This document shows, one piece after another, positions 1-64,000 of a stretch of DNA of 64,000 nucleotides. Position numbers and translations under genes: made by a program. The notes beneath the pieces are model-generated. The model made no database searches, was not told the origin of the DNA, and saw only the letters and a program-made list of their open reading frames with translations. Positions within the stretch are counted from its first letter, which is position 1. Every line of letters starts with the position of its first letter. Source of the DNA: Escherichia coli (GTDB lineage Bacteria; Pseudomonadota; Gammaproteobacteria; Enterobacterales; Enterobacteriaceae); NCBI RefSeq assembly GCF_030013595.1, contig NZ_CP122768.1; one strand, written 5' to 3'.

Positions 1-2033
<2,033 letters not shown>

Positions 2034-2292
2034 CGGATTTTATCCTGTTATCAGTAGGGTAGATGTAGTTGTTATCAGTCGACGTGACGGAAAAATGCCG
2101 ATGCTGAAACGGAATTAAGAAACCGGTTTCACAAAATCATGAATAGTTGTCACTAAATAAGCAAGAGAGTTAATTGTTCATTTTTTATATTTGTGAAACC
2201 GGTCACCTGAATATTTTTCCCGCCGATTGCGCAAGGACAATCGGCAAACGGTGCAGTACACTGCGTTAATTGCGTGTAAAGGGATGAAAATG

Positions 2293-3303
2293 ATGACGAC
2301 GATGCTGGAAGTGGCGAAGCGCGCCGGGGTTTCAAAAGCGACCGTTTCCCGCGTGCTTTCAGGTAATGGCTACGTCAGCCAGGAGACTAAAGATCGCGTG
2401 TTTCAGGCGGTAGAAGAGAGCGGTTACCGTCCAAACTTGCTGGCGCGCAATCTGTCGGCGAAGAGTACTCAGACGCTGGGGCTGGTAGTGACCAACACAC
2501 TTTACCACGGCATTTATTTTAGTGAATTACTGTTTCATGCCGCGCGAATGGCGGAAGAGAAAGGGCGACAGTTGCTATTGGCAGATGGTAAACACAGCGC
2601 CGAAGAAGAGCGCCAGGCGATTCAGTATCTGCTGGATTTGCGCTGCGACGCCATTATGATTTACCCGCGTTTTTTAAGCGTGGATGAGATTGATGACATC
2701 ATTGACGCACACAGTCAGCCGATAATGGTGCTTAATCGCCGCCTGCGCAAAAACAGCAGCCATAGCGTCTGGTGCGATCATAAACAGACCAGCTTTAACG
2801 CCGTGGCAGAGTTGATAAACGCCGGACATCAGGAGATTGCTTTCCTTACCGGCTCGATGGATTCCCCCACCAGCGTTGAACGTCTTGCCGGGTATAAAGA
2901 CGCGCTGGCGCAGCATAGTATTGCGCTCAATGAAAAACTTATCGCTAACGGTAAATGGACGCCCGCCAGCGGGGCCGAAGGGGTAGAAACGTTGCTCGAA
3001 CGTGGGGCTAAATTTAGCGCGTTAGTTGCCAGTAACGACGATATGGCGATAGGTGCGATGAAAGCGTTACACGAGCGCGGCGTAGCGGTGCCAGAGCAGG
3101 TGTCAGTTATCGGATTCGATGATATCGCTATTGCCCCCTATATCGTTCCGGCGCTCTCCAGCGTAAAAATTCCGGTGACTGAGATGATTCAGGAAATTAT
3201 TGGACGGCTGATTTTTATGCTCGATGGCGGGGATTTCTCACCGCCGAAAACCTTCAGCGGAAAATTGATCTGCCGCGACTCACTCATTGCCCTTTCGCGA
3301 TAA
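2293..3303 (+). CDS. ascG: LacI/GalR-family repressor of the asc operon
   Basis: N-terminal HTH (MTTMLEVAKRAGVSKATVSRVLSG) plus periplasmic-binding-like sugar domain; divergent from ascF; internal ATG chosen instead of the extended ORF-track start. Confidence 0.9.
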   Translation: MTTMLEVAKRAGVSKATVSRVLSGNGYVSQETKDRVFQAVEESGYRPNLLARNLSAKSTQTLGLVVTNTLYHGIYFSELLFHAARMAEEKGRQLLLADGKHSAEEERQAIQYLLDLRCDAIMIYPRFLSVDEIDDIIDAHSQPIMVLNRRLRKNSSHSVWCDHKQTSFNAVAELINAGHQEIAFLTGSMDSPTSVERLAGYKDALAQHSIALNEKLIANGKWTPASGAEGVETLLERGAKFSALVASNDDMAIGAMKALHERGVAVPEQVSVIGFDDIAIAPYIVPALSSVKIPVTEMIQEIIGRLIFMLDGGDFSPPKTFSGKLICRDSLIALSR

Positions 3304-3309
3304 ACATTG

Positions 3310-3350
3310 TCATCACATGTCATCGTCACTAGTGTCGATGACATCGTTTT
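3310..3350. promoter_or_regulatory. Imperfect inverted repeat upstream of hydN (tgtcatcg...cgatgaca), candidate activator (FhlA-type) binding site
   Basis: Palindromic repeats read directly; hydN-hypF belongs to the formate regulon by established knowledge; exact operator not verified. Confidence 0.3.
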
Positions 3351-3451
3351 TCCTGCATTGCAGAATTTAATTTCTTTAAATAACAGTAAATTAAAAACTG
3401 GCATGATTTGTGAGTGTATCGGCGCATTAACTGTCATTGCTGGAGAATTTG

Positions 3452-3979
3452 ATGAACCGTTTCATCATTGCTGACGCGAGTAAATGTATTGGTTGCCGTA
3501 CCTGTGAAGTGGCGTGCGTGGTTTCTCATCAGGAGAATCAGGACTGTGCATCGCTGACCCCGGAAACTTTTTTACCGCGAATCCATGTCATTAAAGGTGT
3601 GAACATTTCTACGGCGACAGTTTGCCGTCAGTGTGAAGATGCACCGTGCGCTAACGTCTGCCCGAATGGTGCTATCAGTCGTGATAAAGGGTTTGTTCAT
3701 GTGATGCAGGAACGTTGCATTGGTTGCAAAACCTGCGTTGTGGCTTGCCCGTATGGCGCGATGGAAGTGGTGGTACGTCCGGTGATTCGCAACAGCGGCG
3801 CGGGGCTGAATGTACGGGCTGACAAAGCCGAAGCCAATAAATGCGACCTCTGTAACCATCGTGAAGACGGCCCGGCGTGTATGGCGGCTTGCCCGACCCA
3901 TGCGCTGATTTGTGTCGATCGTAATAAACTTGAACAACTGAGCGCAGAAAAACGTCGCCGTACGGCGCTGATGTTCTAA
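3452..3979 (+). CDS. hydN: 4Fe-4S ferredoxin-type electron transfer protein HydN
   Basis: Four CxxCxxCxxxCP-type cluster motifs; 175 aa from the [15 protein letters not shown] start. Confidence 0.9.
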
Positions 3980-4131
3980 AAATCTTACAGAACTGTTCTG
4001 GTATCAAAGGAATTCCCGGAAATATTCGTAGAATACGAAGCGGGCAGTATCGCCGACCTGTGACTGCCGGATGCGACGCGCTCGTGTCCGGCTGGGCGGG
4101 TTACGCAATTCATGATGGCGGGAATAACTCA

Positions 4132-6372
4132 ATGGCAAAAAACACATCTTGCGGTGTCCAACTGCGTATTCGTGGCAAAGTGCAGGGCGTCGGTTTTCGT
4201 CCGTTTGTCTGGCAGCTGGCACAGCAATTAAATCTTCACGGCGATGTCTGTAATGACGGCGATGGAGTGGAAGTCCGGCTGCTGGAAGACCCGGAAACGT
4301 TTCTTGTGCAGTTGCATCAGCACTGCCCGCCGCTGGCGCGTATTGATAGCGTCGAGCGTGAGCCGTTTATCTGGTCACAACTGCCCACCGAGTTCACTAT
4401 CCGTCAGAGCACAGGCGGAGTCATGAATACGCAAATTGTTCCCGATGCCGCGACTTGTCCTGCCTGTCTTGCTGAAATGAATACCCCGGGCGAGCGGCGT
4501 TATCGTTATCCGTTTATCAACTGTACCCACTGCGGCCCACGTTTCACCATTATTCGCGCCATGCCTTACGACCGCCCGTTTACCGTGATGGCGGCGTTTC
4601 CGCTGTGTTCGGCCTGTGACAAAGAATATCGCGACCCGCTCGATCGTCGCTTCCACGCCCAGCCGGTGGCCTGCCCGGAGTGTGGCCCCCATCTTGAATG
4701 GGTAAGTCATGGTGAACATGCAGAACAAGAGGCGGCATTACAGGCAGCTATCGCACAGTTAAAAATGGGCAACATTGTCGCCATCAAAGGGATTGGCGGA
4801 TTTCATCTCGCCTGCGATGCGCGTAACAGTAACGCGGTGGCGACACTTCGGGCGCGCAAACATCGCCCGGCGAAACCGCTGGCGGTCATGTTGCCAACGG
4901 CAGAAGGTTTACCAGACGCTGCGCGCCAGTTGCTCACCACACCCGCCGCGCCGATTGTGCTGGTGGATAAAAAAAACGTTCCTGAGCTTTGTGATGATAT
5001 CGCCCCTGGCCTTAATGAAGTCGGGGTGATGTTGCCTGCGAACCCGCTCCAGCATTTGCTGTTACAGGAACTGCAATGCCCGCTGGTGATGACCTCCGGC
5101 AACCTGAGCGGTAAACCACCGGCTATCAGCAACGAACAGGCGCTGGCGGATTTGCAGGGCATTGCCGACGGATTCTTGATACATAACCGCGACATCGTGC
5201 AGCGGATGGATGATTCGGTGGTGCGCGAAAGCGGCGAAATGCTGCGCCGTTCGCGGGGGTATGTGCCGGATGCGCTGGCTTTGCCTCCGGGCTTTAAAAA
5301 TGTTCCGCCTGTGCTGTGTCTCGGCGCGGATCTGAAAAATACCTTCTGCCTGGTGCGCGGTGAACAAGCGGTGTTGAGTCAGCATCTGGGCGATTTAAGT
5401 GACGATGGCATCCAGATGCAGTGGCGCGAAGCGTTACGCCTGATGCAAAACATCTACGATTTTACCCCGCAATACGTTGTGCATGACGCGCATCCGGGCT
5501 ATGTCTCCAGCCAGTGGGCGCGCGAAATGAATCTGCCGACGCAAACGGTGCTGCATCATCATGCTCATGCGGCGGCGTGTCTGGCAGAACATCACTGGCC
5601 ACTGGATGGCGGTGATGTCATTGCGTTGACGCTCGACGGTATCGGTATGGGGGAGAACGGCGCTTTGTGGGGCGGCGAATGCCTGCGGGTGAACTATCGC
5701 GAATGTGAGCACCTGGGCGGCTTGCCTGCGGTGGCGCTTCCGGGGGGCGATTTGGCTGCAAAGCAGCCGTGGCGTAACCTGCTGGCGCAGTGCCTGCGCT
5801 TTGTGCCGGAGTGGCAGAATTACCCTGAAACGACAAGTGTGCAACAGCAAAACTGGAGCGTGCTGGCGCGGGCCATTGAGCGTGGAATTAACGCGCCGCT
5901 GGCGTCATCGTGTGGGCGTTTGTTCGATGCTGTGGCGGCGGCACTGGGCTGTGCGCCAGCCACGTTAAGTTATGAAGGTGAAGCGGCTTGTGCTCTGGAG
6001 GCGCTCGCAGCCTCATGCGACGGAGTGACGCATCCGGTGACGATGCCGCTGGTGGACAATCAACTGGATCTCGCCACTTTCTGGCAGCAGTGGCTGAACT
6101 GGCAGGCACCGGTTAATCAACGCGCGTGGGCGTTTCATGATGCGCTGGCGCAGGGTTTTGCCGCGTTGATGCGTGAGCAGGCCACGATGCGCGGTATCAC
6201 TACGCTGGTATTTAGCGGTGGGGTTATTCATAACCGATTGCTGCGTACACGCCTGGCGCATTATCTCGCTGATTTCACATTGCTATTTCCACAGAGTTTA
6301 CCGGCGGGTGATGGCGGCTTGTCTCTGGGGCAGGGGGTTATTGCTGCGGCGCGCATCCTGCATGCTGCATAG
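4132..6372 (+). CDS. hypF: Hydrogenase maturation carbamoyltransferase HypF
   Basis: Acylphosphatase-like N-terminus, two Zn-finger CxxC pairs, YrdC and Kae1-like domains; start taken at [24 protein letters not shown]. Confidence 0.9.
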
Positions 6373-6449
6373 TGGCGGATGTGGCGTAACTAAGCGTAAA
6401 AAGAGCGCGGACAGTCCCCTCGCCCTTTGGGCGAGGGAGAAAACCATGC

Positions 6450-7583
6450 CTACATCGGCAACGTTTTCAACAATGCAAACGCCTCTTTCATCCGATCCTC
6501 ACTGACCACAAAGGCGCGAAGCTGGTCAGCATCGTCAACGCCGCGCGCCACCATTCCCTGGCGTTCGGTATTAATTTGCCAGCGTAAATCCTGACGCTGG
6601 GTTTCGCCTGCCAGATGCAGCGGTAATTCCGGCGTTTTGATTTTCACCAGCATCGCCGGGAGTTTCAGTGGCGTGTTATTGCCGAGAAGATTTTTTGCCA
6701 GCACCATCGCGCTAAGTTGAATCGGCTGCAGGAACGGCAGTACCTGACCGTTAATTTCCGCGCAATCGCCCAGAGCGTAAATATCGGCATTACTGGTTTG
6801 CAGATAACTATCGACGCAAACGCCGCGATTAATCGTCAGCCCGGCGCGTCGTGCCAGGGCGGTTTCCGGGCGCAGCCCGGTGGCGGCAATTACCGCATCC
6901 ACTTCGATGCTGCGCTGGCGGTCCAGCGTTGCCAGAATGCCAGAATCCGTTTTTTCCAGCCCCTGCAACTGAGATTTTAACAGCAGATGAACGCCCATCT
7001 CCGTCAACCGATGCTGCAAGCGGCTGCTTACTTCCGGTGGCATTAACGACGCCAGAATACTGGCAGCGTTGTCGATTAGCGTGACCGCTTTGCCTGCACG
7101 ACAAAAATCCATCGCCAGTTCGCTACCAATCAAGCCACCGCCAACAATCAACACGCGTCGGGCATCCCGCAGTTGCGTTTCACAGGCGCGATACTCTTGC
7201 TGACTATTTAACGTCAGCATTAACTCACGCCCGGGCACTGGCGGGACAAAGGCGCTGGCACCGGTTGCCAGCACTAACTTGTCGTATTGCCACTGATTAT
7301 TCTGACTTTTCACCACATGGGCTTCGGCATCGATATCCGTTACCCAGGTGTGCGGAAACAGGTGCAGATTAAACTGCTCGGCAAATTCACCCGCCGTCTG
7401 GCGGGTAAGGTCATCGGCACGTTGCCTCTGGCTGATAACATGGCTGAGGTCCGGTTTGTTGTACTCATCCATGCTGTCGGCGGCAATCAGGGTTAATGGA
7501 ATACAGGCGTCCTGTTTGCGAATATTTTTCACCAGTTGGCGGGCGGCGAAGCCCGAACCAATGATCACAATGCCGTTGCTCAT
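6450..7583 (-). CDS. norW: NADH:flavorubredoxin reductase NorW
   Basis: 377 aa, FAD/NAD Rossmann motif ([10 protein letters not shown]); start overlaps norV stop (ATGA). Confidence 0.9.
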
Positions 7584-9019
7584 TTTGCCTCCGATGCCAG
7601 TTCGTCAAAGACGTCTTTGCCAAGGGAGCATTCCGGGCACAGGAAGTTATCCGGAACTTCACTCCACGGCGTTCCTGGCGCAACGTCCTGCATTGGCTCG
7701 CCTTTTGCCGGATCGTAAATCCACTGGCAGACGCTGCACTGCATCCGTGGGCCGAGGTCAGCCGTCGTGGTGGCAGAGGTTTCTTCTTTAACCACCGTAT
7801 TCACCGTGCTCTGCGGCAGCGGCGCGAGCGCCCACTGACGGGCGATTTCGCGACCGTGTTCACGACATAGCTCCAGAGCGTCCTGGTCCGGTCGCCATTT
7901 GGCTTTCAGGCTAAGCGACATTTCGAAACCCGCATCCTGCAGGCGTGTGGAAAGACGATCCACCGCACCGCCGCTCCAGCCATGAGAGCCGAAAGCACTG
8001 GCGCGTTTGTTACGAAAGCGTAAACCAGTCATCTCCTCCACCAGCCCGGCGATTTTTGGCATCATCACGTTATTCATCGTCGAAGTGCCGACCAGCACGC
8101 CTTTTGAGCGGAAGACATTGGTCAGGATTTCGTTTTTATCGCTTCGGGCGACGTTGAAAATTTTCACCGCTACGCGTGGGTCGGTTTCCGCAATACCCTG
8201 GGCTATAGCATCGGCCATCATGCGGGTATTATTCGACATGGTGTCGTAGAAAATGGTGATTCTGTCTTCCTGATAATCCGCCGCCCATTTCAGGTACAGC
8301 TCGACAATTTGCGTCGGGTTATCGCGCCATACCACGCCGTGAGAGGTCGCTATCATATCGACTGGTAAGTTAAAGCCCAGGATCTCGGTAATTTTCGGCG
8401 TTACCAGGCGGCTGAACGGCGTCAGGATATTGGCGTAATAACGCTGGCACTGCTCGAAAAGCTCCGTCTGATCCACTTCATCGTTGAACAGATGCTCGTC
8501 GCAGTAGTGCTGACCGAAAGCATCGTTACTGAACAGTACCGCGTCGCCTGTCAGGTAAGTCATCATGCTGTCCGGCCAGTGCAGCATTGGCGTTTCGACA
8601 AAAATGAGCTGTTTGCCGTTGCCGATATCCAGCGTGTCGCCAGTTTTCACCACATTAAAATTCCACTCCGGATGATGGTGATGACCATTTATCGAGTCGA
8701 TAGCGTTGGCAGTACAGTAGATCGGCGTATCGGGAATTTGTGCCATCAGTTCGGTCAGCGCCCCGGCGTGGTCCTCTTCTGCATGGTTAATCACGATGTA
8801 ATCGATATCCGCCAGATCGATTTCATTACGCAGGTTCTGCACAAATTCGCGGCTGAATTTATGGTCAACGGTGTCGATCAGCACGTTTTTTTCTTCGCGG
8901 ATGAGGTAGCTGTTGTAGCTGCTGCCGCGCAGCGTTTTATATTCCGTGCCGTGAAAATCACGCACTTCCCAGTCACGTTGACCAACCCAATGAATGTTAT
9001 TTTTCACCACAATAGACAT
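7580..9019 (-). CDS. norV: Anaerobic nitric oxide reductase flavorubredoxin NorV
   Basis: 479 aa; metallo-beta-lactamase-like and flavodoxin domains plus C-terminal rubredoxin CxxC pairs. Confidence 0.9.
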
Positions 9020-9066
9020 AGCAACCTCAATTTATTCAGCGTGTTCTAAAAAGATGTCTTGCTAAT

Positions 9067-9082
9067 TGCAGATTGCGTGCCA
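9067..9082 (-). promoter_or_regulatory. Sigma-54 (-24/-12) promoter of norVW
   Basis: Minus-strand reading TGGCACgcaatcTGCA (GG-N10-GC) about 50 bp upstream of norV ATG. Confidence 0.6.
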
Positions 9083-9137
9083 GTTTTTTATCTGATTGTT
9101 TTTACTCTATAAATAAAATTATGCTCATTAATGAATA

Positions 9138-9193
9138 GTCAAAATGACTATCAATAAAATGGTCGATATGACAATATCTATAGTCAAATTGAC
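9138..9193. promoter_or_regulatory. Three NorR enhancer sites (GT-N7-AC): GTCAAAATGAC, GTCGATATGAC, GTCAAATTGAC
   Basis: Three spaced inverted-repeat sites in the norR-norV intergenic region, matching the known NorR consensus. Confidence 0.65.
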
Positions 9194-9205
9194 AGTGAGG
9201 CAAAG

Positions 9206-10720
9206 ATGAGTTTTTCCGTTGATGTGCTGGCGAATATCGCCATCGAATTGCAGCGTGGGATTGGTCATCAGGATCGTTTTCAGCGCCTGATCACCACGCT
9301 GCGTCAGGTGCTGGAGTGCGATGCGTCTGCGTTGCTACGCTACGACTCGCGGCAGTTTATTCCGCTTGCCATCGACGGGCTGGCAAAGGATGTACTCGGT
9401 AGACGCTTTGCGCTGGAAGGGCATCCACGGCTGGAAGCGATTGCCCGCGCCGGGGACGTGGTGCGCTTTCCCGCAGACAGCGAATTGCCCGATCCCTATG
9501 ACGGTTTGATTCCCGGGCAGGAGAGTCTGAAGGTTCACGCCTGCGTTGGTCTGCCATTGTTTGCCGGGCAAAACCTGATCGGCGCATTGACGCTCGACGG
9601 GATGCAACCCGATCAGTTCGATGTTTTCAGCGACGAAGAGTTACGCCTGATTGCCGCGCTGGCGGCGGGAGCGTTAAGCAATGCGTTGCTGATTGAGCAA
9701 CTGGAAAGCCAGAATATGCTGCCGGGCGATGCCGCGCCGTTTGAAGCGGTGAAACAGACGCAGATGATTGGCTTGTCGCCAGGCATGACGCAATTGAAAA
9801 AAGAGATTGAGATTGTGGCGGCGTCCGATCTCAACGTCCTGATCAGCGGTGAGACGGGAACCGGTAAGGAGCTGGTGGCGAAAGCGATTCATGAAGCCTC
9901 GCCACGGGCGGTGAATCCGCTGGTCTATCTCAACTGTGCCGCACTGCCGGAAAGTGTGGCGGAAAGTGAACTGTTCGGGCATGTGAAAGGGGCGTTTACT
10001 GGCGCTATCAGTAACCGCAGCGGGAAGTTTGAAATGGCGGATAACGGCACACTGTTTCTCGATGAGATCGGCGAGTTGTCGTTGGCATTGCAGGCCAAGT
10101 TGCTGCGAGTGTTGCAGTATGGCGATATTCAGCGTGTTGGCGATGACCGCAGTTTGCGGGTCGATGTGCGCGTGCTGGCGGCGACTAACCGTGACTTACG
10201 GGAAGAGGTACTGGCAGGGCGATTTCGCGCCGATTTGTTTCATCGCCTGAGCGTGTTTCCACTTTCAGTGCCGCCGCTGCGTGAGCGGGGCGATGATGTC
10301 ATTCTGCTGGCGGGGTATTTCTGCGAGCAGTGTCGTTTGCGGCTGGGGCTCTCCCGCGTGGTATTAAGTGCCGGAGCGCGAAATTTACTGCAACACTACA
10401 GTTTTCCGGGAAACGTGCGCGAACTGGAACATGCTATTCATCGGGCGGTAGTACTGTCGAGAGCCACCCGCAGCGGCGATGAAGTGATTCTTGAGGCGCA
10501 ACATTTTGCTTTTCCTGAGGTGACGTTGCCGCCGCCAGAAGCAGCGGCGGTGCCCGTTGTTAAGCAAAATCTGCGTGAAGCGACAGAAGCGTTCCAGCGT
10601 GAAACCATTCGCCAGGCACTGGCACAAAATCATCACAACTGGGCTGCCTGCGCGCGAATGCTGGAAACTGACGTCGCCAACCTGCATCGGCTGGCGAAAC
10701 GTCTGGGATTGAAGGATTAA
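9206..10720 (+). CDS. norR: Sigma-54-dependent NO-responsive activator NorR
   Basis: GAF domain, AAA+ sigma-54 interaction domain ([14 protein letters not shown]), C-terminal HTH; 504 aa. Confidence 0.9.
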
Positions 10721-11682
10721 ATAATCCCGGCCTGATAGAAATCCTGCAGGTTAATTGCGCCGGTGAGTTTGCCGTTTTCATCCACTACCGGTGCGGCGGT
10801 GATTTTGCGTTTCATCAGGATTTCTTTGGCGTCGATGGCACGGCTTTGCGATTGCAACGTAGTGCCGCCGACAGTCATCGCTTCATTGACTGGCGTGGTG
10901 AGTGCGCCGCCGCCAACCAGCCAGCGACGTAAATCGCCGTCGGTAAAGACGCCTTGTACCTGTTGTTGAGCGTCACATACCGCCACCAGCCCCAGACCAG
11001 TGCGGCTAAGTTCCAGCATCGCGTCCATCACGCTGGCGGTTAACGCCACCTGCGGGATGGCATCGTCACGACGCATAAGATGATGCACTTTGTTCAGCAA
11101 GCGAGCGCCCAGCGCACCGGCTGGATGTGAACGGGCAAAATCTTCTTCATTAAAACCGCGCGCCTGCATGACTGCCATCGCCAGCGCGTCGCCCATCATC
11201 AGGGTATTTACAGTGCTGGAAGTCGGCGCAAGGTGCATCGGGCAGGCTTCGCGTTCCACGGAGATATCCAGCACCGCTTTCGCCGCCAGGCCCAGCGGTG
11301 ACGTCGGTTTGCCGGTCATCGCCAGCAGCGCGATAGATTTGTCTTCCAGACGTGGAATAATCAGATCCAGTTCCTTCGCGCCACCGGAGTAAGAGATAAA
11401 CAGCATCACATCGCGGCTTTCGATCATCCCCAGGTCGCCGTGCAATGCCTCTGCCGGATGGACAAAAAAGGCAGGAGTGCCGGTGCTGGCAAGCGTTGCG
11501 GCGATTTTCTTACCAATGTGGCCCGATTTGCCAATTCCCGAAACCACCACTTTGCCTTCGCAGTGCAGGATGATATTGGCGGCGCGAACAAAATCATCGC
11601 CCAGACGTTCCGGTAAACGGCTTGCTTCCTGTAACTCCAGCATTAACGTCTGACGTCCCGCGTTCAGTAGTGCTTCACTCAT
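10717..11682 (-). CDS. gutQ: D-arabinose 5-phosphate isomerase (SIS plus tandem CBS domains)
   Basis: 321 aa; SIS motif ([15 protein letters not shown]) and CBS pair. Confidence 0.9.
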
Positions 11683-12448
11683 TGCTCTCTCCGGTTATGA
11701 TCACATCGATCCCTTTCTTTTCCAGCGCCTGACGAAACGCCGGATCGATACCTGCGTCGGTAATTAGCTTATCGACGCTTTCAAGACTGCAAACTACGTT
11801 GGGGCTTTTACGGCCAAACTTTGATGAGTCCGCCATCAAAATCACTTCGCGCGCGGCATTGCACATTGCCTTACTGACGGTATAAACCTCGTTGAACGTG
11901 GTTACGCCCGCATTGAGATCGATGCCGTCGGTGCCCATAAACAATTTATCGAAGGTGAAATGCTCGAAGGCATTCTCTGCCAGTTGCCCGTGAAATGAGG
12001 CCGATTTTTTACGAAATGTTCCGCCTGGCATCAGGATAGTTTGTTCGTTATCCAGTTCGGATAGCGCATTGACGATATGCAGACTGTTGGTCATCACTGT
12101 GATGTTATTAAAGCGCGAGAGCAGGGGAACCATCTGCAAAACGGTACTGCCAGCATCAAGAATGATCGAATCGCCATCATGGATAAAACTAACGGCAGCT
12201 TCTGCAATCAGCTCTTTCTTGTGGGTGTTGATGAGTGTTTTATGATCGATAGGCGGATCGGATTCCTCTTTATTCAACACCACTCCGCCATAAGTACGAA
12301 TGACGGTTCCGGCATGTTCCAGAATGACCAGATCTTTGCGAATGGTTGTGCCTGTGGTGTCAAAGTATTGCGCCAATTCTTCAACCGAGCATTTACCCTG
12401 CTTTTGCAGATACTCCAGAATGGCGGCCTGACGCTGACGAGGTTTCAT
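11675..12448 (-). CDS. srlR: DeoR-family repressor of the sorbitol operon
   Basis: 257 aa; N-terminal DeoR HTH ([29 protein letters not shown]). Confidence 0.9.
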
Positions 12449-12514
12449 GGGCGTGATTACCTGATTTAGGTTTCAAAATGATAACTTCGCAAGCAAGTAA
12501 CATTCACAACGAAA

Positions 12515-12874
12515 TTATCCACGTTTCAGTTTAAGCGCCAATGATAGAGCATTCTGTGATAGTGGATCATGGGGAAAGATCACATCGGGCTGTAAATCAC
12601 CCGCATACATACCGGTAATTGCGGGAATTTTTTGTGGTCGGGCGAAGACGGTCAGTCCTTTCATAAACAAGGTGTCGACGATGCGTTGCTGATCGTCCAG
12701 GGCGATGGCGACCACGACCCGCGGTTTAAAGCGCCCGCTGGAACGGCCCACGCCAACCCGCCCTTGCTGGCATAGTGTGTCGAAGGCACGGTTAAAACGA
12801 GAAATTTGCCAACCGCCTAAGGCCAGTTGCGCACACCAGGCGATAACGGCGACGGTGATGAGTGCGGATACCAT
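12515..12874 (-). CDS. gutM: Glucitol operon activator GutM
   Basis: 119-aa ORF with N-terminal hydrophobic segment, between srlD and srlR. Confidence 0.85.
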   Translation of the reverse strand: MVSALITVAVIAWCAQLALGGWQISRFNRAFDTLCQQGRVGVGRSSGRFKPRVVVAIALDDQQRIVDTLFMKGLTVFARPQKIPAITGMYAGDLQPDVIFPHDPLSQNALSLALKLKRG

Positions 12875-12904
12875 AACTTTTCCTTAATGTAGTGGCGGAA
12901 GTCC

Positions 12905-12976
12905 TGTATGCCTGATGAGCGTAGCGCATCAGGCATTTTATTAGTCTCGCGGAGATCCTTAACGGATCTCCGCTGT
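12905..12976. repeat. REP-like palindrome plus adjacent stem-loop in srlD-gutM intergenic region
   Basis: tgcctgatgagcgtagcgcatcaggca palindrome and gcggagatcc...ggatctccgc hairpin read directly. Confidence 0.4.
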
Positions 12977-12979
12977 TAA

Positions 12980-14134
<1,155 letters not shown>

Positions 14135-14144
14135 GTTTCAGCCT

Positions 14145-15682
<1,538 letters not shown>

Positions 15683-15919
15683 TTATTGTTTTATTACCAA
15701 ACGGCAACCTAATCTAATCAGATTGAAAGATTTAAAAGTGTTATTTTGATCGCAAAATGAAAGATAAATATTTTAATTTGAAAGTTTGAATAAAAGGATT
15801 GCGAGGAGAATGAGTTGAGTTATGTAAAGTCCGTATCGGGCAGTGACTACCGCTTCCTTGTGCGGGGCGTGATGCTTTACCATACTTGCCCCTGGTTGAA
15901 TCTGTTAAATGGACCCCTC

Positions 15920-17005
15920 ATGTTCAAGCGTCGTTATGTAACATTGCTTCCCCTTTTTGTGTTGCTTGCCGCCTGTAGCAGCAAGCCAAAACCTACTGAG
16001 ACTGAAACGACCACCGGAACGCCGTCTGGCGGCTTCCTGCTTGAGCCGCAGCACAATGTGATGCAGATGGGCGGTGACTTCGCCAATAACCCGAATGCCC
16101 AGCAGTTCATCGACAAAATGGTGAACAAACACGGTTTCGATCGTCAGCAGTTGCAGGAAATTCTCTCTCAGGCGAAACGTCTGGATTCGGTACTGCGGCT
16201 GATGGATAACCAGGCACCAACCACATCGGTGAAACCGCCATCAGGTCCGAACGGCGCATGGCTGCGTTATCGCAAAAAATTTATTACGCCGGACAACGTG
16301 CAGAATGGTGTGGTTTTCTGGAATCAGTATGAAGATGCGTTGAATCGCGCGTGGCAGGTGTATGGCGTACCGCCGGAAATTATCGTCGGGATTATCGGCG
16401 TTGAAACCCGCTGGGGGCGCGTGATGGGGAAAAACCGTATCCTCGATGCGCTGGCAACGCTGTCATTTAACTACCCACGCCGCGCGGAGTATTTCTCTGG
16501 CGAGCTGGAAACTTTCCTGCTGATGGCGCGCGATGAGCAGGACGATCCGCTCAATCTGAAAGGTTCCTTTGCCGGGGCGATGGGCTACGGACAGTTTATG
16601 CCGTCGTCTTACAAACAATATGCGGTAGATTTCAGCGGCGACGGGCATATCAACCTGTGGGATCCGGTTGATGCGATCGGTAGTGTGGCGAACTATTTCA
16701 AAGCGCACGGCTGGGTGAAAGGTGATCAGGTTGCGGTGATGGCAAACGGTCAGGCTCTAGGCTTGCCAAATGGCTTCAAAACCAAGTACAGCATTTCGCA
16801 GCTTGCCGCGGCAGGTTTAACGCCACAGCAGCCGCTGGGCAACCATCAACAAGCCAGCCTGCTGCGTCTGGATGTCGGTACCGGTTACCAGTACTGGTAC
16901 GGTCTGCCGAACTTCTACACCATCACCCGTTACAACCACAGTACCCATTACGCAATGGCGGTCTGGCAGTTAGGACAAGCCGTGGCGCTGGCGCGCGTGC
17001 AGTAA
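15920..17005 (+). CDS. mltB: Membrane-bound lytic murein transglycosylase B (lipoprotein)
   Basis: Lipoprotein signal with lipobox LLAAC at the MFKRRYVTLLPLFVLLAACSS start; ORF-track start is a 5' over-extension. Confidence 0.9.
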   Translation: MFKRRYVTLLPLFVLLAACSSKPKPTETETTTGTPSGGFLLEPQHNVMQMGGDFANNPNAQQFIDKMVNKHGFDRQQLQEILSQAKRLDSVLRLMDNQAPTTSVKPPSGPNGAWLRYRKKFITPDNVQNGVVFWNQYEDALNRAWQVYGVPPEIIVGIIGVETRWGRVMGKNRILDALATLSFNYPRRAEYFSGELETFLLMARDEQDDPLNLKGSFAGAMGYGQFMPSSYKQYAVDFSGDGHINLWDPVDAIGSVANYFKAHGWVKGDQVAVMANGQALGLPNGFKTKYSISQLAAAGLTPQQPLGNHQQASLLRLDVGTGYQYWYGLPNFYTITRYNHSTHYAMAVWQLGQAVALARVQ

Positions 17006-17149
17006 CTATTTGCAAGAGGGGAGCGTGAGCTTCCCTCTGGCTAATCAGCTTTTTTCTGAATCCTCCTCGTAAAATTGCAACGCCAACACCATCTTCCTGA
17101 CGAAAGTGCTATCTTGTCCGGCATAAATTTTTGACTGACAGAGGTTGTG

Positions 17150-17647
17150 ATGACTGACAGTGAACTGATGCAGTTAAGCGAACAGGTTGGGCAGGCGCTG
17201 AAAGCCCGTGGCGCAACCGTAACAACTGCTGAGTCTTGTACCGGTGGTTGGGTAGCGAAAGTGATTACCGATATTGCCGGCAGTTCCGCCTGGTTTGAAC
17301 GCGGATTTGTCACCTACAGTAACGAAGCGAAAGCGCAAATGATCGGTGTACGCGAAGAGACGCTGGCGCAGCATGGCGCGGTGAGCGAACCTGTCGTGGT
17401 GGAAATGGCGATAGGCGCACTGAAAGCGGCTCGTGCTGATTATGCCGTGTCTATTAGTGGTATCGCCGGGCCGGATGGCGGCAGTGAAGAGAAGCCTGTC
17501 GGCACCGTCTGGTTTGCTTTTGCCACTGCCCGTGGTGAAGGCATTACCCGGCGGGAATGCTTCAGCGGTGACCGTGATGCGGTGCGTCGTCAGGCTACTG
17601 CGTATGCATTGCAGACCTTGTGGCAACAATTTCTACAAAACACTTGA
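17150..17647 (+). CDS. pncC: NMN amidohydrolase PncC (CinA-like C-terminal domain)
   Basis: 165 aa; directly upstream of recA. Confidence 0.9.
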   Translation: MTDSELMQLSEQVGQALKARGATVTTAESCTGGWVAKVITDIAGSSAWFERGFVTYSNEAKAQMIGVREETLAQHGAVSEPVVVEMAIGALKAARADYAVSISGIAGPDGGSEEKPVGTVWFAFATARGEGITRRECFSGDRDAVRRQATAYALQTLWQQFLQNT

Positions 17648-18788
<1,141 letters not shown>

Positions 18789-18856
18789 TCGTCTTGTTTG
18801 ATACACAAGGGTCGCATCTGCGGCCCTTTTGCTTTTTTAAGTTGTAAGGATATGCC

Positions 18857-19357
18857 ATGACAGAATCAACGTCCCGTCGCCCGGCATATGCTCGCCTGTT
18901 GGATCGTGCGGTACGCATTCTGGCGGTGCGCGATCACAGTGAGCAAGAACTGCGACGTAAACTCGCGGCACCGATTATGGGCAAAAATGGCCCGGAAGAG
19001 ATTGATGCCACGGCAGAAGATTACGAGCGCGTTATTGCCTGGTGCCATGAACATGGCTATCTCGATGACAGCCGATTTGTGGCGCGCTTTATCGCCAGCC
19101 GTAGCCGCAAAGGTTATGGACCTGCGCGTATTCGTCAGGAACTGAATCAGAAAGGTATTTCCCGCGAAGCGACAGAAAAAGCGATGCGTGAATGTGACAT
19201 CGACTGGTGCGCACTGGCGCGCGATCAGGCGACGCGAAAATATGGCGAACCTTTGCCAACTGTCTTTTCAGAAAAAGTTAAGATCCAGCGTTTTCTGCTC
19301 TATCGTGGCTATCTGATGGAAGATATCCAGGATATTTGGCGAAATTTTGCCGACTGA
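18857..19357 (+). CDS. recX: RecA regulator RecX
   Basis: 166 aa immediately downstream of recA. Confidence 0.9.
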
Positions 19358-19485
19358 ACGCATACGGGATTTTACTTCCCAGTCAAGAAAACTTATCTTA
19401 TTCCCACTTTTCAGTTACCAGCCGGGCGGTTAACAACACGCAACGGCTGGTAGCGATATTTCGTTAGCTTGATTTCAGGATAATT

Positions 19486-22116
19486 ATGAGCAAGAGCACC
19501 GCTGAGATCCGTCAGGCGTTTCTCGACTTTTTCCATAGTAAGGGACATCAGGTAGTTGCCAGCAGCTCCCTGGTACCCCATAACGACCCAACTTTGTTGT
19601 TTACCAACGCCGGGATGAACCAGTTCAAGGATGTGTTCCTTGGGCTCGACAAGCGTAATTATTCCCGCGCTACCACTTCCCAACGCTGCGTGCGTGCGGG
19701 TGGTAAACACAACGACCTGGAAAACGTTGGTTACACCGCGCGTCATCATACCTTCTTCGAAATGCTGGGCAACTTCAGCTTCGGCGACTATTTCAAACAC
19801 GATGCCATTCAGTTTGCATGGGAACTGCTGACCAGCGAAAAATGGTTTGCCCTGCCGAAAGAGCGTCTGTGGGTTACCGTCTATGAAAGCGACGACGAAG
19901 CCTACGAAATCTGGGAAAAAGAAGTAGGGATCCCGCGCGAACGTATTATTCGCATCGGCGATAACAAAGGTGCGCCATACGCATCTGACAACTTCTGGCA
20001 GATGGGTGACACTGGTCCGTGCGGCCCGTGCACCGAAATCTTCTACGATCACGGCGACCACATTTGGGGTGGCCCTCCGGGAAGTCCGGAAGAAGACGGC
20101 GACCGCTACATTGAGATCTGGAACATCGTCTTCATGCAGTTCAACCGCCAGGCAGATGGCACGATGGAACCGCTGCCGAAGCCGTCTGTAGATACCGGTA
20201 TGGGTCTGGAGCGTATTGCTGCGGTGCTGCAACACGTTAACTCTAACTATGACATCGACCTGTTCCGTACGCTGATCCAGGCGGTAGCGAAAGTCACTGG
20301 CGCGACCGATTTGAGCAACAAATCGCTGCGCGTAATCGCTGACCACATTCGTTCTTGTGCGTTCCTGATCGCGGATGGCGTAATGCCGTCCAATGAAAAC
20401 CGTGGTTATGTACTGCGTCGTATCATTCGTCGCGCAGTGCGTCACGGTAATATGCTCGGCGCGAAAGAAACCTTCTTCTACAAACTGGTTGGTCCGCTGA
20501 TCGACGTTATGGGCTCTGCGGGTGAAGACCTGAAACGCCAGCAGGCGCAGGTTGAGCAGGTGCTGAAGACTGAAGAAGAGCAGTTTGCCCGTACTCTGGA
20601 GCGCGGTCTGGCGCTGCTGGATGAAGAGCTGGCAAAACTTTCTGGTGATACGCTGGATGGTGAAACGGCTTTCCGTCTGTACGACACCTATGGCTTCCCG
20701 GTTGACCTGACGGCTGATGTTTGTCGTGAGCGCAACATCAAAGTTGACGAAGCTGGATTTGAAGCAGCAATGGAAGAGCAGCGTCGTCGTGCGCGCGAAG
20801 CCAGCGGCTTTGGTGCCGATTACAACGCAATGATCCGTGTTGACAGTGCATCTGAATTTAAAGGCTATGACCATCTGGAACTAAACGGCAAAGTGACCGC
20901 GCTGTTTGTTGATGGTAAATCGGTTGATGTCATCAATGCAGGCCAGGAAGCTGTGGTCGTGCTGGATCAAACGCCATTCTATGCGGAATCCGGCGGTCAG
21001 GTTGGTGATAAAGGCGAACTGAAAGGCGCTAACTTCTCCTTTGCGGTGGAAGATACGCAGAAATACGGCCAGGCGATTGGTCACATCGGTAAACTTGCTG
21101 CGGGTTCTCTGAAAGTGGGCGACGCGGTGCAGGCTGATGTTGATGAAGCTCGTCGCGCCCGTATTCGTCTGAATCACTCCGCAACGCACCTGATGCACGC
21201 GGCGCTGCGCCAGGCTCTGGGTACTCATGTATCGCAGAAAGGTTCACTGGTTAACGACAAAGTGCTGCGCTTCGACTTCTCACACAACGAAGCGATGAAG
21301 CCAGAAGAGATTCGTGCGGTCGAAGACCTGGTGAACGCACAGATTCGCCGTAACTTGCCGATTGAAACCAACATCATGGATCTCGAAGCGGCGAAAGCGA
21401 AAGGTGCGATGGCACTGTTCGGCGAGAAGTATGATGAGCGCGTACGCGTGCTGAGCATGGGCGATTTCTCCACCGAGCTGTGTGGCGGTACTCACGCCAG
21501 TCGCACCGGTGATATTGGTCTGTTCCGCATCATCTCTGAATCGGGTACTGCTGCAGGCGTTCGTCGTATCGAAGCGGTAACCGGAGAAGGCGCTATCGCC
21601 ACCGTTCATGCAGACAGCGATCGCTTAAACGAAGTCGCGCATCTGCTGAAAGGCGATAGCAATAATCTGGCTGATAAAGTGCGCTCAGTACTGGAACGTA
21701 CGCGTCAGCTGGAAAAAGAGTTACAACAGCTTAAAGAACAAGCTGCCGCACAGGAGAGCGCAAATCTTTCCAGTAAGGCAATTGATGTTAATGGTGTTAA
21801 GCTGTTGGTTAGCGAGCTTAGCGGTGTTGAGCCGAAAATGTTGCGTACCATGGTTGACGATTTAAAAAATCAGCTGGGGTCGACAATTATCGTGCTGGCA
21901 ACGGTAGTCGAAGGTAAGGTTTCTCTGATTGCAGGCGTATCTAAGGACGTCACAGATCGTGTGAAAGCAGGGGAACTGATTGGTATGGTCGCTCAGCAGG
22001 TGGGCGGCAAGGGTGGTGGACGTCCTGACATGGCGCAAGCCGGTGGTACGGATGCTGCGGCCTTACCTGCAGCGTTAGCCAGTGTGAAAGGCTGGGTCAG
22101 CGCGAAATTGCAATAA
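19486..22116 (+). CDS. alaS: Alanine--tRNA ligase
   Basis: 876 aa; class II aaRS catalytic core, editing domain, C-terminal DHHA1-like domain. Confidence 0.97.
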
Positions 22117-22350
22117 TATAAGCGTCAGGCAATGCCGTGGACTCGCTTCACGGCATTCGCATTAACGCTATCGACAACGATAAAGTCAGGTTGAAGTTGT
22201 GTATATCGGCTAAACTTAGGTTTAACAGAATGTAATGCCATGACTGCTTACATGTAATGTGTTTGTCATTGCTTACTTTTTGGCGTTATATGATGGATAA
22301 TGCCGGGATACAGAGAGACCCGACTCTTTTAATCTTTCAAGGAGCAAAGA

Positions 22351-22536
22351 ATGCTGATTCTGACTCGTCGAGTTGGTGAGACTCTCATGATTGGGGATGA
22401 GGTCACCGTGACAGTTTTAGGGGTAAAGGGCAACCAGGTACGTATTGGCGTAAATGCCCCGAAGGAAGTTTCTGTTCACCGTGAAGAGATCTACCAGCGT
22501 ATCCAGGCTGAAAAATCCCAGCAGTCCAGTTACTAA
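22351..22536 (+). CDS. csrA: Carbon storage regulator CsrA
   Basis: 61 aa, [48 protein letters not shown]. Confidence 0.97.
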
Positions 22537-22851
22537 TCTTTCCGCGTCTCATCTTTATCGGTGAGACGCACCCTCAAAATTTCTTCTTCACTCCATTGTC
22601 TTTTCGCTTTACTCCCGTTCATTCAACTTAAGTTTCCATTTTTTTGCATTACTGCTATCTGACAGACCTCCGTTTTTTTGTTGATAAAACACTCTTTTTG
22701 ACGTTTTTACAGACTAATTGAGCGTGAAGTGTGCAAACGATAAAAGTGTGGGAAAAATTGTTTGACTTATAAGTCTCAGAAAGTAATATGTGCGCCACGC
22801 AGCGACGATGAGCGATAAACAAGTTCTTCGAAGCACTCGTAAGAGGCGTGT

Positions 22852-22944
22852 GGTGAGGTGGCCGAGAGGCTGAAGGCGCTCCCCTGCTAAGGGAGTATGC
22901 GGTCAAAAGCTGCATCCGGGGTTCGAATCCCCGCCTCACCGCCA
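22852..22944 (+). tRNA. serV: tRNA-Ser (anticodon GCU), long variable arm
   Basis: 93-nt cloverleaf ending in CCA; anticodon loop CTGCTAA. Confidence 0.9.
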
Positions 22945-22947
22945 TTT

Positions 22948-23024
22948 GCATCCGTAGCTCAGCTGGATAGAGTACTCGGCTACGAACCGAGCGGTCGGAG
23001 GTTCGAATCCTCCCGGATGCACCA
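22948..23024 (+). tRNA. tRNA-Arg (anticodon ACG), copy 1
   Basis: 77 nt GCATCCGTAGCTCAGCTGGATAGAGTACTCGGCTACGAACCGAGCGGTCGGAGGTTCGAATCCTCCCGGATGCACCA. Confidence 0.9.
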
Positions 23025-23139
23025 TATTCTACGTACTTTCAGCGATGAAGGTATAGAAGAGGTGGCGGTAATAACCGCAGGCACCAGGGAGGATAACGTT
23101 GCTTTAGCAACGGCCCGAAGGGCGAGCCGCAAGGCGAGT

Positions 23140-23158
23140 AATCCTCCCGGATGCACCA
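23140..23158 (+). pseudogene. 3'-terminal remnant of a tRNA-Arg copy (AATCCTCCCGGATGCACCA)
   Basis: 19-nt exact match to the 3' end of the flanking tRNA-Arg genes, embedded in an over-long spacer. Confidence 0.5.
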
Positions 23159-23222
23159 TCTCTTACTTGATACGGCTTTAGTAGCGGTATCAAAAAATCT
23201 GCAGTAAAGTAAGTTTCCCGAT

Positions 23223-23299
23223 GCATCCGTAGCTCAGCTGGATAGAGTACTCGGCTACGAACCGAGCGGTCGGAGGTTCGAATCCTCCCGGATGCACCA
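23223..23299 (+). tRNA. tRNA-Arg (ACG), copy 2
   Basis: Identical 77-nt sequence. Confidence 0.9.
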
Positions 23300-23401
23300 T
23301 ATTCTCCGTAATCATCAGTGATGATGGTTAAGATGGATTTTCTTATTTGATATGGCTTTAGTAGCGGTATCAATATCAGCAGTAAAATAAGTTTTCCCGA
23401 T

Positions 23402-23478
23402 GCATCCGTAGCTCAGCTGGATAGAGTACTCGGCTACGAACCGAGCGGTCGGAGGTTCGAATCCTCCCGGATGCACCA
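23402..23478 (+). tRNA. tRNA-Arg (ACG), copy 3
   Basis: Identical 77-nt sequence. Confidence 0.9.
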
Positions 23479-23688
23479 TATTCTCCGTAATCTTCAGCAA
23501 TGAAGGTATCGAAGAGGTAGCGGTTCTAACCGCAGGCACCATCTTCTCCAAAAAATTTCCTTCAAAAATATCTCATTTCTAAATAACTACTTTATCCATT
23601 TCCTGAATTTTCTTCTCCTTCGCCATCAGCGACAAAATCAAGCAATTACGCTAAAGTAGCGTCATATTTTTCGACTTGCGAGAAGACC

Positions 23689-24255
23689 ATGTACGAGCGT
23701 TATGCAGGTTTAATTTTTGATATGGATGGCACAATCCTGGATACGGAGCCTACGCACCGTAAAGCGTGGCGCGAAGTATTAGGGCACTACGGTCTTCAGT
23801 ACGATGTTCAGGCAATGATTGCGCTTAATGGCTCGCCCACCTGGCGTATTGCTCAGGCGATTATTGAGCTGAATCAGGCCGATCTCGACCCGCATGCGTT
23901 AGCGCGTGAAAAAACAGAAGCAGTAAGAAGTATGCTGCTGGATAGTGTCGAGCCGCTTCCTCTTGTTGAAGTGGTGAAAAGCTGGCATGGTCGTCGCCCA
24001 ATGGCTGTAGGAACGGGGAGTGAAAGCGCCATCGCTGAGGCATTGCTGGCGCACCTGGGATTACGCCGTTATTTTGACGCCGTCGTCGCTGCTGATCACG
24101 TCAAACACCATAAACCCGCGCCAGACACATTTTTGTTGTGCGCGCAGCGTATGGGCGTGCAACCGACACAGTGTGTGGTCTTTGAAGATGCCGATTTCGG
24201 TATTCAGGCGGCCCGTGCAGCAGGCATGGACGCTGTGGATGTTCGCTTGCTGTGA
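23689..24255 (+). CDS. yqaB: HAD-superfamily sugar phosphatase (fructose-1-phosphate phosphatase)
   Basis: 188 aa; HAD motif I near the N-terminus (IFDMDGTILDT). Confidence 0.85.
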   Translation: MYERYAGLIFDMDGTILDTEPTHRKAWREVLGHYGLQYDVQAMIALNGSPTWRIAQAIIELNQADLDPHALAREKTEAVRSMLLDSVEPLPLVEVVKSWHGRRPMAVGTGSESAIAEALLAHLGLRRYFDAVVAADHVKHHKPAPDTFLLCAQRMGVQPTQCVVFEDADFGIQAARAAGMDAVDVRLL

Positions 24256-24665
24256 GTGAAGCGTTATCGCTTTTCTCGTTGTTTGCCAGTAGTTTTCTCA
24301 GCGCTACACTATTACCCGGCAACTCCGAAGTCGTGCTGGTGGCAATGTTGCTTTCCGGGATCAGTCATCCCTGGGTTTTAGTTTTAACAGCAACAATGGG
24401 TAATAGCCTTGGAGGGTTAACTAACGTTATCCTTGGGCGTTTCTTTCCATTGCGTAAAACATCGCGCTGGCAAGAGAAAGCTACCGGCTGGCTGAAACGC
24501 TATGGTGCAGTCACGCTATTATTAAGCTGGATGCCCGTGGTTGGCGATTTACTGTGTCTGTTAGCGGGATGGATGCGCATCTCCTGGGGGCCGGTAATCT
24601 TTTTTTGTGCCTTGGTAAAGCGTTACGCTATGTTGCAGTTGCAGCAGCGACCGTTCAGGGCATGA
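24252..24665 (+). CDS. yqaA: Small inner-membrane protein YqaA (DedA-related)
   Basis: 137-aa hydrophobic ORF overlapping yqaB stop; start codon approximate. Confidence 0.8.
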   Translation: MSEALSLFSLFASSFLSATLLPGNSEVVLVAMLLSGISHPWVLVLTATMGNSLGGLTNVILGRFFPLRKTSRWQEKATGWLKRYGAVTLLLSWMPVVGDLLCLLAGWMRISWGPVIFFCALVKRYAMLQLQQRPFRA

Positions 24666-24724
24666 TGTGGTGGCACTAATTGTAGGCCTGCACATATGGT
24701 CACCATTACAGTTATGCTAATTAA

Positions 24725-26308
<1,584 letters not shown>

Positions 26309-26316
26309 CAGAAAAG

Positions 26317-26389
26317 AAAAAGGCCACTCGTGAGTGGCCAAAATTTCATCTCTGAATTCAGGGATGATGATAACAAATGCGCGTCTTTC
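26317..26389 (-). ncRNA. micA: MicA (SraD) Hfq-dependent sRNA with intrinsic terminator
   Basis: Minus strand reads GAAAGACGCGCATTTGTTATCATCATCCCTGAATTCAGAGATGAAATTTTGGCCACTCACGAGTGGCCTTTTT, matching MicA as I recall it; located between gshA and luxS. Confidence 0.85.
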
Positions 26390-26457
26390 ATATACTCAGA
26401 CTCGCCTGGGAAGAAAGAGTTCAGAAAATTTTTAAAAAAATTACCGGAGGTGGCTAA

Positions 26458-26973
26458 ATGCCGTTGTTAGATAGCTTCACAGTCGATCATACCCGGATGG
26501 AAGCGCCTGCAGTTCGGGTGGCGAAAACAATGAACACCCCGCATGGCGACGCAATCACCGTGTTCGATCTGCGCTTCTGCGTGCCGAACAAAGAAGTGAT
26601 GCCAGAAAGAGGGATCCATACCCTGGAGCACCTGTTTGCTGGTTTTATGCGTAACCATCTTAACGGTAATGGCGTAGAGATTATCGATATCTCGCCAATG
26701 GGCTGCCGCACCGGTTTTTATATGAGTCTGATTGGTACGCCAGATGAGCAGCGTGTCGCTGATGCCTGGAAAGCGGCAATGGAGGACGTGCTGAAAGTGC
26801 AGGATCAGAATCAGATCCCGGAACTGAACGTCTACCAGTGTGGCACTTACCAGATGCACTCGTTGCAGGAAGCGCAGGATATTGCGCGTAGCATTCTGGA
26901 ACGTGACGTACGCATCAACAGCAACGAAGAGCTGGCGCTACCGAAAGAGAAGTTGCAGGAACTGCACATCTAG
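26458..26973 (+). CDS. luxS: S-ribosylhomocysteine lyase (AI-2 synthase)
   Basis: 171 aa; HxxEH metal motif (HTLEHL). Confidence 0.95.
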
Positions 26974-26999
26974 TCAGTAAACTATCTTCACAATTAATT

Positions 27000-27024
27000 G
27001 AATAAATATCCTCCGGCATAGCCG
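27000..27024 (+). terminator. Rho-independent terminator of luxS
   Basis: CCTCCGGC-ata-GCCGGAGG hairpin followed by TTTTT. Confidence 0.7.
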
Positions 27025-27029
27025 GAGGT

Positions 27030-27708
27030 TTTTCAAATGCGCCTATAAGGCTCTCTTACCAGCCGCGCCCTAACAGGCGCACACGATCTGACATTTGCAT
27101 CCAACTTCGTTACTTACGGCCCGTAAACGGGCTGCCCGGATAGGGAATCGATAACTGATCTCCCATTTTATCCTCTTCAAGCTGGTGCTTTATGTAATCC
27201 TGTATCTTCGCCGTGTTCTTACCCACTGTATCGACGTAGTACCCTCTGCACCAGAACTCCCTGTTCCTGTATTTGAATTTCAAATCACCAAACTGCTCGT
27301 AAAGCATCAGACTGCTTTTCCCTTTCAGATATCCCATAAACCCGGATACGCTCATTTTGGGCGGGATCTCCACAAGCATATGGATATGATCTGCACAGCA
27401 TTCAGCTTCCAGAATCCGTACGCTTTTCCACTCACACAGCTTTCTCAAAATACTGCCTATTGCTCTACGCTTCTCTCTGTAGAACACCTGTCTTCGGTAT
27501 TTTGGCGCAAAAACTATGTGATATTTACAGTTCCATCGGGTGTGCGCTAAGCTCTTTTCGTTCCCCATTGGGACCCCCTTTTGATTTCTTGTTTGACACT
27601 TGCAGTTGCCAGACCGCAAGGTGTTTTAACAAATCAAAAGGGGTTTTAATAACTGGCTCAAAGCTGAAAGCTTTCCGGAACCCCCAGCCTAGCTGGGGGT
27701 TTTCTGTG
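27030..27708 (-). mobile_element. IS200-family insertion sequence (IS200/IS605 family); ends approximate
   Basis: HUH tnpA ORF; left end (high coordinates) has two hairpins typical of IS200: cccccagc..gctggggg terminator-like hairpin and a long stem-loop occluding the tnpA RBS; lies between convergent luxS and emrB terminators. Confidence 0.8.
27110..27568 (-). CDS. tnpA: IS200 transposase TnpA (HUH single-strand transposase)
   Basis: 152 aa from MGNEKSLAHTRWNCKYHIVFAPKYRRQ; HxH motif (HIHMLV) and catalytic Tyr (RGYYVDT). Confidence 0.9.
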   Translation of the reverse strand: MGNEKSLAHTRWNCKYHIVFAPKYRRQVFYREKRRAIGSILRKLCEWKSVRILEAECCADHIHMLVEIPPKMSVSGFMGYLKGKSSLMLYEQFGDLKFKYRNREFWCRGYYVDTVGKNTAKIQDYIKHQLEEDKMGDQLSIPYPGSPFTGRK

Positions 27709-27711
27709 CAC

Positions 27712-27738
27712 AAAAAAGCCAGTTCAAATGAACTGGCT
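27712..27738 (-). terminator. Rho-independent terminator of emrRAB
   Basis: Minus-strand hairpin GCCAGTTCA-ttt-GAACTGGC followed by TTTTTT, immediately after emrB stop. Confidence 0.7.
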
Positions 27739-27747
27739 TAGTTGTAC

Positions 27748-29286
27748 TTAGTGCGCACCACCTCCGCCGCCACCTGCGCCAAATGGCGGTTTAGCAAACC
27801 ACACCAGCCCCAGCAGGACGAGGAATATCCCGGCTGACATCCAGAAGATCTCATTGGCGGAAATTATCAGCCCCTGATTGGTGATCTGCTGGGCAATCCA
27901 GCCTGATGCCTGCTGTTGCGTCATTCCCAGTCCTTCCAGTTGACTGTACATCGCCTGGGCATTCGGGTTGAACGGGTTTACCGACTCGGTTAACTGTGCG
28001 TGGTGCATCGACTCGCGGTTGGTCCACATGGTGGTGGTGATGGATGTGCCGATAGACCCCGCCAGCGTTCGCGTAAAGTTAGAGAGGCTCGATGCCGCCG
28101 CCAGTCGTTCCGGTGGCAAACCAGACAGCGTAATGGTGGTCAGCGGCATAAAGAAGCAGGCCACCGCAAAACCCTGGATAAACTGCGGCCAGGCCGACGC
28201 GCCAAAATCCATACCTGGTTCAAAGGTATAGGCACGCCAGTAGAAGCAGACGGCATACATAATAAAGCTGAAGGTTACCAGCCGCCGCATATCCAGTTTA
28301 TGCGCGAAGCGGCCGATAATCGGCGACAGGATCACCGGAATAATCCCTACCGGCGCAGAGGCCAGACCTGCCCACGTTGCCGTGTAACCGTAGACCTCCT
28401 GCAACAACTGCGGCAGCAGAACAATCGCGCCGAAGTAGAGCATATACGCGAGGCTGATACACAAGCAGCCGATGGTGAAGTTGCGCGACTTAAACAACGA
28501 CAGATCGACTATCGGGTTATCGTCGGTCAGCTCCCAGACAATCAGGAAGCAGATAGCCACCACCGCCACCACGGTGAGGATGATAATTTCCTGTGATGAG
28601 AACCAGTCCAGCTCTTTACCGCGGTCGAGCATAATCTGCAGGCTGCCGATACCAATAACCAGCAGTGCCAGCCCCACGGCATCAATCCGCCGCCGTTCGG
28701 TGCGGGTTTCACGTCCGCGCAGAGTTTGCAGTGTCATCAACACCACCGCCACGCCAATCGGCACGTTGATGAAGAATATCCAGCCCCAGTGGTAATTATC
28801 GCTGATATAACCGCCGAGGATCGGGCCGCAAATTGGCGCGACAATCACCGTCATCGACCACAACGCCAGTGCGATCGAGCGTTTGGCTGGTGGGTAGTTA
28901 TTCAGCAATAGACTTTGCGAAAGCGGAATTAACGGCCCGGCGACAATCCCCTGAATCACGCGGAAGAAGATCAGCATATTCAGGCTGCTGGAGACACCAC
29001 ACGCCCACGACGCAATAGCAAAGGCGATGGTGGACCAGAGGAACAGTTTCACTTCCCCGACGCGCTTTGCCAGCCAGCCGGTAAGCGGGATCGAGATGGC
29101 ATTCGCCACCCCGAAAGAAGTGATTACCCACGTTCCCTGGCTGAGCGATGAGCCCAGATTCCCGGCGATAGTGGGGATCGCCACGTTAGCAATGGTGGAG
29201 TCCAGCACCTGCATGAATGTCGCCAGTGACAGCGCAATCGTCATAATGACCAGTTGCGCGCCTTCCAGCGGTTTTTGCTGTTGCAT
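27748..29286 (-). CDS. emrB: Multidrug efflux MFS permease EmrB (14-TMS DHA2 family)
   Basis: 512 aa from MQQQKPLEGAQLVIMTIALS; C-terminal poly-Gly tail. Confidence 0.95.
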   Translation of the reverse strand: MQQQKPLEGAQLVIMTIALSLATFMQVLDSTIANVAIPTIAGNLGSSLSQGTWVITSFGVANAISIPLTGWLAKRVGEVKLFLWSTIAFAIASWACGVSSSLNMLIFFRVIQGIVAGPLIPLSQSLLLNNYPPAKRSIALALWSMTVIVAPICGPILGGYISDNYHWGWIFFINVPIGVAVVLMTLQTLRGRETRTERRRIDAVGLALLVIGIGSLQIMLDRGKELDWFSSQEIIILTVVAVVAICFLIVWELTDDNPIVDLSLFKSRNFTIGCLCISLAYMLYFGAIVLLPQLLQEVYGYTATWAGLASAPVGIIPVILSPIIGRFAHKLDMRRLVTFSFIMYAVCFYWRAYTFEPGMDFGASAWPQFIQGFAVACFFMPLTTITLSGLPPERLAAASSLSNFTRTLAGSIGTSITTTMWTNRESMHHAQLTESVNPFNPNAQAMYSQLEGLGMTQQQASGWIAQQITNQGLIISANEIFWMSAGIFLVLLGLVWFAKPPFGAGGGGGGAH

Positions 29287-29302
29287 TACACGCACCTCTG
29301 GA

Positions 29303-30475
29303 TTAGCCAGCGTTAGCTTTTACGATATCGTCGATCAGTTTATTGACAGGTGCCAGGCTGATTTCACGCGCGGTGCTTACCGCTACCGGTGTGGAACGTA
29401 CTTTATTTGCCAGTACCTGACCGTCACGGTTAGTGGTATTGACGCTCACCAGCGTGGATAAACCGATACGCAGCGGGTATTGCTCCAGCTGTTTTTGGTC
29501 CAGTTCGATACGAACAGGCAGACGCTGAACGACTTTGATCCAGTTACCAGTCGCATTTTGCGCCGGAAGCAGTGAGAACGCGCTACCTGTGCCCATATCC
29601 AGACCAACCACTTTACCGGTGTATTTCACATCATCGCCGTAAATATCGGTGGTGATGGTGACCGGCTGACCGATGCGCATATTGGCAATCTGCGTCTCTT
29701 TAAAGTTGGCATCCACCCACATATTGGTGGCTGGAACGACCGCCATCAGCGGCGTCGTTGGGCTAATTTGTGCCCCAGGCTGTACCGCGCGGCGGGAGAC
29801 ATAACCGGTCATCGGACTGACAATACGAGTACGCTCCAGCGCCAGCCAGGCGTTACGTACTTCGGTGGCAGCCTGTTGCACGGCAGGCTGATCTTCCAGT
29901 TTAGTCCCCAGAATCATCGCCTGATTGGCATTGTATTGTTGAATCGCGACGTCCAGTTGCGCCTGGGCACTGGTGACGGCGTCGCGGGCGTGTTGCAACT
30001 CTTCGCGACCAATCAGGTTGGCATTGCCCAGCGGCACACGGCGGTTGTAGTCGCTTTGTGCTTTCGCGAGGGCGATTTTTTGCACCTCAATATTCGCCTG
30101 CAACTGTTTGCTGTTAATCATCAGCTGGTGGGTTTGGCGAACGCTGGAAGCCAGTGCAGTTTTGGCTTTTTCAAACGCCTGGCGAGCATCTGTCGGGTCG
30201 AGAGTGACCAGCACATCGCCTTCTTTTACAAAATCGGTGTTATCGGCCCAGACTTTCGTCACGCTGCCAGACACCTGAGACATAATTTGAATCTGATTCC
30301 CTGCCACGTATGCGTCATCAGTTTCTTCGAAATGACGCAGTACTAAAAACCAATAAATCCCTATCGCTACGGCAATAATTATAAAGAGCAAGGTGAGAAG
30401 GAGGAGCAGACGCTTACGTTTGCCGCTCTTCTTTACCGGTTGCTGCGGGGTTTGAGTCTCCGCATTTGCGCTCAT
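29303..30475 (-). CDS. emrA: Multidrug efflux membrane fusion protein EmrA
   Basis: 390 aa from MSANAETQTPQQPVKK; single N-terminal TM segment, coiled-coil, lipoyl/beta-barrel domains. Confidence 0.95.
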   Translation of the reverse strand: MSANAETQTPQQPVKKSGKRKRLLLLLTLLFIIIAVAIGIYWFLVLRHFEETDDAYVAGNQIQIMSQVSGSVTKVWADNTDFVKEGDVLVTLDPTDARQAFEKAKTALASSVRQTHQLMINSKQLQANIEVQKIALAKAQSDYNRRVPLGNANLIGREELQHARDAVTSAQAQLDVAIQQYNANQAMILGTKLEDQPAVQQAATEVRNAWLALERTRIVSPMTGYVSRRAVQPGAQISPTTPLMAVVPATNMWVDANFKETQIANMRIGQPVTITTDIYGDDVKYTGKVVGLDMGTGSAFSLLPAQNATGNWIKVVQRLPVRIELDQKQLEQYPLRIGLSTLVSVNTTNRDGQVLANKVRSTPVAVSTAREISLAPVNKLIDDIVKANAG

Positions 30476-30601
30476 ATTGTTCTCCACGATCTTCTTAACT
30501 CATCGGCTGAGCCGACCTGCTTGCCAAAAAGGCCAGCATGTTGCGATGCTGGCCAGTCATTTTTTCTTTTATAAATCTGGATTTTTGAGCGAGATGACGC
30601 G

Positions 30602-31132
30602 TTAGCTCATCGCTTCGAGAACCACACCGTCTTGTTCCATCTGGTCGAGACGGGAGAGCAATTTGCGGGTGATTTGCTCGAGCTGATCTTTTTCTGTTGT
30701 GCTGAGCGCGGACCAGAGTTGATGCAGGCAGTTATGCTGCGGTGGTAAAACCTCGCGCAAAAACTCGTGACCTTTTTCCGTTAATTGCAGATGCAGGCAG
30801 CGGCGATCGTTATCGCTTTCACGACGTTCAATCCAACCGCGTTTTTCCAGTTCATCGGCAATACGCGTCGCGTTGGTACGGGATGATCCAAGAGCACAAC
30901 TCAATTCAGAAGGCTGAATACTGTGGTTTTCCTGAGACTCCAGCGTAATCAACGCCATAAACAACGTCTCGTTAATCCCCTGAGCCTTCAGCATTTTATT
31001 GCGGTTCTCCAGCAGCTTGCTTTGCATATGCATGCAAAGACGAGTCAGAAGGATCTCCTGATAAGGAAAATCTTCGTGGCGGCTGGCGCGAAATTTTAGC
31101 ATTTGTTCAATGGGCGTAAACGAACTATCCAT
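30602..31132 (-). CDS. mprA: MarR-family repressor EmrR (MprA)
   Basis: 176 aa; winged-helix MarR fold; first gene of emrRAB. Confidence 0.95.
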
Positions 31133-31222
31133 TTGGGTATGACCTCATTAATTTCAGCCGATATAGTAACGACAGTGACAAATAAAGTAAATGTATTGTT
31201 TTAGAAAAATGATTCTTGTGGG

Positions 31223-31558
31223 TTATATAATCGCCATCACTTTCCAGGCGAGCCCGTAGGCCAGCGCACTAAGCAGTGTTGGGATGATAATGCTGCGTGT
31301 TTTATAGAAACTGGCACCCAGTACCGCGAAGCCGACCAGCGTGGGCACGAAACGGCGTGTATCGTGCATCACTTCTGGTGCGGTAGAGACAACCAGCAGA
31401 GCGCATATCGAGGCGATGCCAATGGTGTCGAGCAATATGCCTATCGCGCCACGTTTGGTTGGGCGGGCATTACCCACACGCAGGCGCAGCGGCAAATAGC
31501 GGAAGCAATAATTCGCCGCGCCAACCAGTAACCCAAGCAGCAGAACCTCATAGCTCAT
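31223..31558 (-). CDS. ygaH: L-valine exporter small subunit (AzlD-like)
   Basis: 111-aa membrane protein overlapping ygaZ stop. Confidence 0.85.
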
Positions 31559-32285
31559 CGGGCGCTCCTTGCCAGAATGCCTGGATTAACGCAGTGAGGC
31601 AGCCACAGACAATGCCTGCCAGAATGGCGACGGGAATAGAAAATAGCGTTACGCCTGCAAGGGCACCAACTAACGCTGCGGTAACGCAAAGAGATTGTTT
31701 GCGCTGGAAAGAGGCGAGCAGGAAACTCATAAAGAGTGCCGGAAGCATAAAACCTAATGCTGCTTCAACGGCGGGATATCCTTGCAGCAAGCCGCTGCCG
31801 GAGAATGCCCCTATTACCGTACCAAATACCCACGATGACCATGAACTGAAGGCAATGCCGATCATCCAGTTCTCGCTCCAGCGGCGATTATTGCGTACCA
31901 GTTTTGCGGTTGCGGCGGCAAAAACCTCATCCGTCAGGCCAAATGCCCACAGGGCGGTTTTCGATTTTTGCAGACGCTGAATAATACGGCTACGCAGTGA
32001 CGGGCCATACAAAACATGGCGAACATCCATTGCCATGACGGTCAGTGCAGCAACCCACAAACTACTCCCGGCTGCCAGCATCGCGGTAATGACGAACTGG
32101 CTCGCGCCTGCATAAATGATGCAGGAGAAAAAAACGCTTTCGAGAGGAGAGAATCCCAGACGGGTCGCATTCAGACCGAACGCAAAGGCCACCGGAATAT
32201 AACTAATAACAATCGGTAAACTGTCTTTGCATCCTTCCATGAAGGTCGCCGAACCAGGAGCAGGCTGTGGAGTAGGGCTTTCCAT
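31548..32285 (-). CDS. ygaZ: L-valine exporter large subunit (AzlC-like)
   Basis: 245-aa polytopic membrane protein. Confidence 0.85.
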
Positions 32286-32408
32286 AGAGTGTACGCTTAA
32301 CGATTGTTAATATTATAAATAGACTGAATGAATATCTTAACCTTATCAGACTGATGGGCTTCTTAACACCCTTATAAGTGTAAAGCCACGAAAACGGTTG
32401 CTGATTGC

Positions 32409-33593
32409 TTAATTTGCGGCTTCCTGACGATGAAAACCTCGCCACCAGACCAGTAAGTTAACCAGGGCAATCGTCGCGCCAGCCAGACAAACGCCAGCCC
32501 AACCGCCATGTTGCCAGGCTGAGGCTGAAATTAGCGAACCGGCGGCACCGCCAATAAAGTAGCTGGTCATGTAACCTGCGGTCAGGCGATTACGCGCATC
32601 AGGATGTATTCGATAAATTACCGTCTGGTTAGTGATATGCACGCCCTGCACGGTGAGGTCCAGCACCAGGATGCCGATAATCAGCGCCAGTACGGAGGTG
32701 TGACCAAACCAGATTGCCAGCCATGAAAGTAACAGCAGAAGCAGACCGAAAGTTGTTGTGTGGTGCGATTTGCCCTTGTCGGCAAAACCGCCCGCCGGAC
32801 GAGCGCCCAACGCTCCGGCAGCTCCCGCAAGTCCAAACAGACCAATTACACCATCGCTGTAGTTAAAAGGTGGAGCGGCAAGCAAAAAGGCCATTGAGGT
32901 CCAGAGAATGCTGAAGTTGGCAAAGGTCAGGCAGCCCAGCAACGCGCGGGTGCGCAGAATTTTATCGCTGATAAACATGCTGAAAACGGAACCAAGCAAC
33001 TGTGGGTAGTTGAGGTGGGTTTCTGATTTCATTTGTGGCAGACCACGCCATAATGCCAGCGCCATCAGTGCCATTAACACCGAGGCAACCCAAAAGACGG
33101 TGCGCCAGCCGCCGAGGTTTGCCAGCAACCCGGCAACGGTTCGTGCCAGCAAGATCCCCAACAGCAGCCCGCTCATAATGGTGCCGACCACTTTGCCGCG
33201 TTTGTCTGGTGAAGCCAGCGTCGCTGCCAGCGGAACCAGAATTTGTGCCACGACCGAGAATAAACCGGTCAATGCCGTACCGAGGATCATCATCGCCAGT
33301 GACTGACTGCTGGCAGTGATTAACATACCGCCCGCTGCCAGTAAGGTCATCGAGACAATCAGGCGGCGGCGTTCAAACATATCACCGAGGGGAACAAGAA
33401 ACAGCAGACCTGCGGCATAGCCCAACTGCGCGGCGGTAACAATAAAGCCCGCCGAACTGGCGGAAAGGGAAAAGTTACGCGCGATGGTGTCGAGTAATGG
33501 CTGGGCGTAATAGTTACTGGCTACCGCCAGACCGGTGGCGATAGACATCAGCACGATCAGCGCCGGGCTAAGCTCATGGTTTGTTTTAGTCAT
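32409..33593 (-). CDS. ygaY: MFS transporter YgaY, intact 12-TMS ORF
   Basis: 394-aa hydrophobic ORF with MFS-type loop motifs. Confidence 0.8.
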   Translation of the reverse strand: MTKTNHELSPALIVLMSIATGLAVASNYYAQPLLDTIARNFSLSASSAGFIVTAAQLGYAAGLLFLVPLGDMFERRRLIVSMTLLAAGGMLITASSQSLAMMILGTALTGLFSVVAQILVPLAATLASPDKRGKVVGTIMSGLLLGILLARTVAGLLANLGGWRTVFWVASVLMALMALALWRGLPQMKSETHLNYPQLLGSVFSMFISDKILRTRALLGCLTFANFSILWTSMAFLLAAPPFNYSDGVIGLFGLAGAAGALGARPAGGFADKGKSHHTTTFGLLLLLLSWLAIWFGHTSVLALIIGILVLDLTVQGVHITNQTVIYRIHPDARNRLTAGYMTSYFIGGAAGSLISASAWQHGGWAGVCLAGATIALVNLLVWWRGFHRQEAAN

Positions 33594-34045
33594 TATTTTT
33601 GTTCATCAGGTGATGATTAAGCTGGGAATCAATAATAGCGGATGTTTATGAATGTGGGGCGAAAGATAGATTGTTAAAATGTGCGGGTAATGGGGAGAGG
33701 GTATTTGAAGGTGAAATATGCCACTAAGGCAAATGTTACGTTCACTTCCAGATTATAGCTACTTTGTCACTATTTTGCTGGTGAACGTGCCAGGGTGGCT
33801 CAGTCGCCACCACCCTGGCGACCCAGGCTTTTGGCACAAAATCGCCGCTACGCGGTACATTCGACTTATTTCTTACGGCTATCGGGTACGGGCGCGAGGT
33901 AACATCCCTGTAAGACGCGCCCTCGCCGCGCATCCCTGCGCGTCGCCCCGGCCTTCAGAAAACGTCTCATCGATTTTCAGCCGGATTAAAACCATCGCTG
34001 CAATTGTTTTACTCACATGAGCATTATCTGCGCGGTTATCAATAT

Positions 34046-35038
34046 TTACTTCTGCGCTGCCAGCGCCTCATTCACCCAGCCATCGAACTGCTGCTGGTGG
34101 GCTTTGATCCAGCCATCAACGTGGCCCTGAATATCGCCTTCTGAGGCTTTGCCGTCATGCATAATGGCGTTCTGGGCGTTAATATCTGCCACTGGTAACT
34201 GCATAATGGCAAACAGTTTCGCTGCTGCCGGGTTTTTCTCGGCCCAGGCTTTGTTGGCAACGATATGCATGGTACTGACCGGGAAGCCGTAATTCGCGCC
34301 ATTCGGCAGTTTGGTATCGGCATTTTTATCGCCCGGCAGTGCGGAGAACGGCACCTGCAACCAGACCACATCTTTCCCCGGTTTCAGTTCGTTACTCACC
34401 CAGTACGGCGTCCAGGTGTAGTAAAACACCGGCTTACCCTCTTTGTAACGACTGATGGTGTCAGCCATCATCGCTGCGTAGTTCCCCTGATTATGCGTCA
34501 CGGTATTGGTCAGTCCATACGCGGCAAGCTGGTGGTTGATCGCACCTTCGCAGCCCCAGCCAGGGTTACAGCCGGTTAAATCCGCTTTACCGTCGCCGTT
34601 GGTATCGAACAGTTTGGCGATCTTCGGATCTTTCAGTTGCGCGATGTTGGTGATTTTGTACTGGTCGGCAGTTTTCTTATCGATCAGGTAACCCTGTGCC
34701 GCGCCGTTAACAAATACTCCTTCACGATAAAATTTCTTATCGCCACCGGCAGCTTCGTACATGTTGTCATGCAGTGGCGTCCAGTTCACTGCGGTGAAGG
34801 TTGCATCGCCGGAAGCAAGCGAGGTGTAGCCAACGTTGTAATCCACTTCGCTGGGTTTATTGACGGTATAACCTAATTTCTCCAGCGCGCGGCTGACCAG
34901 CAGCGTCTGGAAAGTTTCTTCGGTGATGGTGCTCTGAACCGGATTAACAGTAATGCCTTTGCCCGGCAGGTCGGCAGCAAAAGTTTGTGTAGAGATAAGC
35001 GTGGCAAACGCTGTCGCAAAAAGTACGCTATGTCGCAT
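34046..35038 (-). CDS. proX: Glycine betaine/proline ABC transporter periplasmic binding protein
   Basis: 330 aa from [28 protein letters not shown] (signal peptide). Confidence 0.95.
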
Positions 35039-35095
35039 TGTTATTCCTTTTTTTGGCAGGGTGATAATGCCCGGCGTCACCGGGCAAGTGCAGAG

Positions 35096-36160
35096 TTACT
35101 TAATGAATGGGCGGGTCAGCAGACCGACAGGGCCAGTGGTGTACCAGCGACGGTTGCCGCGACTGCGTGAGTCGCGCCCAACGGCCTGCGTCAGGCGGTC
35201 GAGGATAATGGCGAGGATCACAATCCCGACGCCGCCAACGGTGGCAAGCCCCATATCCAGACGACCGATACCGCGAAGCACCATCTGACCCAGCCCGCCG
35301 ACGGCAATCATCGAGGCGATGACCACCATAGAAAGGGCCAGCATCAGCGTCTGGTTAACGCCCGCCATAATGGTCGGCATCGCCAGCGGTAACTGAACTT
35401 TGAACAGCATCTGGCGCGGGCTGGCACCGAATGAGCGCGAGGCTTCAATCAGATCCGCCGGAACCTGGTTAATTCCCAGAATCGTCAGACGGATAATCGG
35501 CGGCAGAGCAAAGATGATCGTCACCACCACGCCCGGCACGTTACCGATACCAAACAGCATGACGATTGGTACCAGATAAACAAACGCTGGCGTGGTCTGC
35601 ATGGCATCAAGCAGTGGACGAATAATTTTCGCCGCTCGCGGACTTCTCGCCAGCCAGATCCCCAACGGCAAACCGATGACGATACAGAACAGCAGGGCGG
35701 TTAGCACCAGCGCCAGAGTAACCATTGCCTGTGACCAGGCACCGATTGCGCCGATGGCAATCAGCGAAACCAGTGTCGCCACGCCCATTCCGACACCGGA
35801 AATTTGCCAGGCGATGAGAGCGAAAACGATAATCGCCACCGGAGCGGGCATACCCAGCAGCAATTGCTGGAAACCGTTGAGGATGTAATCAACCGGAACG
35901 CGCACGCCCTGAAAGACGGGACGAAAATGGGTAACGACCCAGTCGATCCCTTCAGTGACCCAACTGTCGAGCGGGATCAGCGTTTTATGGAACGGATCGA
36001 GAATATTAAAATGCTCGACGTTTGGCGCAGGCGTACTGGTCAGCCAGTCAGCACCACCGCCGTCAGTCGGTGCAGCAGCCGGTGTACCCCAGGCGTCTGC
36101 GGACTGTGCGGCACTGTCCGCCGCTGGCGTGGTATCCCACGGATTATTTTGATCAGCCAT
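35096..36160 (-). CDS. proW: Glycine betaine/proline ABC transporter permease
   Basis: 354 aa; long N-terminal extension plus ABC permease domain. Confidence 0.95.
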
Positions 36161-37355
36161 TATTTACCCCCTCACGATCTAAAGCGCGCAGCAGCATTCC
36201 TTTCGAAATGATGCCGACATACTGTTGGTCCTCATCGACCACGGGCACCGCACAGGGGGCCTGTCCGACATGAGAGAGCAACTCGCTAAGAGGCGTTTGT
36301 GCATCGACCGCTAACGGCGCATCAATCAGCGCCGCATCAAGACCTTGCTGCTGCGTTAACGCGGCTTTAAGCGAATCGATAGACACAGCGCCGACAAACT
36401 TATTACCGCGTTCGATGACGTAGCCATATTCGCGGTCTTCATCCTGCAATAATTTCAGTGCCGAACGCGGGCCGAAGCCGGGGGTTTTACGAATTAAGCC
36501 ATTCGGTGTCCGACGGGCAATATCTTTCGCACTGAATACCTGACTAATATCGACGCCACGGAAGAAGGTACGGACATAATCATTCGCCGGATTATTGAGA
36601 ATTTCATCCGGTGTGCCGACCTGTACCACTTCGCCATTTTGCATAATGGCAATTCGGTCGCCAATACGCATGGCTTCATCGAGATCGTGGGAAATAAAGA
36701 CAATGGTGCGCTGATGTTTCGCCTGTAATTTTACCAGCTCATCCTGCATCTCGGTGCGAATTAATGGATCGAGCGCCGAGAAGGCTTCGTCCATTAATAA
36801 TATATCTGGATTAATCGCTAACGCGCGGGCTAATCCCACACGTTGACGCATCCCGCCAGAGAGTTCATCCGGGTAGCTGTGGGCATAATTTTCCAGCCCG
36901 ACCTGACGCAGTGCATCAAGGGCTTTTTCACGGCGTTCTTCGGCATTAATTCCGGCCAGTTCCATACCGAACGCAGTATTGTCCAGCACGGTCATATGCG
37001 GCATTAAGGCAAAGGACTGGAAGACCATCGCAATCTTTTTTCTGCGCACCTCACGGAGTTCGGCGTCGGATATTTTGGCAATATCCACACCATCAATCAG
37101 CACTTGCCCGCGGGTGGGTTCAATCAGGCGATTGAGAAGGCGTACCATTGTGGATTTACCCGAACCGGATAATCCCATGATGACAAATATCTCGCCTTCT
37201 TCAATGGCCAGACTGGCGTCTTTTACGCCAAGCGATAGCCCAGTTTTTTCCAGAATTTGTTCTTTTGAAAGTCCTTGTTCGATATATTTGAAAGCTCGCT
37301 GTGGATGCTCACCAAATATTTTATAAAGATTTTTAATTTCTAATTTAATTGCCAT
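36153..37355 (-). CDS. proV: Glycine betaine/proline ABC transporter ATPase with tandem CBS domains
   Basis: 400 aa; Walker [10 protein letters not shown], signature [15 protein letters not shown]. Confidence 0.95.
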
Positions 37356-37711
37356 GCAATAGAAAGATTCCTGTTATTTGTTTATGTCGATACATTACCC
37401 AATGGAAATAGTCACTTTTTTCTACCCTAACATACTGAGAATCTGAGGCAACCCCTGACGGCAAATGTGGCATGAATATTGATGTGAGCAAATCGCCGGA
37501 ATTTCCCATGATATAAGGGCTGAGAGCAAATCGAGAAAAGTTGATATTTTTTGTCAAAGATAGCAAAAAAATGCCTGAATATTGTGGTTTCAGGCGAATA
37601 ATGCAACAGAGTGTCAGTGTAGATCACCACAAAATATTTGCGTGATAAAAAGCTATTTGGCGGGAATTATTTCCCTGCTGCGGGTAGTGATATTTTTGAA
37701 AAATAACACCC

Positions 37712-38680
<969 letters not shown>

Positions 38681-40825
38681 TTAAAGTGCACAGGAGACGC
38701 AGCCTTCAATTTCAGTGCCTTCCAGCGCCATCTGACGCAGGCGGATGTAATAGAGCGTTTTGATACCTTTGCGCCAGGCGTAAATCTGCGCTTTGTTGAT
38801 ATCGCGAGTGGTGGCGGTATCGGGGAAAAACAGCGTCAGCGATAGCCCCTGATCGACATGGCGAGTCGCTTCCGCGTAGGTGTCGATGATCTTTTCTGCG
38901 CCAATTTCGTAAGCGTCCTGATACAGCGCCAGATTCTCGTTAGTCATAAACGGGGCAGGGTAGTAAACGCGTCCTGTTTTGCCCTCTTTGCGTATCTCTA
39001 CTTTCGCCACAATCGGATGAATACTCGACGTAGCATGGTTGATATAAGAGATGGAACCGGTTGGCGGCACCGCCTGGAGATTCTGGTTGTAAATGCCGTA
39101 GCGCATCACGTCGTCGCGCAGCTGCGCCCACATCTCACGGGTAGGTAACGTAATACCGCTGCGGGCAAACAGTTCGCCAACTTTCGCTGTTTTCGGCTGC
39201 CAGTTACCTTGCAGATATTGGCTGAAATATTCACCACTGGCATAGCGTGACTGTTTGAACCCGGCGAAGGTTTCACCGCGTTCGCGCGCCAGCAACATCG
39301 AGGTACGCAGTGCGTGCCAGGTGATGGTATAGAAATAGAGATTGGTGAAATCCAGTGCTTCCGGCGAACCATAAGCGATGCCTTCTCGCGCCAGATAGCC
39401 GTGTAAATTCATCTGCCCCAGTCCGATGGCGTGCGAGGCGGCATTTCCGGCTTCGATGGACGGCACGCTGCGGATATGACTCATATCTGACACCGCCGTT
39501 AAACCGCGTACGGCAGTCTCTACCGTGCGGGCAAAGTCGGGGGAATCCATGGTGTGGGCAATATTCAACGAACCTAAATTGCAGGAAATATCATGGCCTG
39601 TACGGGCATAGTCGAGATTCTCGTCATACTCTGAAGCGCTGTTAACCTGCAAAATCTCTGAGCAAAGATTGCTCATATTTATGCGCCCGGCGATAGGGTT
39701 AGCACGGTTTACCGTATCTTCATACATGATGTAGGGATAGCCGGACTCAAACTGGATTTCTGCCAGTCGCTGGAAGAAATCACGGGCGTTGAGGTATTTT
39801 TTGCGGATGCGTTCATCGGCAACCAGTTCGTCATAGTGTTCGCTGATGGCGATATCGGCAAACGGCTTGCCATAAACCCGCTCTACGTCATAAGGCGAAA
39901 ACAGTGCCATCTGCGCATTCTCTTTTGCCAGATGGAAAGTGATATCCGGGATCACCACGCCCAGCGACAGTGTTTTAATGCGGATTTTCTCGTCGGCATT
40001 TTCCCGCTTTGTATCGAGAAAACGCAGAATATCGGGATGATGGGCATGTAAATAGACTGCGCCAGCACCCTGACGCGCGCCGAGCTGGTTGGCATAGGAA
40101 AATGCGTCTTCCAGCATTTTCATCACCGGAATCACGCCAGATGATTGATTTTCAATACGTTTAATTGGCGCGCCCGCTTCTCGCAGATTCGACAGCAAAA
40201 ATGCTACGCCGCCGCCGCGTTTCGACAGTTGCAGTGCGGAATTTACCGCCCGGCCAATCGACTCCATATTGTCTTCAATACGCAGTAGAAAACAGGAAAC
40301 CAGTTCGCCGCGCTGCTGCTTACCGCAGTTGAGGAATGTCGGCGTGGCTGGCTGAAAGCGTCCTGACAGCATCTCATCAATGAGCTGCGTCGCCAGTGTT
40401 TCATCGCCTTGTGCCAGCGTCAGCGCCACCATCGTGACTCGATCGGCAAAATCTTCCAGATAACGCGTACCGTCGAATGTTTTCAGCGTATAGCTGGTGT
40501 AAAACTTCCATGCCCCGAGGAATGTCTGGAAACGAAAACCGCTGGTGTGTGCGTGGGCAAACAGCGTAATGACAAAGTCGCGAGAGTAGCGATTAAGAAC
40601 GCTTTCATCATAGTAACCTTCGTTGACCAGCCAGTTCAAGCGCTGCTGTTGGCTACTGAAGGTCACACTGTTCGGACGCACATGCGTCGCAATAAAGGCG
40701 TCAACGGCTTGGCGGTCTTTATCGAACTGAATGCAACCTGCGCTATCGTAGAGGTTAAGCATCGCATTCAGCGCGTGGTAATCCATCGTTTCCTGCGTCA
40801 GGCATTCTGCGGTTGTCGTTGCCAA
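38681..40825 (-). CDS. nrdE: Class Ib ribonucleotide reductase alpha subunit
   Basis: 714 aa; ten-stranded barrel motifs; C-terminal CxxC (GCVSCAL). Confidence 0.95.
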
Positions 40826-41208
40826 AATTCGGTTACTCCTTTACGAACGTTTTCGATATCGATTTGCGTACCCATGAGTTCAAAGCGGTACAGCCATGGC
40901 ACGCCGCATTTCCGGGCAATCACATCTCCGGCGCGGCCATACGCCTCACCAAAGTTGCGATTACCCGAAGCAATAACGCCGCGAAGCAACGCCCGGTTGT
41001 GCTCGTCGTTTAAAAAGCGAATTACCTGTCGTGGCACCGCGCCAGCTGTACCGCCGCCGCCGTAAGAGGGCACGATCAGGATGTAAGGCTCGTCTACCTG
41101 AATCCGTTTCCGCTCATTGAGCGGGATGCGCACCGCGGGCAGCCCTAAACGTTCGATAAAACGCTGCGTATTTTCGGAGCTACTGGAAAAGTAGACGAGC
41201 TGGCTCAT
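40798..41208 (-). CDS. nrdI: Flavodoxin-like NrdI
   Basis: 136 aa; overlaps nrdE start. Confidence 0.9.
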
Positions 41209-41450
41209 GCACTGGCCGCGTGTGGCGCTGGATGCAGACGGTTAATCATGTCCGGACGGAAACCAGACCAGCTAAGATCGCCTGCAATCACAACCGGCAA
41301 CTGACGAAAGCCCTGAGCACGCAACGCTTCCGCCGCTTCAGGAACGTGATCGACATTAATCATTTCAAAATCAAAGCCCCGGTTTTCCATCGCCCGTTTG
41401 GTGGCGTGGCACTGAACGCAATCGTTACGAGTGTAAATAGTAATGCGCAT
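41205..41450 (-). CDS. nrdH: Glutaredoxin-like NrdH redoxin
   Basis: 81 aa; CVQC active site. Confidence 0.9.
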
Positions 41451-41632
41451 GATTCGTATTTCCGTTTAAAATGAAGATACGGCGCGATGATACGCGTCGG
41501 GTTGTCTCTCTGTTGATACAGAGATACTAGATGTAGTTGAAAAAAGATTCAACCACACAATATATAGCAAACAGTGGTCGAAATTACCCTGGGTATGAGC
41601 GTGACGGGGTAGGGGGATTTTTGTGATTCAGC

Positions 41633-41666
41633 AGACAAAAAGAAACCCCGAAGCCAGGCTTCGGGG
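41633..41666 (-). terminator. Rho-independent terminator of ygaM
   Basis: Minus-strand hairpin ACCCCGAAGCC-tg-GCTTCGGGGT followed by TTTCTTTTT. Confidence 0.7.
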
Positions 41667-41697
41667 TCAAAGACGCGTATTTATTATCATTATTGCA

Positions 41698-42027
41698 CTA
41701 CGATTTGCGCATGCTTAACAGTGCGCCGATAAAAATACCTACCGCAGCTGCTGTACCCACGCTACACCAGGGTCTTTCACGAACAAAAGAATCCGCGCAG
41801 CCAACGGCATCACGCGCGGCTTGCTGGACGCGAGTACGACCATGCATTCGCGCCCTGGTTTCTTTCAGTAGAGCCTGCGCTTTACTGCGTGCGGCTTCAG
41901 CTTCCCCTTTAGCGTCGCTGCCCCAGGACTTCAACACAGATTCGAGGCTGTCAGCTAATTGATTGACATCATTCTGGATATCCTGCACGCCATCATCAAC
42001 GTCGTTGCGGTTCGGTCGGTTAAACAT
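41698..42027 (-). CDS. ygaM: ElaB/YqjD/YgaM-family C-tail-anchored membrane protein
   Basis: 109 aa from MFNRPNRNDVDDGVQDIQNDV; single C-terminal TM. Confidence 0.85.
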   Translation of the reverse strand: MFNRPNRNDVDDGVQDIQNDVNQLADSLESVLKSWGSDAKGEAEAARSKAQALLKETRARMHGRTRVQQAARDAVGCADSFVRERPWCSVGTAAAVGIFIGALLSMRKS

Positions 42028-42178
42028 ATGATCCCCCATTAGAATTCGATGTAATTTTCAGTGTAGACCATAATTTTCTTAACTGAGGTTCATCGCGGCT
42101 TTATGGACTTTTCTGAAAGCGTTGTGAATGCGCAATCAGGTAAGGTAGGCCCGCGGTTGATAATAACGAGGATCAAAT

Positions 42179-42523
42179 ATGTATTTACGACCAGACGAGG
42201 TGGCGCGCGTACTTGAAAAAGTCGGTTTTACTGTCGATGTGGTAACCCAGAAAGCGTATGGTTACCGCCGTGGGGAAAATTATGTCTATGTTAATCGCGA
42301 AGCGCGAATGGGACGTACCGCCCTGGTGATTCATCCAACATTAAAAGAACGTAGTTCAACACTGGCTGAACCCGCTTCCGATATTAAAACTTGCGATCAT
42401 TATCAACAATTTCCGCTCTATTTAGCGGGTGAACGTCATGAGCATTACGGTATCCCGCATGGCTTTAGTTCGCGTGTTGCGCTTGAACGTTATTTGAATG
42501 GTTTATTTGGCGAAGCCAGTTAA
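42179..42523 (+). CDS. ygaC: Uncharacterized protein YgaC (DUF2002)
   Basis: 114-aa ORF in conserved position. Confidence 0.8.
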
Positions 42524-42559
42524 AGACGCGACTGGCGATGCCAGTCGCGAAAAGAAGGC

Positions 42560-43009
42560 TCAGGCTTTTACCTGCTGGTAACGGCTGACTTTAAACAGTC
42601 GGCGGCAATAATCGAGGAAGTAGCCATAAACCGCCCCCATCAACATCGAAACAACGATGTTTGAACTGACCGCCGCCATAATCTGATGCCAGTCTGCGCC
42701 CACCACTAACAAGATCGCCACATACACCGGTGACTGGAACGTCACATAAGCCATGATATCCGCCAGATTTTTTATCCAGCCCGACGGGCTAACTTTGCGT
42801 GCTGCGCGCATAAACAGATCGCGGTACATACCGTATGGCCATGCAATTAAGATGTTCACCGGAATCGCTACCAATCTGGAATAAAAAGACTGTTCGAAGC
42901 TCATTCCGGAGAGGAAAACTTCAATACACATGTTCACGACAGAACAGTAAACAACCATCGCGAACGTATCTGCAACTGCATGACGCAAGCGTGACTGCGG
43001 TGAGAACAT
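42560..43009 (-). CDS. alaE: L-alanine exporter AlaE
   Basis: 149 aa from [30 protein letters not shown]-track start is over-extended. Confidence 0.85.
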
Positions 43010-43676
43010 GCTAATGCTCCTTAATAAAAGCGTAATGGGATGTGAATGGAGATGAAAGCAGTGGATCTCATTGCCATCTGCATTTTCGCATAGCGTATAT
43101 CGCTGGCTATGACTAATCAATTAGTGAAAAATTTTTATTTAATCTGTTTTTGTAGATAAAATATTCCGTAACGGCGCGTTTTTTGTATATTGTGGATTTT
43201 TACATGCCAATATGATTTATTTTTAATTAAATCAATTGGATATGTGTTTACCTTTATTTTCACTCATGAAGGTTTGGGGGGGAGGTAACGCTATAAGCGT
43301 AGAGAATTCGGTGTATGTCGTGACCGGGTCATTTTCAGCATTTTTTATGCCAGATAATGTACATTGACAGCAGAAAGCACCAGTGATAGATGTTTTCTTT
43401 TATTCTGTTGAGTTGCATTTTTATTCACTTTGGTTTTGTCAGGCTTGCGGAGTTAGCGAGCAGAGAGCGCCGCTCTGCTCACAAATAACCTAAATTACTC
43501 ATCAAAATGGCTAATATATAATCTTGAAATTATTCTGAGAGTTTCAGAAAATAACAGCTGAAATAATCTCGCGCAGGACTGTAAATAGATTAAATTTTGT
43601 GGAAATATAATAAGTGATCGCTTACACTACGCGACGAAATACTTTTTTGTTTTGGCGTTAAAAGGTTTTCTTTATT

Positions 43677-44081
43677 ATGTCCGTAATGTTACAAAGTTTA
43701 AATAACATTCGCACTCTCCGTGCGATGGCTCGCGAATTCTCCATTGACGTTCTTGAAGAAATGCTCGAAAAATTCAGGGTTGTCACTAAAGAAAGACGTG
43801 AAGAAGAAGAACAGCAGCAGCGTGAACTGGCAGAGCGCCAGGAAAAAATTAGTACCTGGCTGGAGCTGATGAAAGCTGACGGAATTAACCCGGAAGAGTT
43901 ATTGGGTAATAGCTCTGCTGCTGCACCACGCGCTGGTAAAAAACGCCAGCCGCGTCCGGCAAAATATAAATTCACCGATGTTAACGGTGAAACTAAAACC
44001 TGGACCGGTCAGGGCCGTACACCGAAGCCAATCGCTCAGGCGCTGGCAGAAGGTAAATCTCTCGACGATTTCCTGATCTAA
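43677..44081 (+). CDS. stpA: H-NS paralogue StpA
   Basis: 134 aa; H-NS family N-terminal coiled coil and C-terminal DNA-binding motif (TWTGQGRTP). Confidence 0.95.
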
Positions 44082-44127
44082 TTACTGAGGCCGGATGTCG
44101 CTGCTATGGCGCGTCCGGCGTCGCTTC

Positions 44128-64000: not shown

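Follow-up and report, generated by a model that had tools for sequence, protein, structure and literature searches.

The norR–norVW divergent control region of an Escherichia coli chromosome: NorR enhancer sites, sigma-54 promoter and allele variation

The norR–norV locus and its products

The region described here is the 186 bp spacer at 9020–9205 of the window, by which we mean the whole 64,000-nucleotide stretch of E. coli chromosome that was analysed. As read from the sequence of 8900–9320 together with the list of open reading frames, the spacer is bounded by the divergent genes norV (7580–9019, minus strand), with its ATG at 9019, and norR (9206–10720, plus strand), with its ATG at 9206, and the end of norV shares 4 nt with norW (6450–7583, minus strand). 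The gene order common to the K-12 and MEI003 annotations is gutQ–norR and, divergently, norV–norW–hypF. A megablast search with 8920–9305 gave matches in 5425 of 5426 complete E. coli genomes and, among the matches listed, all are flanked by norV and norR as annotated in RefSeq. The open reading frames, the NCBIfam equivalog matches and the RefSeq annotation of identical DNA thus agree in positioning the NorR enhancer array between divergent norR and norV.

The three proteins are intact. NorV, the flavorubredoxin (479 residues), scores 1047 bits against NCBIfam NF003954 (cut-off 711) and differs from the K-12 protein at two amino acids, with no internal stop or deletion; some O157:H7 lineages carry a deleted norV. 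NorW, the NADH:flavorubredoxin reductase (377 residues), scores 685 bits against NF003437 (cut-off 392) and is full length, with eight substitutions relative to K-12. The expected Pfam domains are present in both. NorR, the NO-sensing sigma-54 enhancer-binding protein (504 residues), scores 825 bits against NF003451 (cut-off 476) in a match covering residues 2–503, and contains the Pfam domains GAF, Sigma54_activat and AAA_lid_14; the Pfam helix–turn–helix model is absent from its matches at E ≤ 0.001, and its C-terminal 58 residues (447–504) are identical to those of K-12. R75, R81, D96, D99, C113 and D131 are present, as are the GAFTGA motif at 262, Walker A at 215 and Walker B at 286. R75, D96, D99, C113 and D131, which we take to be the iron-centre residues of Tucker 2008, are invariant in an alignment of 76 orthologues.

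Relative to K-12, NorR carries the six substitutions T177A, C316S, Q380L, A418S, T443P and V446A, three of which shift the protein towards the orthologue consensus. The only unusual one is A418S, since 75 of the 76 orthologues have alanine there; codon 418 (10457–10459 of the window) falls where the AAA+ lid domain ends. The same protein, WP_000010730.1, is annotated in at least two unrelated E. coli strains. As judged from these frames, the norRVW module of the strain looks complete.

Other features were noted elsewhere in the window. A copy of IS200C (27006–27712; transposase frame 27110–27619, minus strand) is inserted in the luxS–emrB interval, where it is missing in MEI003 and present at the same position in about 1950 complete E. 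coli genomes. At 41565–41639, in the ygaM–nrdH interval, about 1.9 kb of MEI003 is missing from the window; in MEI003 this segment contains genes of the PLP-dependent aminotransferase and carboxymuconolactone decarboxylase families.

NorR enhancer sites and the sigma-54 promoter

Three GT-N7-AC inverted repeats are found in the spacer and, read on the norV (minus) strand, are GTCAATTTGAC at 9193–9183 (site 3, nearest norR), GTCATATCGAC at 9172–9162 (site 2) and GTCATTTTGAC at 9148–9138 (site 1, promoter-proximal). All three cores also fit the stricter pattern GTC-N5-GAC and are identical to those of K-12, with a centre-to-centre distance of 21 bp from site 3 to site 2 and 24 bp from site 2 to site 1, about two helical turns in each case. 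The numbering was fixed by the oligonucleotides printed by Tucker et al. (2010; PMC2831303), which comprise a wild-type 21-mer of site 1 and GG-N7-CC mutagenic primers for sites 1–3. The primers map onto the three cores, site 3 matching the Site3 primer when its GG..CC change is undone, and the 21-mer, GATAGTCATTTTGACTACTCA, maps to 9152–9132 with a single flank mismatch at 9135; beyond the designed mutations, the published oligonucleotides depart from the window only at 9135 and 9156.

In the K-12 system, binding of NorR protein to these sites has been reported, with the highest affinity at site 1, and induction of norV–lacZ is lost on mutation of any single site (PMC2831303). NorR contacts G residues at −137 to −84 relative to the norV start (PMC2831303), a 53 nt range; in the window, the first G of site 3 and the G of GAC in site 1 are equally far apart. 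The three sites of the window allele are predicted to be occupied by NorR in the same way.

The single motif carries little weight: GTC-N5-GAC occurs 17 times in the window, with 10.4 expected, and a lone match is uninformative. The phased triple is found only once in the window, and 100 shuffles that preserve dinucleotides gave no instance of it. A fourth GTC-N5-GAC, GTCACGTTGAC at 8972–8982, falls in norV codons 13–16 and was rejected as an operator; the motif is retained by only 16 of 120 orthologous genes and is thus a coincidence of coding.

The sigma-54 promoter of norVW, TGGCACGCAATCTGCA, lies on the norV strand at 9082–9067, 63 nt ahead of the ATG, within the range of offsets from −53 to −69 at orthologous loci. 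The element reads TGGCAC-N5-CTGCA (literally TGGCAC-N6-TGCA), and its GG (9081–9080) and GC (9069–9068) are separated by ten nucleotides, the correct spacing for sigma-54; relative to the consensus TGGCAC-N5-TTGCW there is one departure, C for T at −15. It is identical in K-12 and in eight other Escherichia sequences, save for one strain with a G to A change between the two elements. The first-pass annotation had recognized the promoter and had written it as TGGCAC-N5-TGCA; the element is real, and the formula is a notation slip that leaves the observation sound. The formula taken literally has no match in the spacer, and its sole match in the window, at 56545–56559, is one base short from GG to GC for sigma-54. 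That match lies 134 bp downstream of a tRNA with anticodon CAT (56336–56411), which from its position is probably ileY; the surrounding region, without a clear open reading frame, may be an island junction.

As with the NorR motif, one copy is of limited weight, a single TGGCAC-N6-TGCA arising in 23 of 100 shuffles. Published evidence comes from genomic SELEX, in which a peak of RpoN holoenzyme falls within the K-12 norR/norV spacer (PMC8743547), from Salmonella, in which norV is sigma-54 dependent (PMC3844500), and from the RpoN dependence of the norV promoter (Gardner 2003, as cited in PMC2831303). The element of the window allele is predicted to be bound by RpoN holoenzyme and its transcription to be RpoN dependent.

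The interval between enhancers and promoter contains an A/T-rich stretch (9083–9137), and within it the candidate IHF site is placed at 9101–9089 on the norV strand, where AAACAATCAGATA has two mismatches to the consensus WATCAANNNNTTR. This block upstream of TGGCAC agrees with the binding of IHF between the transcription start and the enhancers, as given in PMC2831303 with citation of Tucker 2004. Among 108 orthologous promoters, a match with at most one mismatch is found at a fixed offset of −18/−19 from TGGCAC in 72 (the E. coli copy having two mismatches) and anywhere in the 60 nt upstream in 90, versus 13% of shuffles. Over the whole window the consensus with at most one mismatch is at chance level (59 matches versus 58 expected), and the only such match in the spacer, at 9149–9161, was set aside, as it lies between NorR sites 1 and 2, away from the reported IHF zone.

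Since the 53 nt contact span matches the sites, +1 of norV would lie twelve nucleotides downstream of the GC element. From the published G contacts, the norV transcription start (9056–9054, norV strand) would thus fall near 9056 (± 2 nt), and the leader would be some 37 nt long. A Shine–Dalgarno sequence, GAGG, is read at 9028–9025 on the same strand, 5 nt ahead of the ATG, and forms a conserved block in the phylogenetic footprint.

Additional regulatory features were sought in the same DNA. An Rfam scan of 8800–9400 at E ≤ 1 returned zero RNA families and thus no support for a riboswitch or small RNA within the spacer, and nothing relevant was found in PMC11227560 on further regulators acting at the norV promoter. 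A single sigma-70 match on the norV strand, TTGTCA-16-GATAGT at 9174–9147, is weak, occurs at the frequency seen in shuffles and was rejected. As the sigma-70 promoter scan of the spacer found no consensus-grade norR promoter, both the norR promoter and norR autoregulation stay at the level of what we infer.

Conservation among species and variation within E. coli

Orthologous loci were collected, with one genome per species, by a degenerate back-translation of NorV residues 11–24, a choice independent of the regulatory sites. The scan yielded at least 120 norV loci, of which 116 extended 250 nt or more upstream of the ATG and, with the window itself, gave 117 upstream regions. The phased triple GT-N7-AC (spacings of 19–21 and 23–25 bp) was found in 107 of these 117 regions, at the same distance from norV as in the window, and at a frequency of 8.5e-5 in 23,400 shuffled controls; 56 of the 107 arrays have the 21/24 spacing of the window. 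The pattern TGG(C/T)-N8-TG at 40–90 nt ahead of the ATG was found in 108 of the 117 regions, versus a frequency of 0.012 in 23,400 controls, and the triple site and the sigma-54-like element occur together in 103. Upstream DNA was sufficient at 84 loci, and at 77 of them the divergent open reading frame is NorR-like, with 58–99% identity.

The arrangement of triple GT-N7-AC sites upstream of a sigma-54 promoter, with divergent norR adjoining, is shared by the NorR promoters of norV in Salmonella, Enterobacter, Klebsiella, Aeromonas and Pseudomonas, and hmp of Pseudomonas aeruginosa and norAB of Ralstonia eutropha are also NorR-regulated with the same arrangement (PMC2831303). In other genera the spacings are 20/25 or 19/25 bp, and the enhancer-to-promoter distance is 54–55 bp, whereas it is 67 bp in the window. 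When the 56 sequences that share the 21/24 spacing were aligned with MAFFT, the footprint showed conservation peaks at the three sites, the IHF-like block upstream of TGGCAC, the −24/−12 element and the Shine–Dalgarno sequence, and the positions at which the window and K-12 differ sit in variable columns.

Two further classes of norV upstream region were observed. In 30 of the 108 norV promoters the −12 element is TTGAT and not (C/T)TGCA, the GC dinucleotide being missing and TGGCAC and the triple sites being kept; these elements, 50–70 nt before the norV ATG, occur in Enterobacter, Klebsiella, Lelliottia, Morganella and other genera (loci L004, L008, L011, L016, L017, L018, L020, L033, L038, L065, L066 and others). 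In Photobacterium and relatives (L023, L026, L045, L077 and L084) the 100 nt before the norV ATG are without NorR sites and without a sigma-54 element, and a divergent norR was not found at L023, L045 and L077, the three loci with sufficient flank. These upstream regions bear palindromes such as TGCATTTTAAATGCA together with a conserved ATAACATGCATTCAAAATACAAC, which suggests that Photobacterium-type norV may be under another NO-responsive repressor, possibly one of NsrR type.

Within E. coli, alignment of the spacer with that of K-12 MG1655 gives 183 of 186 identical bases, with substitutions at 9156, 9135 and 9125, all outside the NorR cores, the −24/−12 element, the leader and the Shine–Dalgarno sequence. 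The first-pass annotation had proposed comparison with the published norV promoter, and this comparison leaves the NorR cores and the −24/−12 element unchanged. The substitution at 9156, T on the norV strand, lies between sites 1 and 2. That at 9135, T on the norV strand and C in K-12, lies inside the published 21 bp site-1 oligonucleotide, 3 bp past the core, so that the 21-mer exists in two versions, ending in GACTATTCA and GACTACTCA, of which the window and K-12 have one each. With T at 9135 the inverted repeat of site 1 lengthens from TAGTC-N5-GACTA to ATAGTC-N5-GACTAT, 17 bp. In a sample of E. coli alleles, T at 9156 and T at 9135 on the norV strand are rare and A at 9125 is common. Only four of the 5426 complete genomes have the exact spacer allele, one more differing at one base and the rest at two or more; MEI003 has the same spacer and is about 98.6% identical to the window across 48 kb. 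The 56 bp enhancer of K-12, by comparison, is exact in 3750 genomes, and a further 1673 have it at 95–99% identity (one or two mismatches).

A more drastic variant was observed in E. coli AF3, a blood-culture isolate (NZ_OZ547117.1; L128, 1601–1741), in which the norR–norV spacer is only 141 bp. A stretch of 45 bp between the GTCA motifs of sites 3 and 1 (9149–9193 of the window) is deleted and one NorR site is left, in what looks like a recombination between repeated operators. Because induction requires all three sites (PMC2831303), norVW of AF3 is predicted to be blind to NorR.

Regulation at the norR–norV spacer

The region is almost certainly the native norR–norVW divergent control region of E. 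coli, acting as published, and no evidence contradicts this reading; in agreement with the first-pass annotation, which had called it not novel, it is the characterised K-12 operator, already known and ordinary. Locus and gene order are the same as in norR–norVW of K-12 (Hutchings 2002; Gardner 2003; Tucker 2004; Justino 2005; Tucker 2010, PMC2831303), and the 186 bp length of the spacer, the cores, the 21/24 bp spacing, the −24/−12 element, the leader and the Shine–Dalgarno sequence are all shared. The departures are three bases in the spacer and six residues in NorR, two in NorV and eight in NorW.

It is very improbable that this rare allele is functionally altered, with the changes at 9135 and 9156 or A418S of NorR shifting NorR affinity, cooperativity or ATPase output, so that induction of norVW would be weaker or stronger than in K-12. 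The rarity of the exact spacer, the position of 9135 within the site-1 fragment, the extended site-1 palindrome and the near-invariance of position 418 speak for such an alteration, as does the contribution of flanking DNA to the NorR complex stressed in PMC2831303. However, 9135 and 9156 are poorly conserved and the states of the window are common in other genera: among the 56 footprint sequences, 9135 is C in 33, T in 17 and A in six, and 9156 is T in 32, A in 19 and C in five. A functional effect of 9135 is unlikely precisely because T is common there in other species (17 of 56). Moreover, the change from alanine to serine is conservative, the same NorR occurs in unrelated strains, and other NorR substitutions move to the orthologue consensus. 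There is thus only a slender chance that T at 9135, T at 9156 and A418S together could retune the NO threshold or the norVW output in this lineage, in which case the allele would be a natural regulatory variant of a textbook switch; the rare spacer allele is probably without functional consequence, as far as can be judged from comparison of the sequences. That the motifs are chance matches in A/T-rich intergenic DNA, with no NorR/sigma-54 switch at all, has a vanishingly small probability: GT-N7-AC does fix only four bases, and neither GTC-N5-GAC, barely enriched, nor the single promoter match stands out from chance, but this reading is already refuted by the shuffles of the phased triple, by conservation at orthologous loci, by the position of the array between annotated norV and norR, and by its coincidence, in the mapping of the published oligonucleotides, with experimentally mutated and footprinted sites.

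On the reading of the spacer as the native control region, three NorR dimers would occupy the three phased GT-N7-AC inverted repeats, centred at about −87, −111 and −132 from the norV start, and the DNA-bound NorR would form a hexameric AAA+ ring. Bending of the A/T-rich enhancer–promoter DNA by IHF would allow the ring to reach the sigma-54 RNA polymerase, which would wait as a closed complex on TGGCAC-N5-CTGCA. Binding of NO to the non-haem iron of the NorR GAF domain would lift the repression of the ATPase, and ATP hydrolysis would then open the promoter for transcription of norVW, the flavorubredoxin and its reductase converting NO to N2O. As the same three sites lie just upstream of the norR start, NorR occupancy would probably also limit the transcription of norR. 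The contribution of this study to the scheme is the presence, position, spacing and conservation of the cis elements and the intact frames of NorR, NorV and NorW, whereas the binding of NorR and IHF, the need for all three sites and the sensing of NO are taken from the literature (PMC2831303).

Upstream activator sites, a spacer that would be bent by IHF and a −24/−12 promoter opened by an AAA+ ATPase are shared with NtrC at glnAp2 and glnHp2, NifA at nifH and XylR at Pu. Unlike these systems, NorR needs all three sites and a DNA-dependent assembly of the hexamer, and its signal is NO at the GAF-domain iron and not phosphorylation (PMC2831303).

The first-pass annotation had concluded that the NO-detoxification switch is intact, which holds for the cis elements and for NorR, NorV and NorW but, as read from this DNA, is not extendable to rpoN and ihfA/ihfB, which lie outside the window. 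It had also placed the three NorR sites in the 186 bp spacer and had offered the region as a positive control for the reading of sites by eye; a characterised region was indeed recovered at its exact coordinates. The norR–norV spacer matters here only as such a control. A single GT-N7-AC or a single −24/−12 match is near chance in 64 kb, and the promoter formula taken literally would point to the wrong, misspaced site at 56545. The lesson is that the phased triple, the gene context and conservation discriminate, and not the individual four-base or ten-base motifs.

Follow-up and report, generated by a model that had tools for sequence, protein, structure and literature searches.

A three-copy allele of the Escherichia coli serV-argVYZQ tRNA operon, with a tRNA 3'-end fragment that probably belongs to an RtT-type spacer element

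The serV-argV-argY-argZ-argQ operon of Escherichia coli K-12 (b2695-b2691) carries four tandem tRNA-Arg(ACG) genes, and in strain MG1655 these four genes are separated by spacers of 198, 62, and 198 nt and followed by a tail of 280 nt. Tandem tRNA genes are known to vary in copy number, as in the duplications described in Pseudomonas (PMC10954465), and tRNA genes also serve as att sites for integrative elements. A further described system is the RtT RNA, encoded by the repeats of the tyrT and tyrV loci (Rfam RF00391; rttR in K-12), which lie on the same strand as a tRNA gene and directly 3' of it. For the tyrT operon, Bosl and Kersten (1991), as cited in PMC4986893, reported that rtT RNA is a discrete RNA released by tRNA processing.

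We examined a stretch of E. coli DNA of 64,000 nucleotides (NZ_CP122768.1), which we refer to throughout as the window. Its gene order, alaS-csrA-serV-arg-yqaB-yqaA-gshA, determined from ORFs and annotated relatives, is syntenic with that of K-12 and other E. coli, and the annotated relatives matched across the full 1.2-kb query at 98.0 to 99.3% identity. The serV gene, a tRNA-Ser(GCU) at 22852-22944 on the plus strand, was recognized by ARAGORN, by an Rfam tRNA score of 56.8 bits, and by its correspondence to the K-12 serV position. Starting 3 nt further on is a tandem series of tRNA-Arg(ACG) genes, all on the plus strand: copy 1 at the argV position (22948-23024; ARAGORN, Rfam 67.1 bits, and identity to the K-12 arg genes), copy 2 (23223-23299), and copy 3 (23402-23478), which is the final gene of the array, the latter two likewise found by ARAGORN, Rfam, and exact match. 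The three genes are identical across all 77 nt, just as a prior reading made from the DNA sequence alone (hereafter the sequence-only reading) had reported.

We found that the window shares with the K-12 operon its flanking genes, identical serV and tRNA-Arg genes, and the leader and tail modules described below, but that it contains three tRNA-Arg genes where K-12 contains four; the annotation of argV, argY, argZ, and argQ in K-12 bears out the number that the sequence-only reading had given for K-12. Three versus four copies is allelic variation at the same locus. The two operons also differ in their spacer elements, which we call R: K-12 has three complete copies, whereas the window has one, its second and third having been cut to 38 and 63 nt. 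The feature is real and the locus is a textbook one, and everything we observed falls within known kinds of variation, namely tandem tRNA copy-number variation and RtT-type spacer elements. We consider it highly probable that the region is the E. coli serV-argVYZQ operon in a minority allele with three arginine tRNA genes instead of four, and that the apparent tRNA remnant in its first spacer is the 3' end of an R element, intrinsic to that element, older than the split between Escherichia and Salmonella, and no by-product of recent copy loss. This is one joint judgment, covering the three-copy operon allele, the modular anatomy of its spacers, and the remnant as an intrinsic part of R.

Upstream of serV, a scan for promoter consensus returned a candidate operon promoter, TTGACT-16 nt-TAATAT (22762-22789, plus strand; 9/12 matching positions); promoter-type consensus hits were no more numerous than in shuffled sequence, and this site is a pattern match only. 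Several candidate features within the array were set aside. An ARAGORN call of a 'tRNA-Arg(tcg)' on the minus strand at 22968-23039 is a mirror artefact of copy 1; the Rfam hits there were weak, antisense, and attributable to chance. Several ORFs overlapping the array span tRNA genes and were judged spurious, and other Rfam hits below threshold (Plastid-ycf2, mir-9128, HPnc0260, and others) were dismissed as antisense or chance matches to tRNA-like sequence.

Comparison of 20 E. coli arrays revealed that each spacer is built from two modules. The first, a leader of 62 to 64 nt that we call P (TCTCTTACTTGATA...CCCGAT), is present directly 5' of every downstream tRNA gene. The second, R, is optional and about 134 nt long; it starts with TATTCT... 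right behind the upstream tRNA gene, and its 3' end (...GAGTAATCCTCCCGGATGCACCA) repeats the last 19 nt of that tRNA. Spacers of 62 to 64 nt are P alone, those of 197 to 199 nt are R plus P, and those of 102 nt are a truncated R plus P, while the tail measures 147 nt without R, 279 to 280 nt with R, and 210 nt with a truncated R. Position-specific P sequences are constant, and spacer and tail lengths vary exactly by the presence, absence, or truncation of R.

The window follows this scheme throughout. Between copies 1 and 2 lies a spacer of 198 nt (23025-23222) that consists of R1 and P1. R1 is a complete RtT-like element of 134 nt (23025-23158, plus strand), comprising a 5' hairpin region and a 78-nt core and identified from the Rfam RtT model, its predicted fold, and its match to K-12. 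P1 (TCTCTTACTTGATACGG...CCCGAT; 23159-23222, plus strand), recognized from the array comparison, is a 64-nt pre-tRNA leader, and in strains OkiPb01699 and SC434, which have no R at this position, P1 alone makes up the entire 64-nt first spacer. The second spacer is 102 nt long (23300-23401) and, in alignments, resolves into a 38-nt 5' fragment of R without the core or the 3'-end copy (23300-23337, plus strand; aligned with full R) and a 64-nt P leader (23338-23401, plus strand). This type of 102-nt spacer also occurs in 28Eco12, OkiPb01699, ECA64, and 7/2. The sequence-only reading was right that the first spacer exceeds the second in length; the 198-nt spacer is the standard form, however, and it is the second that has been shortened.

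From copy 3 to the ATG of yqaB there is a 210-nt tail. It begins with a 63-nt 5' part of R that ends in GCACCA and has lost its core (23479-23541, plus strand; aligned with the K-12 tail), the deletion amounting to 70 nt relative to the K-12 tail and lying between two GCACCA repeats. The block following copy 1 at 23038-23086 recurs after copy 3 at 23493-23541 with 90% identity, a repetition that the sequence-only reading had already noticed. ECA64 and CB6837 share the deletion junction at 100% identity, and other strains have it too. The remaining 147 nt (23542-23688, plus strand), defined by the array comparison as the segment 3' of the array that reaches the start codon of yqaB, form the whole tail in 94_0962, 28Eco12, and H10407, in which no R follows the last gene; a terminator-like hairpin was placed at 23648-23662 (plus strand) by a pattern scan only. 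The boundaries of the presence/absence polymorphism of R fall exactly on repeats. R is present or absent as an exact cassette bounded by a 20-nt repeat (the tRNA end and the R end), a pattern that fits recombination or slippage between the repeats. Deletions between microhomologies within R, such as the GCACCA repeats of the tail, would be a further source of variation.

R1 ends in an exact 19-nt copy of the tRNA-Arg 3' end, running from T-loop A59 through CCA (23140-23158, plus strand). With one additional matching nucleotide, it forms a 20-nt direct repeat with the end of copy 1 (23006-23025 and 23140-23159). Four occurrences of the 20-mer AATCCTCCCGGATGCACCAT are found in the window, three of them at the ends of the tRNA-Arg genes and the fourth at 23140-23159, with zero occurrences expected from 100 shuffles of the window. 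The sequence-only reading had located this copy accurately, and had explained it as what was left when unequal recombination in the array removed most of a fourth tRNA-Arg gene from this strain. Such an origin would fit both the difference between four copies in K-12 and three in the window and the exactness with which the fragment reproduces the tRNA 3' end. The same spacer with the same fragment, however, is found in strains that have all of their genes: the first spacer of the window matches the argV-argY spacer of K-12 at 197 of 198 positions (1 SNP), the 3'-end copy is present in four-copy K-12, 94_0962, ST69, ECA64, and others, and an R with the 3'-end copy occurs in the matching array of Salmonella houtenae. 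Given that the copy occurs in genomes with all four genes, it cannot be the residue of the window's missing gene. Nor does the sequence around it look like that of a truncated tRNA gene, since what precedes the fragment is a conserved RtT core and not a tRNA body, and the fragment is not confined to arrays where a full copy is missing. Moreover, what separates the window from a four-copy relative is a single complete unit of 275 bp, with no partial gene. The leftover-gene explanation is thus almost certainly wrong, and unequal recombination, while it accounts for the three-copy state, did not leave the 19-nt copy behind.

We infer instead that the fragment as an intrinsic part of R is of tRNA origin only in a deep sense, through an event that would predate the Escherichia-Salmonella split and be unrelated to this strain's missing gene. 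The comparison documents a natural three-copy allele and corrects an interpretation of a tRNA 3'-end fragment that was plausible but mistaken. It also suggests that short exact copies of tRNA 3' ends beside enterobacterial tRNA genes are usually the ends of RtT-type elements and not integration scars or decayed genes.

To judge from sequence comparison, R is a diverged short-form relative of the RtT RNA family (RF00391). R1 scored 29.4 bits against the Rfam RtT model over its full length and 35.8 bits at model positions 47-130, values that lie below the gathering score of 45, and every Arg-linked R received an RtT hit, at 22.8 to 36 bits (22.8 to 31 bits for the K-12 and ST69 Arg copies). The alignment covers AACGUUGC-N4-GCAACGGCCCGAAGGGCGAG, a variable hairpin, GAGUAAUCC, and the 3' end, and the conserved core motif of R has a single occurrence in the window. 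Like the tyrT and tyrV elements, R1 lies on the same strand as a tRNA gene and directly 3' of it, terminates in 19 nt copied from the tRNA 3' end, CCA included, contains the core AACGUUGC-N4-GCAACGRCCCGAAGGGCGA with a variable hairpin and GAGUAAUCC, and has a closing helix formed between the 5' arm and the 3'-end copy; the conserved core and hairpins are thus those common to bona fide RtT members. It differs from them in score, given that the K-12 tyrT/tyrV copies reach 133 to 137 bits versus 29 to 36 bits for the window R, and in length, R being a short form without the roughly 40-nt 5' module of the long form (GAGAACC...GGUUCGA...GAGCG.AGCGAGA).

An Arg-linked long form in Yersinia scored 70.8 bits, above the gathering score, and is therefore an RtT member, while Pro-linked elements scored 82 to 100 bits, Lys-linked elements 55 to 61, a Ser-linked element 55, and short Arg forms of E. 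coli and Pantoea 31 to 41. A scan for the core AGCRACGRCCCGAAGGGCGA, in which each species was represented by a single genome, found at least 120 loci. Among the matches listed, cores with a same-strand tRNA gene within 500 nt upstream lay downstream of Arg, Lys, Pro, Tyr, or Ser tRNAs, specifically Arg(ACG), Lys(UUU), Pro(UGG and CGG), Tyr(GUA), and Ser(UGA), and their hosts were Enterobacterales, Photobacterium/Enterovibrio, and Gilliamella. Most of these listed tRNA-linked cores were followed, about 34 nt after the core, by an exact 18- to 20-nt copy of the 3' end of their own tRNA; a minority of the matches listed came from distant phyla, had no tRNA nearby, and look like chance matches. 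In annotated genomes, two elements after tRNA-Pro in Salmonella Infantis carry the name 'RtT RNA', and R is unannotated in the arg operon in the K-12 annotation. The TRIP1 repeat, which we encountered in a paper citing Rudd 1999, is an unrelated repeat. In several species (loci L065, L017, L060, and L014) a GC-rich terminator-like hairpin with a T-run directly follows the tRNA gene and precedes each RtT unit, and the unit of hairpin, RtT, and 3'-end copy is tandemly repeated there, like the K-12 repeats downstream of tyrV.

We assessed whether R behaves like a structured RNA by folding R1 and by counting compensatory changes among its relatives. The predicted fold of R1 has an energy of -57.7 kcal/mol (z = -5.4). 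Its 78-nt core (23081-23158, plus strand), delimited by the fold, the core motif, and compensatory changes, is predicted to contain three hairpins and ends in ACCA; in this fold the helices GCACC/GGAUGC and GGGAGGAU/AUCCUCCC close the three hairpins, which include the conserved AACGTTGC-N4-GCAACGGCCCGAAGGGCGA. For covariation we used 31 distinct short-form elements linked to Arg and Lys tRNAs, restricting the count to short forms because automated detection of the 5' arm gave noisy results on the long ones. Across these 31 elements, 89.6% of cells were paired, and compensatory changes were found in two places. The last hairpin covaries (pair 47-56: GC16/CG9/AU4/UA1), and the closing helix tracks the T-stem of the host tRNA (pair 7-70: GC16/UA7/AU3; another pair: GC27/AU3). 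None of 500 shuffles reached the covariation score. Hairpins 2 and 3 were invariant, in part because the search pattern required them, and the outer GCACC/GGAUGC pairing was confined to Arg-linked elements.

This structure bears on what may become of R once the operon is expressed. R is presumably cotranscribed with the tRNAs and would probably be excised as a small RNA by tRNA-processing enzymes, as for tyrT rtT RNA, since its core is predicted to fold into a helix that resembles an acceptor/T-arm and ends in ACCA. Both the release of such an RNA from the transcript and any role it might play are suggested by analogy with the tyrT element; in the literature we searched, there was no experimental evidence of a released RNA for the arg copies. 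In some strains no inter-tRNA spacer contains R, and given that each position, or even every position, can be without it in one strain or another, any function of R would be dispensable.

The sequence-only reading had also raised the possibility that a partial tRNA 3' end marks a former integration site. Here, the 3'-end copy would be the attR-like site of a phage or island that once integrated into a tRNA-Arg gene and was later almost entirely deleted. Blocks of identity running from the T-loop to the 3' end are reportedly typical of integrase sites in tRNA genes (Williams 2002, cited in PMC9897764). The R locus shares two traits with such att sites, in that a 20-nt direct repeat extending from the T-loop to CCA flanks an insert, and in that strains differ in whether they have this insert, with boundaries exactly at the repeat. 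Between the two copies of the repeat there are just 114 nt, with no integrase or other gene and no cargo, the elements show RNA-type covariation, and the core follows five tRNA types, each time with its own tRNA's end, an arrangement that a single site-specific integrase site would not produce. The R core also had zero exact matches among 2.9 million viral contigs, and no phage, island, or plasmid copy was found, the phage and plasmid BLAST hits to the core being mislabelled chromosomal records. An ordinary phage or island integration scar is therefore not supported, and we regard this origin as highly improbable.

With the 3'-end copy assigned to R, the three-copy state can be considered separately. 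Of 5,426 complete E. coli genomes searched by BLAST with the 77-nt tRNA-Arg(ACG) gene as query, 5,425 contained a match, for a total of 21,501 places and a mean of 3.96 per genome (median, 4; range, 1 to 9), and in an evenly spaced sample of 60 genomes, three places were found in 4 (about 7%), five in 2, and two in 1. These frequencies are BLAST place counts and counts from the 60-genome sample, and assembly errors may underlie some of the records with one or two copies. Array alignments and copy counts agreed with the expectation of the sequence-only reading that E. coli strains would not all have one structure. Apart from the window's own, three-copy layouts included 62|198|147, 198|198|280, and 64|198|280 (spacers and tail, in nucleotides), a five-copy layout was 64|62|62|63|280, and two- and one-copy records also exist. 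These layouts show what appears to be recurrent loss and gain of units. The array also seems to change fast, as strains that differ by 1 to 2 SNPs per kb in the flanks differ in layout, and so it could serve as a fine-scale marker.

A few individual records deserve mention. One or two tRNA-Arg(ACG) genes were seen at the locus in some of NZ_CP008697 (ST648), NZ_CP195014 (MC1061), NZ_CP172127 (GF43), NZ_CP084529 (Origami2-DE3), and NZ_CP081008 (XL10-Gold), the last of which gave six places for the tRNA-Arg(ACG) query. Origami2-DE3 has a partial relA beside yqaB and no array at that position, and we left it out of the comparison as an engineered or rearranged laboratory strain.

The four-copy array of ECA64 suggests how the window's layout could have arisen. 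Its layout is 198|198|102|210, and its spacers 1 and 3 and its tail are 100% identical to spacers 1 and 2 and the tail of the window. By this comparison, the window is equivalent to the ECA64 haplotype minus exactly one 275-bp unit (a tRNA gene and a 198-nt spacer), with no remnant left. We propose that unequal homologous recombination between identical 77-bp tRNA genes adds or removes whole units of tRNA plus spacer, and that the window lineage lost one 275-bp unit in this way from an ECA64-like four-copy array; this mechanism for the copy change is inferred from its end products. AR_0114 also has a window-type layout, but its lineage-specific SNPs are those of strain 7/2 (198|62|102|210), and the three-copy layout would therefore have arisen independently there, by loss of a 139-bp unit. 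As in the Pseudomonas duplications (PMC10954465), whole units are apparently lost and gained, breakpoints lie inside identical tRNA genes, and the changes recur across lineages. The Pseudomonas duplications, in contrast, are large and were selected in the laboratory, whereas the units here measure 139 to 275 bp, belong to one operon, and represent natural alleles in public genomes.

Alternatively, the isolate could truly have four copies, one repeat unit having been dropped by the assembler. A dropped unit would mimic a clean unit deletion, and the assembly shows a 1-nt homopolymer difference in yqaA (T7 versus T8 in AR_0114) that could be a sequencing error. The unit missing relative to ECA64, however, holds a 198-nt spacer with SNPs of its own and is not a perfect duplicate. 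The exact layout of the window is moreover collinear in 11 independent complete genomes, and its nearest relative by flanking SNPs, HCP5S3_I2, also has three copies in a different layout (198|63|210), to which can be added the frequency of three-copy arrays in the evenly spaced sample of complete genomes. Given that the missing unit is an imperfect duplicate and that independent assemblies show the same or related states, we conclude that assembly collapse is improbable and that the three-copy array is in all likelihood the true state of this isolate.

Loss of one gene from the array could have consequences for tRNA supply. In the three-copy genomes we examined, no additional copy was present elsewhere, as each record gave three places. 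The loss of one of four genes for the sole tRNA type matching the 77-nt query would probably lower the supply of tRNA-Arg2 modestly. An engineered K-12 strain with argV only had 16-fold less tRNA-Arg2, a growth defect in rich medium (LB), and effects on TadA editing (PMC13170351). Therefore, natural alleles with one to five copies are candidates for fitness differences, and tRNA-Arg(ACG) gene dosage may matter.

The junctions between RtT-type elements and their tRNA-derived ends offer a modest side lead on the architecture of the family. In the long forms (Arg in Yersinia, Lys, Pro, and Tyr), the 5' strand of the cognate T-stem followed by TTCGA stops at the point where the 18- to 20-nt 3'-end copy resumes, and this T-stem/3'-end junction was found at loci L036 and L133 (Yersinia), L014, L029, and L040 (Lys), L065 and L017 (Pro), and L100 (Tyr). 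In one Yersinia element, the insert is preceded by 23 contiguous tRNA-Arg nucleotides that begin in the anticodon arm and reach the T-loop. Because the junction is continuous in tRNA coordinates, the conserved module of about 63 nt looks like a clean T-loop insert. In the short form linked to Arg in E. coli, GCACCAG-GGAGG resembles the 5' strand of the acceptor (GCAUCCG) joined directly to the T-stem, and the modeled element would resemble an acceptor/T-arm minihelix with an expanded T-loop. It is possible, but on balance we think it unlikely, that RtT-type elements, including the one at 23025-23158, are natural 'tRNA-scaffolded' small RNAs, in which a conserved, structured module of about 45 to 65 nt would be placed precisely within the T-loop of a shortened copy of the neighboring tRNA. 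If so, six or more tRNA species in Enterobacterales, Vibrionaceae, and Orbaceae would share one insert, and it would represent either a mobile module that targets T-loops or one functional RNA module recruited repeatedly. Neither a T-loop-targeting module nor repeated recruitment was found in the literature we searched.

Other features of the window were observed outside the array. In yqaA (24252-24665), the window has a run of 7 T at 24600-24606 where AR_0114 has 8 T. The shorter run shifts the frame of the last 25 or so codons and gives an ORF of 137 aa instead of 142 aa. The same 1-nt gap is seen against other E. coli flanks long enough to cover the site, and yqaA is flagged as defective in ECA64 and ETEC6333 too. 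Either the 7-T run is a homopolymer error of sequencing, or yqaA is a true pseudogene here. At the Rfam gathering threshold, we also found the MicA sRNA (26318-26389, minus strand; 83.9 bits), the STnc490 Hfq-binding RNA (27578-27701, minus strand; 146.4 bits), and a further tRNA (56336-56408, plus strand; 73.7 bits).

Follow-up and report, generated by a model that had tools for sequence, protein, structure and literature searches.

Several features that keep IS200 silent have been described, namely a terminator in the left end of the element, a buried Shine-Dalgarno sequence and the antisense RNA art200 (PMC4513863, PMC5435999). The published element has its terminator hairpin at nt 12-34 and the stem-loop holding the Shine-Dalgarno sequence at nt 69-138 (PMC4513863), and the left-end hairpin is reported to act as a two-way terminator and to stop about 85% of upstream transcripts (PMC5435999). 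Regarding the sites at which such elements lie, a 2025-26 preprint found by statistical means that terminator-like sequences are enriched upstream of IS200/IS605 elements (10.1101/2025.07.22.666184), and IS1541 has been reported between pheL and pheA in Yersinia, i.e. just after the attenuator (PMC3082878). In our literature search, the targeting of host terminators by IS200 was not the subject of any explicit experimental account; the search returned only this statistical preprint and the pheL/pheA report.

Here, we describe a related insertion in Escherichia coli. The window, by which we mean the whole 64,000-nucleotide stretch of DNA that was analysed, contains the convergent genes luxS (plus strand) and emrB (minus strand) with a transposase gene, tnpA, between them. 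The locus comprises the following genes and the element itself:

26318-26389, minus strand: MicA sRNA gene (Rfam RF00078, 83.9 bits against a gathering score of 41; also annotated there in K-12)
26458-26973, plus strand: luxS (Pfam LuxS, E=1.6e-59; RefSeq annotation of a near-identical locus)
27001-27711, minus strand: whole IS200C element (711 bp, from the empty-site alignment; other IS200C copies match across 27001-27717)
27110-27568, minus strand: tnpA, stop codon included, encoding a 152-aa Y1 HUH transposase (Pfam PF01797, RefSeq annotation)
27748-29286, minus strand: emrB (Pfam MFS_1, E=4.3e-55; RefSeq annotation of a near-identical locus)

The ends of the element were set by gapless alignment against the empty site of strain AR_0162, relative to which the window has 711 extra bases. 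The empty site reads ...AATTAATTG|AAAAAAGCCAGTTCAAATGAACTGGCTT..., with the bar marking the insertion point, and the empty spacer between the luxS and emrB stop codons measures 63 bp in both AR_0162 and K-12 MG1655. Owing to flanking A's, the ends are ambiguous by 2 bp, with an alternative extent up to 27003-27713. Comparison of the filled with the empty site shows a clean 711-bp insertion in which the two A's at the left junction could belong either to the IS or to a 2-bp repeat of the A-run, and the insertion likely produced no target-site duplication. The termini, GTGCAC... and ...TTTATT, are not inverted repeats; instead, a hairpin lies near each end. A 30-nt pattern covering the left end occurs once in the window, with 0 chance matches expected. 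tnpA is the only family-matching ORF within the 711-bp insert; tnpB is absent, and the size fits the IS200 group (~0.7 kb).

The protein encoded by tnpA matches Pfam PF01797 (Y1_Tnp, 'Transposase IS200 like') with E=3.9e-38 over profile positions 2-121 of 121, and the domain spans residues 11-129. Its HUH motif, DHIHM, aligns with DHIHL of the Sulfolobus TnpA structures (2EC2, 2F4F), and the segment around the catalytic tyrosine, qdYIkhQ, aligns with kkYIeeQ of the same structures. Matches to solved transposases also include those of IS608 (2A6M, 4.3e-19) and ISDra2 (2XM3, 1.9e-16). RefSeq labels the tnpA ORF of a near-identical locus 'IS200/IS605-like element IS200C family transposase'. One private SNP is present at position 27158, where the window has A and the pig-isolate locus described below, strain MCJCHV-1 and six other loci have C. 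This SNP causes the substitution E137D, a conservative change in the C-terminal tail of TnpA, beyond the Pfam domain.

Taken as a whole, the locus is very probably best explained as an intact IS200C element of the IS200 group, IS200/IS605 family, occupying 711 bp of the minus strand at 27001-27711. It is a known element that public genomes already have annotated at this site. An original prediction, made from the letters of the window alone, had placed a complete-looking IS200 in the luxS-emrB spacer, near MicA, and several of its claims hold. The Y1_Tnp match (3.9e-38) and an Rfam STnc490 match of 146.4 bits are far beyond chance, MicA lies nearby at 26318-26389, and K-12 MG1655 indeed has no IS in its 63-bp spacer. 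The structure alignment revealed no loss of the predicted HUH and tyrosine motifs, and the comparison with the empty site defined both that site and the IS ends, the inserted 711 bp being missing from the reference empty-site strains.

The left end of the element carries the RNA structures expected from the published IS200:

27560-27649, plus strand: putative feature placed from the literature, with coordinates transferred from the Salmonella description (PMC4513863)
27575-27643, minus strand: stem-loop of the tnpA 5'UTR (fold -37.2 kcal/mol, z=-5.1) in which the Shine-Dalgarno sequence is buried; IS nt ~69-137, within the STnc490 match
27578-27701, minus strand: match to STnc490 (Rfam RF01405) along the whole model, positions 1-124 of 124, with 146.4 bits against a gathering score of 56 (E=2.5e-31)
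27679-27701, no strand assigned: left-end hairpin AACCCCCAGC-TAG-GCTGGGGGTT (fold -18.7 kcal/mol, z=-3.0)

The left-end hairpin lies at IS nt ~11-33 and shares a common design with its right-end counterpart, an 8-bp GC-rich stem closed by a 3-nt loop. By analogy with the family, it is predicted to serve also as the left TnpA-binding hairpin. The STnc490 match and the folds agree with the two characteristic left-end hairpins of the original prediction, and the literature likewise describes IS200 as nearly silent and seldom transposing (PMC4513863, PMC5435999). The combination of left-end terminator, buried ribosome-binding site and a putative art200 would be consistent with a silent tnpA here. 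In this arrangement, tnpA would stay almost silent because transcripts derived from emrB would be halted at the host terminator and then at the left-end terminator of the IS. As a separate observation, the RF01405 match at 27578-27701 lies on the tnpA-sense strand, whereas published work presents STnc490/art200 as the antisense RNA of the tnpA 5'UTR (PMC4513863); the seed of the Rfam model may have been taken from the other strand, or may represent the 5'UTR.

We then considered how the element came to this site. IS200C is found at a coverage of at least 80% in 2,063 of 5,426 complete E. coli genomes, and 89 of the 5,426 carry it at the identical luxS-emrB nucleotide. Two of these 89 carriers, both isolated from UK pigs, have a 99.9% match to the window, and the other 87 match it at 97.9%. 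MCJCHV-1, which we take to be an ST1193 strain, belongs to the latter group. Its insertion point is identical to that of the window, and the flanks of the two differ at 31/1,801 and 46/1,889 positions (1.7-2.4%), their IS alleles at 8/711 positions (1.1%). The insertion had been put forward as a strain-specific marker; its presence in 89/5,426 genomes, in two lineages with flanks ~2% apart and different IS200C alleles, contradicts this view. Since the site is occupied in at least two lineages, the luxS-emrB insertion can be used as a lineage marker only with care.

Further comparisons bear on the number of insertion events. The IS200C of the window is one SNP away from mutually identical copies at six other loci in six other E. 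coli strains, and the MCJCHV-1 allele shares 99.9% identity with a copy that strain NU14 carries at another coordinate. Each allele therefore resembles a different circulating pool. Judging from these sequences, the locus most likely records two separate insertions of different IS200C alleles into a favoured site, in two E. coli lineages. The identity of copies at different loci also indicates that IS200C has moved, and appears to point to recent movement.

The strongest competitor is that an old insertion occurred once, was passed on by descent or through recombination and was excised precisely in most lineages, which we consider unlikely while still giving it appreciable weight. IS200/IS605 elements excise precisely; the insertion point is the same in 89/89 genomes, and the divergence of the IS (8/711) is of the same order as that of the flanks (31/1801, 46/1889). 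However, one ancestral copy does not sit well with a window allele one SNP from the six-locus copies and a second allele at 99.9% identity to the NU14 copy. Furthermore, the nearest empty-site genomes match the window flanks at 99.5% and are thus closer to the window than the second carrier group (97.9%), and IS200C generally targets terminators like that of emrB/luxS. Gene conversion between copies is another alternative to two independent insertions, given that the divergence of the IS and that of the flanks are not far apart (1.1% against 1.7-2.4%).

Two other explanations concern the state of the copy, and both are much less probable than the intact element that we prefer. According to the first, the host retains the copy chiefly as a locus for regulatory RNAs, the 5'tnpA and art200 sRNAs, as proposed for Salmonella, where the 5'tnpA of IS200 regulates invF and virulence regulons (PMC5435999, PMC12594629). 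The full conservation of the 5'UTR structure fits such a role. Yet tnpA and both ends are intact too, the identity of copies at different loci points to recent movement, and most E. coli genomes have no copy between luxS and emrB, so that we regard this reading as improbable. A dead relic, which looks complete and cannot move, is equally hard to credit. Transposition of IS200 is notoriously rare (PMC4513863), and the C-terminal tail of TnpA carries the private E137D; against this, the full-length ORF retains its catalytic motifs, neither the end hairpins nor the flanking T-run are damaged, a single SNP separates the sequence from copies at six different loci, and E137D is conservative and falls outside the Pfam domain (residues 11-129).

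The intact element described above abuts the following structures at its two junctions:

27010-27028, minus strand: IS200 right-end hairpin CCTCCGGC-TAT-GCCGGAGG (ending 9 nt short of the IS right end; folds at -15.9 kcal/mol with z=-3.9)
27712-27717, minus strand: host T6 run (AAAAAA on the plus strand), the U-tract of the emrB terminator; abuts the IS left end and is present in the empty site
27716-27739, no strand assigned: native two-way terminator hairpin GCCAGTTCAAATGAACTGGC of luxS and emrB; host DNA and the sole hairpin in the 63-bp empty spacer

Empty sites lack the hairpin at 27010-27028 (CCTCCGGCATAGCCGGAGG), and IS200C copies at unrelated loci have it; because it accompanies the element to these loci, it belongs to the IS right end. 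In a terminator scan, it is terminator-like on both strands, and on the plus strand it has a canonical terminator shape of 8 pairs, 7 of them G-C, followed by TTTTT. The native hairpin at 27716-27739 is likewise terminator-like on both strands, with a strong T6 tract in the emrB direction only and a weak tail, TTAGTTGT, in the luxS direction. That the IS, as the original prediction had it, extends over 27030-27745 and is flanked by undisturbed native terminators, one of luxS (27010-27028) and one of emrB, can hardly be correct: both hairpins are terminator-like in a simple scan, but the empty sites of AR_0162 and K-12 have one hairpin in the 63-bp spacer and lack the one at 27010-27028, which is also found with IS200C at unrelated loci.

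The extent 27030-27745 is about 30 bp off at each end when set against the 27001-27711 of the empty-site alignment, in that it omits the right-end hairpin (27010-27028) and takes in the host terminator hairpin (27716-27739). Nor does the element lie between two terminator hairpins, as only one hairpin, a two-way terminator, is present in the empty spacer, and the second one belongs to the right end of the IS. The statement that neither terminator was disrupted stands for emrB, whose hairpin and T6 are untouched, and fails for luxS, which is separated by 711 bp from its native hairpin. Because the IS lies directly after the T6 run, the emrB terminator (hairpin plus T6) is intact. This run, 27712-27717, is likely the target or left cleavage site of IS200C.

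On the luxS side, the native hairpin is now 711 bp away, and 37 nt separate the luxS stop codon from the IS right-end hairpin with its TTTTT. Judged by these positions, luxS transcripts now probably terminate at the IS right-end hairpin; read-through, if any, would run antisense across tnpA and into two further hairpins. luxS is the AI-2 synthase gene, and the practical consequence of its 3' end probably having been exchanged for an IS-derived terminator is modest. The insertion would also give the strain a further source of the IS200 5'UTR and antisense RNAs. Two further Rfam candidates were rejected, namely a Ysr202 match with 29 bits against a gathering score of 315, which covers the IS right-end hairpin only, and an ncr1175 match with 26 bits against 60. 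We also noted that, in the filled site, the minus strand of window positions 27706-27747 permits a pairing of the first IS bases, GUGC, and the two final U's of the emrB U-tract with GUACAA, which lies upstream of the terminator hairpin. In the folding model, this pairing extends the predicted emrB terminator stem to -24 kcal/mol; it may be a coincidence, but could alter the U-tract of the terminator.

The position after a terminator recurs at other copies. At the six other E. coli IS200C loci, which lie downstream of pheP, htpX, tkt and kdsA, upstream of gatY and, in one case, at a site with no flanking annotation within 150 bp, the element follows directly after a host hairpin plus T6-8 (6/6), and tnpA is co-oriented with the upstream gene wherever one is annotated. 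A scan of GTDB with one genome per species, restricted to the exact left-end hairpin and with E. coli and Salmonella not included, returned at least 120 loci at which this hairpin pattern is kept across many taxa; the listed loci come from Yersinia pestis (IS1541), Vibrio, Brenneria, Mailhella, Oxalobacter, Bacillota MAGs and others. Among the matches listed there are 118 unique left flanks, and in 93 of them (79%) a terminator-like hairpin ends 4-12 nt before the IS. Of random 50-mers from these loci, 70 of 5,000 (1.4%) pass this hairpin test, as do 277 of 2,915 other runs of at least five T's in these loci (9.5%). A T-run occupies positions -1 to -6 in most of the 118 listed copies, and one is present at the six other E. 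coli loci as well. Given the 79% found at insertions against 9.5% at other T-runs, the T-run alone is insufficient to explain the placement.

If IS200 is taken, by analogy, to transpose by single-strand 'peel and paste' and to use guide pairing, the ends of the element suggest how such sites might be selected. The A-rich bases 5' of the IS hairpins, GAAAA at the left end and GAAAAA at the right end, would pair with the T-rich cleavage sites, TTTTTT at the left flank and TTTATT at the right end, as in IS608. A terminator hairpin followed by a T-run would also resemble the right end of IS200C itself, and this likeness could underlie the usual target choice. The resemblance is imperfect, with a hairpin-to-junction distance of ~4-7 nt at targets against 9 nt at the IS right end. 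By this analogy, we infer that the luxS-emrB position would reflect the usual target choice of IS200C. The broader proposal, that transposases of the IS200 group actively choose intrinsic terminators, whose GC hairpin and T-run they would recognise in single-stranded DNA by the likeness to the right end of the element itself, is tentative, and we place it somewhat short of an even chance. Alternatively, the hairpin bias could be due to selection, with harmless post-terminator insertions surviving, and not to a preference of the transposase.

Should the transposase actively choose terminators, specific ones such as that of emrB/luxS would be recurrent hot spots, hit independently across lineages, and the IS could replace the terminator of a neighbouring gene with its own right-end hairpin. 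The almost constant placement of IS200-group elements right after a terminator hairpin and T-run helps to explain their silence and harmlessness. This terminator-seeking habit, which has been partly described already, is the sole part of the present analysis that we consider worth following.

Not all E. coli genomes have either the 63-bp spacer or the IS between luxS and emrB. About 1,000 of 5,423 genomes carry instead a ~2.1-kb segment with two genes, an example of which is the following:

L125:7574-9685: two-gene segment of E. coli O18:H1 CFSAN067215, corresponding to the window spacer 26979-27747

The first gene of this islet encodes a 370-aa ATP-binding protein that has an AAA_33 kinase domain and matches HD weakly, and the second is a frameshifted 'RNA ligase family' gene, so that the islet looks like an RNA-repair-type pair. 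PADLOC gave no match for the ATP-binding protein. The emrB terminator hairpin differs in islet-bearing genomes.

Among known elements, IS200C of E. coli and IS200 of Salmonella are alike in having tnpA as their only gene, and in the left-end terminator hairpin, the Shine-Dalgarno stem-loop and the right-end hairpin. The Salmonella element is quoted at 707 bp, against 711 bp in our empty-site comparison, with end definitions that differ by a few T/A bases. The window copy differs from other IS200C in its private E137D. IS1541 of Y. pestis and Y. pseudotuberculosis has an exact 22-nt match to the left-end hairpin and the same right-end hairpin, CCTCCGGCTATGCCGGAGGATATTTATT, and is placed like IS200C, after a host hairpin plus T-run. 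It differs in the first 12 nt, GTGCCCAG against GTGCACAG, and in Yersinia its copy number is much higher and tandem copies occur. In Y. pestis NCTC5923, for example, tandem IS1541 copies are arranged such that the left end abuts the right-end hairpin CCTCCGGCTATGCCGGAGGATATTTATT of the previous copy (L078, L079, L081), which suggests that the right end of IS1541 itself acts as an insertion target.

The exact 22-nt left-end hairpin CCCCCAGCTAGGCTGGGGGTTC was also seen in very distant phyla, mostly at contig ends and with differing first 12 nt (L004-L075). The carriers are MAGs of Oxalobacter, Peptococcaceae, Bacillota, Mailhella, Desulfovibrio, Saccharibacteria and Elusimicrobiaceae, and the conservation of the hairpin across these taxa is striking.

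IS608 of Helicobacter pylori and ISDra2 share with IS200C a Y1 HUH transposase, a hairpin near each end and the lack of terminal inverted repeats. As with IS200C, a short specific sequence abuts the left end of each, and insertion takes place 3' of it. In contrast to IS200C, both carry tnpB, and their targets are TTAC and TTGAT, respectively, whereas IS200C has no tnpB and is flanked by a T-run that usually follows a terminator hairpin.

Follow-up and report, generated by a model that had tools for sequence, protein, structure and literature searches.

An intact ygaY encoding a constrained MFS transporter is the norm in Escherichia coli, and the K-12 pseudogene is most simply explained by loss of one 7-bp repeat unit

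Does Escherichia coli carry, at the ygaY locus, a transporter gene that the model strain K-12 has lost, and if so, how was it lost and what might the protein do? An earlier note on the 64,000-nt window (the whole stretch of DNA analysed here) had described an uninterrupted 394-aa MFS permease between ygaZ and proX. Both the coordinates and the description are correct, with the addition that the gene lies on the minus strand (Table 1); the open reading frame (ORF) listing gives a single frame with an ATG start and no internal stops. The ygaY stop is separated from ygaZ by 123 bp. Downstream, ygaZ is followed by ygaH, then mprA/emrR and emrAB, and upstream lie proX, proW and proV. Location between proX and ygaZ, orientation and identity to the K-12 gene all place the ORF in the ygaY orthologue group (b2681). 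The pig-faeces isolate HCP5S3_I2, which is 100% identical over window positions 32000-34000 and ~99.95% identical over the remaining window, carries at the same position an intact ygaY CDS (WP_000169332.1) annotated as 'MFS transporter'.

Table 1. Features of the ygaY locus and related elements (window coordinates unless a locus is named)
Feature	Position	Strand	Basis
ygaZ, AzlC-type L-valine exporter subunit; downstream of ygaY, same orientation	31548..32285	-	ORF list and annotation
ygaY CDS, intact, 394 aa + stop, 12-helix MFS transporter	32409..33593	-	ORF list, Pfam, PGAP, AlphaFold2, Foldseek
K-12 lesion site, gene nt 256-270, codons 86-90, TM3	33324..33338	-	Pairwise alignment with K-12
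ygaY-proximal upstream region, 92 bp, conserved with K-12	33594..33685	-	BLAST homology to 33685 and alignment
Strain-variable part of the spacer, 360 bp, without a K-12 counterpart (K-12: 99 bp of different sequence)	33686..34045	-	BLAST
proX, glycine betaine/proline ABC transporter binding protein; upstream of ygaY, same orientation	34046..35038	-	ORF list and annotation
Further copy of the spacer element	L003 2495-2745	-	
Further copy of the spacer element	L011 1990-2250	-	
Further copy of the spacer element	L016 1501-1637		

The K-12 gene occupies the same locus with the same neighbours. In MG1655 (NC_000913.3), ygaY (b2681) is annotated as a 1178-bp pseudogene between proX (b2679) and ygaZ (b2682); the jump in numbering from b2679 to b2681 would fit a former ygaX/ygaY split. 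The two genes share ~96% nucleotide identity (~98% over the wider region), and in a global alignment they differ by ~41 substitutions and a net gap of 7 bp at gene nt ~256-270. Frame 0 of the K-12 gene, which is shorter by one GCGGCAT unit, reads ...MTLLAAC and ends at a stop after 88 codons, whereas the frame in the window runs on for 394. The remaining ~305 residues of K-12 are readable only in another frame, where they match the window protein throughout; overall, the encoded residues are the same except for T4P and the lesion site. The 7 bp missing from K-12 fall in codons 86-89, within the third helix (H75-94) of an AlphaFold2 model of the protein. The statement in the earlier note that the K-12 gene is disrupted is thus borne out by the pseudogene annotation, the 7-bp deletion and the premature stop, and pairwise alignment showed the K-12 copy to be frameshifted, so that the ORF seen whole in the window is not intact there.

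Orthologues of 394 aa with 93-100% identity occur in E. coli, Shigella, E. fergusonii, E. marmotae, E. albertii and Citrobacter, and in Citrobacter the gene order nrdF-proVWX-ygaY-ygaZH-mprA-emrAB is kept. By the Nei-Gojobori method, dN/dS between the window gene and the K-12 allele is 0.017, from 39 synonymous and two nonsynonymous differences, both of the latter in one codon; against the Citrobacter gene it is 0.040 at a dS of ~1.16. Taken together, these values show that ygaY is under strong purifying selection. They also lend indirect support to the earlier suggestion that the window strain would keep a function lost in K-12. The window ygaY is an ordinary wild-type allele of a stand-alone gene, set in the conserved block nrdEF-proVWX-ygaY-ygaZH-mprA-emrAB.

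Intactness is not peculiar to this strain. When 5,418 hits to the whole K-12 pseudogene were sampled in even steps, four rows spanned 1178 bp and the next 55 spanned 1185 bp; the 1185-bp span in 55 of 55 full-length non-K-12 rows is a statement of length only, and some of these genes may hold point nonsense mutations. The K-12 junction is missing from ~93% of complete E. coli genomes. An intact ygaY is the norm for the species; K-12 is the odd one and the window strain is unexceptional. Individual rearrangements at or near the gene were seen as well: one sampled row, PCP06021, has an apparent large deletion running from within ygaY towards ygaH, and insertion sequences interrupt the stretch corresponding to window positions 32000-34000 in Res13-Lact-PER13-34 (IS110 family) and in 118UI and MSB1_7C (IS4).

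The family of the protein is clear at the level of the superfamily. YgaY matches Pfam MFS_1 (PF07690) at E = 2.6e-41 and 142.2 bits against a cut-off of 33.4; Sugar_tr (6.5e-13) and MFS_4 match more weakly, both above their own cut-offs. At curated cut-offs, no NCBIfam model matches. The best full-length NCBIfam match is PRK03545 (sugar efflux, the SotB model), with 63 bits against a cut-off of 401, followed by Cmx/CmrA (52 against 400), Bcr/CflA (50 against 201-303) and EmrD (37.5 against 479). An exhaustive profile-free search returned 8,983 representative clusters at E<=1e-3, of which 1,142 reach E<=1e-30; among the matches listed, full-length YgaY-like members are almost all ~400 aa and align end to end, and those sampled from this wider subfamily are named no further than 'MFS transporter'. 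One match, a 596-aa ENA metagenome protein (P0001), covers the whole of YgaY at 73% identity and 1095 bits, an unusually high score that may reflect a fused or duplicated gene call. An alignment of 64 family members with 35-57% identity has the signature residues Y28, Q31-P32, Q56, Y59, G70-D71, R151, D272, D312 and R336; D312, in predicted TM10, and R151, in predicted TM5, are conserved in 91-98% of these diverged sequences. We take D312, an acidic residue conserved across the family, to be reminiscent of Asp307 of NorA.

The AlphaFold2 model, built from the 64-member alignment, is all-helical with a pLDDT of 95 and a pTM of 0.93. It has twelve TM helices in two six-helix bundles and superposes on 12-TM MFS structures at TM scores of 0.8-0.9; helices were counted on the model, the Kyte-Doolittle segments being too fragmented for the purpose. 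The top 12 Foldseek matches in the PDB are SotB, MdfA, NorA and two entries labelled just 'Protein A'. Best among them is SotB (YdeA), the E. coli DHA1 sugar efflux protein (6KKI, 6KKJ, 6KKK and 6KKL), with TM scores of 0.84-0.90 and an rmsd of 2.3-2.6 A over ~380 residues. Both proteins have 12 helices in ~390-400 residues, and SotB is the sole full-length match in a PDB sequence search, where all matches were distant (SotB 3.6e-4; the N-terminal half of GlcP 3e-8); their identity is ~17%, however, and YgaY lacks strict motifs A and C. The multidrug:H+ antiporters MdfA and NorA, also DHA1, share the 12-helix fold (TM 0.78-0.84, 15-18% identity), but the acidic D35 in TM1 is not conserved in the YgaY family, which has no known drug-resistance phenotype. 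Other MFS families follow at TM scores of 0.75-0.83, including the symporters DgoT and GlpT at 0.75-0.79, so that having DHA1 members as the nearest structures is weak evidence of kinship. The Pfam match, more than 7,800 homologues, the dN/dS values of 0.017-0.040 and the pLDDT of 95 establish that ygaY is a real gene and no chance ORF.

Two sequence motifs were looked for in YgaY. For the TM2-TM3 loop, a pattern search with the strict form of MFS motif A, G-x3-D-(R/K)-x-G-R-(R/K), found no match in YgaY, which has the degenerate version G70-D71-M-F-E-R-R-R; G70 and D71 occur in at least 90% of the family and R75 in 81%, and a counterpart in the second half lies around D272. Antiporter motif C, G-x3-G-P-x2-G-G, is likewise absent: TM5 reads G142-LLL-G146-ILLAR151, with neither G-P nor G-G. 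Because motif C is missing and the threshold of every DHA1 model is missed, we describe YgaY as DHA1-like in fold and rejected its filing with DHA1 (TCDB 2.A.1.2; SotB, MdfA, Bcr, EmrD, NorA).

What YgaY might transport, and in which direction, has to be judged from such likenesses. YgaY would work as an exporter driven by the proton-motive force, through DHA1-like antiport, with a small organic metabolite or a xenobiotic as its substrate; Asp312 and Arg151 are candidate coupling residues. Export is suggested because the best full-length neighbours in sequence and structure are exporters and because the family has a stand-alone, context-free genomic habit; against efflux, for which the case is weak, weigh the NCBIfam scores far below cut-off, the absence of strict motifs A and C, and the superposition of DgoT and GlpT. 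On balance we put the chances of such proton-coupled export at about even. Sugar export in particular finds no backing. Neither the curated family models nor the literature names a substrate, and no conserved neighbourhood points to one. The surroundings of five diverged homologues (46-57% identity) have no genes in common and offer no substrate clue; they hold an AraC-type regulator with an FMN-binding protein, an OYE-type flavin oxidoreductase, flagellar genes and a TonB-dependent receptor.

The main rival to export is import, in which YgaY, as a proton symporter and perhaps in connection with ProU, would take up a nutrient or a compatible solute. The N-terminal half matches symporter models (GlcP 3e-8, TIGR00895 1e-21, Sugar_tr 6.5e-13), antiporter motif C is missing, symporter structures superpose well too, the place beside proVWX is kept in Citrobacter, and K-12 ygaY transcripts have been published as slightly increased after hyperosmotic shock. 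However, the symporter matches are limited to the generic N-terminal half, the best full-length matches in sequence and structure are the exporters SotB, MdfA, NorA, Cmx and Bcr, and synteny with proU is lost in homologues with 46-57% identity. We regard import as possible but doubtful.

A different objection is that ygaY, intact as it is, might be effectively silent in wild strains, through H-NS or poor translation, and that its loss from K-12 was inconsequential. The conserved upstream region presumably holds the translation start region of ygaY and any proximal promoter, and its signals are faint. The Shine-Dalgarno match before ygaY is weak (30 nt upstream were considered), no consensus sigma-70 promoter lies upstream, and a promoter and terminator scan of positions 32200-34150 found sites no more numerous than in shuffled sequence, with none upstream of ygaY; the sole good promoter-like site, at 32340-32312, is in the gap between ygaY and ygaZ. 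The papers found treat ygaY as a cryptic pseudogene of K-12, use it as a neutral control or a site for integration, or describe it as the anchor of an H-NS bridge to the downstream regulatory element (DRE) of proU (proVWX). Both the H-NS/StpA-associated bridge between the proU DRE and ygaY and low transcript levels have been reported in K-12, which grows well without the gene and in which ygaY deletions serve as neutral controls or for integration. Against silence, dN/dS values as low as these over a dS of up to ~1.2 require a protein that is produced and of consequence in nature, and the full length is kept in all 55 of the non-K-12 rows sampled above. We judge silence in wild strains unlikely, and hold to a wild-type gene that is maintained by selection.

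A more speculative thought, which we rate as quite improbable, is that YgaY is a functional partner of its neighbours, for example an exporter of a compatible solute, or of a metabolite related to branched-chain amino acids, beside ProU and the valine exporter YgaZH. If it were true, osmoadaptation or metabolite overflow in K-12 would be atypical for the species.

The origin of the K-12 lesion can be read from its closest intact relatives. At the lesion site the window allele has GCAGCGGGCGGTATG, encoding A-A-G-G-M with the ancestral Gly88 and lacking any tandem repeat; Citrobacter, at the protein level, likewise has AAGGM. The ygaY gene of the dog isolate D9 (locus L004, 856-870) reads GCGGCATGCGGCATG at this site, where CTG-GCGGCAT-GCGGCAT-GTTG forms a perfect 7-bp tandem repeat, and K-12 reads GCGGCATG. 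The repeat-bearing allele encodes AACGM, Cys88 replacing the ancestral Gly88. Removing any one 7-bp register from the D9 allele gives exactly the K-12 gene, and beyond the repeat unit the two agree at every position of the gene and of its flanks (191 bp upstream, 123 bp downstream). The intact alleles nearest to K-12 are 99.4% identical, that is, 1178 of 1185 positions. A 97-mer with the intact repeat has exact matches in 680 genomes, whose sources include river water as well as human, poultry, pig, dog and cattle hosts. K-12 being D9 minus one unit, and the two-unit 97-mer being so widespread, K-12 appears to have lost one unit from a common wild allele. In the proposed sequence of events, an allele in a sub-population would have gained the perfect repeat (GCGGCAT x2), changing Gly88 to Cys; K-12 would then have dropped one GCGGCAT unit, most simply through replication slippage. 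Lack of this unit shifts the frame inside TM3 and ends translation after 88 codons.

The one-unit form is narrowly distributed. A 90-nt query across the K-12 junction matched at 99% or more in 354 of 5,411 genomes and at 80-95% in all others, as is expected from alleles that carry the extra 7 bp. A 40-nt query, which is unable to seed on undeleted alleles, matched in 353 of 5,426 complete genomes. When 60 of these 353 were drawn at even spacing, all 60 fitted K-12, and all that could be identified by name or source are K-12 derivatives; the sample includes MG1655, BW25113, C600, J53, JM109, TG1, MC4100, S17-1, RV308 and EPI300, as well as NEB strains and O16:H48 strains from mouse gut. A frameshift that is widespread in nature was rejected accordingly, the lesion being carried only by genomes that fit K-12 (60 sampled of 353). 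The K-12 pseudogene thus seems to be a recent, single-event lesion specific to one lineage, for which slippage is the simplest explanation. That the K-12 allele has no excess of amino-acid changes again points to a recent lesion.

The repeat was also considered as a phase-variable switch and rejected, no natural one-unit isolate having been seen in the sample of 60 and two units making a short tract; as a weaker variant of low probability, GCGGCAT x2 may be a slippage-prone on/off locus for ygaY in the ~680 wild genomes that carry it. It is highly improbable that the D9-type allele is instead a revertant, with the K-12 form as the older broken state, a 7-bp deletion coming first and a later 7-bp duplication leaving Cys88 as a scar: such alleles do differ from the common sequence by a tight cluster of changes exactly at the lesion site, and deletion of GGGCGGC from the common type followed by duplication of GCGGCAT would, by sequence reasoning, yield them in two events, but every one-unit genome seen fits K-12, the two-unit form has exact matches in the 680 diverse wild genomes, and K-12 and D9 are otherwise the same over ~1.5 kb, so that K-12 appears nested in the two-unit population. 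Loss of one unit in the ancestry of K-12 remains the reading we prefer. We found no statement of this exact origin in the ygaY papers that we read.

The spacer between proX and ygaY differs as well, measuring 452 bp in the window and 191 bp in K-12; the full 452-bp version occurs in 543 of 5,426 genomes. Its strain-variable part holds a structured, dispersed repeat resembling TwoAYGGAY, with a core at ~33745-33995 on the minus strand, which is the ygaY strand. The element folds with a minimum free energy of -99.4 kcal/mol (z = -3.2) into two adjacent hairpins with CAGGGAUG loops (CA(G/U)GGAUG) and a long 3' hairpin. The Rfam model TwoAYGGAY (RF01731) matches at 33847-33975 with 28.2 bits, below its gathering threshold (GA) of 43 (E = 0.023 in a search of the 452 bp), and across the repeat element the scores run from 28 to 31.5 bits against the same threshold. 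Elsewhere, diverged copies sit in the asmA-yegH and mmuM-tauA intergenic regions and, in K-12, in the gap between aqpZ and lysO; compensatory changes affect 13 of 71 predicted pairs among three copies of the element. Of 5,426 E. coli genomes, 5,424 have related sequence, at a median of three places per genome and up to eight, and in 30 of 30 sampled rows no annotated feature lies under the match. TwoAYGGAY was described in 2010, graded as a probable RNA and not as cis-regulatory, and the summary table of that paper gives it no function. It is a thought of low probability that this strain-variable element changes how far transcription reads through from proVWX into ygaY, or how well the two are insulated.

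A few other features of the window and its relatives were noted. BLAST mapping revealed indels between the window and HCP5S3_I2, so that collinearity of the two was rejected. An ORF of the IS200/IS605-type tnpA lies at 27110-27619 (-) between luxS and emrB and is annotated as an IS200C transposase in HCP5S3_I2. A length difference of ~40 bp from HCP5S3_I2, at ~23300-23341, falls in a tandem tRNA-Arg array downstream of csrA and a tRNA-Ser gene. A 750-aa ORF at 53524-55776 (-) is open in the window; its HCP5S3_I2 counterpart is a pseudogene with an internal stop, annotated as 'alpha amylase C-terminal domain-containing protein'. HCP5S3_I2 also has an IS3-family insertion of ~1.3 kb at window ~56115-56122, absent from the window, at a site that adjoins a tRNA-Ile gene upstream of ypjCB and ypjA. 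At 57168-58622 (+) the window has an intact 484-aa ORF, called 'YpjCB family protein' in the near-identical HCP5S3_I2; K-12 ypjC is presumably a pseudogene, in which case ypjC would join ygaY as a gene intact here and broken in K-12.

Taken as a whole, the locus is very probably best explained by a wild-type MFS allele under selection and a K-12 copy broken by a single slippage lesion, with a protein that would, at about even odds, act as an exporter driven by the proton-motive force. No observation speaks against the structural and evolutionary side of this reading. That the protein is intact (it has a RefSeq accession) and that the K-12 gene is a pseudogene (RefSeq and the literature) were already known, and the finding is in this sense correct and ordinary; what is added is small, namely the origin of the lesion in the loss of a single GCGGCAT unit, the observation that it appears confined to K-12, and estimates of selection. 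The analysis thereby dates and explains the K-12 lesion as what appears to be one slippage event in a 7-bp tandem repeat. Our search of the ygaY literature found no paper that reports a function for YgaY: a conserved and constrained gene was never studied because the copy in the model strain is dead and came to serve as a neutral control or integration site. A K-12 strain with the 7 bp restored would form, with its parent, an isogenic pair for a substrate search. The case is of modest weight, as one more reminder that K-12 is an incomplete reference for E. coli.

Follow-up and report, generated by a model that had tools for sequence, protein, structure and literature searches.

The repeat family considered here has copies in Escherichia coli K-12 in the aqpZ-lysO interval and downstream of dusC. 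In the nomenclature of Rudd 1999, the aqpZ-lysO copy is TRIP1a and the dusC-yohP copy is TRIP1c (Li et al. 2024, PMC10888264), and the same K-12 copies are the lysO and dusC Replication Risk Sequences (RRS; PMC10592627); Pham et al. equated TRIP1 with RRS. TRIP1 was catalogued by Li et al. 2024 at five loci, aqpZ-ybjE, putP-ycdN, yohI-yohG, alx-sstT and copA-ybaP, with a filter that demanded >80% coverage by K-12 copies (PMC10888264). RRS were described as 222-bp repeats near lysO and dusC, each ~650 kb from dif (PMC10592627). According to Pham et al., an RRS G4 motif, GGGGGTGCAGGGGGCGGCGG, blocks polymerases when it is located on the lagging-strand template and leaves RecA/SSB-bound gaps; no peak of RecA or SSB was seen in vivo when RRS were inverted, and ectopic RRS worked wherever they were placed. 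In vitro, RRS-C on the lagging-strand template resulted in gaps in about two-thirds of encounters (2026 preprint, PMC13308219), and additional RRS in some species have been noted in the published RRS papers. Another structured motif of relevance to this locus is TwoAYGGAY (RF01731; Weinberg et al. 2010), which was proposed as a CsrA binder (PMC4333381).

We analyzed a 64,000-nt stretch of E. coli DNA (assembly GCF_030013595.1, contig NZ_CP122768.1), referred to below as the window. The order of features on its minus strand is proV, proW, proX, an intergenic spacer, a ygaY-like MFS gene, ygaZ, ygaH and emrR. The proX-ygaY spacer (33594-34045, 452 bp) is bounded by the start codon of the ygaY-like gene and the stop codon of proX, and its sequence is 100% identical to that of E. 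coli strain 1190. The ygaY-like gene is intact in the window, whereas K-12 ygaY is a pseudogene. An initial annotation of this DNA had described a spacer of about 450 bp with GC-rich hairpins and no ORF, and our data agree with that description in length, in the presence of hairpins and in the lack of a credible ORF. The palindrome quoted there consists of two 10-nt arms (33789-33798 and 33810-33819) that are 100% complementary, and seven more inverted repeats were found within 33738-34057. A consensus scan detected no promoter-like or terminator-like sites inside the spacer.

Comparison with other strains revealed two forms of this site. K-12 and O157 have a 191-bp spacer composed of the same 93 bp beside ygaY, followed by a REP pair. 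In the window, the REP pair is replaced with a non-coding cassette of ~355 bp (33687-34042) whose DNA is unrelated to the K-12/O157 sequence at the same site. The ygaY-proximal 93 bp are 92-95% identical to their counterparts in K-12, in O157 and in almost every E. coli genome. Of 5,426 complete genomes of the species, 543 (10.0%) had the window allele and 4,858 (89.5%) the REP allele. The proX-ygaY intergenic region is biallelic, and the window spacer is one of its two alleles. The REP consensus hairpin (GCCKGATGCGRCG...CGYCTTATCMGGCCTAC), present in the K-12/O157 allele, is absent from the window spacer, and an Rfam scan of the spacer gave no match to the REP-type naRNA4; the earlier statement that no REP consensus was recognizable is thus correct. 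The spacer had also been noted as longer than typical, which is accounted for by the ~355-bp cassette, whose position is taken by a ~98-bp REP pair in 90% of strains. For genome annotation, both the "empty" 450-bp spacer and the biallelic site are now explained.

The core of the cassette (271 nt, Table 1) begins ~41 nt past the proX stop codon. Blastn matched it at 77-83% identity to copies at asmA-yegH, mmuM-tauA, aqpZ-lysO (TRIP1a) and dusC-yohP (TRIP1c), the closest relatives being the asmA-yegH and mmuM-tauA copies (79-83%). Identity was 82% over 156 nt with TRIP1a and 78% over 187 nt with TRIP1c, and the alignment with these K-12 copies is collinear along the full length. The proX-ygaY site is absent from the five loci catalogued by Li et al. 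2024; because blastn matches to TRIP1a/c (77-83% identity) span 58-69% of the core, below 80%, the proX copy would fail the filter used in that study. Its length and fold are those of TRIP1 (~264-273 bp, "double-Y" multi-hairpin structure): the core has 271 nt and retains 60 of 67 consensus pairs. In E. coli genomes, the number of places occupied by the family has a median of 3 and reaches 10, and nhmmer identified the core as the only family copy in the window.

Several sequence marks assign the proX copy to a subfamily that we designated B, namely GGTCCGGCTG.AAATCG at the 5' end and CGTTCAC...GTGAACGGAA at the 3' end. Many Enterobacter subfamily B copies are trailed by a CCCTCACCC..CCCTCTCCCC palindromic unit, and the second arm of this unit (GGGGAGAGGG) is missing at proX. 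We also searched with a pattern derived from the conserved center of the family, ACCGCG-N1-2-AGCGGCGATTT. Matches were found in Escherichia (including E. albertii), Enterobacter, Citrobacter, Lelliottia, Pseudescherichia, Shimwellia and Pseudocitrobacter, and Klebsiella is also among the carriers of the family. At least 18 pattern matches, many of them at contig ends, were present in E. asburiae, and at least seven G4-type copies in Enterobacter sp. ENT03. Matches outside enterobacteria were dismissed as chance occurrences: a search of 298 Gb for 17 specified bases should give ~70 of them, and the remaining part of the element was missing.

Table 1. Features of the proX-ygaY spacer and its flanking genes (positions in the window)
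Feature	Position	Strand	Remarks
ygaY-like MFS transporter gene, intact, 394 aa	32409-33593	-	Downstream gene, same strand
ygaY-proximal 93 bp, presumed ygaY promoter and 5' UTR	33594-33686	-	Outside the repeat; common to both spacer alleles
Cassette 3' tail	33687-33733	-	One arm of the CCCTCACCC..CCCTCTCCCC palindromic unit; aligned with Enterobacter and mmuM-tauA flanks
Core TRIP1/RRS-family element, subfamily B, 271 nt	33734-34004	- (G-rich sense strand with GGA loops)	blastn, nhmmer, base pairs
Hairpin P6 (CGUUCAC...GUGAACG), variable 35-nt loop	33739-33787	-	Inverted repeat, alignment
Hairpin P5, the palindrome quoted in the initial annotation	33789-33819	-	8 of 10 pairs with compensatory change
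P3 mini-hairpin CCGCG-U-AGCGG (GCG-N-AGC type)	33845-33855	-	Stacked on P1
P2a 3' strand	33859-33865	-	Partner 33964-33970; conserved tandem G.A/A.G
Hairpin HP2, loop CAGGGAUG at 33903-33910	33890-33922	-	Covariation, loop motif
Hairpin HP1, loop CAGGGAUG at 33931-33938	33924-33945	-	Covarying stem
P1 5' strand (CCGGCUGAAAAUCG)	33971-33984	-	Long-range partner 33831-33844; stem encloses both GGA hairpins
Cassette 5' leader	34005-34042	-	Between proX stop codon and core; loosely homologous to the leader of Enterobacter subfamily B copies
Spurious 100-aa ORF, antisense strand of the repeat	33718-34020	+	Frame broken by indels in sister copies
proX	34046-35038	-	Upstream gene, same strand as the element's sense strand; RefSeq annotation of strain 1190

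A MAFFT alignment of 52 distinct Enterobacteriaceae copies (285 columns) yielded a consensus structure of 67 pairs in 10 helices. In this structure, 89.6% of the cells were paired, compared with 35-41% (~37%) in slid controls, in which the 3' partners were shifted by 1-3 columns. Compensatory changes occurred at 39 of the 67 pairs, and none of 500 shuffles reached the structure score. The number of pairs retained in the window copy is within the family range, and the minimum free energy (MFE) structure of this copy alone has the same architecture as the family consensus. The core is predicted to fold as minus-strand RNA with an MFE of -107.6 kcal/mol (z = -3.5) and as plus-strand DNA with -53.6 kcal/mol (z = -4.1); in either case, none of 200 shuffles was as good.

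On the G-rich strand, the architecture consists of P1 and inner stems P2a-c around the hairpins HP1 and HP2, then P3 on P1, P5 and the terminal P6. Covariation was evident in P1 (alignment columns 30/175: AU 25, UA 17, GC 6) and in the HP1 stem (columns 66/82: CG 30, GC 20; columns 67/81: CG 27, GC 23). The two basal pairs of P1 are C.A mismatches in the window copy, and its P2a has A-U/U-A where the consensus has C-G/C-G, i.e., a compensated change. P2a also contains a tandem G.A/A.G (columns 39-40/149-150), with GA in 49 and AG in 48 of the 52 copies. The HP1/HP2 loops read C-A-N-G-G-A-Y-G across the family; both hairpins keep GGA in the loop over covarying stems, and in the HP1 loop the only departure among 52 copies is one G to A change (column 74). 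The K-12 counterpart of P6 is CGCUCC...GGAGCG.

The P3 element GCG-N-AGC requires caution, since part of the alignment was gathered by a pattern that forced invariance of this region, but the element was also kept in 13 copies found independently by nhmmer. These 13 copies include a divergent subfamily, C, in which the outer pairs of P3 covary (CCGCG.AGCGG to GTGCG.AGCAC). Mini-hairpins of the GNA type, such as d(GCGAAGC), are unusually stable in single-stranded DNA, and this stability would fit a DNA-level role for the GCG-N-AGC element. Neither CANGGATG nor GCGNAGC is enriched in the window as a whole; the weight of these motifs comes from their family-wide conservation rather than from their occurrence.

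P5 pairs a G-rich 5' arm with a C-rich 3' arm, and its 5' arm with adjoining bases (33805-33827) is homologous to the "G4" segment of K-12 RRS. Judged by the alignment, the hairpin is the conserved feature and the G-quadruplex is not: most P5 pairs (Table 1) are compensated, and the arms in several subfamilies are low in G4 propensity. Neither a passive obstacle, nor junk DNA, nor the published G4 model accounts for the strictly conserved loops and strand-specific motifs, which is a point against the reading preferred below.

The identity and structure of the proX element are well supported. The cassette core is a full-length, structurally intact, AT-drifted TRIP1/RRS member of the divergent subfamily B, and this G4-less copy occupies a non-canonical site at proX, where it replaces a REP pair; taken as a whole, together with its consequences for the locus given below, this reading is likely.

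We considered several other explanations. The first is that the family is a non-autonomous, MITE-like mobile element, whose fold would serve as a substrate of a trans-acting recombinase or transposase, with the proX copy as an insertion relic. Presence/absence polymorphism was observed at several loci, and at the asmA-yegH site the element has opposite orientations in two strains and a truncated remnant in K-12. Multiplication in E. asburiae and Enterobacter sp. ENT03, described above, and association with REP-bearing spacers also point to mobility. In tests that used short flanks and crude ORF calls, 20 of 36 loci were convergent, 8 tandem sense, 8 tandem antisense and none divergent, and the orientation of subfamily B relative to local GC skew was unbiased (20 positive, 19 negative). 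The family therefore prefers 3' spacers, like REP, avoiding divergent-promoter spacers, and subfamily B has multiplied in Enterobacter without orientation preference. However, neither terminal inverted repeats nor a target-site duplication was visible at the junctions of filled versus empty sites, no associated transposase gene was found, and canonical copies are conserved in position. The element is also nearly absent from true plasmids: 27 of 72,556 plasmid records contained it, in chromosome-like or captured chromosomal segments. We regard this explanation as possible but doubtful.

A second explanation is that the proX copy is a working RRS, an extra programmed site of post-replication gaps outside the Ter flanks. 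It is consistent with the full-length homology to RRS and the preserved fold, with the activity of ectopic RRS at any location, with the gaps that RRS-C on the lagging-strand template still causes in vitro and with the additional RRS mentioned in published papers for some species. However, the proX copy lacks GGGGGTGCAGGGGGCGGCGG, and its homologous segment is CCTGGGTCGCCAGGGTGGTGGCG. G4Hunter scores at this segment were 0.66 in the proX copy versus 1.30 in K-12, the best 25-nt windows scored 1.08 versus 1.84, and no G3+ quadruplex pattern was detected in the proX copy. Orientation is also the reverse of that in native RRS, as the G-rich strand of the proX copy is on the leading-strand template. 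This assignment follows from GC skew and the K-12 map, assuming K-12-like synteny: the plus strand of the window has a positive GC skew (flanks of the sense strand, -0.026), in agreement with the K-12 map, in which the plus strand carries proX, located in the left replichore at 2.807 Mb. As a check on the approach, 6 of 6 Escherichia subfamily A copies had positive skew on the G-rich strand. The proX copy is predicted to be the least stable of the copies compared when folded as DNA (-61.6/-53.6 kcal/mol versus -80 to -84/-74 to -80 kcal/mol for K-12 RRS). Since inverted RRS showed no RecA or SSB peak in vivo and the folding stability is the lowest, the effect of the proX copy on replication may be nil; moreover, an element carried by only 10% of strains cannot be essential. 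We consider a working RRS at proX unlikely.

RRS have been described (2023-2026) as two conserved, G4-containing, gap-programming repeats that are conditionally essential. The proX spacer shows that the RRS family has a G4-less subfamily at polymorphic E. coli loci (proX-ygaY, asmA-yegH and mmuM-tauA), and such G4-less variants provide natural material for testing which feature triggers gaps. It also connects RRS with TwoAYGGAY, an orphan Rfam motif for which CsrA binding has been proposed.

A third explanation is that the spacer encodes a functional structured RNA related to TwoAYGGAY, whose GGA hairpins would bind a CsrA dimer, as a decoy or sponge, or another RNA-binding protein. Such an RNA could form the 3' end of proVWX mRNA, which is induced osmotically, or be transcribed independently. 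The Rfam covariance-model scan proposed in the initial annotation detected no family at the gathering score in the spacer, only a sub-threshold match of TwoAYGGAY to the core (28.2 bits, E = 0.08; cut-off 43). Eight copies matched this model, always on the G-rich strand, with 28-40 bits, all below the cut-off. The resemblance includes an outer and an inner stem around two adjacent hairpins, loops of the type C-A-N-G-G-A-U-G, and a tandem G.A within the enclosing stem, which is a feature of the TwoAYGGAY family (PMC4333381). In addition, HP2 (UUACAGGGAUGU) agrees with the CsrA SELEX consensus ruACArGGAugu, as given in PMC5694010, in 11 of 12 positions, and its GGA is in the loop; the two GGA motifs are ~28 nt apart, and loop GGA is nearly invariant over covarying stems. 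The sense strand is the proX strand, with no terminator found between them.

Other observations argue against an RNA. The promoter/terminator scan was empty. The tandem-gene contexts were split evenly between sense and antisense, which argues against preferential transcription of the sense strand, and in K-12 both neighbors of the lysO copy are antisense to it. Neither dusC nor ybjE was flagged as a CsrA CLIP target in the per-gene tables of Potts et al. 2017, although such tables are uninformative for intergenic RNA. Wobble pairs favored the RNA strand in single helices (G.U versus A.C: 19 versus 2 in P2a, 12 versus 0 in outer HP2), but over all helices the difference, 70 versus 64, is not decisive. 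Furthermore, G.T wobbles, sheared G.A pairs and GNA loops stabilize single-stranded DNA as well. A functional RNA of this type appears very unlikely.

A related idea, to which we give a slim chance, is that the TRIP1/RRS family is more than an arbitrary stable fold with a G4, namely a TwoAYGGAY-related ligand-binding module, and that the K-12 G4 is a lineage-specific addition. The GGA loops, the tandem G.A and GCG-N-AGC might then be read by CsrA at the RNA level or by a hairpin-binding protein in single-stranded DNA. If true, the proU mRNA, which is osmotically induced, would carry a CsrA-type ligand with two sites in its 3' UTR in 10% of E. coli strains.

The remaining explanation, that the spacer derives from a protein-coding gene that has decayed or from a REP/BIME that has degenerated, is refuted as far as sequence analysis can do so and has a negligible probability: although a 100-aa plus-strand ORF spans the region and REP pairs occur at the same site in other strains, none of three spacer ORFs, including this one, matched a Pfam family at threshold, 1-nt indels in sister copies disrupt its frame, substitutions in helices are compensatory and track base pairs rather than codons, and neither a REP consensus nor a naRNA4 match is present. 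The initial annotation had offered three possibilities for the spacer. The repeat element was confirmed, in the form of a TRIP1/RRS dispersed repeat, and the decayed gene was rejected on the grounds just given. The sRNA keeps a small probability, given the sub-threshold likeness of the core to TwoAYGGAY and the negative promoter and terminator scan.

Returning to a G4-less TRIP1/RRS copy as the preferred identity, the element would act, if at all, through strand-specific self-folding, with the G-rich strand forming the conserved multi-helix structure. During passage of the fork, the C-rich strand (plus strand of the window) would be the lagging-strand template; the plus-strand fold described above could then hinder Okazaki synthesis in the manner of RRS-C, weakly at most. 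The sense strand is probably transcribed as part of the proVWX 3' UTR, because it trails the proX stop codon and no terminator was predicted, and within this 3' UTR the element would provide the structured 3' end in place of the REP pair. The most likely scenario is that a neutral or selfish element inserted into a 3' "safe" spacer, where it would be tolerated and co-transcribed with proVWX. Such a tolerated insertion is more likely than either full RRS activity at proX or a functional RNA of the CsrA type.

With regard to known systems, the proX copy is most similar to TRIP1: it can be aligned along ~270 nt, has the same helices, is located in an intergenic region shortly past a stop codon and varies in presence among strains. 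It differs from TRIP1 in G+C content (55%, the lowest among the copies compared, versus 62-65%), in its CCCTCTCCCC tail and in belonging to a subfamily that is multi-copy in Enterobacter. With RRS, which are the same family (TRIP1a and TRIP1c), it shares homology to the 222-bp lysO/dusC repeat, as well as GC richness and extensive secondary structure on both strands. In contrast to RRS, it belongs to a separate subfamily (B), is dispensable, and is located at a K-12-equivalent position of 2.807 Mb, far from the Ter flanks, ~0.58 Mb beyond RRS-dusC (2.229 Mb) and outside the inverted pair ~650 kb on either side of dif. Compared with TwoAYGGAY, the proX element is ~100 nt longer, with extra 3' hairpins P3, P5 and P6, and the window loops have AGGGAU instead of AYGGAY (AUGGAU in sister copies). 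It differs from CsrA sponges of the CsrB/CsrC type in having only two GGA hairpins and no predicted promoter or terminator. Like REP/BIME, the element is palindromic, GC-rich, dispersed and positioned in a 3' intergenic spacer just past a stop codon, and at proX it literally takes the place of a REP pair; however, it has no REP consensus and its multi-branch fold of ~270 nt contrasts with the 35-nt REP hairpin. The element is therefore of a known kind, TRIP1/RRS, neither a gene nor a REP, in a variant form and at a previously unlisted site.

Copies of the TRIP1/Replication Risk Sequence (RRS) family were found at additional locations (table below). One example involved the asmA-yegH spacer of E. 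coli, which in strain p11B contained a complete element of subfamily B, the divergent subfamily of the window copy. In strain WL297, the same element was inverted relative to asmA and yegH when compared with p11B, and was flanked on both sides by inverted REPs. In K-12, only the 3' ~155 nt of the element was retained and the GGA hairpins (two adjacent hairpins with invariant GGA loops) were deleted; this spacer therefore holds a TRIP1-like remnant in addition to the three named copies of K-12. Many subfamily-B copies had a palindromic unit after them, CCCTCACCC..CCCTCTCCC..GGGAGAGGG, presumably similar to the E. coli 'box C' repeat; in the window, a single arm of this unit is retained.

Another arrangement involved family members paired head-to-head at a spacing of 35-105 bp, which were detected in Pseudocitrobacter, Pseudescherichia and several Enterobacter species. 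In each pair, one member belonged to subfamily A or B and the other was a divergent 'C' copy (GTCCCCGCTGAAAYCGGCGAGCCGGAG...), the two jointly forming a large imperfect palindrome of ~550 bp.

Locations of family copies and other features (L-numbers, other retrieved loci with local coordinates)
Feature	Location	Strand or source
asmA-yegH spacer element	L002 2959-3227; L008 2501-2769; L011 1502-1656	
Palindromic unit	window 33687-33733; L003 about 2860-2960; 3' flanks of Enterobacter copies	
Head-to-head pair	L074 1868-2123 / 2178-2429	(-)/(+)
Further loci with head-to-head pairs	L021, L086-L092, L109, L117	
Family copy and C4/isrK locus, Citrobacter sp. FP75	L022 5237-5503, 5604-5789	
ygaY	window 32409-33593	
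Four-tRNA cluster, MicA, STnc490	window 22852-23475, 26318-26389, 27578-27701	Rfam
tRNA gene	window 56336-56408	
Low-GC DNA with tRNA gene	window 56336-64000	

The MFS gene ygaY (394 aa) is intact both in the window and in O157, but is annotated as a pseudogene in K-12. The expected core RNAs all reached Rfam gathering scores. The DNA that follows the tRNA gene at 56336-56408 up to the window end has a GC content of 0.40-0.44 versus about 0.52 elsewhere, and resembles an island gained by horizontal transfer at a tRNA site. Separately, in Citrobacter sp. FP75, ~100 bp separated a family copy from a C4 antisense RNA/isrK locus of phage type, which places this copy at the border of prophage-like DNA.

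The family was multiplied in some Enterobacter genomes. Enterobacter asburiae INSAq146 (L046-L061) had at least 18 pattern hits, many of them exactly at contig ends, so that family copies appear to break assemblies. In Enterobacter sp. ENT03 (L086-L092), at least 7 copies with a G-quadruplex motif were identified, 3 of them inside ~28 kb. Such multiplication contrasts with the published picture of the family, that of two positioned copies.

Follow-up and report, generated by a model that had tools for sequence, protein, structure and literature searches.

The alaE-stpA intergenic region of Escherichia coli is very probably a shared control region without a gene of its own

We analyzed the spacer between the divergent genes alaE and stpA in a 64,000-nucleotide stretch of Escherichia coli DNA (contig NZ_CP122768.1), which we call the window. 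This spacer is very probably the known control region shared by the two genes, with no gene of its own inside it. It is an ordinary region that is already known and that has been dissected experimentally in K-12. A comparison across the Enterobacteriaceae showed three parts, an alaE-proximal part of ~240 bp and an stpA-proximal part of ~90 bp that are conserved and a center of ~340 bp that is not, and signals of a coding sequence or of an RNA gene were absent.

Results

Location and base composition

The open reading frame (ORF) list and the annotation place alaE, the gene for the L-alanine exporter, at positions 42560 to 43009 on the minus strand and stpA, the gene for an H-NS paralogue, at positions 43677 to 44081 on the plus strand. 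The spacer therefore measures exactly 667 bp (43010 to 43676), in agreement with the ~660 bp given in a preliminary description of this DNA. The RefSeq annotation used is that of strain HCP5S3_I2, which is 100% identical to the window over positions 42900 to 43800; K-12 is 96.5% identical over the same segment. The spacer is present once per genome in 5,419 of 5,426 complete E. coli genomes, and neither the NC_000913.3 annotation nor the PGAP annotation has a feature inside it. Within the annotated 50 kb, it ranks second in length among 35 intergenic gaps and is the longest gap between core genes. An origin of the spacer center from a repeat or mobile element was ruled out by its single copy per genome.

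The GC content of the spacer is 0.349 (34.9%), compared to 0.506 (50.6%) for the window as a whole. Among 667-bp segments, only 3% are equally AT-rich, and all the others lie in the 53- to 58-kb zone. Since the remaining intergenic DNA of the window has a pooled GC content of 0.406, the spacer is very AT-rich genome-wise and moderately so among intergenic DNA. It contains 23 A/T tracts of at least 4 bases, versus 14.9 ± 2.6 in dinucleotide shuffles (z of about 3). These values bear out the earlier characterization of the region as very AT-rich DNA with A/T tracts. The same description had called the DNA curved, which the helical phasing did not support: the AA/TT phasing value at 9.5 to 11.5 bp was 5.7, within the shuffle expectation (95th percentile, 7.4) and not significant. 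Promoter-like sites were not in excess within the spacer in a consensus promoter scan. By a rough estimate, internal repeats in the spacer occur at about the level expected by chance for AT-rich DNA.

Conserved promoter-proximal ends and a variable center

We searched for AlaE in one genome per species and obtained 80 loci, in 58 of which stpA lies divergently upstream. We compared the spacer among these 58 species of Enterobacteriaceae and among 12 genomes of E. coli. Across the 58 species, the divergent spacer is 475 to 789 bp long with a GC content of 0.31 to 0.43, and its conservation follows the three-part pattern described above.

On the stpA side, the transcription start site (TSS) has been mapped to MG1655 position 2,798,556, downstream of a perfect TATAAT -10 hexamer (PMC10301672). 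This start site is silent in the wild type and active in a Δhns strain and in run-off transcription in vitro with purified RNA polymerase (PMC10301672). Mapped onto the window, it falls at position 43618, which places the -10 hexamer at 43606 to 43611 on the plus strand and leaves a U-rich 5' untranslated region (UTR) of 59 nt (43618 to 43676, plus strand) with an AAGG ribosome-binding site at 43662 to 43665. This stpA-proximal zone of ~90 bp is 93 to 98% identical across Escherichia and 100% identical in the 12 E. coli genomes, with the last 87 bp invariant despite a 6.5% difference at the fourfold sites of the flanking genes. A second TATAAT-like hexamer, read from the sequence at 43517 to 43522 on the plus strand, lies ~95 bp upstream of the stpA -10 hexamer; it has no good -35 element and is kept within Escherichia as TATAAT or TACAAT. 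We set aside the stpA promoter predicted from genomic SELEX (gSELEX) (PMC3946193), which is ~450 bp from the gene and conflicts with the mapped TSS.

The alaE-proximal ~240 bp holds blocks that are 90 to 100% identical across the 80 species. Closest to the gene is the Shine-Dalgarno sequence AAGGAG (43017 to 43022, minus strand), which is conserved in the 80-species alignment; all 30 aligned species share its GGAG core without change, and the flanking A's vary. Conservation peaks at a putative sigma-70 core promoter on the minus strand (43092 to 43120), with a -35 element TTGATT at 43120 to 43115 and a -10 element TACGCT at 43097 to 43092, 17 bp apart. We infer this promoter from its conserved architecture: TTGnnn-17-TAnnCT occurs in 70 of the 80 species, always with the 17-bp separation, and the -10 element ends 61 to 86 nt from the ATG. 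Overlapping it is the block AGCGATATACGCTATG (43104 to 43089, minus strand), which is 90 to 100% identical in the 80 species. The predicted TSS of alaE is at ~43085, which would give a leader of ~75 nt.

Immediately upstream of the candidate promoter is an AT-rich, near-invariant block of 46 bp, GAATATTTTATCTACAAAAACAGATTAAATAAAAATTTTTCAC (43121 to 43166, minus strand), in which most positions are 90 to 100% identical across the 80 species and which probably contains one or more sites for Lrp or another activator. A more distal conserved block, CCAATTGATTTAAT (43228 to 43243, minus strand), is the outer half of an imperfect 21-nt palindrome, an inverted repeat at 43202 to 43245. An Lrp footprint reportedly lies ~83 to 161 nt upstream of alaE, a position that presumably coincides with the conserved blocks between 43089 and 43243. 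An alaE promoter predicted from gSELEX at ~43263 to 43236 (PMC3946193) was set aside because the site is unconserved.

The center (43250 to 43590) showed no detectable sequence constraint. It is 94.1% identical to the window in MG1655, 88% identical in the sister lineage (L004), and 55 to 58% identical in E. albertii and the cryptic clades, and fourfold-site divergence in the flanking genes is 6.5%, 13%, and 29 to 34%, respectively. The similarity of these divergences indicates that the center evolves at roughly the neutral rate; insertions and deletions are numerous, and gaps are found in 30 to 95% of the other genera. The center nevertheless stays AT-rich, with a median GC content of 0.38 in 60 sequences. 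Relative to K-12, 4.5% of the whole spacer and 5.9% of the center differ, and the stpA core promoter and leader are untouched.

Control by H-NS and Lrp

The stpA TSS, silencing by H-NS, occupancy and bridging by Lrp, and the effects of Lrp on both genes are established in the literature. The cited experiments were all done in K-12, the spacer of which is 4.5% different from that of the window. The spacer was flagged as bound by H-NS and as an RpoD-holoenzyme binding site in gSELEX (PMC3946193), and transcription of stpA is H-NS silenced and, in minimal medium, Lrp dependent (PMC4668568). Chromatin immunoprecipitation (ChIP) of Lrp gave a double peak at the locus, with one peak on the spacer and the other inside the ygaP ORF (44128 to 44652, minus strand) (PMC10127797). 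Removal of the ygaP peak decreased Lrp-mediated activation of stpA more than 5-fold, and atomic force microscopy (AFM) showed that purified Lrp bridges an stpA-alaE DNA fragment and does not do so when leucine is added (PMC10127797). The effects of Lrp were large on both stpA and alaE, including by qRT-PCR, and a PalaE-lacZ fusion showed mild repression by Lrp in minimal medium and strong activation with leucine (PMC10127797). Activation of alaE by Lrp with L-alanine or L-leucine is also attributed to Ihara 2017, as cited in PMC6801825.

These reports bear on the earlier expectation that the region is an H-NS/StpA autoregulatory target. The H-NS part agrees with the published binding (PMC3946193) and silencing (PMC10301672). 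The expectation left out Lrp, which is the best-documented regulator of the spacer, and it left out the alaE side, since the spacer is equally the promoter region of alaE.

Sequence motifs for these proteins did not stand out in the spacer. The Lrp SELEX consensus YAGHAWATTWTDCTR, which is highly degenerate, had two matches with 3 mismatches (43091 and 43523) and no enrichment; in the whole window there were 105 matches versus 84 ± 11 expected. The H-NS high-affinity motif tCGATAAATT had no match in the spacer at 1 mismatch or fewer and four matches at 2 mismatches, and it was not enriched in the window. That motif is not obligatory for H-NS binding. Both motifs are too degenerate or too rare for such scans to carry weight. 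Binding of H-NS and Lrp is driven by composition rather than by sequence. In the absence of a motif or phasing signal, protein binding to the spacer rests on the published experiments and not on motifs.

Search for small protein genes

We traced every spacer ORF of at least 8 codons on both strands in 12 sequences from E. coli and 5 from elsewhere in Escherichia. The best candidate was a 32-codon ORF, MFSFILLSCIFIHFGFVRLAELASRERRSAHK (43390 to 43488, plus strand), with a hydrophobic N terminus and a basic C-terminal tail, a shape that we take to resemble those of type I toxins and small membrane proteins. All 12 E. coli genomes keep this frame open, the sister lineage nearly does, and the ORF is confined to these. 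The frame is interrupted in E. albertii, as it is in two of three sequences from the cryptic clades; the third has an open frame for an unrelated peptide. Its start codon is ATG or GTG, and reading the sequence by eye showed no obvious upstream Shine-Dalgarno sequence. The variants of the ORF in 13 sequences comprised 19 nonsynonymous and 10 synonymous changes, including L6R within the hydrophobic stretch, for a dN/dS ratio of ~0.5 (P = 0.07). The ratios for five control frames of the same DNA were 0.33 to 1.47, so that one frame that is not an ORF (0.33) did better than the candidate. The stpA control in this test had 0 nonsynonymous and 4 synonymous variants. We judge the 32-codon ORF to be noncoding.

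We reached the same judgment for a 20-codon ORF (43083 to 43021, minus strand), the stop codon of which abuts the alaE Shine-Dalgarno sequence. Its frame is intact in E. coli as well as in E. albertii, and in the cryptic clades codon 6 is a stop. The ORF had 5 nonsynonymous variants and 1 synonymous variant (dN/dS of ~1.25), it occupies the least conserved part of the leader, and its ATG is at or before the predicted alaE TSS. In an alignment of 60 spacers, no ORF combined a constant position and frame with a conserved peptide. The most frequent ORF, found in 39 of the 60 sequences and not kept in E. coli, overlaps the conserved alaE promoter on the opposite strand and is explained as a by-product of it.

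Database and literature searches agreed with these results. Nine spacer peptides, among them that of the 32-codon ORF, had no meaningful match in Pfam or NCBIfam, and none of six, again including that peptide, was present in an exact look-up in a collection of 15 billion proteins. A Ribo-RET supplement, the table of which is possibly incomplete, had no coordinate in the range of the spacer, and an Enterobacteriaceae microproteome supplement had no match for stpA, alaE, their b-numbers, or the 32-codon peptide. The spacer also had no partner antisense RNA (by Rfam) or terminator for the 32-codon ORF.

Search for RNA genes and structured leaders

The search of the spacer with Rfam gave only noise (E values up to 10). 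At the gathering score, the whole window contained only MicA, STnc490, and tRNAs, none of them in the spacer, and the orthologous loci of 15 other species had no match. There were no sites resembling intrinsic terminators on either strand of the spacer, and the predicted RNA folds of nine segments on both strands were no better than those of shuffles (z of -1.0 to +0.64). The alignment of the alaE leader from 30 species gave 10 predicted pairs, consisting of a 5-bp hairpin that joins the Shine-Dalgarno sequence and the start codon and a 5-bp hairpin in the coding region, with 0 compensatory changes. The alignment of the stpA leader from 29 species gave 0 predicted pairs, and the E. coli fold had a z value of -0.75.

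The center also holds a GC-rich inverted repeat at 43458 to 43480, GAGCAGAG-AGCGCCG-CTCTGCTC, which can form a hairpin of 8 bp. Its folding was no better than that of shuffles on either strand (z of -0.7 and -1.0), no T-run follows it, and it was not called a terminator. E. albertii and the cryptic clades lack it, and it is not conserved past E. coli and the sister lineage.

The K-12 Term-seq tables list consecutive 3' ends at 2,798,048 and 2,798,243, both belonging to stpA, and then at 2,800,533, and they have no 3' end in MG1655 positions 2,798,400 to 2,799,299. Thus, under the conditions that these tables cover, no stable RNA with a 3' end inside the spacer was seen. Since stpA is silent in the wild type in rich medium, transcript and translation surveys there could miss products that are silenced together with it.

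The length of the spacer had been thought to leave room for an unannotated small ORF or small RNA (sRNA). The suggested conservation analysis across the Enterobacteriaceae revealed no conserved ORF, and the idea of an sRNA found no support in Rfam, terminators, folding, covariation, or Term-seq 3' ends, with the center of the spacer close to neutral. This is the outcome that the preliminary description had itself named as refuting the idea.

Discussion

We favor the explanation that the spacer is the control region shared by alaE and stpA. The alaE-proximal ~240 bp provides a ribosome-binding site, a short unstructured leader, and the candidate sigma-70 promoter TTGATT-17-TACGCT, and the near-invariant AT-rich blocks above this promoter are most likely Lrp sites through which Lrp bound to L-alanine or L-leucine activates alaE. 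The stpA-proximal ~90 bp provides the mapped promoter (TATAAT at 43606 to 43611, with its TSS at ~43618) and the 59-nt U-rich leader. The central ~340 bp may be AT-rich filler, the sequence of which is free to change, and may act as a low-specificity binding surface both for H-NS/StpA, which keep stpA off in the wild type, and for Lrp oligomers. The second Lrp site, inside ygaP, is needed for full activation of stpA in minimal medium.

A hidden small protein gene, either the 32-codon ORF or the 20-codon ORF, is very improbable as an explanation of the spacer. The 32-codon frame stays open throughout the E. coli genomes and nearly so in the sister lineage, with a dN/dS ratio below 1, and the 20-codon frame persists into E. 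albertii next to the alaE ribosome-binding site. However, the 32-codon ORF sits in the neutrally evolving center, is outperformed by a control frame, alternates its start codon, breaks outside its own lineage, and is unannotated in K-12 and by PGAP, and the 20-codon ORF accumulates mainly nonsynonymous changes. Just as improbable is that the spacer encodes an sRNA or a structured cis-regulatory leader, such as a riboswitch or attenuator, for alaE or stpA. The 667 bp would give room for one, the TATAAT at 43517 to 43522 is conserved, C-to-T changes in the 3' arm of the GC-rich hairpin would retain G-U pairs on the plus strand, and the small hairpin predicted in the alaE leader spans its Shine-Dalgarno sequence and start codon. 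Against this stand the lack of family matches, terminators, and fold signal on either strand, the 10 alaE leader pairs without a compensatory change, the stpA leader without any pair, the gap in the Term-seq ends, and the restriction of the GC-rich hairpin to E. coli and its sister lineage.

A more serious alternative, which we nevertheless think doubtful, is that only the promoter-proximal ends are functional and that the ~340-bp center is neutral and AT-rich through mutation bias rather than through selection for binding of H-NS or Lrp. Divergence of the center equals or exceeds that at fourfold sites, insertions and deletions are abundant, its length varies ~3-fold among species, the other intergenic DNA in the window is likewise AT-rich (GC content of 0.41), and the spacer gave no motif or phasing signal. 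However, all 58 species retain an AT-rich spacer of at least 475 bp where deletion bias would be expected to erode useless DNA, the center contains short islands that are invariant across Escherichia, the spacer is reported to be bound by H-NS (PMC3946193), and binding of these proteins follows composition rather than sequence. The opposite proposal, that selection on length and AT-richness keeps the center as a platform for an H-NS/StpA filament or Lrp bridge that couples both promoters, is one to which we give little credence. Such selection on physical properties would explain why every species has an AT-rich spacer of at least 475 bp despite neutral sequence turnover. More remote is the idea that the 32-codon ORF is a young, lineage-specific microprotein gene with expression limited to conditions that relieve H-NS silencing. 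Our preferred explanation remains the shared control region, with its center as a proposed protein-binding scaffold.

As a textbook-style divergent promoter controlled by nucleoid proteins, the region matters little in itself. The analysis is of use as a clear negative for hidden genes, as a map of ~330 bp that are constrained and ~340 bp that are free, and for a conserved candidate core promoter of alaE.

The spacer is the same locus as the K-12 stpA regulatory region (Sonden and Uhlin 1996 and Free and Dorman 1997, as described in PMC4668568 and PMC10301672), where H-NS silencing and Lrp dependence are documented. Over the last 87 bp, which hold the TATAAT -10 hexamer, the start site, and the 5' UTR, the spacer matches K-12 exactly, and the differences (4.5% of the spacer, 5.9% of the center) include none in the core promoter or leader. 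It is likewise the same locus as the Lrp-activated promoter of alaE (ygaW) (Ihara et al. 2017, J Biosci Bioeng 123:444, as cited in PMC6801825; Ziegler and Freddolino 2023, PMC10127797); relative to that published promoter, the core promoter proposed here comes from comparison between species.

The 32-codon ORF resembles Ibs, Ldr, ShoB, and TisB in its hydrophobic N terminus and basic C-terminal tail. Unlike these, it has no family match, obvious Shine-Dalgarno sequence, antisense RNA, or terminator, is unconserved past E. coli and the sister lineage, and shows no detectable purifying selection. The spacer as a whole is similar to the H-NS-silenced proU, bgl, and hns promoters in being AT-rich, enriched in A/T tracts, derepressed in Δhns strains, and part of a regulatory loop between paralogues. 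It differs from them in lacking a high-affinity nucleation motif and significant helical phasing. The locus is also like the Lrp-bridged or looped dadAX, ilvIH, and pap systems, in which Lrp sites that are hundreds of base pairs to more than 1 kb apart cooperate and leucine dissolves the bridge. Unlike in those systems, one partner site here is inside the neighboring ORF, ygaP, and the whole stpA gene lies in between.

Repeats and natural variants of the alaE-stpA spacer

Two imperfect repeats tie the conserved block upstream of alaE to other parts of the spacer. The first is a 23-nt direct repeat, with copies 83% identical, shared by this block and the variable centre of the spacer (43131-43153 and 43417-43439). 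The second, a 13-nt inverted repeat matched at 12 of 13 positions, pairs the block with the stpA -35 region (43137-43149 and 43583-43595). These repeats may be repeated protein-binding motifs; by a rough estimate, repeats of this kind are near the chance level for AT-rich DNA.

Orthologous loci from other genomes showed two departures in the alaE half. In E. coli QL57EC (locus L093), IS1X2 was inserted in the spacer and the N terminus of alaE was missing, and therefore the alaE-proximal half is dispensable in at least one isolate. In Citrobacter amalonaticus (locus L011), the region upstream of alaE (the leader) carried a GC-rich insert with a GCCCCTGAGGGGC hairpin, at about 2900-2965 of the locus, which pushes aside the otherwise conserved promoter block and may be a small repeat element.

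RNA 3' ends and other RNA features

Among the RNA 3' ends in published Term-seq tables is a strong "orphan" one at MG1655 2,800,553 (-). This end corresponds to position ~41628 on the window + strand (…GGGGTAGGGGGATTTTTG) and lies within the ygaM-nrdH spacer (41451-41697) on the strand opposite to that of both genes. No Rfam family was found in the region of this end (window ~41570-41630, + strand), and there was no consensus terminator call on the + strand there. The orphan end could belong to a short divergent RNA leaving the nrdH promoter region. The same tables place an RNA 3' end within the stpA ORF, 252 nt in (MG1655 2,798,243), which corresponds to about 43929 on the window. Elsewhere, the window contains the MicA sRNA between gshA and luxS (26318-26389, -) and, between luxS and emrB, the IS200-associated STnc490 RNA (27578-27701, -), which adjoins an IS200C transposase.

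H-NS motif matches and another AT-rich zone

Three matches to the H-NS high-affinity motif, with one mismatch, cluster within ygaP, at 44423, 44585, and 44606. It is in this ORF that the distal Lrp peak enhancing expression of stpA has been reported.

Positions 54981-58320 form a large AT-rich zone in which GC falls to 0.285. In a near-identical E. coli strain, this zone is annotated with an alpha-amylase pseudogene, IS3, and ypjCB. A tRNA at 56336-56408, tRNA-Ile according to that annotation, lies inside the zone, where the window differs from the near-identical strain and the tRNA position is shifted by ~1.3 kb.
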